NCBI GenBank assembly: GCA_021160865.1
Contig: JAGHBS010000126.1
Location: 1-36,511, forward strand
Length of the DNA: 36,511 nucleotides
Reading direction: 5' to 3'
Source of the DNA: Planctomycetota bacterium
Lineage (GTDB): Bacteria; Planctomycetota; Phycisphaerae; SM23-33
The notes beneath the pieces were generated by a model. It worked only from the letters and a program-made list of their open reading frames with translations. It was not told where the DNA came from and did no database searches. The position numbers and the translations under genes are program-made. The first letter of the stretch is position 1; every line of letters begins with the position of its first letter. Below are positions 1-36,511 of the stretch, in pieces.

Positions 1-264
1 GGTATATTGTGCCTGCAACGTCTCAAGGGCAGCGGCATTGTTTGTGAGTACCTTTTGGAGAAAGTCTAACACAGATTTTCCGGTAAAGATGAATCTTCCC
101 ATGTGGGAAACATCGAATAAACCAGCACTTTTCCTTGTAGTTAGATGTTCCTTGATTATCCCTGCTGGGTAGTTCAGTGGCATTTCCCAGCCAGCGAAGT
201 CAACCATCTTGGCACCGAGTTGAACGTGCTGATCATAAAGGGTGGTTCTGTGCAAATCAGTCAT
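1..264 (-). CDS. gcvT: Glycine cleavage system T protein (aminomethyltransferase), N-terminal 88 codons; the gene continues past the window start
   Basis: Not in the ORF track because it runs off the edge. The reverse complement from ATG 264..262 reads MTDLHRTTLYDQHVQLGAKMVDFAGWEMPLNYPAGIIKEHLTTRKSAGLFDVSHMGRFIFTGKSVLDF... This matches the conserved GcvT N-terminus (LYD.H..LGAKMV.FAGWEMP, GLFDVSHMG). A GGGAGA Shine-Dalgarno lies about 10 nt upstream. Confidence 0.85.
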   Translation of the reverse strand, partial: MTDLHRTTLYDQHVQLGAKMVDFAGWEMPLNYPAGIIKEHLTTRKSAGLFDVSHMGRFIFTGKSVLDFLQKVLTNNAAALETLQAQYT

Positions 265-342
265 TTGTATAAAATCTCCCGTGGATTGTACTCAAGCGCT
301 CTGCTGCGAATGAACGACGAAGCTTTGCACACGAAAGGCACT

Positions 343-370
343 ATTATAGATTCATCTTGCAAGCAGGCAA
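343..370 (-). promoter_or_regulatory. Candidate sigma70-type promoter for gcvT
   Basis: The minus strand reads TTGCCT (370..365), a 16-nt spacer, then a perfect TATAAT (348..343). This is about 75 nt upstream of the gcvT ATG. Confidence 0.35.
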
Positions 371-613
371 GGCTTTTCCACTGGTTCATTCCTTTTTCTA
401 ACATTGCTAATATGTTCAATTCACAACGAGGGCAAGTTATAGAGGTATCTTCTCGGATAGATACAATTAGACGCTTGACAGGACGATTAATGATGCCTAC
501 TATCATTGCTGCTTCAGATAATTTTCATTGATACTGTAAGATTATCGTCGAGTTTGGTTCTTTGAGTTTCTGCAAGTGCAAGGTAGTAGGGTGAAGATGA
601 AGGAAAAAAGATT

Positions 614-1684
614 ATGAACAAACCTTCCCGCGTAATCGTTATATCGGTTATTATTGCGTTCCAATTTTTAATGACGGAGTCTGTCGAGGCTGCTGTTCCC
701 ACGATAGAGGACCTTGAGAAAATCACCGTTATCGGCCCGTTACCTGCGTCAGTCCGAAAGAAGATGGAGGAGTATATCGGCTACTATGTCAATCGAATGA
801 AATCGGTGAAGAGTTTTAAAGAAGTTATCCAGGCTCGGAAAAGGTTGATTAATGGCTATAACGTTCATAGGTCATCGTACTGGCAAAGTGGGTATGCAGC
901 CATTTGTGCAGACCGCATATGCGCCCTTCTGGATATTCCAGATGCAGCCAGGCAGGTTCAAGCGGCTATAACATTGGCAAATATGCCCCAATACACCATT
1001 CAGCCAGCCATTGAAAAGATGGCGAAGCATTCCAATCCTGCAGTGCGATACTGGGCTGTAAGGGCATATAAAGCCTCCATCAGACGGATGGTCCTTTATG
1101 ATGCCAGGGCAGAAAAAATGTTCCAGACACTCAAATGCCTTGGAATGAATGATTCAGGTTCAATTCTGATGGCCGTATTGCGCTGCCTTACTCCATATCC
1201 TGACATGGATGAAAAAACCATTAGCACCATGAAATCAATTTTTGACGAAATCTGGCTGGCGAGATGTAAAGATGTTTATGCTGGTAAGGTCGATGTAATC
1301 CAGACGTATCACAAGATGGTACGATTTCTTATTCCCTTTAGTGAGGCAGATAAGAAGAGGATTTTGCAGCTTCTCGCCGACGCCCTCGAGGCATCTTCGT
1401 TAGGGCTCATTAATGCGACTAATCGCAAAAGCTTAGCCACGAAACGGCTAATGGAACTACTTATCGCCTTGGAAAATAAGTTAGCAGATATTACCGCAAC
1501 AAATGAGACACCGATTTTGAAGATACTGGATGAAAAAATCTCGCCGATGGAAAAGGCAATCAAGACACGCTTGAAGGTAAACGAATACTGGAAATCCATT
1601 CTTGCCAAGCATGGTATCAAATTGCGTTTTCATGCCTCAAAGAAAAGTACAACAACCAAGCCGACAACCTCGCCAAGTAGATAA
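614..1684 (+). CDS. Hypothetical secreted protein with a HEAT/PBS-lyase-like repeat
   Basis: 356-aa ORF with an N-terminal signal-like segment (MNKPSRVIVISVIIAFQFLMTESVEA). It contains a HEAT-like motif (HSNPAVRYWAVRAY). It is helical and Lys/Leu-rich with a Thr/Pro-rich tail. No family-specific motif was recognised. Confidence 0.6.
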   Translation: MNKPSRVIVISVIIAFQFLMTESVEAAVPTIEDLEKITVIGPLPASVRKKMEEYIGYYVNRMKSVKSFKEVIQARKRLINGYNVHRSSYWQSGYAAICADRICALLDIPDAARQVQAAITLANMPQYTIQPAIEKMAKHSNPAVRYWAVRAYKASIRRMVLYDARAEKMFQTLKCLGMNDSGSILMAVLRCLTPYPDMDEKTISTMKSIFDEIWLARCKDVYAGKVDVIQTYHKMVRFLIPFSEADKKRILQLLADALEASSLGLINATNRKSLATKRLMELLIALENKLADITATNETPILKILDEKISPMEKAIKTRLKVNEYWKSILAKHGIKLRFHASKKSTTTKPTTSPSR

Positions 1685-1789
1685 TAGTAATCGCTATTTT
1701 CGATTTGTCGCCCAGTAGCAGTAAAATGTAATGATGGGTATGACTAAAAGTTTCTCAGATATGAGCATAATATCGATGATACAGGAATT

Positions 1790-3685
1790 ATGAAGTATTT
1801 CTATGTAATAGCCTTATTAATTACCGTTGGCCTTGCCCTGTTGCCGATGACCTACTTACAGGGTGAGGGAGAGGACGAATATATCGGTAAGGTTGTCAAT
1901 TATACTACATACGGCGCAACGGTCAAATCGCTTGATCCTGCCACCTGCGGCGACGTTACCTCTGCCGTTATTCAAGGGAATATTTATGAAGGGTTATATT
2001 GGTATCATTATCTAAAAAGACCGCTGGAGATAGTTCCACAATTAGCGGATGGCATGCCAGAGATTTCCGACGATGGTTTAACATATACAATCAAGATAAA
2101 GCGAGGTGTGAAATACTCACGTAATCCGTGCTTTGGCAAAAATCCCGACGGTACCTATAAGACCAGGACAGTTCGGGCAGCGGATTTTGTCTTGGCATTC
2201 AAGCGGGTTGCTGATTACCACATCAATACCGGCTTAGCGTGGGCGTTTTTGAGCGGGCGGATTGTGGGTCTGGATGAATGGCGCAAGAAATCCAAGTCAT
2301 ATCCTGCTGGTGATTTTTCGCGATATGATTTACCCGTTGAGGGTCTAAGGGCGCTTGACGATTATACTTTTCAGATAAAACTCCGCAAAAAGTTTCCGCA
2401 AATGATGTATGTCCTTGCGATGCACGTTTACGCCCCGATACCACGTGAGGCAGTGGATTATTGGCTCGGCACGGAAGATGATGGTAAGGGTGGCCGACGT
2501 CCTATACCTATAAATAAACGTGTGTGTGAGTTTCGCGATTACAGAATGGTTGTCGGAACCGGTCCTTATATGTTCAAAGAGTTTGTCAGGAAGAACCGAA
2601 TTGTGCTGGTGCGGAATCCAGATTTTCGCAATCAGTATTATCCCACCGAAGGTGCACCGGGCGATAAGGAAAAAGGATTGCTTGCTGATGCGGGCAAGAA
2701 AGTACCGTTCATCGACGTAATAAGATACGATTACGTAGCAGAGTCGTACTCAGCCTGGATGCGGTTTTTGACCAGACAGACGGATAGCTGCGGTATTCCA
2801 AAGGAAGTTTTCAAATCGGTAATCACGCCAGGAAAAAAACTCGGGGAAAAATGGCGAAAGAAGGGGATAAGGTTATACACTTATTCACCGCCGGTGGTTT
2901 ATTGGCTTGTCTTCAATATGGAAGACCCTATTGTCGGGGCGAGTAAAAGTCTCAGACAGGCGCTCTGCTTGGCGTACGATGTGGAAAACCATATCAAGAT
3001 TCTTTATAACGGCAGAGGCAAAAGAGCTACCAATATCCTGCCAAGTTTGTTCAAGGAACATGATCTTGCAGGCCCCGGGCCTTATTATCGCCTCGATCTG
3101 CAAGCCGCCAGGAAAAAACTCGAGCAAGCCAAGAAGGAGTTGGCAAGGCAGGGTAAACTCGTTGACGGCAAGATTCCCCAACTACGGCTCGATTTGCCGG
3201 GCAACGATCGTGCTGCATACCGAATGGGTGAGTTTGCCCAACAGCAGTTCAGGAAACTTGGCATCGATTTGAAGGTAATCGGTAATGATTGGGCTACACT
3301 ACAGGAAAAGGTGAATAATAAGCGATGCCAGATATACACGATGGGCTGGCATGCTGATTACCCTGATCCAGAAAATTTTCTCCAGTTGTTCTATAGCCCA
3401 AATATCGCAAAAGGAACTAACAATGCCAATTATTCTAATCCGGAATACGATAGACTTTATGAGAGGGCACGAGTGCTGCCAGATTGTCCTGAGCGACGAC
3501 AATTATATGTAAAGATGGTAAGAATAATCAGCGAGGATTGCCCGGTACTTCTGTTAAGTGAACCGATTTCTTTCTTTCTAACATATAAATGGATGAAGAA
3601 TATCAAGCCGCACCCTGTCGGGTATGGCTATACGAGGTTCAGACGTATAGATACTGTCCTGCGGAAGAAGATGGGCGGGAGGTGA
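1790..3685 (+). CDS. ABC transporter substrate-binding protein, family 5 (peptide/nickel, OppA/DppA-like)
   Basis: 631-aa ORF with a signal peptide. It has family-5 SBP-like blocks (LDPA..., NIYEGLY, RNPDF, GWHADYPDPENFL). It is followed by two permease genes and two ATPase genes. Confidence 0.88.
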   Translation: MKYFYVIALLITVGLALLPMTYLQGEGEDEYIGKVVNYTTYGATVKSLDPATCGDVTSAVIQGNIYEGLYWYHYLKRPLEIVPQLADGMPEISDDGLTYTIKIKRGVKYSRNPCFGKNPDGTYKTRTVRAADFVLAFKRVADYHINTGLAWAFLSGRIVGLDEWRKKSKSYPAGDFSRYDLPVEGLRALDDYTFQIKLRKKFPQMMYVLAMHVYAPIPREAVDYWLGTEDDGKGGRRPIPINKRVCEFRDYRMVVGTGPYMFKEFVRKNRIVLVRNPDFRNQYYPTEGAPGDKEKGLLADAGKKVPFIDVIRYDYVAESYSAWMRFLTRQTDSCGIPKEVFKSVITPGKKLGEKWRKKGIRLYTYSPPVVYWLVFNMEDPIVGASKSLRQALCLAYDVENHIKILYNGRGKRATNILPSLFKEHDLAGPGPYYRLDLQAARKKLEQAKKELARQGKLVDGKIPQLRLDLPGNDRAAYRMGEFAQQQFRKLGIDLKVIGNDWATLQEKVNNKRCQIYTMGWHADYPDPENFLQLFYSPNIAKGTNNANYSNPEYDRLYERARVLPDCPERRQLYVKMVRIISEDCPVLLLSEPISFFLTYKWMKNIKPHPVGYGYTRFRRIDTVLRKKMGGR

Positions 3686-3693
3686 GCGAGTAA

Positions 3694-4650
3694 GTGGCTG
3701 CTTTTGTCATCAGACGTATTATCCAGTCGATATTCACGATCTTCGGCGTGATGCTTTTGACGTTTGTGTTGTTTAGGTTAGTGGCTGGAGATGTATCGGC
3801 ACAGTACGTCAATCCCCACCTTGGTAGAGAAGCAAGAATCACCTGGCTCGAAAGGCACGGACTTAACAAGCCGCTCATAGTCAATTCAAAGTATCCGTTC
3901 TGGAAGAAGAAGTTCTGGGACACGCAATTTTTCAATCACTTCGTCGATTCGATAACCTTCCGTGTACGAAGTTATCAGACTAATGAATTGCTTACTGATA
4001 TCATCCTCAAGCGGGGGAAATACAGTTTAGCATTGACAGTGCCAATAATGGCGATTGGCTGGCTTCTGGCGATGGTGATTTCGTCAATAGTGGCGTACTA
4101 TCGTGACAGCTGGATTGATCGCGTGGGGGTGTTTTTATCGGTGCTGGGGATGTGCATTCCGTACCTTGCATACATGATTATTGGTCAGTGGTTCATGTTC
4201 CAGGTTGCTCCTACTTCAGCATGGGGATTGGGGCATCGCTACAACATTTATGTACCTATAATGATTGCTGTCATAGCGGGGCTTGGTAGTTCTGTGAGGT
4301 TTTATCGAACCATTATTCTCGATGAGACCAACCGTGATTACGTCCGCACCGCTCTGGCTAAGGGGGTTCCTCTGACGGGTGTAATGTTCAAGCATATATT
4401 GAAAAACTGTATGCTTCCTATTTTGACATCCCTGGTGGTATATATTCCGTTTCTCATTATGGGAAGTTTGCTGCTTGAGCAGTTTTTTGGGATACCGGGC
4501 TTGGGGGACTTGATGTTGAGCAGCATAAATGCTCGCGATGTTCCCATCGTAAGTGGTTTGACGTTCCTTGTAGCAGTTTTGTACACCGGGGCACTGTTAC
4601 TTACGGACATACTTTACGCTGTTTTCGATCCACGCATTAGGTTGCGTTGA
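3694..4650 (+). CDS. ABC peptide transporter permease (OppB/DppB-like)
   Basis: 318-aa multi-TM ORF with a GTG start. It has the BPD-transporter EAA-like loop (DYVRTALAKGVP) and the typical C-terminal DPRIRL. Confidence 0.88.
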   Translation: MAAFVIRRIIQSIFTIFGVMLLTFVLFRLVAGDVSAQYVNPHLGREARITWLERHGLNKPLIVNSKYPFWKKKFWDTQFFNHFVDSITFRVRSYQTNELLTDIILKRGKYSLALTVPIMAIGWLLAMVISSIVAYYRDSWIDRVGVFLSVLGMCIPYLAYMIIGQWFMFQVAPTSAWGLGHRYNIYVPIMIAVIAGLGSSVRFYRTIILDETNRDYVRTALAKGVPLTGVMFKHILKNCMLPILTSLVVYIPFLIMGSLLLEQFFGIPGLGDLMLSSINARDVPIVSGLTFLVAVLYTGALLLTDILYAVFDPRIRLR

Positions 4651-4662
4651 GGGATAAGATAG

Positions 4663-5616
4663 GTGGAAGAAGTTTCTGAAGAAATCGTTGAAGAACAGCT
4701 CAAAGGCAAGACACCTAAGGTCGGCAGGAGTCTCTGGGCTGATGCCTATCATCGCCTCAAGCGGGATAAGGTGGCTGTGGTTTGCTTTGCCGTGATTGTC
4801 CTTTATGTAATCATTGCTATCATCTCTTCGTTTCTCTTTCCCAACTGGGCTGAAAATTATGATTATGAGCATGCTAATCTTCCGCCGTCCTGGGAACATC
4901 CGTTGGGTACTGATGATTTTGGTCGGAGCGTTCTTCAGGAAACAATGCTCGGTGCGCGGACATCGCTAACGGTGGGTGTGATGGCTAATATTATATCGGT
5001 TCCTTTGGGGATGTTGCTCGGTGCAATTGCAGGGTATTATGGTCGGTTCATCGACGATTTTATCGTCTGGCTTTATACTACCTTGGCAAGTGTGCCTGGG
5101 ATAATTCGACTTATTGCGATAAAGTTTGCATTTCAAGATGTGGTACTCTTTGCCAACACGCCTTTTGAGATGGACTTGGGCGGTGGAATGAGCGGGATTT
5201 ACATCGCCTTGGGCGTAATGAGCTGGGTTGGGACGTGTCGATTAGTACGGGCTGAGGTAATGAAGATACGTGAGCTGGATTATGTCTTGGCAGCTCAGGC
5301 TATTGGGACGCGTCGGATAGTTATACTCTTCCGCCACATCATGCCGAATCTATTGCACATCGGAATAATTCAATTTTCGCTGGGGATGGTCGGAGCGATA
5401 ACGGCTGAGGTAATCTTGAGTTATTTAGGTCTTGGTGTCGGAACAGGGGTTCCCAGCTGGGGCGTGATGATCTCTGCTGCAAGAATGGATTTGGTGGTGG
5501 GCAGATGGTGGGAATTGTCATCGGCAGTGGGAGCAATGTTCATCATCATCCTGGCGTTGAATATCTTCGGCGATCGGCTTCGCGACGCCCTTGATCCGAG
5601 GTTGAGAACTGCATGA
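4663..5616 (+). CDS. ABC peptide transporter permease (OppC/DppC-like)
   Basis: 317-aa ORF with a GTG start. It has the OppC-type N-terminal TM plus [13 protein letters not shown], an EAA-like loop ([11 protein letters not shown]), and a C-terminal DALDPRL. Confidence 0.88.
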
Positions 5617-6656
5617 GTGAAAATGGGACAATTTTGAACGTTCGAAACTTACGAACACATTTTTTCACCGCACAGGGGCTCGTAAGGGCTGTTGATGGGG
5701 TGAGTTTTGCTATCGGCAAGAAACAGACCTTCGCATTGGTAGGTGAAAGCGGCTGTGGGAAATCGGTAACCGCTTTAAGCATAATGAGGCTCGTTCCTGA
5801 TCCGCCCGGAAAAATCGTTGGTGGAGAGGTACTGCTGGAAGGACAACCCTTGACCCGACTTACCGAACGGCAAATGCGTGAAATTCGAGGCGGGCGAATT
5901 GCTATGGTCTTCCAGGAGCCGATGACGTCGCTCAATCCCGTATTTACCATTGGCAATCAGATACTTGAAGCCATTTATCTACATCAGAAATTATCTCGTC
6001 GTGAAGCGCGTGAACTTGCGATAGGGATGCTCAGGCAGGTTGGCATTCCGTCCCCTGCGCAGCGGCTTAAAGAATATCCACATCAACTTTCTGGCGGGAT
6101 GAGGCAGCGAGTTATGCTCGCTATGGCGTTATCGTGCAATCCGGAACTTCTTATCGCCGATGAGCCGACCACCGCGCTTGACGTGACGATTCAAGCGCAG
6201 ATTCTCGACCTGCTCAATCGCATCAAAGCTGAGCGGGCGTTGAGTGTGCTTCTTATCACGCACGATCTTGCCGTGGTAGCTGAGACTGCCGATGTTGTTG
6301 GTGTGATGTACGCCTCGAAAATCGTTGAAATCAGCGATGTAGAGACAATTTTTACAAGCCCGCTGCATCCATACATGCAAGGTTTATTGCGTTCAATTCC
6401 CCGACTTGGTGCCAGGAAAGAGCGGCTCGAGACCATCCCGGGCAATGTCCCGAACCCACTGGATTTTCCATCGGGATGTAAGTTTCATCCTCGTTGCCCG
6501 ATAGGTAAAGATTTAGAGGTATGCAGGAGGGAAGAGCCGGAGTTGCGCGAAGTTGCACCTATGCACTGGGTTGCTTGCTGGAAATGTCCTGGTTATGAAG
6601 ATGCCAAGCCGACCAATCCGTCTGATAAGCCGATTCCGTATAGAAGGACTGAATGA
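5613..6656 (+). CDS. ABC peptide transporter ATP-binding protein (OppD/DppD-like)
   Basis: Walker A GESGCGKS, signature LSGGMRQR and Walker [13 protein letters not shown]. It has the C-terminal oligopeptide-type Cys-rich extension (CKFHPRC...). ATGA overlap with the upstream permease gene. Confidence 0.92.
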
Positions 6657-7717
6657 TGATTGAGCAGGCGCGGGATGATTTGTTGGTCAAGGTTGAAGGT
6701 CTTCGAACGTGGTTTCCCGTTCGGGGCTGTCTTTTCAGAAAGCGTTATGTACGTGCGGTCGATGGTGTATCGTTGAGTATCCCACGCGGGAAGACCCTGG
6801 CAGTTGTCGGTGAGAGCGGTTCGGGCAAGACAACGCTCGGAAGGACAATTCTCGGACTTATTCAGCCTGTTGATGGTAAGGTCTTCTTTGACGGGATAGA
6901 TATATTTTCCTTATCGCGGCGACAGATGCGACGGCTCCGTAGGCGAATGCAGATTATCTTCCAGGACCCTGTAAGTAGTCTCAATCCGCGTATGATTGTC
7001 GGCAGCATCATCGCTGAGCCGCTGAAAGTGCATCATATTTGCAGCACACGCCGGGAGCGAAACAAGAGAGTGGCTGAATTGCTGCTGCGCGTCGGGCTTG
7101 AACCATCTCACGCTGCAAGGTATCCACACGAGTTTTCAGGTGGTCAGCGCCAGCGAATTGGTATTGCCCGTGCTTTGGCATCCGAGCCTGATTTTATCGT
7201 CTGCGATGAGCCAGTAAGCGCTCTGGATGTGTCAATCCAGGCTCAGATTTTGAATCTTCTAAAGGACCTACAGAATGAGTACAATCTTACATATGTCTTG
7301 ATTGCACACAATCTTGCGGTAGTCGAGCATTTTGCCGATATCGTTGCGGTGATGTATCTCGGTAAGATTGTGGAATTGGCTGATCGTGATGAATTGTACA
7401 GCAATCCCGTCCATCCTTATACGGCTTCGCTTTTGTCAGCCGTTCCTCGCCCCGAGCCTAATCGCAAGAGAACTCATGTAGTATTGACCGGTGAGATGCC
7501 TTCGCCGATAAATCCTCCCCCAGGCTGTGCATTTCATCCGCGATGTCCTCTGACCCGTCGGATAGCTGCTGGATTATCTGCTGATGAAACTACAGAAGTT
7601 ATCAGTCAGGGCGAGCGCATCAAAGTAATGAAAAGATGTGTCGAAGTATCCCCCTTGCTTGAACCAATGGTTGATAATCCACATCATTATCACGCTTGTC
7701 ATTTTAAGAAAGCATGA
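6653..7717 (+). CDS. ABC peptide transporter ATP-binding protein (OppF/DppF-like)
   Basis: Walker A GESGSGKT, signature FSGGQRQR and Walker [14 protein letters not shown]-terminal CAFHPRCP motif. ATGA overlap with the upstream ATPase gene. Confidence 0.92.
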
Positions 7718-7732
7718 TTAACGGAGGGTATA

Positions 7733-8623
7733 TCATTGATTGACGGAAAGGAGTTTTCGTAAAGACTCTGCCTTCTCTTCGTCAATAGTGCCTTTTTCTA
7801 ATGCGACTTTAACTGTCCACTTCCCCAGCGTGCTATATATATCAGCGAGGTCTTTATCAGCAGCTAATACTTCTTTGAACTGCTTGGCGATGAGTTTTTC
7901 ATCCCCTCGGGCGATTGGCCCGGTTAGCGCCTTGGCCGGGCCGTTCGCGAAGATGTTTTCCAATGTCGCACGGACCAGCGGTTCAAGGGCTGAGAGTGCG
8001 TCGGATGGATTGATCCCCGCTTTTTGGGCAGTAGTGATGGCGGCATCGAGAAGGGCGGTGAAGTAATTGCACGCCATTACTGCCGAAGCGTGGTAGAGCA
8101 GTTTTCCTTCGGGATTGTTGATTCTTACTGGTTTGGCACCGATGGCCGAGGAGAATTTCTCGAGTACTTTCACAGCCACGTCGTCGCCTTCACAGAAGCA
8201 ATATGCTCCGGGCAGCCTTTCAAGCCCGGCTTCGACATTGGGAAAGGTCTGAAGCGGGTGCATCGAACCGATGTGTACATGACAAAGTTCCCTCGCCGAC
8301 GAGAGTATTTCCGACGAAAGGGCACCTGAACAATGGGCTACCACCGCACCGGCTGAAAATCGCTTCTGCTGGGCCAATTGTTGACAGACTGATTCGATTG
8401 CGTCATCGCTTACCGTTAGGAAAACTAACGTTCCAAGCGGTGTGATTTCCTCCAGGCTTCCCGTGGCGATGGGTTGATTGATAGCATCGGCAGCGGCTTT
8501 TGCCTTTTTAGGGTCTCTGGCAGCAATCCCTCCAATACGATAACCTGCCTTATCAGCCAATATCGCCAATGTCTTACCAACCACCCCTGGACCGACAATC
8601 ACTATTACAGGTTTATCTTCCAT
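7733..8623 (-). CDS. Rossmann-fold NAD(P)-binding protein with a DUF2520-like C-terminal domain (possible PanG-type ketopantoate reductase)
   Basis: 296 aa. The N-terminal dinucleotide fold is VIVGPGVVGKTLA. The C-terminal blocks are GSMHPLQTFP, LYHASAVMACNYF and ALTGPIARGD, as I recall them for the DUF2520 family. It is divergent from panB. Confidence 0.7.
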   Translation of the reverse strand: MEDKPVIVIVGPGVVGKTLAILADKAGYRIGGIAARDPKKAKAAADAINQPIATGSLEEITPLGTLVFLTVSDDAIESVCQQLAQQKRFSAGAVVAHCSGALSSEILSSARELCHVHIGSMHPLQTFPNVEAGLERLPGAYCFCEGDDVAVKVLEKFSSAIGAKPVRINNPEGKLLYHASAVMACNYFTALLDAAITTAQKAGINPSDALSALEPLVRATLENIFANGPAKALTGPIARGDEKLIAKQFKEVLAADKDLADIYSTLGKWTVKVALEKGTIDEEKAESLRKLLSVNQ

Positions 8624-8965
8624 AACTCGCTCCAGAAGAATCTTGACGAATGAAGAATATCAGCCTACAGGCTCAATTCCAAGCTGTCAATTTTGACGGG
8701 TTCGCTATTGCAAGTTAATACATGCTTATCAGGCGATGGAATAAAGTCCTGTGTAATAATAGTAAAAATCCTCGAAAATATCCTTCTCAGCAGCAATTTG
8801 CTTATTTGCTCCGTTGATCTCGAGCGATAAAATCAAAATATCGCTGTATTCAATAACTCCATAATGATTGGGTTGCCTCATCCGACTGGCATTGATAGTA
8901 TTGTAAACGAACGCAATTTTCTTCGTTGGATATGTATCTATCAGAAAGATAACGGGAGCAAAAAG

Positions 8966-9829
8966 ATGGCACTGGAGAAGAAAATCACGATAGCGGATTT
9001 AAGGAAGCACAAATCAGCGGGGGAAAAGTTTGCGATGCTCACCTGCTACGATGCCACAATGGCAAGATTGCAGCAAGCAGCAGGGGTGGAGGTTATCCTC
9101 GTTGGAGATAGCCTGGCTGGTCCTGTGCTGGGTCTGCCCGATACCATAGGCGTATCGCTTGATATATCGGTTGCATTGACAGCGGCAGTAAGACGTGGGG
9201 CACCGTTGGCGTATCTGGTGGCTGATATGCCTTACCTTACCTATACCAATCCTGATCAAGCAATTGCTAACGCAGGTAGATACGTCGTCGAGGCACGGGC
9301 AGATTGCGTAAAGGTCGAGTGTGATCGTCGTCTCCTTGAGATAATCCGTGCGATGGCAACAGCCGGCATACCGGTGATGCCTCATCTTGGCCTGACGCCC
9401 CAACGGGTCGGACAGATCGGTGGATACAAGGTAGCAGGGAAGACGGCGGAGATGGCTATCGAATTGATTGAAACAGCTGAAATGATGGTTGAAGCAGGTG
9501 CCACTGCCTTACTACTCGAAGCCGTTCCACCCGAACCGGCGGAGATACTCACAAAGCGGGTTGATGTACCGGTAATCGGCTGTGGTGCTGGACCTGGATG
9601 CGACGGTTTTGTCGTCGTCACCCACGATATGATCGGTCTTACCGAAGGAAAGACTCCGAAGTTTGTCAAGAAGTATGCTGACCTTGCTACTCCTATGCAA
9701 AGGGCGTTCGAGCAATATGTCGAAGAATGTCGCAATGGCACCTATCCTGCCCCGGAACATGGGTATCCTATGAGTGATGAAGAAATCGCTGCCCTAAAAC
9801 AATGGGCAGAGAAACAGAATGGAAAGTGA
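8966..9829 (+). CDS. panB: 3-methyl-2-oxobutanoate hydroxymethyltransferase (ketopantoate hydroxymethyltransferase)
   Basis: The track ORF starts at 8864, but I chose the internal ATG 8966 (MALEKKITIADLRKHK...). That ATG follows a GGGAG Shine-Dalgarno and matches the usual PanB N-terminus. PanB-like blocks present: MLTCYD, ILVGDSL, ADMPY. Confidence 0.88.
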   Translation: MALEKKITIADLRKHKSAGEKFAMLTCYDATMARLQQAAGVEVILVGDSLAGPVLGLPDTIGVSLDISVALTAAVRRGAPLAYLVADMPYLTYTNPDQAIANAGRYVVEARADCVKVECDRRLLEIIRAMATAGIPVMPHLGLTPQRVGQIGGYKVAGKTAEMAIELIETAEMMVEAGATALLLEAVPPEPAEILTKRVDVPVIGCGAGPGCDGFVVVTHDMIGLTEGKTPKFVKKYADLATPMQRAFEQYVEECRNGTYPAPEHGYPMSDEEIAALKQWAEKQNGK

Positions 9830-10149
9830 GCTAAAATAAATGAAAATGAACGAGTGCCAGTGGGTGAGGGTCATGCGATTGATAATAATGATTTGATGGT
9901 TGTGCAAATCACATGGTTTGGGAAATAGAATAAGGATAAAGTCAGTTCATCTCACGAAGACTCAGGTAAAACGATTTGTTTATCAGTAATTAGTAAATGT
10001 TCATCGAAAATTTGAACATAGAAAAACCAATCCCGTATAGACTATAAACGACGGATTATAACATCAGAGAAAGTGTTGGGTTGTAAAATAGTGTTTGAGT
10101 TGTGGAAAGTTGGTTGCACAGGGGACTCTTCTATTAAAGGAGATAAAAA

Positions 10150-11664
10150 ATGAAAAGCGCCCGTGTTATTATTTCGTTGGCAGTAGTCGTTGCTATCGTA
10201 GCAGCAGGGGTTATTGTCGGTCCGGAACTCGTTGAGAAGGTCTCTTACTCAGTTGCTAAGGGTGCCAACGCTGCGGACCGTGAAGCGCTTGCGAAACTTT
10301 CCCAGCAAGAGCAACTCAGCAAGATGTTCCGCCTGGTTGCCCGGACGATTAAACCGTCCGTGGTCGTGGTGAAGGTCAAAAAGAGAGTTGCCCTTCCGGA
10401 GATGCCTGATTTAGAAGAGTTTTTCAAGCAGTTCGAGAATGATCCCTTCTTCGGCCCTCGGTTCAAGTTTTTCAGGCGACTTCCCAAACATAAACGCGAA
10501 CGATTCTTCCTCCAGAGGGGTTTAGGTAGTGGAGTAATCGTTGATGCAAAGAATGGGTACATATTGACTAATTATCACGTTGTTGGCGGTGCTGATGAAG
10601 TCGAGGTGATCCTTCCCGATGGTCGGAAGTTTGACACCGAGTGGATTCGAGGCGATCCGCAAACGGACGTAGCCGTGGTGAAGATAAAGGCAAAACGACT
10701 CATCGCTGCCCCGCTGGGAGATAGTGATAAGATGCAAGTAGGTGATTGGGTCCTGGCTATCGGTGCACCAGAAGGCTTGCCTCAAACTGTAACTGCGGGG
10801 ATTATCTCTGCAAAGGGCAGAAAGACGGGCATAAGAAGTTATGAAAACTTTATCCAGACCGATGCTGCCATCAATCACGGCAACAGTGGTGGTCCGCTGG
10901 TGAATCTGCGCGGCGAAGTTATCGGCATCAATACTGCAATCGTTACCCGAAGCGGTGCGAATGAAGGGATCGGATTGGCAATCCCTTCCAATATGGCTAA
11001 GGAGGTGATGAAACAATTAATTGAGAAGGGCAAGGTAGTTCGCGGGTTCCTCGGCGTGACGATTCAGGATGTCGATGAAGAACTTGCAAAGAGTTTCAAT
11101 CTGCCTGATACGCACGGAGCGCTTGTGACGCGGGTGCTAAAAGGTTCACCTGCAGATAAGGCTGGCATAAAAGAGGAAGACTTTATCGTAGAGGTTGATG
11201 GAAAAAAGGTAAAGGATGTTGACGACTTGCGGATTAAAGTTGCCAGACTCACCCCTGGCAGCAAGGTGAAAATTAAGGTTTACAGAAATGGTAAACCCAA
11301 GATTATTACCGTGAAGATAGGCACACAGCCTGCTGATATGGCTTCTCTATTCAAAAAGGGTCAAGAGAAAGTATCCCCGAAGGAATACGGTATTGAGGTT
11401 CAAACCCTCACAAGTGAATTAGCTGCCCGGTATGGGTACGATGAAGATACCAAGGGTGTGCTAATTCTCTCAGTTGCACCAGATAGCGATGCAGCCGAGA
11501 AAGGCATTACCCCCGGAATGGTGATTGATCGCGTAAACGGTAAGAATATCACCAATGTTGATGACTTTGCGGAGGCAATAGCAGCTGCCAAGGGTAAAAG
11601 CATTAGATTGAGGGTAATTTCCCCTGATGGTTCTCGGCGATATGTTGTAATCTCGCCAAAGTAG
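10150..11664 (+). CDS. htrA: Periplasmic serine endoprotease, HtrA/DegP/DegQ family, with two PDZ domains
   Basis: 504 aa with an N-terminal TM/signal. Trypsin-like triad context: TNYHVV, DVAVVKI, GNSGGPL. Two PDZ-like segments follow. Strong AAAGGAG Shine-Dalgarno. Confidence 0.9.
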   Translation: MKSARVIISLAVVVAIVAAGVIVGPELVEKVSYSVAKGANAADREALAKLSQQEQLSKMFRLVARTIKPSVVVVKVKKRVALPEMPDLEEFFKQFENDPFFGPRFKFFRRLPKHKRERFFLQRGLGSGVIVDAKNGYILTNYHVVGGADEVEVILPDGRKFDTEWIRGDPQTDVAVVKIKAKRLIAAPLGDSDKMQVGDWVLAIGAPEGLPQTVTAGIISAKGRKTGIRSYENFIQTDAAINHGNSGGPLVNLRGEVIGINTAIVTRSGANEGIGLAIPSNMAKEVMKQLIEKGKVVRGFLGVTIQDVDEELAKSFNLPDTHGALVTRVLKGSPADKAGIKEEDFIVEVDGKKVKDVDDLRIKVARLTPGSKVKIKVYRNGKPKIITVKIGTQPADMASLFKKGQEKVSPKEYGIEVQTLTSELAARYGYDEDTKGVLILSVAPDSDAAEKGITPGMVIDRVNGKNITNVDDFAEAIAAAKGKSIRLRVISPDGSRRYVVISPK

Positions 11665-11687
11665 AATCACATCAGCATGGAATCAGA

Positions 11688-11725
11688 GAGGCTCACCGAG
11701 CAAATCGCTCGGTGAGCCTCTTTTT
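11688..11725 (+). terminator. Rho-independent terminator after htrA
   Basis: Perfect 13-bp stem GAGGCTCACCGAG (11688-11700) / CTCGGTGAGCCTC (11708-11720), a 7-nt loop, then TTTTT (11721-11725). It sits between the convergent htrA and SNase-like genes. Confidence 0.75.
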
Positions 11726-11751
11726 CGTTATTGCTTGCTTCTCGTAGGTAA

Positions 11752-12570
11752 TTATTGTTTTTCTACTCCCGCAATCTTGGGAGATTCCTTTGGAGTGGTT
11801 TGTGCAATTTCCACCGATGCCCATATTCCCTTGCCGTCTGCCTGGGCTTTTTTCTGATAAAAGTCAAACAAATCGCTGTACTTATGGCGGTAGGTACTTG
11901 CTGATAATCCGTAGCCTTGCCTGATAATCTCAAGGTTTATAAACAGGTTGTCCGGCGCACGGTAAAGATACGCTACGGTGTACCCATTTTCGTCTTGTCT
12001 TGCGAGATTAGGATCATATTGCAGGTAAACGAACTCACCTGTTAAGAGGTTCTTGATGAACTTGCTACTTGAGGTTTCGATTTTTTCTTCCGTCTGATTA
12101 GTATAAATAGGGGTAACTCCAAGCAGCCTGACGCTTATCTTTTCGCCCTGGTTTGTCAGCACAATTGTGCAATCAGGTTTGATGCTGATAACCTTGTAAG
12201 CGGTGGACTTTTGCTCGGTATCGGTAGTTGTGATTGTAGTCGTGGTGGGGGTTGGGATTGAAGGTAATTCGCTAACGGTCTTTACTACTACAGCAGGTTC
12301 TTTGTAGATTATGGTTTCTCCTCTTTGGAGTACGACTTTCGGTCCGACTCTTCTAATCCAGACACGACGGTGGGGTGGTAGAGGACGCAATTTCGGTGGC
12401 AATAGTCGATGATGAGCCACTCGTCGATGATGAACCACCCCTCGATGATGGATCGCGGGCCTCCCTCTCGGTCTGGGTGGCGGGGCAGCTAATAGAAATC
12501 CACTAATAGCAGATAAACCTGCTATGATTGCCACTGCGGTGAAATGCTTGGATTTGATAATCTTGCTCAT
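11752..12570 (-). CDS. Membrane-anchored SNase (staphylococcal/thermonuclease)-fold protein, probably catalytically degenerate
   Basis: The track ORF extends to 12618. I chose ATG 12570 (MSKIIKSKHF...) because it follows a GGAGG Shine-Dalgarno. It has an N-terminal TM, a Pro/Arg/His-rich linker and a Thr-rich spacer. The C-terminal domain aligns by eye to S. aureus nuclease: IKPDCTIVL..VRLLGV.., DENGYTVAYLY, IIRQGYG, GKGIWA. Confidence 0.75.
   Translation of the reverse strand: MSKIIKSKHFTAVAIIAGLSAISGFLLAAPPPRPRGRPAIHHRGVVHHRRVAHHRLLPPKLRPLPPHRRVWIRRVGPKVVLQRGETIIYKEPAVVVKTVSELPSIPTPTTTTITTTDTEQKSTAYKVISIKPDCTIVLTNQGEKISVRLLGVTPIYTNQTEEKIETSSSKFIKNLLTGEFVYLQYDPNLARQDENGYTVAYLYRAPDNLFINLEIIRQGYGLSASTYRHKYSDLFDFYQKKAQADGKGIWASVEIAQTTPKESPKIAGVEKQ
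12405..12458 (-). repeat. Three tandem 18-nt coding repeats (xxCATCATCGAxx on the minus strand) encoding HHR(G/R/L)(V/L)(V/A)
   Basis: Plus-strand units are GTCGATGATGAGCCACTC, GTCGATGATGAACCACCC and CTCGATGATGGATCGCGG. They encode IHHRGVVHHRRVAHHRLL in the linker of the SNase-like protein. Confidence 0.7.
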
Positions 12571-12738
12571 CTCTACTCCTCCTTTTACAAGTCCCTTTCC
12601 TGGCCAATTGAAAAACAAACTAAAATTAACTTTTATATAATTGCACCTCGGCGTTTTATCTTGACTACTTTAGTGGTATATTTTTTATATGTAGGTTGCA
12701 TAGTTTCGTTATTTGATAAATGTAAAGGAACATTTCCG

Positions 12739-13173
12739 ATGAACGTGGCAATTCAAGTAGCAGGTGAGGATTTCTCTTCCATCGCGCGTGAACTGACCCG
12801 CTGGATTGATGGGGTTCTTGGGCGAGATTACCACCGTTATCATTCAGGTCAGACGTGGAGCCCGTCGATTAATCTCTATGAAGATAGTTCTTGCTATTAC
12901 CTCGTAGCAGACCTTGCAGGAATGGAGGCAGAGGGTATCGAGTTGCTCATAGAGAACAGACGTTTGATACTTCGCGGCGTGCGTCCTGGCCCGATACCCC
13001 CAGCATCAGTGGCGGAACGGAGCGAAGGTAAGGTAGCATTTCGGCTCCACCATATGGAAATCGACAATGGGCCTTTTCATCGAACGATAGAATTGCCTGC
13101 CTCGGTTGACAGCGACCGCGTCGAAGCAAAATACCGTAATGGCTTCCTCTGGGTAATAATGCCCAAAAAATAA
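12739..13173 (+). CDS. Small heat-shock protein, Hsp20/alpha-crystallin family
   Basis: The track ORF starts at 12544. I chose the internal ATG 12739 (MNVAIQVAGEDF...) because it follows AAAGGAA. The alpha-crystallin domain is recognisable (SPSINLYEDSSCYYLVADLAGM...FHRTIELP...AKYRNGFLWVIMPK). Confidence 0.85.
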   Translation: MNVAIQVAGEDFSSIARELTRWIDGVLGRDYHRYHSGQTWSPSINLYEDSSCYYLVADLAGMEAEGIELLIENRRLILRGVRPGPIPPASVAERSEGKVAFRLHHMEIDNGPFHRTIELPASVDSDRVEAKYRNGFLWVIMPKK

Positions 13174-13337
13174 ACGAAGGCTACTATCGATAGAGCGAAG
13201 ATGGCAGAGGAAAACCAACCAAACCGACGATAATCGTTCCGGAAGGGAAATCTTCGGTCATCAAGCCGGGAACACCCAGCCAGGAACAGCCTCAAGGTAA
13301 TCAGCAGCAGATAAGCATACCTGAGATATCTGCCGTT

Positions 13338-15683
13338 TTGCCAATTCGCAATACTGTGGTCTTCCCCGGTACGATGATGCCACTGGTGATAGGCAGGGCA
13401 AAGTCGCGAAAATTAATTGAGGATGTGTTGCCTGATCAACGTGTAATCGTGCTGGTTGCCCAAAAGGACGCAAGTGTCGAAAACCCCACACCTGATGACC
13501 TTTATCAGCATGGTACAGCCGTGGTGATACTCAAATTGCTTCGCACTTCTGAAGAAGCCCAGACTATTGTCGTCCATGGATTGGTCCGCGTCCGCATCGA
13601 GGAATATGTTCAGACTGAACCTTACTTCCGTGCAAGGATTACTCCCCTTGAAGAACAAGTTCCAGAAGGTAAGGAAATCGAAGCCCGGCTAATCGATGTC
13701 CGTCAAAAGGCATTGAGAATTGTTCAACTTTCTCCCAATATCCCCGACGAGGCACAGATGGTCATCAATAGTATAGATCAGCCCGGCGCCCTTGCCGATT
13801 TTCTGGCTGCTAACCTCGTTTCGGATGTTGCGGTCAAGCAGGAATTGCTTGCAGAAACCAACGTTCTAAAGCGGCTCGAACGGCTCGAAAAGATACTGTA
13901 TCACCAGGTTGAAGTGCTCGAACTCAGCGGGCAACTGCAGGAAAAGGTACGCGAAAGCATCGATAAGGCTCAGCGGGAGTATTTTCTTCGAGAGCAACTC
14001 AAAGCCATCAAAAAAGAACTGGGGCAAATTGATGAACAATCCGCTGATATCGAGGAACTTACCAAAAAGGTCAACGAATCGGGAATGAGTGAGTCGGTAA
14101 AGTCCGAGTGCTTTCGTCAGATTCGCCGATTGGAAACGATTCCACCTGCCAGTCCGGAATATTCAGTCATTCGGACGTACCTGGAAGTGATGACGGAACT
14201 CCCGTGGAATAAATATACCGAGGATAACCTCGATATCCGACGGGCAAAGCGAATACTTGATGAGGATCATTACAATCTCGACAAGGTCAAGAAGCGCATA
14301 TTGGAGTATCTTGCTGTTAGGCGGTTAGCGCCTGATTCGCATGGTCCGATTTTATGTTTTGTCGGTCCGCCTGGCGTAGGGAAGACTTCGCTGGGGATGT
14401 CGATTGCAAGAGCATTGGGACGGAAGTTTATCCGCATGAGCCTGGGCGGCTTGAGAGACGAAGCCGAACTCCGCGGACATAGACGAACTTATATCGGTGC
14501 AATGCCCGGAAGAATCATTCAGGAAATTCGTAAAGCCGGCTCGGCAAATCCGGTCTTCATGCTCGATGAACTTGATAAGGTGGGTATGGATTTCCGTGGC
14601 GATCCAACTTCAGCCCTGCTGGAAATACTTGATCCAGCCCAGAACTTCAGTTTCCAGGACCACTATCTCAATGTGCCGTTCGACCTATCGAAGGTGATGT
14701 TTATTGGGACAGCTAACGTCATTTCAACGATTTCACCGGCATTGCGAGATAGGATGGAAATAATCAATCTATCGGGATATACCACGCTGGAGAAGAAGCA
14801 CATCGCCCAGAGGCATCTTGTACCACGACAATTAAAGGAGAATGGCCTATCGGAAGGGGCGATCGAGTTTACCGATGAGGCATTAGAGTATATCATCGCT
14901 CATTATACCCGCGAGGCAGGCGTTCGTGAACTTGAGCGCCAGATCGGGGCAATTTGCAGGGCAATTGCAGTAAAGGTTGCAGCGAAGGTAGGTAAGTCTT
15001 CGGCAAAGAAGCAGGTGAAGAAGGTAAAGGTTGAACCCAAGGATGTCAGGCGATATCTTGGTCCAATAATTTACGAAAATGAAGTTGCACAGAGAACTTC
15101 TGTCCCAGGTGTGGCAACAGGGTTGGCTTACACTGCTGCGGGAGGTGAGATAATTTTTATTGAGGCGACATCTTATCCTGGAAAGGGTCAGTTAATACTG
15201 ACCGGACAGATTGGCGACGTGATGAAGGAATCTGCTCGAACGGCTTTGAGTTTAGTAATGAGCAGGGCTGGGAAACTTGGAATTGATGAAGATAGGTTTC
15301 AGAAGATAGACATTCATATACACGTTCCTGCCGGTGCGGTTCCCAAGGATGGTCCAAGCGCAGGAGTTGCGATGGCTACCTCAATTGCATCGATGATGCT
15401 GGAACGTTCCGTCAGGCCTGACGTCGCGATGACCGGGGAGATTACGCTTCGTGGATTAGTCTTACCGGTAGGCGCAATTAAGGAAAAGGTCCTTGCTGCT
15501 GCCCAAGCAGGGATAAAGACGGTAATTCTGCCTGCACGGAATCGAAAGGATATTACCGATGTGCCGTCTGATGTTCGCAAGCAGCTCAAGTTGGTTTTCT
15601 CTAAGACGATAGATGATGTGTTGAGGAACGCACTGGTTGATTCTGATGGTAAGGTGCGAAAGAGTAAGAATAAAAGGCAGTAA
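13338..15683 (+). CDS. lon: ATP-dependent Lon protease (LonA type); the start codon is uncertain
   Basis: N-terminal LON domain (LPIRNTVVFPG..PL.IGR.KS), AAA+ Walker A GPPGVGKTS, Walker B FMLDELDK, and a protease Ser-Lys dyad context (PKDGPSAGVAM, GAIKEKVLAA). TTG 13338 is the first canonical start in frame. See the finding on the start codon. Confidence 0.9.
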   Translation: MPIRNTVVFPGTMMPLVIGRAKSRKLIEDVLPDQRVIVLVAQKDASVENPTPDDLYQHGTAVVILKLLRTSEEAQTIVVHGLVRVRIEEYVQTEPYFRARITPLEEQVPEGKEIEARLIDVRQKALRIVQLSPNIPDEAQMVINSIDQPGALADFLAANLVSDVAVKQELLAETNVLKRLERLEKILYHQVEVLELSGQLQEKVRESIDKAQREYFLREQLKAIKKELGQIDEQSADIEELTKKVNESGMSESVKSECFRQIRRLETIPPASPEYSVIRTYLEVMTELPWNKYTEDNLDIRRAKRILDEDHYNLDKVKKRILEYLAVRRLAPDSHGPILCFVGPPGVGKTSLGMSIARALGRKFIRMSLGGLRDEAELRGHRRTYIGAMPGRIIQEIRKAGSANPVFMLDELDKVGMDFRGDPTSALLEILDPAQNFSFQDHYLNVPFDLSKVMFIGTANVISTISPALRDRMEIINLSGYTTLEKKHIAQRHLVPRQLKENGLSEGAIEFTDEALEYIIAHYTREAGVRELERQIGAICRAIAVKVAAKVGKSSAKKQVKKVKVEPKDVRRYLGPIIYENEVAQRTSVPGVATGLAYTAAGGEIIFIEATSYPGKGQLILTGQIGDVMKESARTALSLVMSRAGKLGIDEDRFQKIDIHIHVPAGAVPKDGPSAGVAMATSIASMMLERSVRPDVAMTGEITLRGLVLPVGAIKEKVLAAAQAGIKTVILPARNRKDITDVPSDVRKQLKLVFSKTIDDVLRNALVDSDGKVRKSKNKRQ

Positions 15684-15791
15684 TGTTAGGATTTGTTGCG
15701 TAGGTTATGTGAAATTTTGATACAATGCTTGCAAGGCGATTGGTATCTGTTGATAATAAGGGATAAGGATAAACTTGTTAGGAGAATAAGC

Positions 15792-16271
15792 ATGTTGAAT
15801 TCATCGAGAAGGTATGGACTGGGTAGGTTTGCTCGTGGTGCTTCGACGACGGAAATTGCAATCGTATCTGTTCTGGTGGGTCTTATTGTCTTTGCACTGG
15901 TAATGACTATCCGTGATGCAATTGGTGGTAGGAGCGGATACAAATACAAGCCGCCGACTGAGTACCGCGTGCACTGCATGGCTTGTGGTGCTGAGTGGAT
16001 GGTCAAGCCTAAAGACATTTCGAAGTACCAAAGAGAAGGCATGGGAGAATTTTCCAAAAGCGGTGAGTACCGGCCTCGTGGCGGAGACTGCCCGAAGTGC
16101 GGTGCTAAGGGTACCGTTTTCGTCATGATTCAATGTCCTAATTGTGGCAAGTACTATCTACCTGCAAGGGTAAAGGACCCTGCTGGATTTGCTGAAGGAA
16201 AGGTCCGCGACGTTTGTCCTTATTGTGGCACCGACTTGAAGAAGTGGTGGAAGAAGCACCTCAAGAGATGA
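15792..16271 (+). CDS. Hypothetical membrane-anchored protein with four CxxC motifs (two zinc-ribbon-like units) and a prepilin-like N-terminus
   Basis: The track ORF starts at 15693. I chose ATG 15792 because it follows AGGAGAA. The N-terminus is RFARG-ASTTEIAIVSVLVGLIVFALV. The CxxC pairs are CMAC, CPKC, CPNC and CPYC. The C-terminus is Lys-rich. Confidence 0.6.
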   Translation: MLNSSRRYGLGRFARGASTTEIAIVSVLVGLIVFALVMTIRDAIGGRSGYKYKPPTEYRVHCMACGAEWMVKPKDISKYQREGMGEFSKSGEYRPRGGDCPKCGAKGTVFVMIQCPNCGKYYLPARVKDPAGFAEGKVRDVCPYCGTDLKKWWKKHLKR

Positions 16272-16408
16272 GCGGCCTGCCTCATTATCGACTATCAAAC
16301 GATTACAGATACTATCTGAACGAATAGAAAGCGTTGACTAATCTAATGCACCTACATGGGCATGAGATAGCGTTTGTCCGCTTTCTGTTGTAGGTAATCG
16401 AATGCTTA

Positions 16409-16858
16409 ATGGATCGCCGAACAAAAATTTGTATTTGGATAATTGTTCTGGGGCTGGTAAACTTTCTGGTATTCACGATGGCGTACATGATAATCGGTGG
16501 TGATGCGATGAAGGGGGATATTCGCGTAGAAATCACCGATCAGGGCCAAAGAATTTTGCATTATTTTCTTGTCGGCGAAGGAAGAGGCAGACGATTTGAG
16601 GTTTCCAGGGGGGTATGGATATATTCTGCGATACATAGTATAAGTCTTTGGATTACTATGGGGGCGGTTATGCTTAGTATGCTAACATTAGCCAAGGACC
16701 GTATTGTTGCATCCATGCGAACCAGCATCATTCGCGGAAGAACCTTTATTACGGTTTTAGCCACACTGGTAACGCTCATATCAGTTGTCTTTACCATTTG
16801 GTTCGTTGCATACATGATTCGCCAGTTAGTTCATCCTGCACCGCTTGGTGTATCATGA
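16409..16858 (+). CDS. Hypothetical integral membrane protein (about 3 TM segments)
   Basis: 149-aa ORF with three hydrophobic segments. Its stop overlaps the dinG-like start (ATGA at 16855-16858). No family was recognised. Confidence 0.55.
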
Positions 16859-18945
16859 CCAGTCAAGTTGCTCATCTTCTATCAGCCGATGGACCAATTG
16901 CTTCGGCAATGCCTTCGTATGAGTCCCGGCCGGAACAATTAGCAATGGCTCAAGCCGTCGAGTCAGCATTTGCCGATGGTAGTCACCTATTAGTTGAAGC
17001 CGGTACAGGAGTAGGTAAAACCTTTGCCTACCTTATACCAGCAATTCTGGAGATTCAAAAAGGGCGACGGGTTATTATTGCCACATACACCATTGCCCTT
17101 CAAGAGCAACTTATCACCAAGGATATCCCATTCTTGCAGGATTGCTTGGACTTCTCATTTCGGGTGGTTTTGGCTAAGGGTAGGAATAATTATTTGTGCC
17201 TTCGCCGGCTTGACCTTGCCCGACGACGTGCAGAAAAGATTTTTTCAGCCAGGCGCGATCAGGTCCATCTTGAAAAGATTGCTCAATGGAGTGCAGCTAC
17301 AAAGTGCGCATCACGACAGGATATTACCTTTTCAATCTCAGATTCTCTCTGGAGGCGGATTCGTGCTGAGTCTGATGCTTGCCTTGGTAAAAAATGCAGA
17401 TGGTATCATCAATGCCCATTTCAGACAGCACGTCGGAAAATCCACAAGGCAGATATGGTGGTGGTAAATCACGCATTGTTATTTTCAGACCTATCCCTTC
17501 GCGGAGCAGGGATTGAGCCACCCCGATATACCACTTCCGACTTACTCGGCCAATATGATTTACTGGTTATTGACGAAGCTCATATGATTGAATCAGTGGC
17601 TTCAGAACATTTTGGTAAGTCTATAACAAGCGGAGCAATCCAAAGCGTGCTTCGTGAATTGTATAACCCCAGGACGAAGCGGGGACTATTGACGTTGATA
17701 GGTGATATGGATGCAATCGCTATGGTTCGTTCCGTCAGTAAGGCGGCTGATATGTTTTTCAGTTCCCTCGCTAATGATAGCGTGGATGGTATCGCTCCGA
17801 ATGGCAGAATATATAAACCCTATGCTGTTGACGACATTCTTTCACCAGAACTTATCAGACTAGCTAATGAATTGAAGCGAATAAGACAGGAACGAGACGA
17901 TGTTAATGAGAGGCTTGAATTGCAGGGATATGAGCGAGCCCTGCATGAACGGGCAGAGACAATAGCAAAGTTAATAGGACAAAGGTATCCTGAATCAGCC
18001 TACTGGCGAACGATAGTTTCAAGGGACGCAGATCGTGCAGCCAGCCGTGATAGTAAAACTGTTATTCTTGCCTGTGCCCCGATAAGAGTTTCGGAGATAC
18101 TTAAACGATGCCTATTTGATGCGGTGAGGTCTGTTATTTTGACCTCTGCGACACTTAGCAATGCTCGCAAGGGGGTTAGCGGATTTGAATACATTCGCAA
18201 TCGTCTTGGCCTTGAGGATGCTCGTGAACTTCGGCTTGATAGCCCGTTCGATTATCGTCGCCAATCGCGTCTTTACATCGAAACTACCCTTGGCAATCCG
18301 AATGAGTTAGACGAATTTGTGCCGCGGGCATGCAGGGCTATCGAATATTATGTTTCTTTGACGAAGGGGAGGTGTTTTGTTTTATTCACGTCGTACAAGA
18401 TGCTTCAAGCTGTAGCAGAAGGTCTCCTTCCCTTTGCCCAGCGGGAGGGATATACGTTGCTTATTCAGGGAGGACCTTTACCACGATCTGCCATGCTTGC
18501 CAGATTCCGCCGGGGTCGAAAGTGCATTCTTTTGGGGACTGATAGTTTCTGGCAGGGAGTGGATGTGGCTGGCGAGGCACTTTCAAACGTCATTATCGCC
18601 AAGTTGCCCTTTGCCGTGCCTGATTCACCACTAATCGAAGCAAGGTTAGAAGCCATCCGAGCCGAGGGTGGTGATCCTTTCAGAGACTACCAATTGCCTA
18701 ACGCCATCATTCGTTTTAAACAAGGTTTTGGCAGGCTTGTACGCTCAAGTAAAGATCACGGTTTTGTCGTCTGTCTTGATCATCGTATAGTATCAATGCC
18801 CTATGGTAGGGATTTTCTTGAAGCATTACCTGATACCGAAATCATTTACGACGCATCGCTTTCTAATAAGATGAGTATGCATGAAAGCAGGTATGGCTCG
18901 CAGGACATCTACCCACGAGCCATACCACAGGACGATTTCGATTGA
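16855..18945 (+). CDS. dinG: ATP-dependent DNA helicase, DinG/XPD (Rad3-like, Fe-S) family
   Basis: The track ORF starts at 16798. I chose ATG 16855 (MTSQVAHLL...). Motifs: Walker [14 protein letters not shown] box VIDEAHMI, and four Cys candidates for a 4Fe-4S domain (NYLCLRRL ... [14 protein letters not shown]). C-terminal helicase blocks are [12 protein letters not shown] and GRLVRS. Confidence 0.85.
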
Positions 18946-18956
18946 TACTCTTGACA

Positions 18957-18994
18957 CCTCGGTTGCGGAAGGCAAATAAGCACTTCCGCGGAGG
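18957..18994 (+). terminator. Possible terminator hairpin between convergent genes
   Basis: GCGGAAG (18965-18971) pairs with CTTCCGC (18983-18989) around an 11-nt loop. Outer CCTC/GGAG pairs extend the stem. The downstream T-run (TATTATCCTATTTT) is only weak and interrupted. Confidence 0.35.
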
Positions 18995-18996
18995 TA

Positions 18997-19635
18997 TTAT
19001 CCTATTTTCATCCTTCGCCTTCGTCGGATAATTAACCCTACGGCGCCGAGGTTCAAAATCATCAGTGTTGCTGGTTCGGGTATTGGTGAGCCCGGGATTA
19101 TCATGTCTTGCTTACAATCGCTGTGTAGAACTAACATGTCCCATTGAGTTTGATAGCTATCCGGCAAGGTTGATAGCAGGTCATTGGCAGCCTGGGCAAC
19201 AGCTTCGTTCCCGGTGATGCTGAGATAGCCATCCGTTACATCGAAGTTATCAGATGTTTCGAAGATAACTTCCCAGATGGCGACGCCCAGAGCTGCTGCA
19301 TCGATGTTGTCCTGCACATCTTCGGAGTAGGTCTCGAACAGGAACGCTACCAGATCGCCATTATTCAGGCTCTCAATGGGCAGTTCGGTTACCTCACCGC
19401 TGCCGGCATAATGGTAAATATCAACGCAGTACGAGGCGTAATCAGTACCTTCGTAGCTAATAAGATACTGACCAGCCGATACTCGACAACCATCTGCCGG
19501 GCTACCAGCGGCGTGCAAAGTTACTTTTGAGTGTAATCCTATGCCCTTGTACGTCATGATACTTGCCGAAGCAACATGACATCCCATCACCAAAATTACC
19601 ACGACCGCAACTGTCATCATACTCTTTCGGATCAT
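18997..19635 (-). CDS. PEP-CTERM sorting-domain secreted protein
   Basis: The track ORF extends to 19704. I chose ATG 19635 (MIRKSMMTVAVVV...) because it follows a GGAGG Shine-Dalgarno. It has a signal peptide. The C-terminus is IPEPATLMILNLGAVGLIIRRRRR, i.e. PEP motif, TM and Arg cluster. Confidence 0.8.
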   Translation of the reverse strand: MIRKSMMTVAVVVILVMGCHVASASIMTYKGIGLHSKVTLHAAGSPADGCRVSAGQYLISYEGTDYASYCVDIYHYAGSGEVTELPIESLNNGDLVAFLFETYSEDVQDNIDAAALGVAIWEVIFETSDNFDVTDGYLSITGNEAVAQAANDLLSTLPDSYQTQWDMLVLHSDCKQDMIIPGSPIPEPATLMILNLGAVGLIIRRRRRMKIG

Positions 19636-20013
19636 TTTCCTGCCTCCTTTCTGGGCTTTGGGTAAGTTCCGGACCGATACGCATCGGCCGAAATCTTTAC
19701 CCATGATCTTTTTGATCTACCTCTCTTTTGTGACCGTTAGCTAAACCTAACTTGAACTTTGATTGTTGTATGCATTACTGCGTATTTGATGCTATGCAAA
19801 GTCCGTTAGCTATTTGTTGTCGCAGAATGTGAATCGTGTGCGTGCAGCTCAAAAGCGGTGAATTCTACAATGCTTGCGAGTATTCCTCCGCTGTTGATGG
19901 GTACTATTAAGATGTCAATTTCAATATACGACATAGATTCTCGCCTGGCAAATAAAACTTCATTTTTCTTATATCTGTGATTGCCCATTTCAATCGCCAA
20001 TACACTTTGAAAA

Positions 20014-20775
20014 TCAGCTATGGTTGATAATCGTTTTCCGGTGTAGCGGCGGCACTATGAGGATGCTTTCCAATGCTAATAATAAGATTGTAGTTGGCTC
20101 GGGTATTTCAGTGCCGATTGAGAAATCCATGTTCGGCGTGATGCCGGCTGGTGGAATTTCTAAATCTTTCCACGCTTCCTGTTCGTAGATTGACCATTGC
20201 GCATTACCTTTGCAGAAATCGCGCGGATATGGATATGGTGTCAGCGATAGGGATGTTAACCAGCCAAAATTTGTTGTATCAGGTTCAACTGGCAGGGCAG
20301 TTATACTAATCCAGTATTTCTCTCCTTCTTTTAAGAAGCAATTACTCTCGATGGGCATGTCTATTTGAAAGATATCCGCTTTGTTAGGATGATAATCTCC
20401 GGTGAGGGGGTCAAAGTACCAATGAAATAGCCCTTCATTTTTGTCGATGCGTCTTATGATGGGGTTTTCTACGAAGGTTTCCCACAATTTATTACCGGGT
20501 TTGCCGCTGGCATCGTTCATAATGCCGATATGAATTGCTTTAAACTTCCCGATCTTATTGTTTTCCCACGATCCTTTGATTAGTACGTTGCTTAGCAAAC
20601 CATCTTCTTTAACGGTGAAATCATCAGCAATTGATATAGGTAAAGATGTCTTCACTGATGTCATCCATGGGAATGGTTTTACCGGTGGAAGCGGCGGTAC
20701 AATCGGCTTGGCATAGGCGATTGAGCCTGACAGTAAAACTATTCCCACCAGAAGGCTCGATCTCCACTTATACAT
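20014..20775 (-). CDS. Secreted protein with a degenerate PEP-CTERM-like C-terminus
   Basis: 253 aa with signal peptide MYKWRSSLLVGIVLLSGSIAYA. The C-terminus is IPEPTTILLLALESILIVPPLHRK, i.e. PEP motif, hydrophobic stretch and a weak basic patch. GGAGG-type Shine-Dalgarno (AGGAGGTAATCGGAGGAAAGG). Confidence 0.72.
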   Translation of the reverse strand: MYKWRSSLLVGIVLLSGSIAYAKPIVPPLPPVKPFPWMTSVKTSLPISIADDFTVKEDGLLSNVLIKGSWENNKIGKFKAIHIGIMNDASGKPGNKLWETFVENPIIRRIDKNEGLFHWYFDPLTGDYHPNKADIFQIDMPIESNCFLKEGEKYWISITALPVEPDTTNFGWLTSLSLTPYPYPRDFCKGNAQWSIYEQEAWKDLEIPPAGITPNMDFSIGTEIPEPTTILLLALESILIVPPLHRKTIINHS

Positions 20776-20857
20776 AAGTCCTTTCCTCCGATTACCTCCT
20801 GAATAATTGAGCGATGAATCTGGCTACATTTATAGTTCGATTGCTTGCTACGAATGC

Positions 20858-20886
20858 AATTTACGATTTGTTTGTTGCTATGGCAA
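20858..20886 (-). promoter_or_regulatory. Candidate sigma70-type promoter for the 20014-20775 gene
   Basis: The minus strand reads TTGCCA (20886..20881), a 17-nt spacer, then TAAATT (20863..20858). This is about 80 nt upstream of the ATG. Confidence 0.25.
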
Positions 20887-21123
20887 ATCAGTCATATTGT
20901 TTTTGCCATTGGGATTTTTATGGAGATATTTACCAGGATGCGGATTGGAGAGGGTGATTAAAATTTCCTGTTGCATGAGGACTTTAGACGGCGAAACGAG
21001 TATCCTTGCGCCAGACCGGCTGACGAGGGATGTTCAGAGACTCTCTGTAGCATTAAGGACTTTGGTCCAGCCCTTATGGTTTATCCAGCAGAGGTTGGGA
21101 GGATGCTTATCGATAGTATCTGA

Positions 21124-22023
21124 TTATTTTTGAAGTACTTTTCTAATGGCTTTGATGTGCGCAGGGGTAGTGCCGCAGCAGCCTCCGATAAAGTCGGCAC
21201 CAGCTGCAACAATTCCTGGAACGTATGAAGCAAACTCTTCAGGACCCATTGGGAAGATAGTCTTGCCCTCGCGAAGAATGGGAATTCCTGCATTGGGTTT
21301 AATCCATATGAGTAATCGATTATTGGTGTCTTGCTGACGTTTGCTTATTGCCTGGTGAAGCATCTTTGCAAGTTTGGCATAGTTTTCAGGACCTGTGCCG
21401 CAATTTGCCCCGACAGCATCAGCGCCAGCATCGATAGCAGCAGATACCAGATCCTCAGGAGTGTTTCCCATCATCGTGGAGGTTTTTTCAGGTCCTGAAT
21501 CAAACGTCATGGAAACAATTACGGGTAAGTTGGTGCTTTCTTTAGCTGCTCTTAGGGCGAGGATAAGTTCGTCTAATTGTGCGAAGGTTTCGCAAAGGAT
21601 AGCCTGGACGCCGCCTTCTTCCAGGGCAGATGCCTGAGAGGCGAAAGAGGATTGAATCTCTTCCGGTGATATTTCACCCATCATCACAATCTTTCCCGTC
21701 GGTCCCATCGAGCCGAAAACCGCAGCTGAATCGCCTGCTACCTTCTTGCTTATCTGGGCACCCTTTCGGGCTAAAAGGTCAGCTGAATCAGCTAAACCGA
21801 ATTGTTCCAGTGCCAATCGGATTGACCGAAACGTATTGGTGAGGATAATCTCCGAGCCGGCTTCAATATAACTACGAGCGACCGCTTCAACGGCAGCAGG
21901 GTTTTCAATGTTCCATGCATCGGGGCATGCCCCTGTCGGTAATCCGTGAGCCTGAAGTTCGGTACCCCATGCACCATCACTAACGGTGACCTTTCCACGA
22001 TATTTATCCAGGTTTTCACTCAT
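21124..22023 (-). CDS. Homocysteine S-methyltransferase domain protein (stand-alone MetH N-terminal-like / MmuM-like)
   Basis: 299 aa. It has DGAWGTEL near the N-terminus. Zinc-ligand Cys contexts are VGANCGTGP and IGGCCGTTPAHI. Confidence 0.85.
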   Translation of the reverse strand: MSENLDKYRGKVTVSDGAWGTELQAHGLPTGACPDAWNIENPAAVEAVARSYIEAGSEIILTNTFRSIRLALEQFGLADSADLLARKGAQISKKVAGDSAAVFGSMGPTGKIVMMGEISPEEIQSSFASQASALEEGGVQAILCETFAQLDELILALRAAKESTNLPVIVSMTFDSGPEKTSTMMGNTPEDLVSAAIDAGADAVGANCGTGPENYAKLAKMLHQAISKRQQDTNNRLLIWIKPNAGIPILREGKTIFPMGPEEFASYVPGIVAAGADFIGGCCGTTPAHIKAIRKVLQK

Positions 22024-22175
22024 CGTTCACTGTGCCTTAGATAGGTTTACATGCCCGCAATAGGGTATCGGGGTTTATAACATAGTAAGCAGGTAATTTC
22101 CAACTTTATATTGGGGTCAAATTTTGGAGGATTTTTGGTTCGAACGGTAGGAGAGAAGGGTGGGGTGAGGTTTTT

Positions 22176-22225
22176 AGAAAATTTCCTGAGAAATTTTCTT
22201 GACATCAATCTGGATTACTTATACT
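22176..22225 (+). promoter_or_regulatory. Perfect 10-4-10 palindrome overlapping a promoter-like TTGACA / TATACT pair upstream of the MerR-family gene
   Basis: AGAAAATTTC (22176-22185), CTGA, GAAATTTTCT (22190-22199). The last T of the palindrome is the first base of TTGACA (22199-22204). TATACT is at 22220-22225, giving a short 15-nt spacer. Confidence 0.4.
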
Positions 22226-22269
22226 TTTTGCAAAATGTAAAAAGTATTACAAATCGGGTGTTCAAGATC

Positions 22270-22587
22270 ATGAAAAAACAGGGGATAAAGCAAATCGTTT
22301 CAAAGCGGTACATGCCGGCGAATAAGAGCCTTTACTCAGCAAGGAAAATCCCGCCAAAACTATATCGAATTGGGGAAATCGTTCAGTATTCAGGTTTGTC
22401 CCGACAAACCATACACAATTACACCACCATGGGCTTGATTACCGAGGTGTGCAGATCCTCCGGGGGACATCGCCTTTATGATGAAACCGTTTTCGCTCGG
22501 CTTGACCTGATAGAACAGCTAAAGCGCCGCAATAAATCAATGCGGGAAATACGAAAATATTTCGATGAAATGGATAAAGGCCGGTAA
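22270..22587 (+). CDS. MerR-family helix-turn-helix transcriptional regulator
   Basis: The track ORF starts at 22111. I chose the internal ATG 22270 (MKKQGIKQ...), which lies downstream of the promoter-like element. The MerR-type HTH is YRIGEIVQYSGLSRQTIHNYTTMGLI...GGHRLYDE. The exact start is uncertain. Confidence 0.7.
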   Translation: MKKQGIKQIVSKRYMPANKSLYSARKIPPKLYRIGEIVQYSGLSRQTIHNYTTMGLITEVCRSSGGHRLYDETVFARLDLIEQLKRRNKSMREIRKYFDEMDKGR

Positions 22588-22929
22588 TGGTAATGGGAGA
22601 GATGAAAATCCACAAAGCGAATGATATAACTTCTTTGAATAGAGGAAGATATGTTAACGACCAAAATTTTCGGGCTGTTTTCGATGGTAGAAAGCAATTT
22701 TTCACTTGCAGGTTATGGTAGAATAGGCAAAATACATAGAAAAAATAATATAAGGAAAATAAACAAAATTGCCGAAATTAATATTCTGTCATGTGTACGG
22801 TTTGGCAAAGAGCGTTTCTACACATCGTTTCTTAGCATGGCAGATACCTATCGAAGTATTGATTGCAAGGATTGTTGATGGATTGTTGTGAAAGAGAAGG
22901 TCAAGGATGACATTTCAAAGGAGTGAACT

Positions 22930-23721
22930 ATGGCTACGGTAACAGCGGCGGTTGATGACGAGGTGGTCCAGGGATGGTGGAAAGAATACACCAAGACCCA
23001 TAGCGAGGAAATTCGAAATCGTCTCATTGAGCATTATCTTCCTCTGGTTCGCTACACAGCGGAGCGACTTTATGCTCGGTTGCCCGATGAGGTCGAACTC
23101 GACGATCTTATATCAGCAGGGACCTTTGGCCTGATAGATGCAATCAGTGCCTTTGATATCAACCGGGGTGTGAAGTTTGAGACGTACTGTTCTCAGCGAA
23201 TTCGCGGGGCAATTCTGGACGAGCTGCGAAGTATGGATTGGGTTCCACGGCTTGTACGGAGCCGATCGCATAAGGTAGCCGAGGCAAGGAATGCCTTGGA
23301 GATGGAACTTGGCAGAAAGCCGACGGATCGCGAATTGGCTAAGAAGATGAAAGTATCAACAAAGGAGTTTCAAAAGCTCCAGCGTGATGCCCGTACCACT
23401 AATGTGGTTAGCCTATCGCGAAAATGGTTCGAGAGCGATTCCAACAAAGATGTTCGCGAAATAGACGTCCTGGAAGACAAACGGAGTGAAAATCCATTCG
23501 AACGTTTCCAGCAAAAGGATATAAAAGAATGGATTACTCGCGGACTAAGTAGGGCAGAAAGGCTTATCATAATTCTTTATTACTTTGAAGGGATGACGAT
23601 GAAGGAGATAGGCCAGACGCTGGATTTATCGGAATCGCGCGTCTCGCAGATGCATTCAGCCATTCTCGAACGTCTCAAGCAGCATTTGAGCGAAAATCGG
23701 CAAGGAGACAATGGTTTGTAA
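22930..23721 (+). CDS. fliA: RNA polymerase sigma factor, FliA/WhiG (sigma-28) family
   Basis: 263 aa. Region 2 reads YLPLVRYTAERLYARLPDEVELDDLISAGTFGLIDAISAFD..GVKFETYCSQRIRGAILDELRSMDWVPR. The region 4 HTH is MTMKEIGQTLDLSESRVSQMH. AAAGGAG Shine-Dalgarno. Confidence 0.85.
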   Translation: MATVTAAVDDEVVQGWWKEYTKTHSEEIRNRLIEHYLPLVRYTAERLYARLPDEVELDDLISAGTFGLIDAISAFDINRGVKFETYCSQRIRGAILDELRSMDWVPRLVRSRSHKVAEARNALEMELGRKPTDRELAKKMKVSTKEFQKLQRDARTTNVVSLSRKWFESDSNKDVREIDVLEDKRSENPFERFQQKDIKEWITRGLSRAERLIIILYYFEGMTMKEIGQTLDLSESRVSQMHSAILERLKQHLSENRQGDNGL

Positions 23722-24010
23722 GGTCGGGTGTTAGACCACCCCTCGTCGGTAGATTGGATACAAGGTATTCTTATCAGAGACTTCGACCTTGTCGGGGGTT
23801 TGTTGAAGTTCGTTGTTGCTCTTCGGAATACAGGTATTCATTTCGCGCAATTAGGCGCTTTGTCTCACGGTTTCGCCGAAATTCACTAATATTTCCCGCA
23901 TCTTTACAATAAAGTGGCATATTGTGCGTTTTTAATCTAAAATCTCCTAACGAACGATGAAACAATTATGAACGTTTTCGTGTTTTCGTAAGGTCTGGAG
24001 CATTGTCGAG

Positions 24011-25780
24011 ATGTCTGGTCTGGAAGAAGCTGCCTCCCGGAGGGTGTTTTTATCGGTGAGGCATTGTTTATCTTTTCTGCTGCTATTGGGGTTTACGGCA
24101 TCGGGTTGTAGCCCTGCACAGTATGCCCAACAAGCAGATCGTTCTGCAGGCAAGGTGATCTCCTGGGGGCAGGAATCCGCCTTGGGCAAGTCTGAGTCGT
24201 TCGACGTGAGGTATCATCCGCTTACTTGCGAGGATCGCAACGATCCGGGGGTAATCCTAATCGGCAAAAAGAGAATACCGATAGGAACAGGTCCGAAGCA
24301 ATCGCTCACACCTGCAGAATGTCTTGAGATTGCCTTTCGCAACAGCAGGGAGCTTCAGTTGCAGAAGGAGGATCTATTTAAATCGGCTTTGGCCTTAGCC
24401 AATGCACGAAGGGGCTGGAATTTCCCCTTGCTTACCGGGGACTTGACCGGTTCGGTTGAGCGGGGCAGGCAGGAAGGAACGACCGGCTGGGAAAACTCGG
24501 CCGATGCGGAATTGGGGCTATCAGCCCTGCAAAAACTCCGCGGGGGGGCTCAAATCAGTCTGGCTACCACGATAAGTTTGGCATCAGACCTGCTTGGAGC
24601 AGATAGCACTACAATAGGTTCGCTGATAGAGGCAAATCTCACCCAGCCGCTCTTGCGGGGGGCATGGCGGGACCTGGCGTACGAAGACCAGTACCGACTT
24701 GAACGCGATTTCGTAATAAGCGTTTTCAAGTACAAGCGATTCATCGAGACGTTCGCTGCCGAGGTTCTTACGAGTTATTACAAGGTGCTTCAGAAACGCG
24801 ACCGCTTGAAGAATGAGCAAGCCAATATCAAACGTCTTACCGAGACGCTGGCATTGACCCGGCTGCTGGTACAGGGAGGCCAGGTCTCGCGGATACAGCA
24901 GGATCAAGCCGAGCAAAATCTGCTCGAAGCCCGCGTACGCTACCAGCAGAGCCAGCAAAGTTACCGTAATGCGCTCGACGAGTTCAAGATGACGATCGGC
25001 CTGCCTGTTGGGGCGATGATAGAACTGGATTATCCCGATACGCTGATCAAGTTGAACAAGGCCGGTCCGGCTCCGATTCCCTTCAAGGAAGACGAGGCGA
25101 TCCAAATCGCCTTTTCATCGCGTCCTGATGTGCTTGAGGAAAAGGCGGCAGTTCGTGATTCGGCCAAGGATGTGGAAATCGCTGCCGATGCCTTCTTGCC
25201 GCAACTCGATGTCGTTCTGGGATACAGTGCCCCCGGCGGCAGGAGAAAACGTGATTTCTGGAACGTCCAGTTTCATCGTCATACGCGTCTTGCAGGGGTT
25301 AATTTCGAGTACGATTTGGACCAGACGGACAATCGCGATGCTTACAGGAACGCCATCATCGCGTATAACAAGGCAAGACGCGACTGGGAAGAATTGTGCG
25401 ACCGTGTACGCCTGGAGGTGCGACAGTCGTACCGCCTGTTGATTCAATCACGCAAGAGTTATGAATTGCAACTCCGCAACGTCAAGATTGCCTTGCGTCG
25501 CAGAAAGTTGGCTGCTCTACAGCAGAAGGAAGGTCAAGCATCAGCCCGTGATGTTCTCGAAGCCGAAGAGGCGCTCAGATCGGCACAGAACGGCTTGACC
25601 AGTGCGTTAATCGATTACACCACCACGCGATTGAAGTTCTTGGCCTCGCTGGGCATGCTTGAGGTGGACGAGAAAGGCTTTATACATGAACGAAAAGAAC
25701 CGCTCACTTACGGGCGAATCGAGCAGCAATACCGTTGTGGAATCCCGGAGCAGAAAGATGACAGGTTGGATTCGCAATAG
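24011..25780 (+). CDS. TolC-family outer-membrane efflux protein (lipoprotein-type signal)
   Basis: 589 aa with a lipobox-like LLLLGFTASGC. It has two OEP-type coiled-coil repeats. It is the first gene of an efflux operon. Confidence 0.8.
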   Translation: MSGLEEAASRRVFLSVRHCLSFLLLLGFTASGCSPAQYAQQADRSAGKVISWGQESALGKSESFDVRYHPLTCEDRNDPGVILIGKKRIPIGTGPKQSLTPAECLEIAFRNSRELQLQKEDLFKSALALANARRGWNFPLLTGDLTGSVERGRQEGTTGWENSADAELGLSALQKLRGGAQISLATTISLASDLLGADSTTIGSLIEANLTQPLLRGAWRDLAYEDQYRLERDFVISVFKYKRFIETFAAEVLTSYYKVLQKRDRLKNEQANIKRLTETLALTRLLVQGGQVSRIQQDQAEQNLLEARVRYQQSQQSYRNALDEFKMTIGLPVGAMIELDYPDTLIKLNKAGPAPIPFKEDEAIQIAFSSRPDVLEEKAAVRDSAKDVEIAADAFLPQLDVVLGYSAPGGRRKRDFWNVQFHRHTRLAGVNFEYDLDQTDNRDAYRNAIIAYNKARRDWEELCDRVRLEVRQSYRLLIQSRKSYELQLRNVKIALRRRKLAALQQKEGQASARDVLEAEEALRSAQNGLTSALIDYTTTRLKFLASLGMLEVDEKGFIHERKEPLTYGRIEQQYRCGIPEQKDDRLDSQ

Positions 25781-27353
25781 GTGGTTCAGAGTAGCGGTTT
25801 TGCCGACCTTGCTGGTGGGTATCATCGTCCTGGTGGTGCTCTGGAAGGTATCGGCTTCTTCATCGATTTCAATACATGGGCCTTCGACTGTGGTCGTCAG
25901 GGGGCCTTTGGTTGTGTCGATCACCGAGGCAGGGGAGCTGGAGGCCGCCAGGAAGACGGTAATTTCGAATGAACTGCGATGGCCGGTGATAATCAAGAGC
26001 GTCGTGCCGGAAGGTACAATCGTCAAGCCAGGGCAGGTTATCATACAGTTCGAGTGCAAGGAACTCACCGAGGCCATTGAGCGGCAGAAAATTGCACTTA
26101 CCAACGCGCAGAATGATTACACCCAGGCAAGTGAGAATTTGGCCTTGTTGAAGGAAGAGACCGCCAACATGGTCCGCAAGGCCGAGCAGGCAGTACTCAA
26201 TGCCCAGGAGAACCTTCGCCGGTACGAAGAGGGCGAATGGCCGGTGAGAAGGGGCGAGGCTCAAAGTGCAATCCAGATCGCCCAGCGCGACCTTACTCTT
26301 GCCCAGGCCAGACTTGATTTCAAGCTGAAGGTCAATAAGGACCCGGAATTGAACAGCCCATACAGCGCCAACGAGATCGAGGCGGACAAGTTAGCCGTTG
26401 CGAGACTTAAACTCGCCCTTGAAAAGGCGATATCCGAACAGGAGATGTTAATAAAGTATGATCACCCCCGCCAGCTTCGATCGCTCCGAACCGCATTGAG
26501 CGATGCGCAACTCGAACTCAAGCGTGCCAAGCTCGAAGCGCGGACCAAGCTGCGAATCGCCCAGACAAAGGCTCAGACTGCCAAGGCTACCCTGGATATG
26601 CAGAAGGCCAAACTCGACGATCTGCTCGAGCAGTACCGCAAGTTGGTAGTCAAGGCCGACAGGGGAGGATTGGTAGTCTACCGTACCAGTAGTAATCCCT
26701 GGCGCCAGGCAGAGGTGACCGTTGAGGTCGGCCAGAAGATTAACCCTCGCCAACGGCTTATGATAATACCCGATTTGTCGTCGCTTGAAATCAAGACGCG
26801 CGTATACGAAGCGATGATTAATCAGATACAGGAAGGGATGAAGTCTCCCCAGGGCATCAAGGCCTATATACGATTGGACGCCAGACCCGATTTGAAACTC
26901 ACCGGTAAGGTCTGGAGGGTAGCGCCACTACCCGATACCCAGCATCGTTGGTTGAATCCGGGCGTGAAGGTCTTCAGCGTGATTGTGAAGTTCGATAGGC
27001 AGGTTAAAGGGCTCAAACCCGGCATGACTGCACAGGTGGAGTTGGTACTCGCCCGTCTCGAGGATGTATTGTCTGTACCCATCGCGGCGGTATTTACCGA
27101 GCAGGACAAGACGTATTGTTGGCGGATTGTCGGAGGAAGGCTGGAAAAGGTCGAAGTGAAGGTCGGACGAATGAACGACCGGAGGGTGCAAATCGTTTCG
27201 GGTCTTAATCAGGGCGATAGAATCTTATTGTCTCCGCCGACTGTTTCTGCGGTGAAGGGTAAGCAGGTTGAACCAGCCAAACCTTCCCCGGCAGGCAGCG
27301 CCAGGCCTTTACGCAGGAACCGCGGCAGGAGACCTCGACGCAGAGGTACGTAA
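25758..27353 (+). CDS. Efflux transporter periplasmic adaptor (HlyD/MacA family)
   Basis: The track ORF starts at 25659. I chose ATG 25758 (GGAG 7 nt upstream; MTGWIRNRWFRVAVLPTLLVGIIVLVV). ATG 25686 is an alternative. It has a long coiled-coil hairpin, beta-barrel blocks and an Arg-rich tail. It overlaps the TolC-like gene end. Confidence 0.8.
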   Translation: MTGWIRNRWFRVAVLPTLLVGIIVLVVLWKVSASSSISIHGPSTVVVRGPLVVSITEAGELEAARKTVISNELRWPVIIKSVVPEGTIVKPGQVIIQFECKELTEAIERQKIALTNAQNDYTQASENLALLKEETANMVRKAEQAVLNAQENLRRYEEGEWPVRRGEAQSAIQIAQRDLTLAQARLDFKLKVNKDPELNSPYSANEIEADKLAVARLKLALEKAISEQEMLIKYDHPRQLRSLRTALSDAQLELKRAKLEARTKLRIAQTKAQTAKATLDMQKAKLDDLLEQYRKLVVKADRGGLVVYRTSSNPWRQAEVTVEVGQKINPRQRLMIIPDLSSLEIKTRVYEAMINQIQEGMKSPQGIKAYIRLDARPDLKLTGKVWRVAPLPDTQHRWLNPGVKVFSVIVKFDRQVKGLKPGMTAQVELVLARLEDVLSVPIAAVFTEQDKTYCWRIVGGRLEKVEVKVGRMNDRRVQIVSGLNQGDRILLSPPTVSAVKGKQVEPAKPSPAGSARPLRRNRGRRPRRRGT

Positions 27354-27358
27354 TAACT

Positions 27359-28063
27359 GTGAGTTCGTTGGTCTTGATGGAAAATATCTGGAAGACCTAC
27401 CAGTTGGGTTCGGTGGGCGTAACTGCACTTCGTGGAGTGGATATTCGCATTGAGCAAGGGGAATACGTCGCCGTGATGGGACCCAGCGGTTCTGGAAAGA
27501 GTACTCTGTTGAATCTGCTGGGTTGCCTGGACCGCCCGGAGAGAGGTAGTTATTACCTTGCCGGTCAGGATGTTTCCACGCTCGACGACGGGCAACTAAG
27601 CGAGATCAGAAATAAGAAGATCGGGTTTGTTTTTCAGAGTTTCAACCTCATTGCCCAGCTATCCATCGTTGAGAACATCGAGGTACCACTGTTTTACCAG
27701 GGCGTTCGACGACATCGAAGGCGCAAGCGGAGCATTGAACTGGCTGGCCTGGTCGGTCTGGGTGATCGACTGGAACACCATCCTGGCGAACTTTCCGGCG
27801 GGGAGCAGCAACGGGTGGCCATCGCAAGGGCACTGGCCAATGATCCCATGATACTGCTGGCTGATGAGCCGACCGGAAACCTCGACAGCAGCACTTCAGA
27901 TGAAATCCTCGCTGTGTTCGATGAATTGCACCGCCAGGGCAGGACAATCGTAATGGTCACTCACGAACAAAGCGTAGCCCAGCACGCCCAGCGCTGCATT
28001 CACCTACGCGATGGGCTTGTTGAATCTGACGGTCCATGCGGTGGAGATCATGTTGACAGATGA
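27359..28063 (+). CDS. ABC transporter ATP-binding protein, MacB/LolD-like
   Basis: GTG start. Walker A GPSGSGKST, signature LSGGEQQR, Walker B ILLADEPTGNLD, H-loop VTHE. Confidence 0.9.
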   Translation: MSSLVLMENIWKTYQLGSVGVTALRGVDIRIEQGEYVAVMGPSGSGKSTLLNLLGCLDRPERGSYYLAGQDVSTLDDGQLSEIRNKKIGFVFQSFNLIAQLSIVENIEVPLFYQGVRRHRRRKRSIELAGLVGLGDRLEHHPGELSGGEQQRVAIARALANDPMILLADEPTGNLDSSTSDEILAVFDELHRQGRTIVMVTHEQSVAQHAQRCIHLRDGLVESDGPCGGDHVDR

Positions 28064-29331
28064 GTTGGACGTTCAAAATTCTGGATATCCTTCGTCTCGG
28101 ATTTCATAGTCTGGGCGTTCACAAGGTTCGTTCAGGATTGACGGCACTGGGGGTATTCATAGGTGTCTGCGGAGTGATTTCCATGCTGGCAATCAACCAG
28201 GGTGCAAGTGCCGAAGCCCAGCGGACGATCCAGGCACTTGGTAGTGACAATATCATAATCAATTCGGTCAAGCCGCCCCAGCGGGTACAAACCGGTAGTT
28301 CAGGTGGGCGTGGAGCACTTTGCTATGGACTTACCCTCGCCGACGTAGAATGTCTCCGCGAAGCGATGCCGGGGATAGTAAGGTCCGTAATTGTTCACCG
28401 CACCTTGAAGTATGCATATTACAATGGAAGGAATCTTCCCGTAGTCGTTATCGGTACCGAACCGGCATACCGCTACGTTGTCAAGATGAACCTGGCTGGT
28501 GGAAGGTTCATCAGCGATGCAGACGTGCTTCGTCACAAACCTTATTGCGTCTTGACGCTTGGATTGGCCGAGAGGTTGTTTGGTTTTGTCGATCCAGTGG
28601 GCAAGTGTATTCGCATCGGTGGTGAGCCGTTTGTCGTAGTGGGGGTCCTAACCCGTTTGCCTCAATCGCTGCTCGCCCAGACCGGCCAGGCAGACAACTA
28701 CGCGATTATCCCGATAACCACCGAGCGAGATCGCTTCGGTGAATATACCGTAATGTGGACCAAGGGAAGCGCAGTGTTTGAACGAGTGGAAATCAGCCAG
28801 GTAATTTTCCAAATGGCTGATGAAAATGCGGTTATCGACGGTGTGGCCGTGGCCAGGAATGTGCTTCCGCGTACGCACGCTGAGATGGATTACGAAACGG
28901 TCGTCCCGTTGGAATTAATCGAGCAGAAGAAAAAGCAGATGTTCCTCTGGAACGTGATGCTCGTTACCATTGCATCGGTCTCGCTGCTGGTTGGAGGTAT
29001 AGGGATAATGAACATCATGCTTGCCACAGTGGTTGAGCGTACGCGCGAGATCGGCGTTCGACGGGCGCTGGGCGCGAAACGACTCGACATTGTCGCGCAG
29101 TTCCTGGTCGAGTCGGTGGTGCTCACCACCATTGGTGGGGCTGTTGGAATTGTCCTGGGTATTTCGTTCCCCTGGTTGATAGAGCGCTTCCTGGGATTTC
29201 CGACGGTAATTTCTGCTTGGACGCTCATCTTGCCGTTCCTGATGGCTGTTCTGGTGGGACTTGTAAGTGGATTATATCCGGCGATGCGTGCAGCAGCGCT
29301 TAGCCCCATTGCCGCGTTACGGCATGAGTGA
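28060..29331 (+). CDS. ABC transporter permease, MacB periplasmic-core plus FtsX domain
   Basis: 423 aa. Layout is an N-terminal TM, a large periplasmic domain, then a C-terminal FtsX-like 3-TM block (ERTREIGVRRALGAKR). ATGA overlap with the ATPase gene. Confidence 0.88.
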   Translation: MSWTFKILDILRLGFHSLGVHKVRSGLTALGVFIGVCGVISMLAINQGASAEAQRTIQALGSDNIIINSVKPPQRVQTGSSGGRGALCYGLTLADVECLREAMPGIVRSVIVHRTLKYAYYNGRNLPVVVIGTEPAYRYVVKMNLAGGRFISDADVLRHKPYCVLTLGLAERLFGFVDPVGKCIRIGGEPFVVVGVLTRLPQSLLAQTGQADNYAIIPITTERDRFGEYTVMWTKGSAVFERVEISQVIFQMADENAVIDGVAVARNVLPRTHAEMDYETVVPLELIEQKKKQMFLWNVMLVTIASVSLLVGGIGIMNIMLATVVERTREIGVRRALGAKRLDIVAQFLVESVVLTTIGGAVGIVLGISFPWLIERFLGFPTVISAWTLILPFLMAVLVGLVSGLYPAMRAAALSPIAALRHE

Positions 29332-29431
29332 AATGCCCTTTCGTCTCATTTCACCTCCCCATCTACCTGCGCTAAGCAGACGAGTTTGAGACGTATGGAA
29401 AGATGGTGATAATCCTCCCGGAAGGTCGGGT

Positions 29432-29707
29432 TCAGAAGCGTATTTCGAAACTCGTGAATTTTTCGGTGGGTTGGCGGAGTTGATGTTCTTCTGCGGTAAT
29501 GTAATGTGCCATGCGGTTACGGATCGCTGCAAGAAATGCGTCTATTTCTTCAGCCGGGCCTTCCAGAAGCATTTCGACGCGTCCGTCGGGTAAATTCTTG
29601 ACGTACCCCGTGATTTTATAAGACCTCGCCAGTTGTCTGGCAGTGTAGCGGAATCCCACACCTTGCACCGTGCCTGAAAAATGTACTAATCGACCTTGGA
29701 TATTCAT
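29432..29707 (-). CDS. acyP: Acylphosphatase
   Basis: 91 aa with the acylphosphatase signature G.VQGVGFRY and GYVKNLPDGRVE. Confidence 0.85.
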   Translation of the reverse strand: MNIQGRLVHFSGTVQGVGFRYTARQLARSYKITGYVKNLPDGRVEMLLEGPAEEIDAFLAAIRNRMAHYITAEEHQLRQPTEKFTSFEIRF

Positions 29708-29931
29708 TTCAATTTTCCTTTTGGAAAATCCAATTATTCATATTATACTAAGTTTGGCAAATCACGGGATACTCAATTATTACAATTCAAGTTTTGATTT
29801 GATAAGCATTACTTGCAGGGTGAAAGATGTACAAAAGCGTTTTGAGGGAGGGGGCTTTATTTCCTTAGGCGGTTTGGGAAATAAGGAGTTTGTCGGTGAA
29901 ATCAATAGTCATGAATGAGGAATAGCAGGTC

Positions 29932-30912
29932 ATGAAGATAAGTCGGATTTACCGGTTGCTTAGACTGATTACGATGATAGAGAGCGGTCGGGGTTATACC
30001 GTTTCGGAACTGGCAGAGGAACTGCAGGTGAGCCGACGCACGATTTTCCGCGACTTGAACGTCCTGGAGATGGCACGGATACCATATTACTATGATAAAG
30101 AGCGGAAGACTTATCGAATTAACCAACACTTCTTTTTGCCGCCGATTAGTTTGACGCTGTCGGAGTCGCTTGCAATGCTTCTCTTTGCACGTCGTGCGAC
30201 CAGTTCAGGGATGGAGCCGTTATCGGCAGCAGGGGCGCGCGGAGCTATGAAACTCGAAAGTGTGCTGCCCGAATCGATCAGGGATTATGTTGGAACGATT
30301 GTAAAGCATATTGCGATATTGCCCGCTCCGACGGCTAAGCAAGATGATCTCGAGGATGTATTTGAACAACTCGTTGCTGCTATAAACGAGCATAAGGTTT
30401 GTCGGCTTGTTTATATCAGTTTTTATGACCGCAAACAGATTGACGTCACGGTTGAACCGTTGCGACTTGCGTTTGTATCGAGGGCATGGTACCTGGTGGG
30501 GTATTCACGTAAGCATCGTCAGCAACGGACATTCAAAATCAGCAGGATACGCAAACTTACCGTTTTGTCCGAGAAGTTTGATCCTGCTGATAAGAAGATT
30601 GAAGGAACAGATATCTTTGGCGACGCATGGAGCATGATTCCCGAAGGGAGATACTATAACGTCCATTTGCATTTCACGCCGAAGGTAGCCGGTAATGTGG
30701 CTGAGGTGAAATGGCACAGGTCTCAAAGGGTGGAATGGAACGATGATGGTTCAATAGAGTTTTATGTTCGCGTTGACGGATTGGGTGAAATTATCTGGTG
30801 GATACTTGGATACGGTGATCAGGTAAAGGTAATCGCCCCTGCCATTCTTGCCAAACGGGTAGCAGGTGTGGCAAGAAGGATGGTGAAACAATACTCTGGT
30901 AAATCAGGGTGA
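29932..30912 (+). CDS. WYL-domain transcriptional regulator (N-terminal HTH, WYL, C-terminal extension)
   Basis: HTH is YTVSELAEELQVSRRTIFRDLNVL. The WYL region is VEPLRLAFVSRAWYLVGYSRKHRQQRTFKISRI. The C-terminal WCX-like domain ends with GDQVKVIAP. Confidence 0.85.
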   Translation: MKISRIYRLLRLITMIESGRGYTVSELAEELQVSRRTIFRDLNVLEMARIPYYYDKERKTYRINQHFFLPPISLTLSESLAMLLFARRATSSGMEPLSAAGARGAMKLESVLPESIRDYVGTIVKHIAILPAPTAKQDDLEDVFEQLVAAINEHKVCRLVYISFYDRKQIDVTVEPLRLAFVSRAWYLVGYSRKHRQQRTFKISRIRKLTVLSEKFDPADKKIEGTDIFGDAWSMIPEGRYYNVHLHFTPKVAGNVAEVKWHRSQRVEWNDDGSIEFYVRVDGLGEIIWWILGYGDQVKVIAPAILAKRVAGVARRMVKQYSGKSG

Positions 30913-30920
30913 TAAATTTG

Positions 30921-31397
30921 ATGAGAGCATTGATTCAAAAAGTTGCCTGGGCTGAAGTGGATAGCATCGTCGGTGCTAAAACATCGTCAGAAGAAGTTCA
31001 TCCGTCCGGACGAATTGAAGAAGGGATACTGGTTTATGTTGGCATAGCTTCGGATGATACCGTTGAGGAGGCTAAATGGTTGGCCAATAAGGTATCGAAC
31101 CTGCGAATTTTTCCTGATGAGCAGGGTAAGTTGAACAAATCAATTCAGGACGTTCGGGGGGACGTCCTGATTGTATCGAATTTCACGTTGCTGGCTGATG
31201 CTACCAGCGGGCGTAGGCCATCATTTTCAGCTGCTGCTACATTTGAACAAGCCAAGCCAATCTATCAAATCTTTGTTGATGTCCTTCGTGAGCAAGGTCT
31301 GAATGTTCAGACAGGCGTTTTCGGAGCGATGATGGAAGTTCGAAGCCAGGCATCCGGGCCGGTGAATATCATCATCGATTCGCCACGTCAAGATTGA
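30921..31397 (+). CDS. dtd: D-aminoacyl-tRNA deacylase
   Basis: The N-terminus MRALIQKV matches the usual Dtd start. The track starts at GTG 30909, which would overlap the WYL stop as GTGA. Motifs: LVYVGI..DD, SNFTL (usually SQFTL), GAMMEV, SGPVN. The N-terminal third carries an insertion. Confidence 0.82.
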   Translation: MRALIQKVAWAEVDSIVGAKTSSEEVHPSGRIEEGILVYVGIASDDTVEEAKWLANKVSNLRIFPDEQGKLNKSIQDVRGDVLIVSNFTLLADATSGRRPSFSAAATFEQAKPIYQIFVDVLREQGLNVQTGVFGAMMEVRSQASGPVNIIIDSPRQD

Positions 31398-31436
31398 ATC
31401 ATATATTGCAACGTAGTGTGCAAGTACATTTCTACC

Positions 31437-31513
31437 AGTGCCTGGGCGCTGCTTCCGCGGCTTGGAAAAGCCATCCCGATCCTGCGGAATTGCGCTCCAG
31501 GCACTATTTTTAT
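31437..31513 (+). terminator. Long compound hairpin followed by a T-run; probable dtd terminator
   Basis: The outer stem is AGTGCCTGGGCGC (31437-31449) / GCGC-T-CCAGGCACT (31492-31505). Inner pairs are TTCCGC/GCGGAA, and the apical hairpin is GGCTT-GGAA-AAGCC. TATTTTTAT follows at 31505-31513. It starts 40 nt after the dtd stop. Confidence 0.45.
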
Positions 31514-31639
31514 CGGACATTAGTACAACGGAAAAATGTGTGATTTTCCTCGAAGTAGTAATCCATTTGCCATCATCTCCGTCATCTTTTCAGTGATGGG
31601 TTGCTTATCGGGGGATTTGCTCGTAGCATGTATAGAACA

Positions 31640-32287
31640 ATGTTCACAGGAATTATCCAGCACGTTGGCGAAGTGGTACGCTCGGCTGCAATGTCAGAGG
31701 CAGCGAGGGTGAGTATAGATTTAGGTCCGCTCGCGCAAGGCCTTATTGCTGGTGCCAGCGTAGCAGTCAACGGCGCCTGCTTGACTGTAACATCCATCAG
31801 GGATGGCGTGGCTGATTTTGATATATCTATCGAGACACTCTCTCGGACGACACTTGGTCAGCTCAGACCGTCTGATAAGGTAAATCTGGAATTACCCGTT
31901 GCTGCTGGGGCACCGTTGGCAGGACATATCGTTACCGGTCATATTGACGGCATCTGCCGGGTAATTCGCCTCAATCCTACCGGTAACGGTGTTGTAATGA
32001 GGTTATCTGCAGCAAGGGGATTAGTTGAGAACATGGTTGAGAAGGGCTCAATCGCTCTTGATGGTGTCTCGCTGACGCTGGTGGACGTTTCCTCGACGAG
32101 TTTCTCAGTTGCATTGATACCATTTACGCTGGAGCATACCACGCTTGGTCAAAAACGCATCGGTGAGGAACTAAACGTCGAACTGGACATCATCGGAAAG
32201 TATGTCAAGCGATACCTCGAAGCAGTTAAGGGGCAGGTAAATCAAGGTATATCAGTCGAAACGCTCCGCCAATATGGGTTTGTGTAG
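31640..32287 (+). CDS. ribE: Riboflavin synthase (alpha chain)
   Basis: The track ORF starts at 31601. I chose ATG 31640, giving the canonical MFTGIIQHVGEV N-terminus. It has duplicated lumazine-binding halves (GASVAVNGACLTV / GSIALDGVSLT) and GHIDG. Confidence 0.88.
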   Translation: MFTGIIQHVGEVVRSAAMSEAARVSIDLGPLAQGLIAGASVAVNGACLTVTSIRDGVADFDISIETLSRTTLGQLRPSDKVNLELPVAAGAPLAGHIVTGHIDGICRVIRLNPTGNGVVMRLSAARGLVENMVEKGSIALDGVSLTLVDVSSTSFSVALIPFTLEHTTLGQKRIGEELNVELDIIGKYVKRYLEAVKGQVNQGISVETLRQYGFV

Positions 32288-32450
32288 AATGCGCTAAAAA
32301 TCGTCAGCACGAGGATAGAGCAAATGGTACAATCAGATTAGGAGTCAAGGAAAATAGAGTAGTTTTGACCGCATAAGCAATTATTGACGATAAAAGAGAT
32401 GTTGATAGTCTCGACTATTTGTATCGAAGTGTATTTGAGCAAGGAAGGGT

Positions 32451-33584
32451 ATGAGTCGAAGTTGCCCGATAATTGGTATCACGATGGGCGATCCATGTGG
32501 GATCGGCCCGGAGATAATCGTTAAGGCATTGGCTGATGAATCGCTATGCTGCCAGGGGCGCTTCGTTATCTTCGGGTTCAGTGAGATGATTGCTTATGCT
32601 GCTGACCTTGCCGAGGTTGATCTCCGTTGGTATCGCGATCATTATGAAGATTTCCTCAATTCCGCCTCCAGTATCAGTGCTCGGAGCCGGGCTTGGAGGG
32701 AACGACAGGATAATGATAATGGCAGCGGGCTTGGTGCTGACCAGGTAGATATCAACCCTGGAATAACGGTGCTGGATTATGACGAACTGACGATGCCAAT
32801 TCTTGGTGAGCATCGTCCGAACCGCTATAGTGGCAAAGCGAGTATGGCTTTTCTGGAAGATGCCATCGATGCAGCCAAGAGGAGGCTTATCGATGCACTC
32901 GTAACCGCTCCGATATCGAAACATGCTTGGCGTCTGGCAGGATACAAATTTCCCGGACATACCGAACTGCTTGCCAAGAGGACCGGAACGAAAAATTATG
33001 CAATGATGTTTGTTGCACCTGCAATGAAGGTAATCCTTGCTACTACCCATGAATCCCTTGCAGAGGTTCCCGTGCATCTGACCATTGGGCGAGTTTTCAA
33101 TCCGATCGACTTGGCAGATAAGGCATTGCGTGAATGGTTCGGAATAGAACATCCAAGGATTGCTGTTTGTGGGCTTAATCCTCACGCCGGCGAGGGTGGT
33201 CAATTCGGCGACGAGGAGAAGCGTATCATCTCACCTGCTATCCTAATGGCAAGCGAGGCAGGGATTGACGTCAGCGGTCCATATCCAGCCGATACACTTT
33301 TTCGCCAGGCATTAGATGGGCAGTTTGATTGCGTTGTGGCAATGTATCACGATCAAGCGATGATTCCGCTGAAATTGATTGCATGGTCTGAAGCAGTAAA
33401 TCTTACTGTGGGTTTGCCGATTATCCGTACCAGCCCTGGCCATGGTACCGCCTTTGACATCGCTGGTAAGAATCGTGCCGATGCCTCACCGATGAAGGCG
33501 GCGATACGCCTGGCGATGGATTTAGCCCGACGACGAATGGAGAAAAATACTAAGACTACTGACGAAAGAGTTAAGAAGACCTGA
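32451..33584 (+). CDS. pdxA: 4-hydroxythreonine-4-phosphate dehydrogenase
   Basis: 377 aa. Motifs: IGITMGDPCGIGPEI, GHTELLA, GLNPHAGEGG, YHDQAMIPLK, IRTSPGHGTAFDIAGK. Confidence 0.88.
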   Translation: MSRSCPIIGITMGDPCGIGPEIIVKALADESLCCQGRFVIFGFSEMIAYAADLAEVDLRWYRDHYEDFLNSASSISARSRAWRERQDNDNGSGLGADQVDINPGITVLDYDELTMPILGEHRPNRYSGKASMAFLEDAIDAAKRRLIDALVTAPISKHAWRLAGYKFPGHTELLAKRTGTKNYAMMFVAPAMKVILATTHESLAEVPVHLTIGRVFNPIDLADKALREWFGIEHPRIAVCGLNPHAGEGGQFGDEEKRIISPAILMASEAGIDVSGPYPADTLFRQALDGQFDCVVAMYHDQAMIPLKLIAWSEAVNLTVGLPIIRTSPGHGTAFDIAGKNRADASPMKAAIRLAMDLARRRMEKNTKTTDERVKKT

Positions 33585-33633
33585 CTCTTCAGTACTTTTG
33601 TTCCTCGTCGCACAGTAATCTATTTTACCTTGC

Positions 33634-35181
33634 TTATGGAGTAGTTGACTTTTTCTTTTTGCGTGTTTTCCCAAGCGATAAAATACGATTAACAACAGCA
33701 AGATACGCCTTGGCAGAGGCTTCGACGATATCCGTGCTGATACCTCTGGCACGGAGTCTTTCGCCGTTGTGGGTGACTTCTATGGTGACTTCACCCTGTG
33801 CGTCTTTGCCGGAGGTCAGTGCGCGCAGCGAATAATCGGTAAGTTTCAATTTTATCCCTGTTATTCTGCCGATGGCTTCATAGGCTGCATCGATAGGCCC
33901 GTCGCCTGTAGCGGCATCGACGACCTTTTTGCCTTCCTTCGAGAGTGTGACCGTGGCCGTCGGTATGGTATTTGTCCCAGCAGTTGTTTGAAGCGATTCA
34001 AGTCGCCACACCTCTACCCCTGCAGATGCTTGCTGCTTTATCAATGCCTCGATATCCGCATCGTAGATATCCTTTTTCTTATCTGCTAATTCGATGAACT
34101 TCTGATATGCCTCGTTGAGTTGTGTTTTGGTGAGTTTATATCCCAATGCCTTTATCCGCTGTTCAAATCCATGTCTGCCGGAGTGTTTGCCCAATACCAG
34201 TCGACTTGAAGGCAGTCCAATATCTTCGGGCTTCATTATTTCGTACGTCCTGCGGTCCGATAAGATGCCGTGCTGGTGAATGCCTGCCTCATGTGCGAAG
34301 GCATTTTCGCCAACGATGGCTTTATTCCGCTGAAGATGCATCCCCGTTATAGAGGCAACGAGTCTGGAAGCAGGATATATCTTTGTCGTATCAATATCTG
34401 TCGTTGCATTGAAGTAATCTTCTCTGGTCTTGATAGCCATAACAATTTCTTCCAGTGCTGCGTTTCCTGCTCTCTCGCCAATACCATTGATAGTGCATTC
34501 GACCTGATCGGCACCCGCCGATACCGCAGCAAGGGAATTAGCAACGGCTAATCCCAAATCATTATGACAGTGGACGCTGATAACTGCTTTATCAATATTG
34601 GCTACATTTTCACGGAGGTAGCTGATAAGTTCAGCAAACTGTGCAGGAATGGCGTACCCGACGGTATCAGGAATATTTACAGTGGTGGCACCGGCATCAA
34701 TAACGGCTGAAACAACCTCGACAAGGAAGTCAGGTTCGGTACGGGAGGCATCTTCCGGAGAGAACTCCACGTCATCAGTGTATTTCAATGCCCTTCGGAC
34801 TGCTTCGACGCTCATCTTTACAATTTCGCTCTTGGCACGTTTGAGTTTATATTTGCGGTGTATCTGACTGGTAGCACAAAAGACATGAATTCGAGGTCGG
34901 GCTGCCCTTGCCAATGCCTCGCCAGCGATGTCAATGTCCTTTGCAATAGACCTTGCAAGTGCTGCAATGGTGCAACTTTTAATTTCCTTGGCCACCGCTT
35001 TGACTGCCTCAAAATCGCCTGGTGAGGCTATCGGAAAACCTGCCTCGATGACATCAACCTTTAACTGCTCAAGCATTTGGGCGACTTCCAACTTCTCGTT
35101 GAGATTCATACTGCAGCTCGGAGATTGCTCGCCGTCTCGAAGCGTCGTATCAAAGATTATGATTTTCCTTTGCTTAGCCAT
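33634..35181 (-). CDS. leuA: 2-isopropylmalate synthase
   Basis: The track ORF extends to GTG 35190. I chose ATG 35181 (MAKQRKIIIFDTTLRDGEQSP) because it follows an AAGGTG Shine-Dalgarno. HCHNDLGLAVAN is present, as is the C-terminal LeuA allosteric/dimerisation domain. Confidence 0.92.
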   Translation of the reverse strand: MAKQRKIIIFDTTLRDGEQSPSCSMNLNEKLEVAQMLEQLKVDVIEAGFPIASPGDFEAVKAVAKEIKSCTIAALARSIAKDIDIAGEALARAARPRIHVFCATSQIHRKYKLKRAKSEIVKMSVEAVRRALKYTDDVEFSPEDASRTEPDFLVEVVSAVIDAGATTVNIPDTVGYAIPAQFAELISYLRENVANIDKAVISVHCHNDLGLAVANSLAAVSAGADQVECTINGIGERAGNAALEEIVMAIKTREDYFNATTDIDTTKIYPASRLVASITGMHLQRNKAIVGENAFAHEAGIHQHGILSDRRTYEIMKPEDIGLPSSRLVLGKHSGRHGFEQRIKALGYKLTKTQLNEAYQKFIELADKKKDIYDADIEALIKQQASAGVEVWRLESLQTTAGTNTIPTATVTLSKEGKKVVDAATGDGPIDAAYEAIGRITGIKLKLTDYSLRALTSGKDAQGEVTIEVTHNGERLRARGISTDIVEASAKAYLAVVNRILSLGKTRKKKKSTTP

Positions 35182-35292
35182 CTTTATCACCTTTCAATCA
35201 GCCCTGTCATTTTGCATTTTATCATAACCGATTTGCCTACTCCTGCTTACCTGACAAAAGAAAGTGCCAATAGCAGGCAGGTTGAAAATCAT

Positions 35293-35323
35293 ATAAAAAA
35301 CCGCGACCGATTTCAGCCGCGGT
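35293..35323 (-). terminator. Intrinsic terminator (attenuator) in the leuA leader
   Basis: The minus strand reads ACCGCGGCUG-AAAU-CGGUCGCGGU, a 10-bp stem that includes two G-U pairs (35323..35300). Five more U residues follow (35299..35295). It lies 114 nt upstream of the leuA ATG and downstream of the Leu-rich leader ORF. Confidence 0.65.
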
Positions 35324-35346
35324 AGTGAATAGGCATTCACCCGCAG
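35317..35346 (-). promoter_or_regulatory. Candidate antiterminator hairpin, mutually exclusive with the leuA leader terminator
   Basis: The minus strand reads CUGCGG-GUGAAU-GCCU-AUUCAC-UA-CCGCGG. The 3' arm CCGCGG (35322..35317) is also part of the 5' arm of the terminator. The 5' arm begins 4 nt after the leader-peptide stop codon. Confidence 0.5.
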
Positions 35347-35350
35347 CCGC

Positions 35351-35452
35351 TCAGCACAAAAGCCCTAACAACAACCCTGCCAGTTTTCCTTCGACCTTAC
35401 CAGCGGTCGGGTTTACTTTACTCGAAATAGGACTTTTGTACCAGCAGCTCAT
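35351..35452 (-). CDS. Putative leucine-rich leader peptide (33 aa) controlling leuA by attenuation
   Basis: Below the ORF-track size cutoff. ATG at 35452..35450 follows the purine-rich AAGGAAGAG. The translation is MSCWYKSPISSKVNPTAGKVEGKLAGLLLGLLC*. Six of the last ten codons are Leu (CTG, TTG, TTG, TTA, CTT, TTG). The TGA stop is at 35353..35351. Confidence 0.55.
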   Translation of the reverse strand: MSCWYKSPISSKVNPTAGKVEGKLAGLLLGLLC

Positions 35453-35477
35453 GCTCTTCCTTGCCTCTTATTCTTAT

Positions 35478-35486
35478 ATTATATCA
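35478..35486 (-). promoter_or_regulatory. Extended -10 promoter element (TGaTATAAT) for the leuA leader transcript
   Basis: The minus strand reads TGATATAAT (35486..35478), about 26 nt upstream of the leader ATG. The -35 is poor (CTTCTC), which is compatible with an extended -10 promoter. Confidence 0.4.
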
Positions 35487-36020
35487 CGCTACAGGTAGGA
35501 GAGAAGAACAAACTTTCAATTCGTTGGTGAGTTTCAAACCCTGCTCTGTAAGTTATGCAATTACGGTGGACTGTACAGACGCCAGCTTTTACGTTTTAGA
35601 ATGCTGCTGATTTCTATACCATCGATATTTGACGAATATGCAGGATTGCAAGACAGATAGGTTCTAAAGGATTTGCTTTGCGAAGGATAGGGTAATAATT
35701 TTGTGAGACTGTCCATGATGAGAGATGATATTATCAAGCCAGCCGAGAAAAAGAAGATAACTGCTTAGGCATTGACCTTTTGTTTTGATTGGTGCGGGAG
35801 TGGATTAAGGGTAAGGGTTTTCAGTGTCGAGCTTGATGAAAGAAGGGTAAGCCGGTTTTCCTTTCTCCTGTGAGATTTTAGCCTAAGGGGGTATAATATT
35901 ATTCCTGCAATAAACGAGTATTGGGCATTATGGATTTCACGTGTAGGAAGGAAAAAGACTCAAAAGGGGTTCACAAAGAAGTTCCTTCTATAAGACAAGA
36001 AAAGAGAAAGGAGCATACGG

Positions 36021-36511
36021 ATGGAAAAAGCAATTCAGCGATGCGGTTTTGTTGCAGTTGTGGTATTTGTTTGCTTCGCTGCTATCAATCAGGGTTATGG
36101 AGCGATCAATTCCTGGGGCGACGTTCAGCCACCTGATCCATCCACGTGGACGAGCGACACAACTGCCTACATCGGTAAAGATGCCAATGGTGGAATAAGC
36201 GTTACCGAAGGCGACCACATAGTAGCCCATGAAGCCTACCTTGGTTATAATGAGGACGCATCCGGGATAGTCACCATTGATGGTGTAGGTTCAAGCTGGA
36301 ACTGCTATAGAGGGAGTCTTTACGTCGGCGGTTCCGGTCAGGGGACGCTGGAAATCAGCAACGGTGGATCTGTCAGTTGCTGGTATGGATATATCGGCAA
36401 TGAAACTGACTCGACGGGAGAAGTATCCATTGATGGTGCAGGTTCAAGCTGGTACTGCGAGTACCGTCTTTCCATTGGCTACTATGGTGGGGGGACGCTG
36501 GAAATAAGCAA
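36021..36511 (+). CDS. Secreted surface protein with T5SS/PEP-CTERM-associated-type beta-strand repeats, N-terminal part; continues past the window end
   Basis: Not in the ORF track because it runs off the edge. ATG 36021 follows an AAAGGAG Shine-Dalgarno. The translation begins MEKAIQRCGFVAVVVFVCFAAINQGYG (signal peptide). Repeated blocks G.V.IDG.GSSW.C...L.(V/I)G..G.GTLEIS(NGG.V) follow. Confidence 0.8.
   Translation, partial: MEKAIQRCGFVAVVVFVCFAAINQGYGAINSWGDVQPPDPSTWTSDTTAYIGKDANGGISVTEGDHIVAHEAYLGYNEDASGIVTIDGVGSSWNCYRGSLYVGGSGQGTLEISNGGSVSCWYGYIGNETDSTGEVSIDGAGSSWYCEYRLSIGYYGGGTLEIS
36276..36511 (+). repeat. Tandem coding repeats of about 150-153 nt (50-51 aa) within the surface-protein gene
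   Basis: ATTGATGGTGTAGGTTCAAGCTGGAACTGC at 36276 recurs as ATTGATGGTGCAGGTTCAAGCTGGTACTGC at 36429. GGGGACGCTGGAAATCAGCAA at 36341 recurs as GGGGACGCTGGAAATAAGCAA at 36491. Confidence 0.75.

Follow-up and report, generated by a model that had tools for sequence, protein, structure and literature searches.

A predicted leucine leader-peptide attenuator upstream of leuA in a Planctomycetota bacterium

A leuA gene in a 36,511-nucleotide stretch of Planctomycetota DNA (the window, meaning the whole stretch analysed) is preceded by a leader that we predict to be a ribosome-mediated, leader-peptide transcription attenuator. Judging from folding models and from comparison with related loci, this leader very probably ties leuA expression to charged tRNA-Leu. 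An earlier note on this DNA had read the region as a leucine leader-peptide attenuator, and that reading is supported by the specificity for leucine, by the complementarity of the RNA segments, by relatives and by folding, with the leucine response itself a prediction. The leader would be a regulatory feature that both gene callers and Rfam have overlooked, placed before the gene for the committed step of the leucine pathway in a phylum that has been little studied. Comparable leaders occur in many planctomycete lineages. The mechanism is textbook, and specialists would expect it rather than be surprised by it.

Layout of the leader upstream of leuA

The gene downstream of the leader lies on the minus strand at 33634..35181, with its ATG at 35181, and was assigned by profile matches. 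Its product is a bona fide 2-isopropylmalate synthase, scoring 788 bits against NF002086 (cutoff 532) and 749 bits against TIGR00973 (cutoff 599), and a leucine-binding allosteric domain was found in it. No exact protein is on record for this LeuA, whether an ATG or a GTG start was tried. Its closest LeuA proteins are from Planctomycetota, the closest named ones being from Phycisphaerae, which agrees with the earlier remark that the lineage is not enterobacterial. The gene appears to be monocistronic, and pdxA and leuA are convergent. A tRNA scan of the window found none.

When the minus strand was read upstream of leuA, the extended -10, the Shine-Dalgarno, the 33-codon uORF, the hairpin, the terminator and the leuA ATG were all found at the coordinates given in the earlier note. 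The extended -10, TGATATAAT (35478..35486, minus strand), fits TGnTATAAT; it has no good -35 and was not listed by a simple sigma-70 scan. Transcription presumably starts a few bases past it, at about 35471. The ATG of the leader ORF lies 26 nt downstream of the extended -10 and is preceded by a purine-rich Shine-Dalgarno region, AAGAGGCAAGGAAGAG (35454..35468, minus strand), with an AGGA 6 nt 5' of the ATG. Since leuA has an AGGTGA 6 nt 5' of its own ATG, this genome plausibly starts translation by way of Shine-Dalgarno sequences.

The leader uORF, MSCWYKSPISSKVNPTAGKVEGKLAGLLLGLLC, which we take to be translated, occupies 35351..35452 of the minus strand and consists of 33 codons plus TGA (ATG at 35452, TGA at 35353..35351). 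It has no Pfam match. Six of its final ten codons are Leu, as had been claimed, and the regulatory Leu codons are 24 (CUG), 27-29 (UUG UUG UUA) and 31-32 (CUU UUG), at 35357..35383 of the minus strand. When both strands of the window were scanned, 381 ATG ORFs of 10-60 codons were counted, and only the leader uORF has at least five Leu in its last ten codons. With Leu making up 9.8% of codons in the window genes, the binomial expectation for at least six Leu in ten codons is about 1.3e-4 per ORF. One point against the attenuator reading is that the Leu codons used here (UUG, CUG, CUU and UUA) are common ones for this genome, whereas the Leu codons of E. coli leuL are the rare CUA.

The leuA ATG follows 169 nt after the uORF stop, and the intervening RNA takes part in two alternative hairpins. 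In the antiterminator, CGGCUGCGG-GUGAAU-GCCU-AUUCAC-UA-CCGCGGCUG (35314..35349, minus strand; dG -20.1 kcal/mol), CGGCUGCGG (35349..35341) pairs with CCGCGGCUG (35322..35314), and GUGAAU/AUUCAC is stacked above. The hairpin first described, CUGCGG-GUGAAU-GCCU-AUUCAC-UA-CCGCGG (35346..35317), is present, but the predicted antiterminator is longer (-20.1 versus -13.2 kcal/mol). The intrinsic terminator, ACCGCGGCUG-AAAU-CGGUCGCGGU followed by U6 (35294..35323, minus strand; dG -16.6 kcal/mol), has a 10-bp stem with 7 G-C pairs (35323..35300) and its U6 at 35299..35294, and it ends about 114 nt before leuA. Within 33000..36511, it is the sole 10-bp terminator-like site. The antiterminator and the 5' arm of the terminator have 9 nt in common, and the two structures are mutually exclusive.

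Leader folding and the proposed mechanism

The leader folds at -70.8 kcal/mol, with a z of -4.7 against dinucleotide shuffles. In the MFE structure, the dominant partner of the stop-codon region is formed by the first codons of the uORF, and the two make a 22-bp helix (35449..35428 with 35367..35345). The 5' arm of this anti-antiterminator, AGCUGCUGGUACAAAAGUCCUA (35428..35449, minus strand), covers uORF codons 2-9 and abuts the AUG; its 3' arm, UAGGGCUUUUGUGCUGAGCGGCU (35345..35367, minus strand), extends from Leu29 through the stop codon and 6 nt beyond, and has 5 nt in common with the antiterminator 5' arm. A different segment, ACCCGACCGCU (35402..35412, minus strand), had been put forward as a possible 1:2-type partner. 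By RNAduplex it can indeed pair with AGCGGCUGCGGGU, with a 1x3 internal loop, once the uORF start is omitted, but this pairing is absent from the MFE structure, where the segment lies inside a local hairpin and the main helix uses the uORF start.

Ribosome positions were modelled by constrained folding of the full-length leader with the upstream RNA masked and with an assumed ribosome footprint. With no ribosome, all 10 of the 10 terminator pairs formed. A ribosome at Leu24, 27, 28, 29 or 31 left 0 terminator pairs, while one at Leu32 or at the stop gave 10. In pre-terminator snapshots, 8-9 antiterminator pairs were present, falling to 0 when the ribosome was at Cys33 or the stop. The claim that a ribosome at the stop favours the terminator thus holds in the constrained folds. 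Stalling at Leu27-29 favours the antiterminator in the model, as had also been claimed, but the effective range is wider, from Leu24 to Leu31, and Leu32 acts like the stop.

The treatment of the upstream RNA affects these results. With the 5' arm of the helix left free, equilibrium folding kept the terminator even when a ribosome was stalled at Leu27-29, so the model needs either kinetic trapping or trailing ribosomes on the upstream RNA. In the same equilibrium fold, 7 bp at the outer end of the long helix persisted.

Under the kinetics presumed here, we propose that transcription would begin a few bases past the extended -10 and that a ribosome would load on the 33-codon leader ORF, with the RNA polymerase moving ahead. 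When Leu-tRNA is plentiful, the ribosome would arrive at Cys33 or the UGA and cover CGGCUGCGG, upon which the terminator would form and the transcript would stop about 114 nt short of leuA. Under a shortage of Leu-tRNA, the ribosome would stall at the Leu codons (24, 27-29, 31) and leave CGGCUGCGG free to pair with CCGCGGCUG once the latter is transcribed. The terminator 5' arm would then be sequestered, and transcription would read through into leuA. If no ribosome loads, the 22-bp helix between the ORF start and the Leu29-to-stop region would take part of the antiterminator arm, so that termination would be the default state.

Regulation could instead act on the translation of leuA, through pairing of the leader with the leuA RBS or through ribosomes that reinitiate after the leader. 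There are precedents for both: the actinobacterial LEU element pairs Leu codons with the Shine-Dalgarno (PMC1262725), and in several phyla, Planctomycetes among them, a role in promoting reinitiation has been proposed for leader ORFs that lie close to structural genes (PMC4833913). However, the 169 nt from the uORF stop to the leuA ATG is far beyond the reported reinitiation peak of 10-16 nt (PMC4833913), and the leader carries a strong intrinsic terminator that is conserved. LEU-element-like pairing was also sought directly, and the best leader-to-RBS duplex, at -18.2 kcal/mol, was no better than those with a shuffled RBS (mean -18.9). The LEU element itself is a pseudoknot with a base stem of Leu codons and the leuA Shine-Dalgarno and with no obvious terminator (PMC1262725), whereas the window leader has a strong terminator and leader-to-RBS pairing not above chance. 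We consider translational control of either kind extremely unlikely.

Conservation in close relatives and across leuA loci

Near relatives keep the Leu codons and the position of the stop as well as the helices and the extended -10, as would be expected if the earlier note was right. The leaders of L161 (97% LeuA identity) and L162 (89% LeuA identity) align with the window leader throughout, and both retain the terminator. The L161 peptide ends in ...LVDLLLGLLC, with synonymous TTG -> TTA changes and a TGA -> TAA swap of the stop; together these point to coding constraint. In L162, the ORF is also 33 codons long, shares its frame and its end with the window uORF and finishes in ...GLVRLLSGLLC, and an extended -10, TGGTATAAT, stands at the aligned position. 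The N- and C-terminal parts of the L162 peptide, which correspond to the helix arms and the Leu codons, are kept, and the middle has diverged. L162 has all three helices: the upper stem of its antiterminator is rebuilt with other bases (UGAAUGA/UCAUUCA) while the lower stem still pairs, and by eye the changes in the anti-antiterminator 5' arm are pairing-compatible, except that the terminal pair is lost. L163 (81% LeuA) and L167 were left out, as their contigs are too short upstream.

We compared the leader architecture across 41 leuA loci, all of which have a strict terminator at most 330 nt upstream. A Leu-rich tail, defined as a uORF ending at most 100 nt before the terminator with at least five Leu in its last 14 codons, was found in 26 of these terminator-bearing loci. 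The equivalent tail for any of the other 19 amino acids was found in 0 of the 41 loci each. The stop region paired better with the terminator 5' arm of its own locus (mean -20.6 kcal/mol) than with those of other loci (-15.1; permutation p<2e-4). The same held for the uORF 5' part with the stop region (mean -26.7 within locus and -22.3 between loci; p<2e-4), and two control pairings across loci were not significant (p = 0.34 and 0.80).

The related leaders also behaved as the attenuator model predicts in pre-terminator snapshots: in 21 of 24, the terminator 5' arm was pre-paired with the ribosome at Leu and freed with the ribosome at the stop. In the relatives, the position of the stop codon is consistently such that a ribosome terminating there would cover the antiterminator arm. 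In equilibrium full-length folding, 5 of the 24 switched, because the terminators of the relatives are very stable, and their case therefore rests on the co-transcriptional snapshots. In more distant relatives, TTGACA/TATAAT-like promoters were seen by eye just 5' of the leader ORFs. On every related contig fetched, the leader ORF was missing from the public gene calls, bearing out the expectation that gene callers would miss it.

These comparisons bear on the possibility that the product of the uORF is a small hydrophobic (membrane) peptide with a function of its own, the hairpin being its terminator or an insulator and leuA being transcribed independently. The C-terminal GLLLGLLC is hydrophobic, as such a peptide would be, but the peptides of the relatives vary in length (14-33 aa) and are diverse in sequence, with the Leu run alone in common. 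The middle of the peptide is unconserved even at 89% LeuA identity, there is the lack of a Pfam match, and in many genomes the link is specific to leuA. Overlapping the terminator is a weak promoter-like sequence, CTGAAA-17-TATGAT (35316..35288), that could supply leuA with its own transcript; however, it scores 9/12, within the number expected from shuffled sequence, and the antiterminator complementarity would be purposeless for a plain terminator. A peptide function of this kind is very unlikely.

Another explanation is that the switch is set by an RNA-binding protein, by uncharged tRNA-Leu in a T-box-like manner or by a small ligand, the Leu-rich ORF being incidental to the RNA structure. 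The leader is highly structured (z = -4.7), and the conserved peptide largely coincides with the helix arms, so pairing could explain part of its conservation. In addition, mutations in the Streptomyces leuA leader were reported to be inconsistent with classical attenuation (PMC1262725). Structure alone, however, would not pick in-frame Leu codons between a start and a stop, nor would it account for the synonymous TTG -> TTA and the TGA -> TAA swap in L161 or for a stop position at which a terminating ribosome would cover the antiterminator arm. The Leu enrichment is specific and phylum-wide despite the diversity of the leaders, and neither a T-box nor any other Rfam match was found in the window leader (E up to 10) or in 20 related loci. 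We judge a switch of this type to be unlikely, and favour the ribosome as the agent that sets the attenuator.

A group of seven Phycisphaerae-type leaders (L001, L002, L081, L164, L165, L168 and L170), with the peptide M[IV]R[QR]R.SL.LLL.GLLLR, allowed the helices to be followed in alignment. All three were 94-98% paired in these leaders, compared with 22-56% when the partners were slid, and the helix equivalent to the uORF-start/stop helix was 94.5% paired. The covariation that the earlier note had proposed to look for in the stems was partly found: one double change, a compensatory GC -> AU pair in the antiterminator, is present, and otherwise covariation in these small alignments is mostly one-sided (G-U compatible).

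What the Phycisphaerae-type leaders have in common with the window leader is an ending in ...GLLL(R/C)-stop, a CGG..GCGG arm after the stop, a terminator containing CCGCG and a helix joining the uORF start to the stop region, and the stop regions and terminators of the two can clearly be aligned by eye (GGGCUUUUG..CUGA.CGG..GCGG / CCGCGG). The window lineage, together with L161 and L162, differs from them in its ORF of 33 rather than 18-20 codons and in the extra antiterminator upper stem GUGAAU/AUUCAC. The Planctomycetia leaders have their architecture in common with the window leader. These planctomycete leaders appear to make up the family to which the window leader belongs.

Known leucine leaders and wider readings

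Rfam scans at gathering threshold gave no relevant match in the whole window or in the 20 related loci. With E up to 10, a scan of 35000..36000 returned nothing relevant, its one listed match being SNORD126 (E = 1.6), which is noise. In that scan neither the enterobacterial Leu_leader (RF00512) nor the T-box (RF00230) matched; RF00512 was also without a match at gathering threshold in the window, and the Lactococcus leu/phe leader (RF01743) had none in the window leader region at E up to 10.

The window leader is a functional analogue of RF00512, not a member of that Rfam family. As in enterobacterial leuL, a short uORF containing a Leu run stands before leuA together with three pairings: a terminator, an antiterminator that overlaps it and, further upstream, an anti-antiterminator; in leuL, stalling at the Leu codons favours read-through (PMC5314783). 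The enterobacterial gene is part of leuABCD, whereas the window leuA appears monocistronic. The window leader has no detectable similarity to leuL in sequence or by covariance model. It also differs from leuL in that its Leu codons form part of the protector helix, on the 3' arm, and the uORF start makes the 5' arm.

Leu-rich uORFs with a terminator/antiterminator before leuA are likewise found in the Streptococcus LeuA leaders (PASIFIC, PMC5314783) and in the Lactococcus leu/phe leader (RF01743). These leaders have diverged independently and show that the same mechanism recurs without sequence similarity. Both are from a different phylum, Firmicutes, and the Streptococcus leaders are backed by Term-seq and RNA-seq; the window leader is a computational prediction. 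A Leu-specific T-box (RF00230) would resemble the window leader in placing a terminator/antiterminator switch before amino-acid genes and in reporting tRNA charging, but the conserved feature here is a Leu-rich ORF.

Beyond this one locus, we see roughly balanced chances that the window element is a member of a phylum-wide family of Planctomycetota leuA Leu attenuators that is missing from Rfam, with its conservation evidencing transcription-translation coupling. Candidate members were found in Phycisphaerae-like lineages, Planctomycetaceae, Pirellulaceae and, apparently, Gemmataceae. In the layout of the family, the uORF start pairs with its own Leu/stop region, so that a finished leader would occlude its own start codon. 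The mechanism needs a ribosome close behind the RNA polymerase, and its conservation would therefore be sequence-level evidence for physical coupling. If true, this would indirectly indicate tight coupling in Planctomycetota including Gemmataceae, where a nucleus-like compartmentation is debated (PMC6212462, PMC6554331). We found no account of leader-peptide attenuation in Planctomycetes in the literature searched, although an earlier prediction may exist in the survey that most probably extended to further phyla (Lopatovskaya et al. 2010, Mol Biol 44:128).

For the annotation of planctomycete genomes, the leader ORFs and terminators could be used together with a first covariance model, and they also predict leucine-responsive expression. 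Built from the seven Phycisphaerae-type leaders, this model has a sole match in the window, at 35291..35399 of the minus strand; the match is weak, at 15.8 bits with a rough E of 0.006-0.011.

The leucine-rich leader and its competing helices

Every element of the leader-peptide attenuator proposed in the earlier note was found at its coordinates on the minus strand of 35000..36000. An extended -10 (TGATATAAT, 35486..35478) and a purine-rich stretch (35468..35454) precede a 33-codon uORF (35452..35351) with the product MSCWYKSPISSKVNPTAGKVEGKLAGLLLGLLC, in which Leu accounts for 6 of the final 10 codons. Downstream lie the hairpin CUGCGG-GUGAAU-GCCU-AUUCAC-UA-CCGCGG (35346..35317), a 10-bp terminator identified by terminator scan and by reading, ACCGCGGCUG-AAAU-CGGUCGCGGU followed by U6 (35323..35294), and the leuA ATG at 35181. 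The leuA product is a true 2-isopropylmalate synthase, scoring 788 bits against NF002086 and 749 bits against TIGR00973, both above cutoff, and carrying the LeuA allosteric domain. The gene stands singly, convergent with pdxA.

These leader features are more than coincidence. The two strands of the window together contain 381 ATG ORFs that are 10-60 codons long, and the leader uORF was the only one of them with at least five Leu in its last ten codons; the Leu share of codons in the window's genes is 9.8%. For the leader RNA, the computed folding energy is -70.8 kcal/mol (z = -4.7).

Upon folding, the antiterminator hairpin originally drawn was present but too short: pairing extends over 35349..35314, joining CGGCUGCGG (35349..35341) to CCGCGGCUG (35322..35314) with GUGAAU/AUUCAC stacked above, and at -20.1 kcal/mol this structure is stabler than the terminator hairpin (-16.6 kcal/mol). 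The principal upstream competitor is a 22-bp helix between the opening codons of the uORF (AGCUGCUGGUACAAAAGUCCUA, 35449..35428) and 35367..35345, the latter spanning Leu29, the stop codon and bases up to GCGGCU; it shares five bases with the antiterminator 5' arm. The segment that the earlier note had offered as a 1:2 partner, ACCCGACCGCU (35412..35402), is able to pair with the same region but is absent from the minimum-free-energy structure. The predicted helices thus follow the classical 1:2 / 2:3 / 3:4 topology, in which region 1 is the start of the uORF, region 2 the last Leu codons with the stop codon and post-stop bases, and regions 3 and 4 the 5' and 3' arms of the terminator.

We consider it highly likely that the element is a ribosome-mediated, leucine-responsive transcription attenuator; for this leader we infer the transcription start, uORF translation and the leucine response. 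Translational control of leuA, or reinitiation, fits worse, since the uORF stop lies 169 nt from leuA and pairing between leader and RBS was not above chance.

Ribosome position and the predicted switch

We folded the full-length leader with a ribosome mask that covered 18 nt on the upstream and 12 nt on the downstream side of the first A-site base; the RNA behind was masked too. All 10 terminator pairs formed with no ribosome, and again with a ribosome at Leu32 or at the stop, the latter as had been expected. With the ribosome stalled at Leu24, 27, 28, 29 or 31, none of the 10 formed and the antiterminator appeared instead. In folds ending before the terminator 3' arm, the antiterminator comprised 8-9 pairs, falling to 0 with the ribosome at Cys33/stop.

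The proposal that a stall at Leu27-29 yields the antiterminator therefore held with upstream RNA masked, but not when the uORF 5' arm was unmasked: the 22-bp helix then kept its outer 7 bp, and equilibrium favoured the terminator even with a ribosome at these codons. Because of this, the switch would depend on kinetics or on occupied upstream RNA. Classical attenuators likewise rely on one or the other.

Conservation upstream of leuA

Searching genome and metagenome contigs by LeuA similarity yielded 160 loci, the best of which (LeuA ~70% identical) came from Planctomycetota MAGs. In 151 of them the upstream sequence was 200 nt or longer, and 41 of these had a strict terminator no more than 330 nt from leuA. 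Counting uORFs that end within 100 nt ahead of the terminator, 26 of the 41 had a tail with at least five Leu in the last 14 codons, while an equivalent tail for any of the other 19 amino acids was found in 0 of the 41. This includes Ser and Arg, which have six codons each, as does Leu. Pairing of the stop-codon region with the terminator 5' arm averaged -20.6 kcal/mol within a locus versus -15.1 across loci (permutation p<2e-4), and that of the uORF 5' part with the stop region -26.7 versus -22.3 (p<2e-4); two control pairings had no significant locus-specific complementarity. In 21 of 24 leaders, the terminator 5' arm was pre-paired with a ribosome stalled at Leu and freed with a ribosome at the stop.

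Closer relatives came from a protein search, followed by comparison of upstream contig sequence. The nearest, L161 (LeuA 97% identical), has a leader cut off by the contig end that retains ...LLLGLLC, with Leu codons TTA TTA TTA for TTG TTG TTA and stop TAA for TGA in the window. L162 (89% identical) shares the extended -10 (TGGTATAAT) and has a 33-codon ORF, MSRWCESPVSNKTRLADDKVEAGLVRLLSGLLC, whose peptide middle is not conserved. Its long-helix changes are compatible with pairing, except at the terminal pair, and its antiterminator upper stem is rebuilt from different bases. Seven Phycisphaerae-type leaders align well (consensus M[IV]R[QR]R.SL.LLL.GLLLR), with all three helices 94-98% paired, versus 22-56% with partners slid; in the antiterminator, one pair shows a compensatory change from GC to AU. 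A covariance model from these seven has a sole, weak match in the window (35291..35399, minus strand; 15.8 bits, rough E 0.006-0.011) and also matches leaders upstream of leuA in many further loci. The window leader's lineage is probably Phycisphaerae-related.

Reading the uORF as the gene of a functional small peptide, with a plain terminator behind it, fits worse, as this leaves unexplained both the antiterminator complementarity and the poor conservation of the peptide middle. A switch set by a non-ribosomal sensor also fits worse: it accounts neither for the enrichment of in-frame Leu codons in leaders of great sequence diversity nor for the synonymous Leu changes, and there is no T-box or Rfam match. 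The interpretation as a Leu leader-peptide attenuator is supported.

As anticipated, gene callers miss the leader ORF, which is absent from public gene calls on the contigs of L162 and of four Phycisphaerae-type loci (L164, L165, L168, L170). The leader family, widespread in Planctomycetota, is thus systematically unannotated, and is a useful addition to annotation.

Known systems and neighbouring observations

The proposed mechanism is that of E. coli leuL and of the independently diverged Streptococcus and Lactococcus LeuA leaders (PMC5314783), whereas the actinobacterial LEU element differs, being a pseudoknot in which the Shine-Dalgarno sequence takes part (PMC1262725). Scans of the leader region and whole window matched neither RF00512 nor any other Rfam family. 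In the literature searched, we found nothing relevant on leader-peptide attenuation in Planctomycetes, where one paper merely counts leader genes near structural genes (PMC4833913); an earlier prediction is possible, for example in the Lopatovskaya et al. 2010 survey. Overall, the evidence supports a planctomycete Leu leader-peptide attenuator whose mechanism is itself classical.

Five Gemmataceae MAGs (L011, L013, L014, L015, L048) carry Leu-containing uORFs (for example MLRLARLMDTLLLRLYGVRSTVRAS, MNFQALLLEELPLLRSFRGG... and MISTLLLESLLLPP...) and then a strong terminator, ~80-200 nt upstream of leuA. In L013 and L014/L015, the terminator 5' arm GCCCCGGAA has its complement inside the ORF, at UUCCGGGGC (Phe-Arg-Gly codons). 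Compartmentation in Gemmataceae is debated (PMC6212462, PMC6554331); a ribosome-dependent attenuator there would imply coupled transcription and translation, and the leader family is indirect evidence for such coupling in Planctomycetota. Four MAGs labelled Pseudomonadota/Gammaproteobacteria/Woeseiaceae (L024, L027, L062, L067; LeuA ~58-61% identical) also have Leu-run uORFs or covariance-model matches upstream of leuA, such as MMNFNNALLGLLNSLLLLGRRCG plus a terminator in L024. These may represent known proteobacterial leu leaders, mis-binning or shared origin.

A ~535-nt spacer (35487..36020), with no long ORF, Rfam family or tRNA and with small ORFs lacking Pfam matches, separates the leader promoter from a divergent gene (36021..36511, plus strand). 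This gene starts with an ATG near 36021 and extends past the window end; its signal-peptide-like N-terminus (MEKAIQRCGFVAVVVFVCFAAINQGYGA) and subsequent repeated G(S/G)GTLEIS-type units fit the autotransporter/PEP-CTERM-like repeat proteins named in the earlier note. The pdxA product (32451..33584, plus strand) matches family models in two stretches, with an apparent insertion at roughly residues 60-120 (...RSRAWRERQDNDNGSGLGADQ...).
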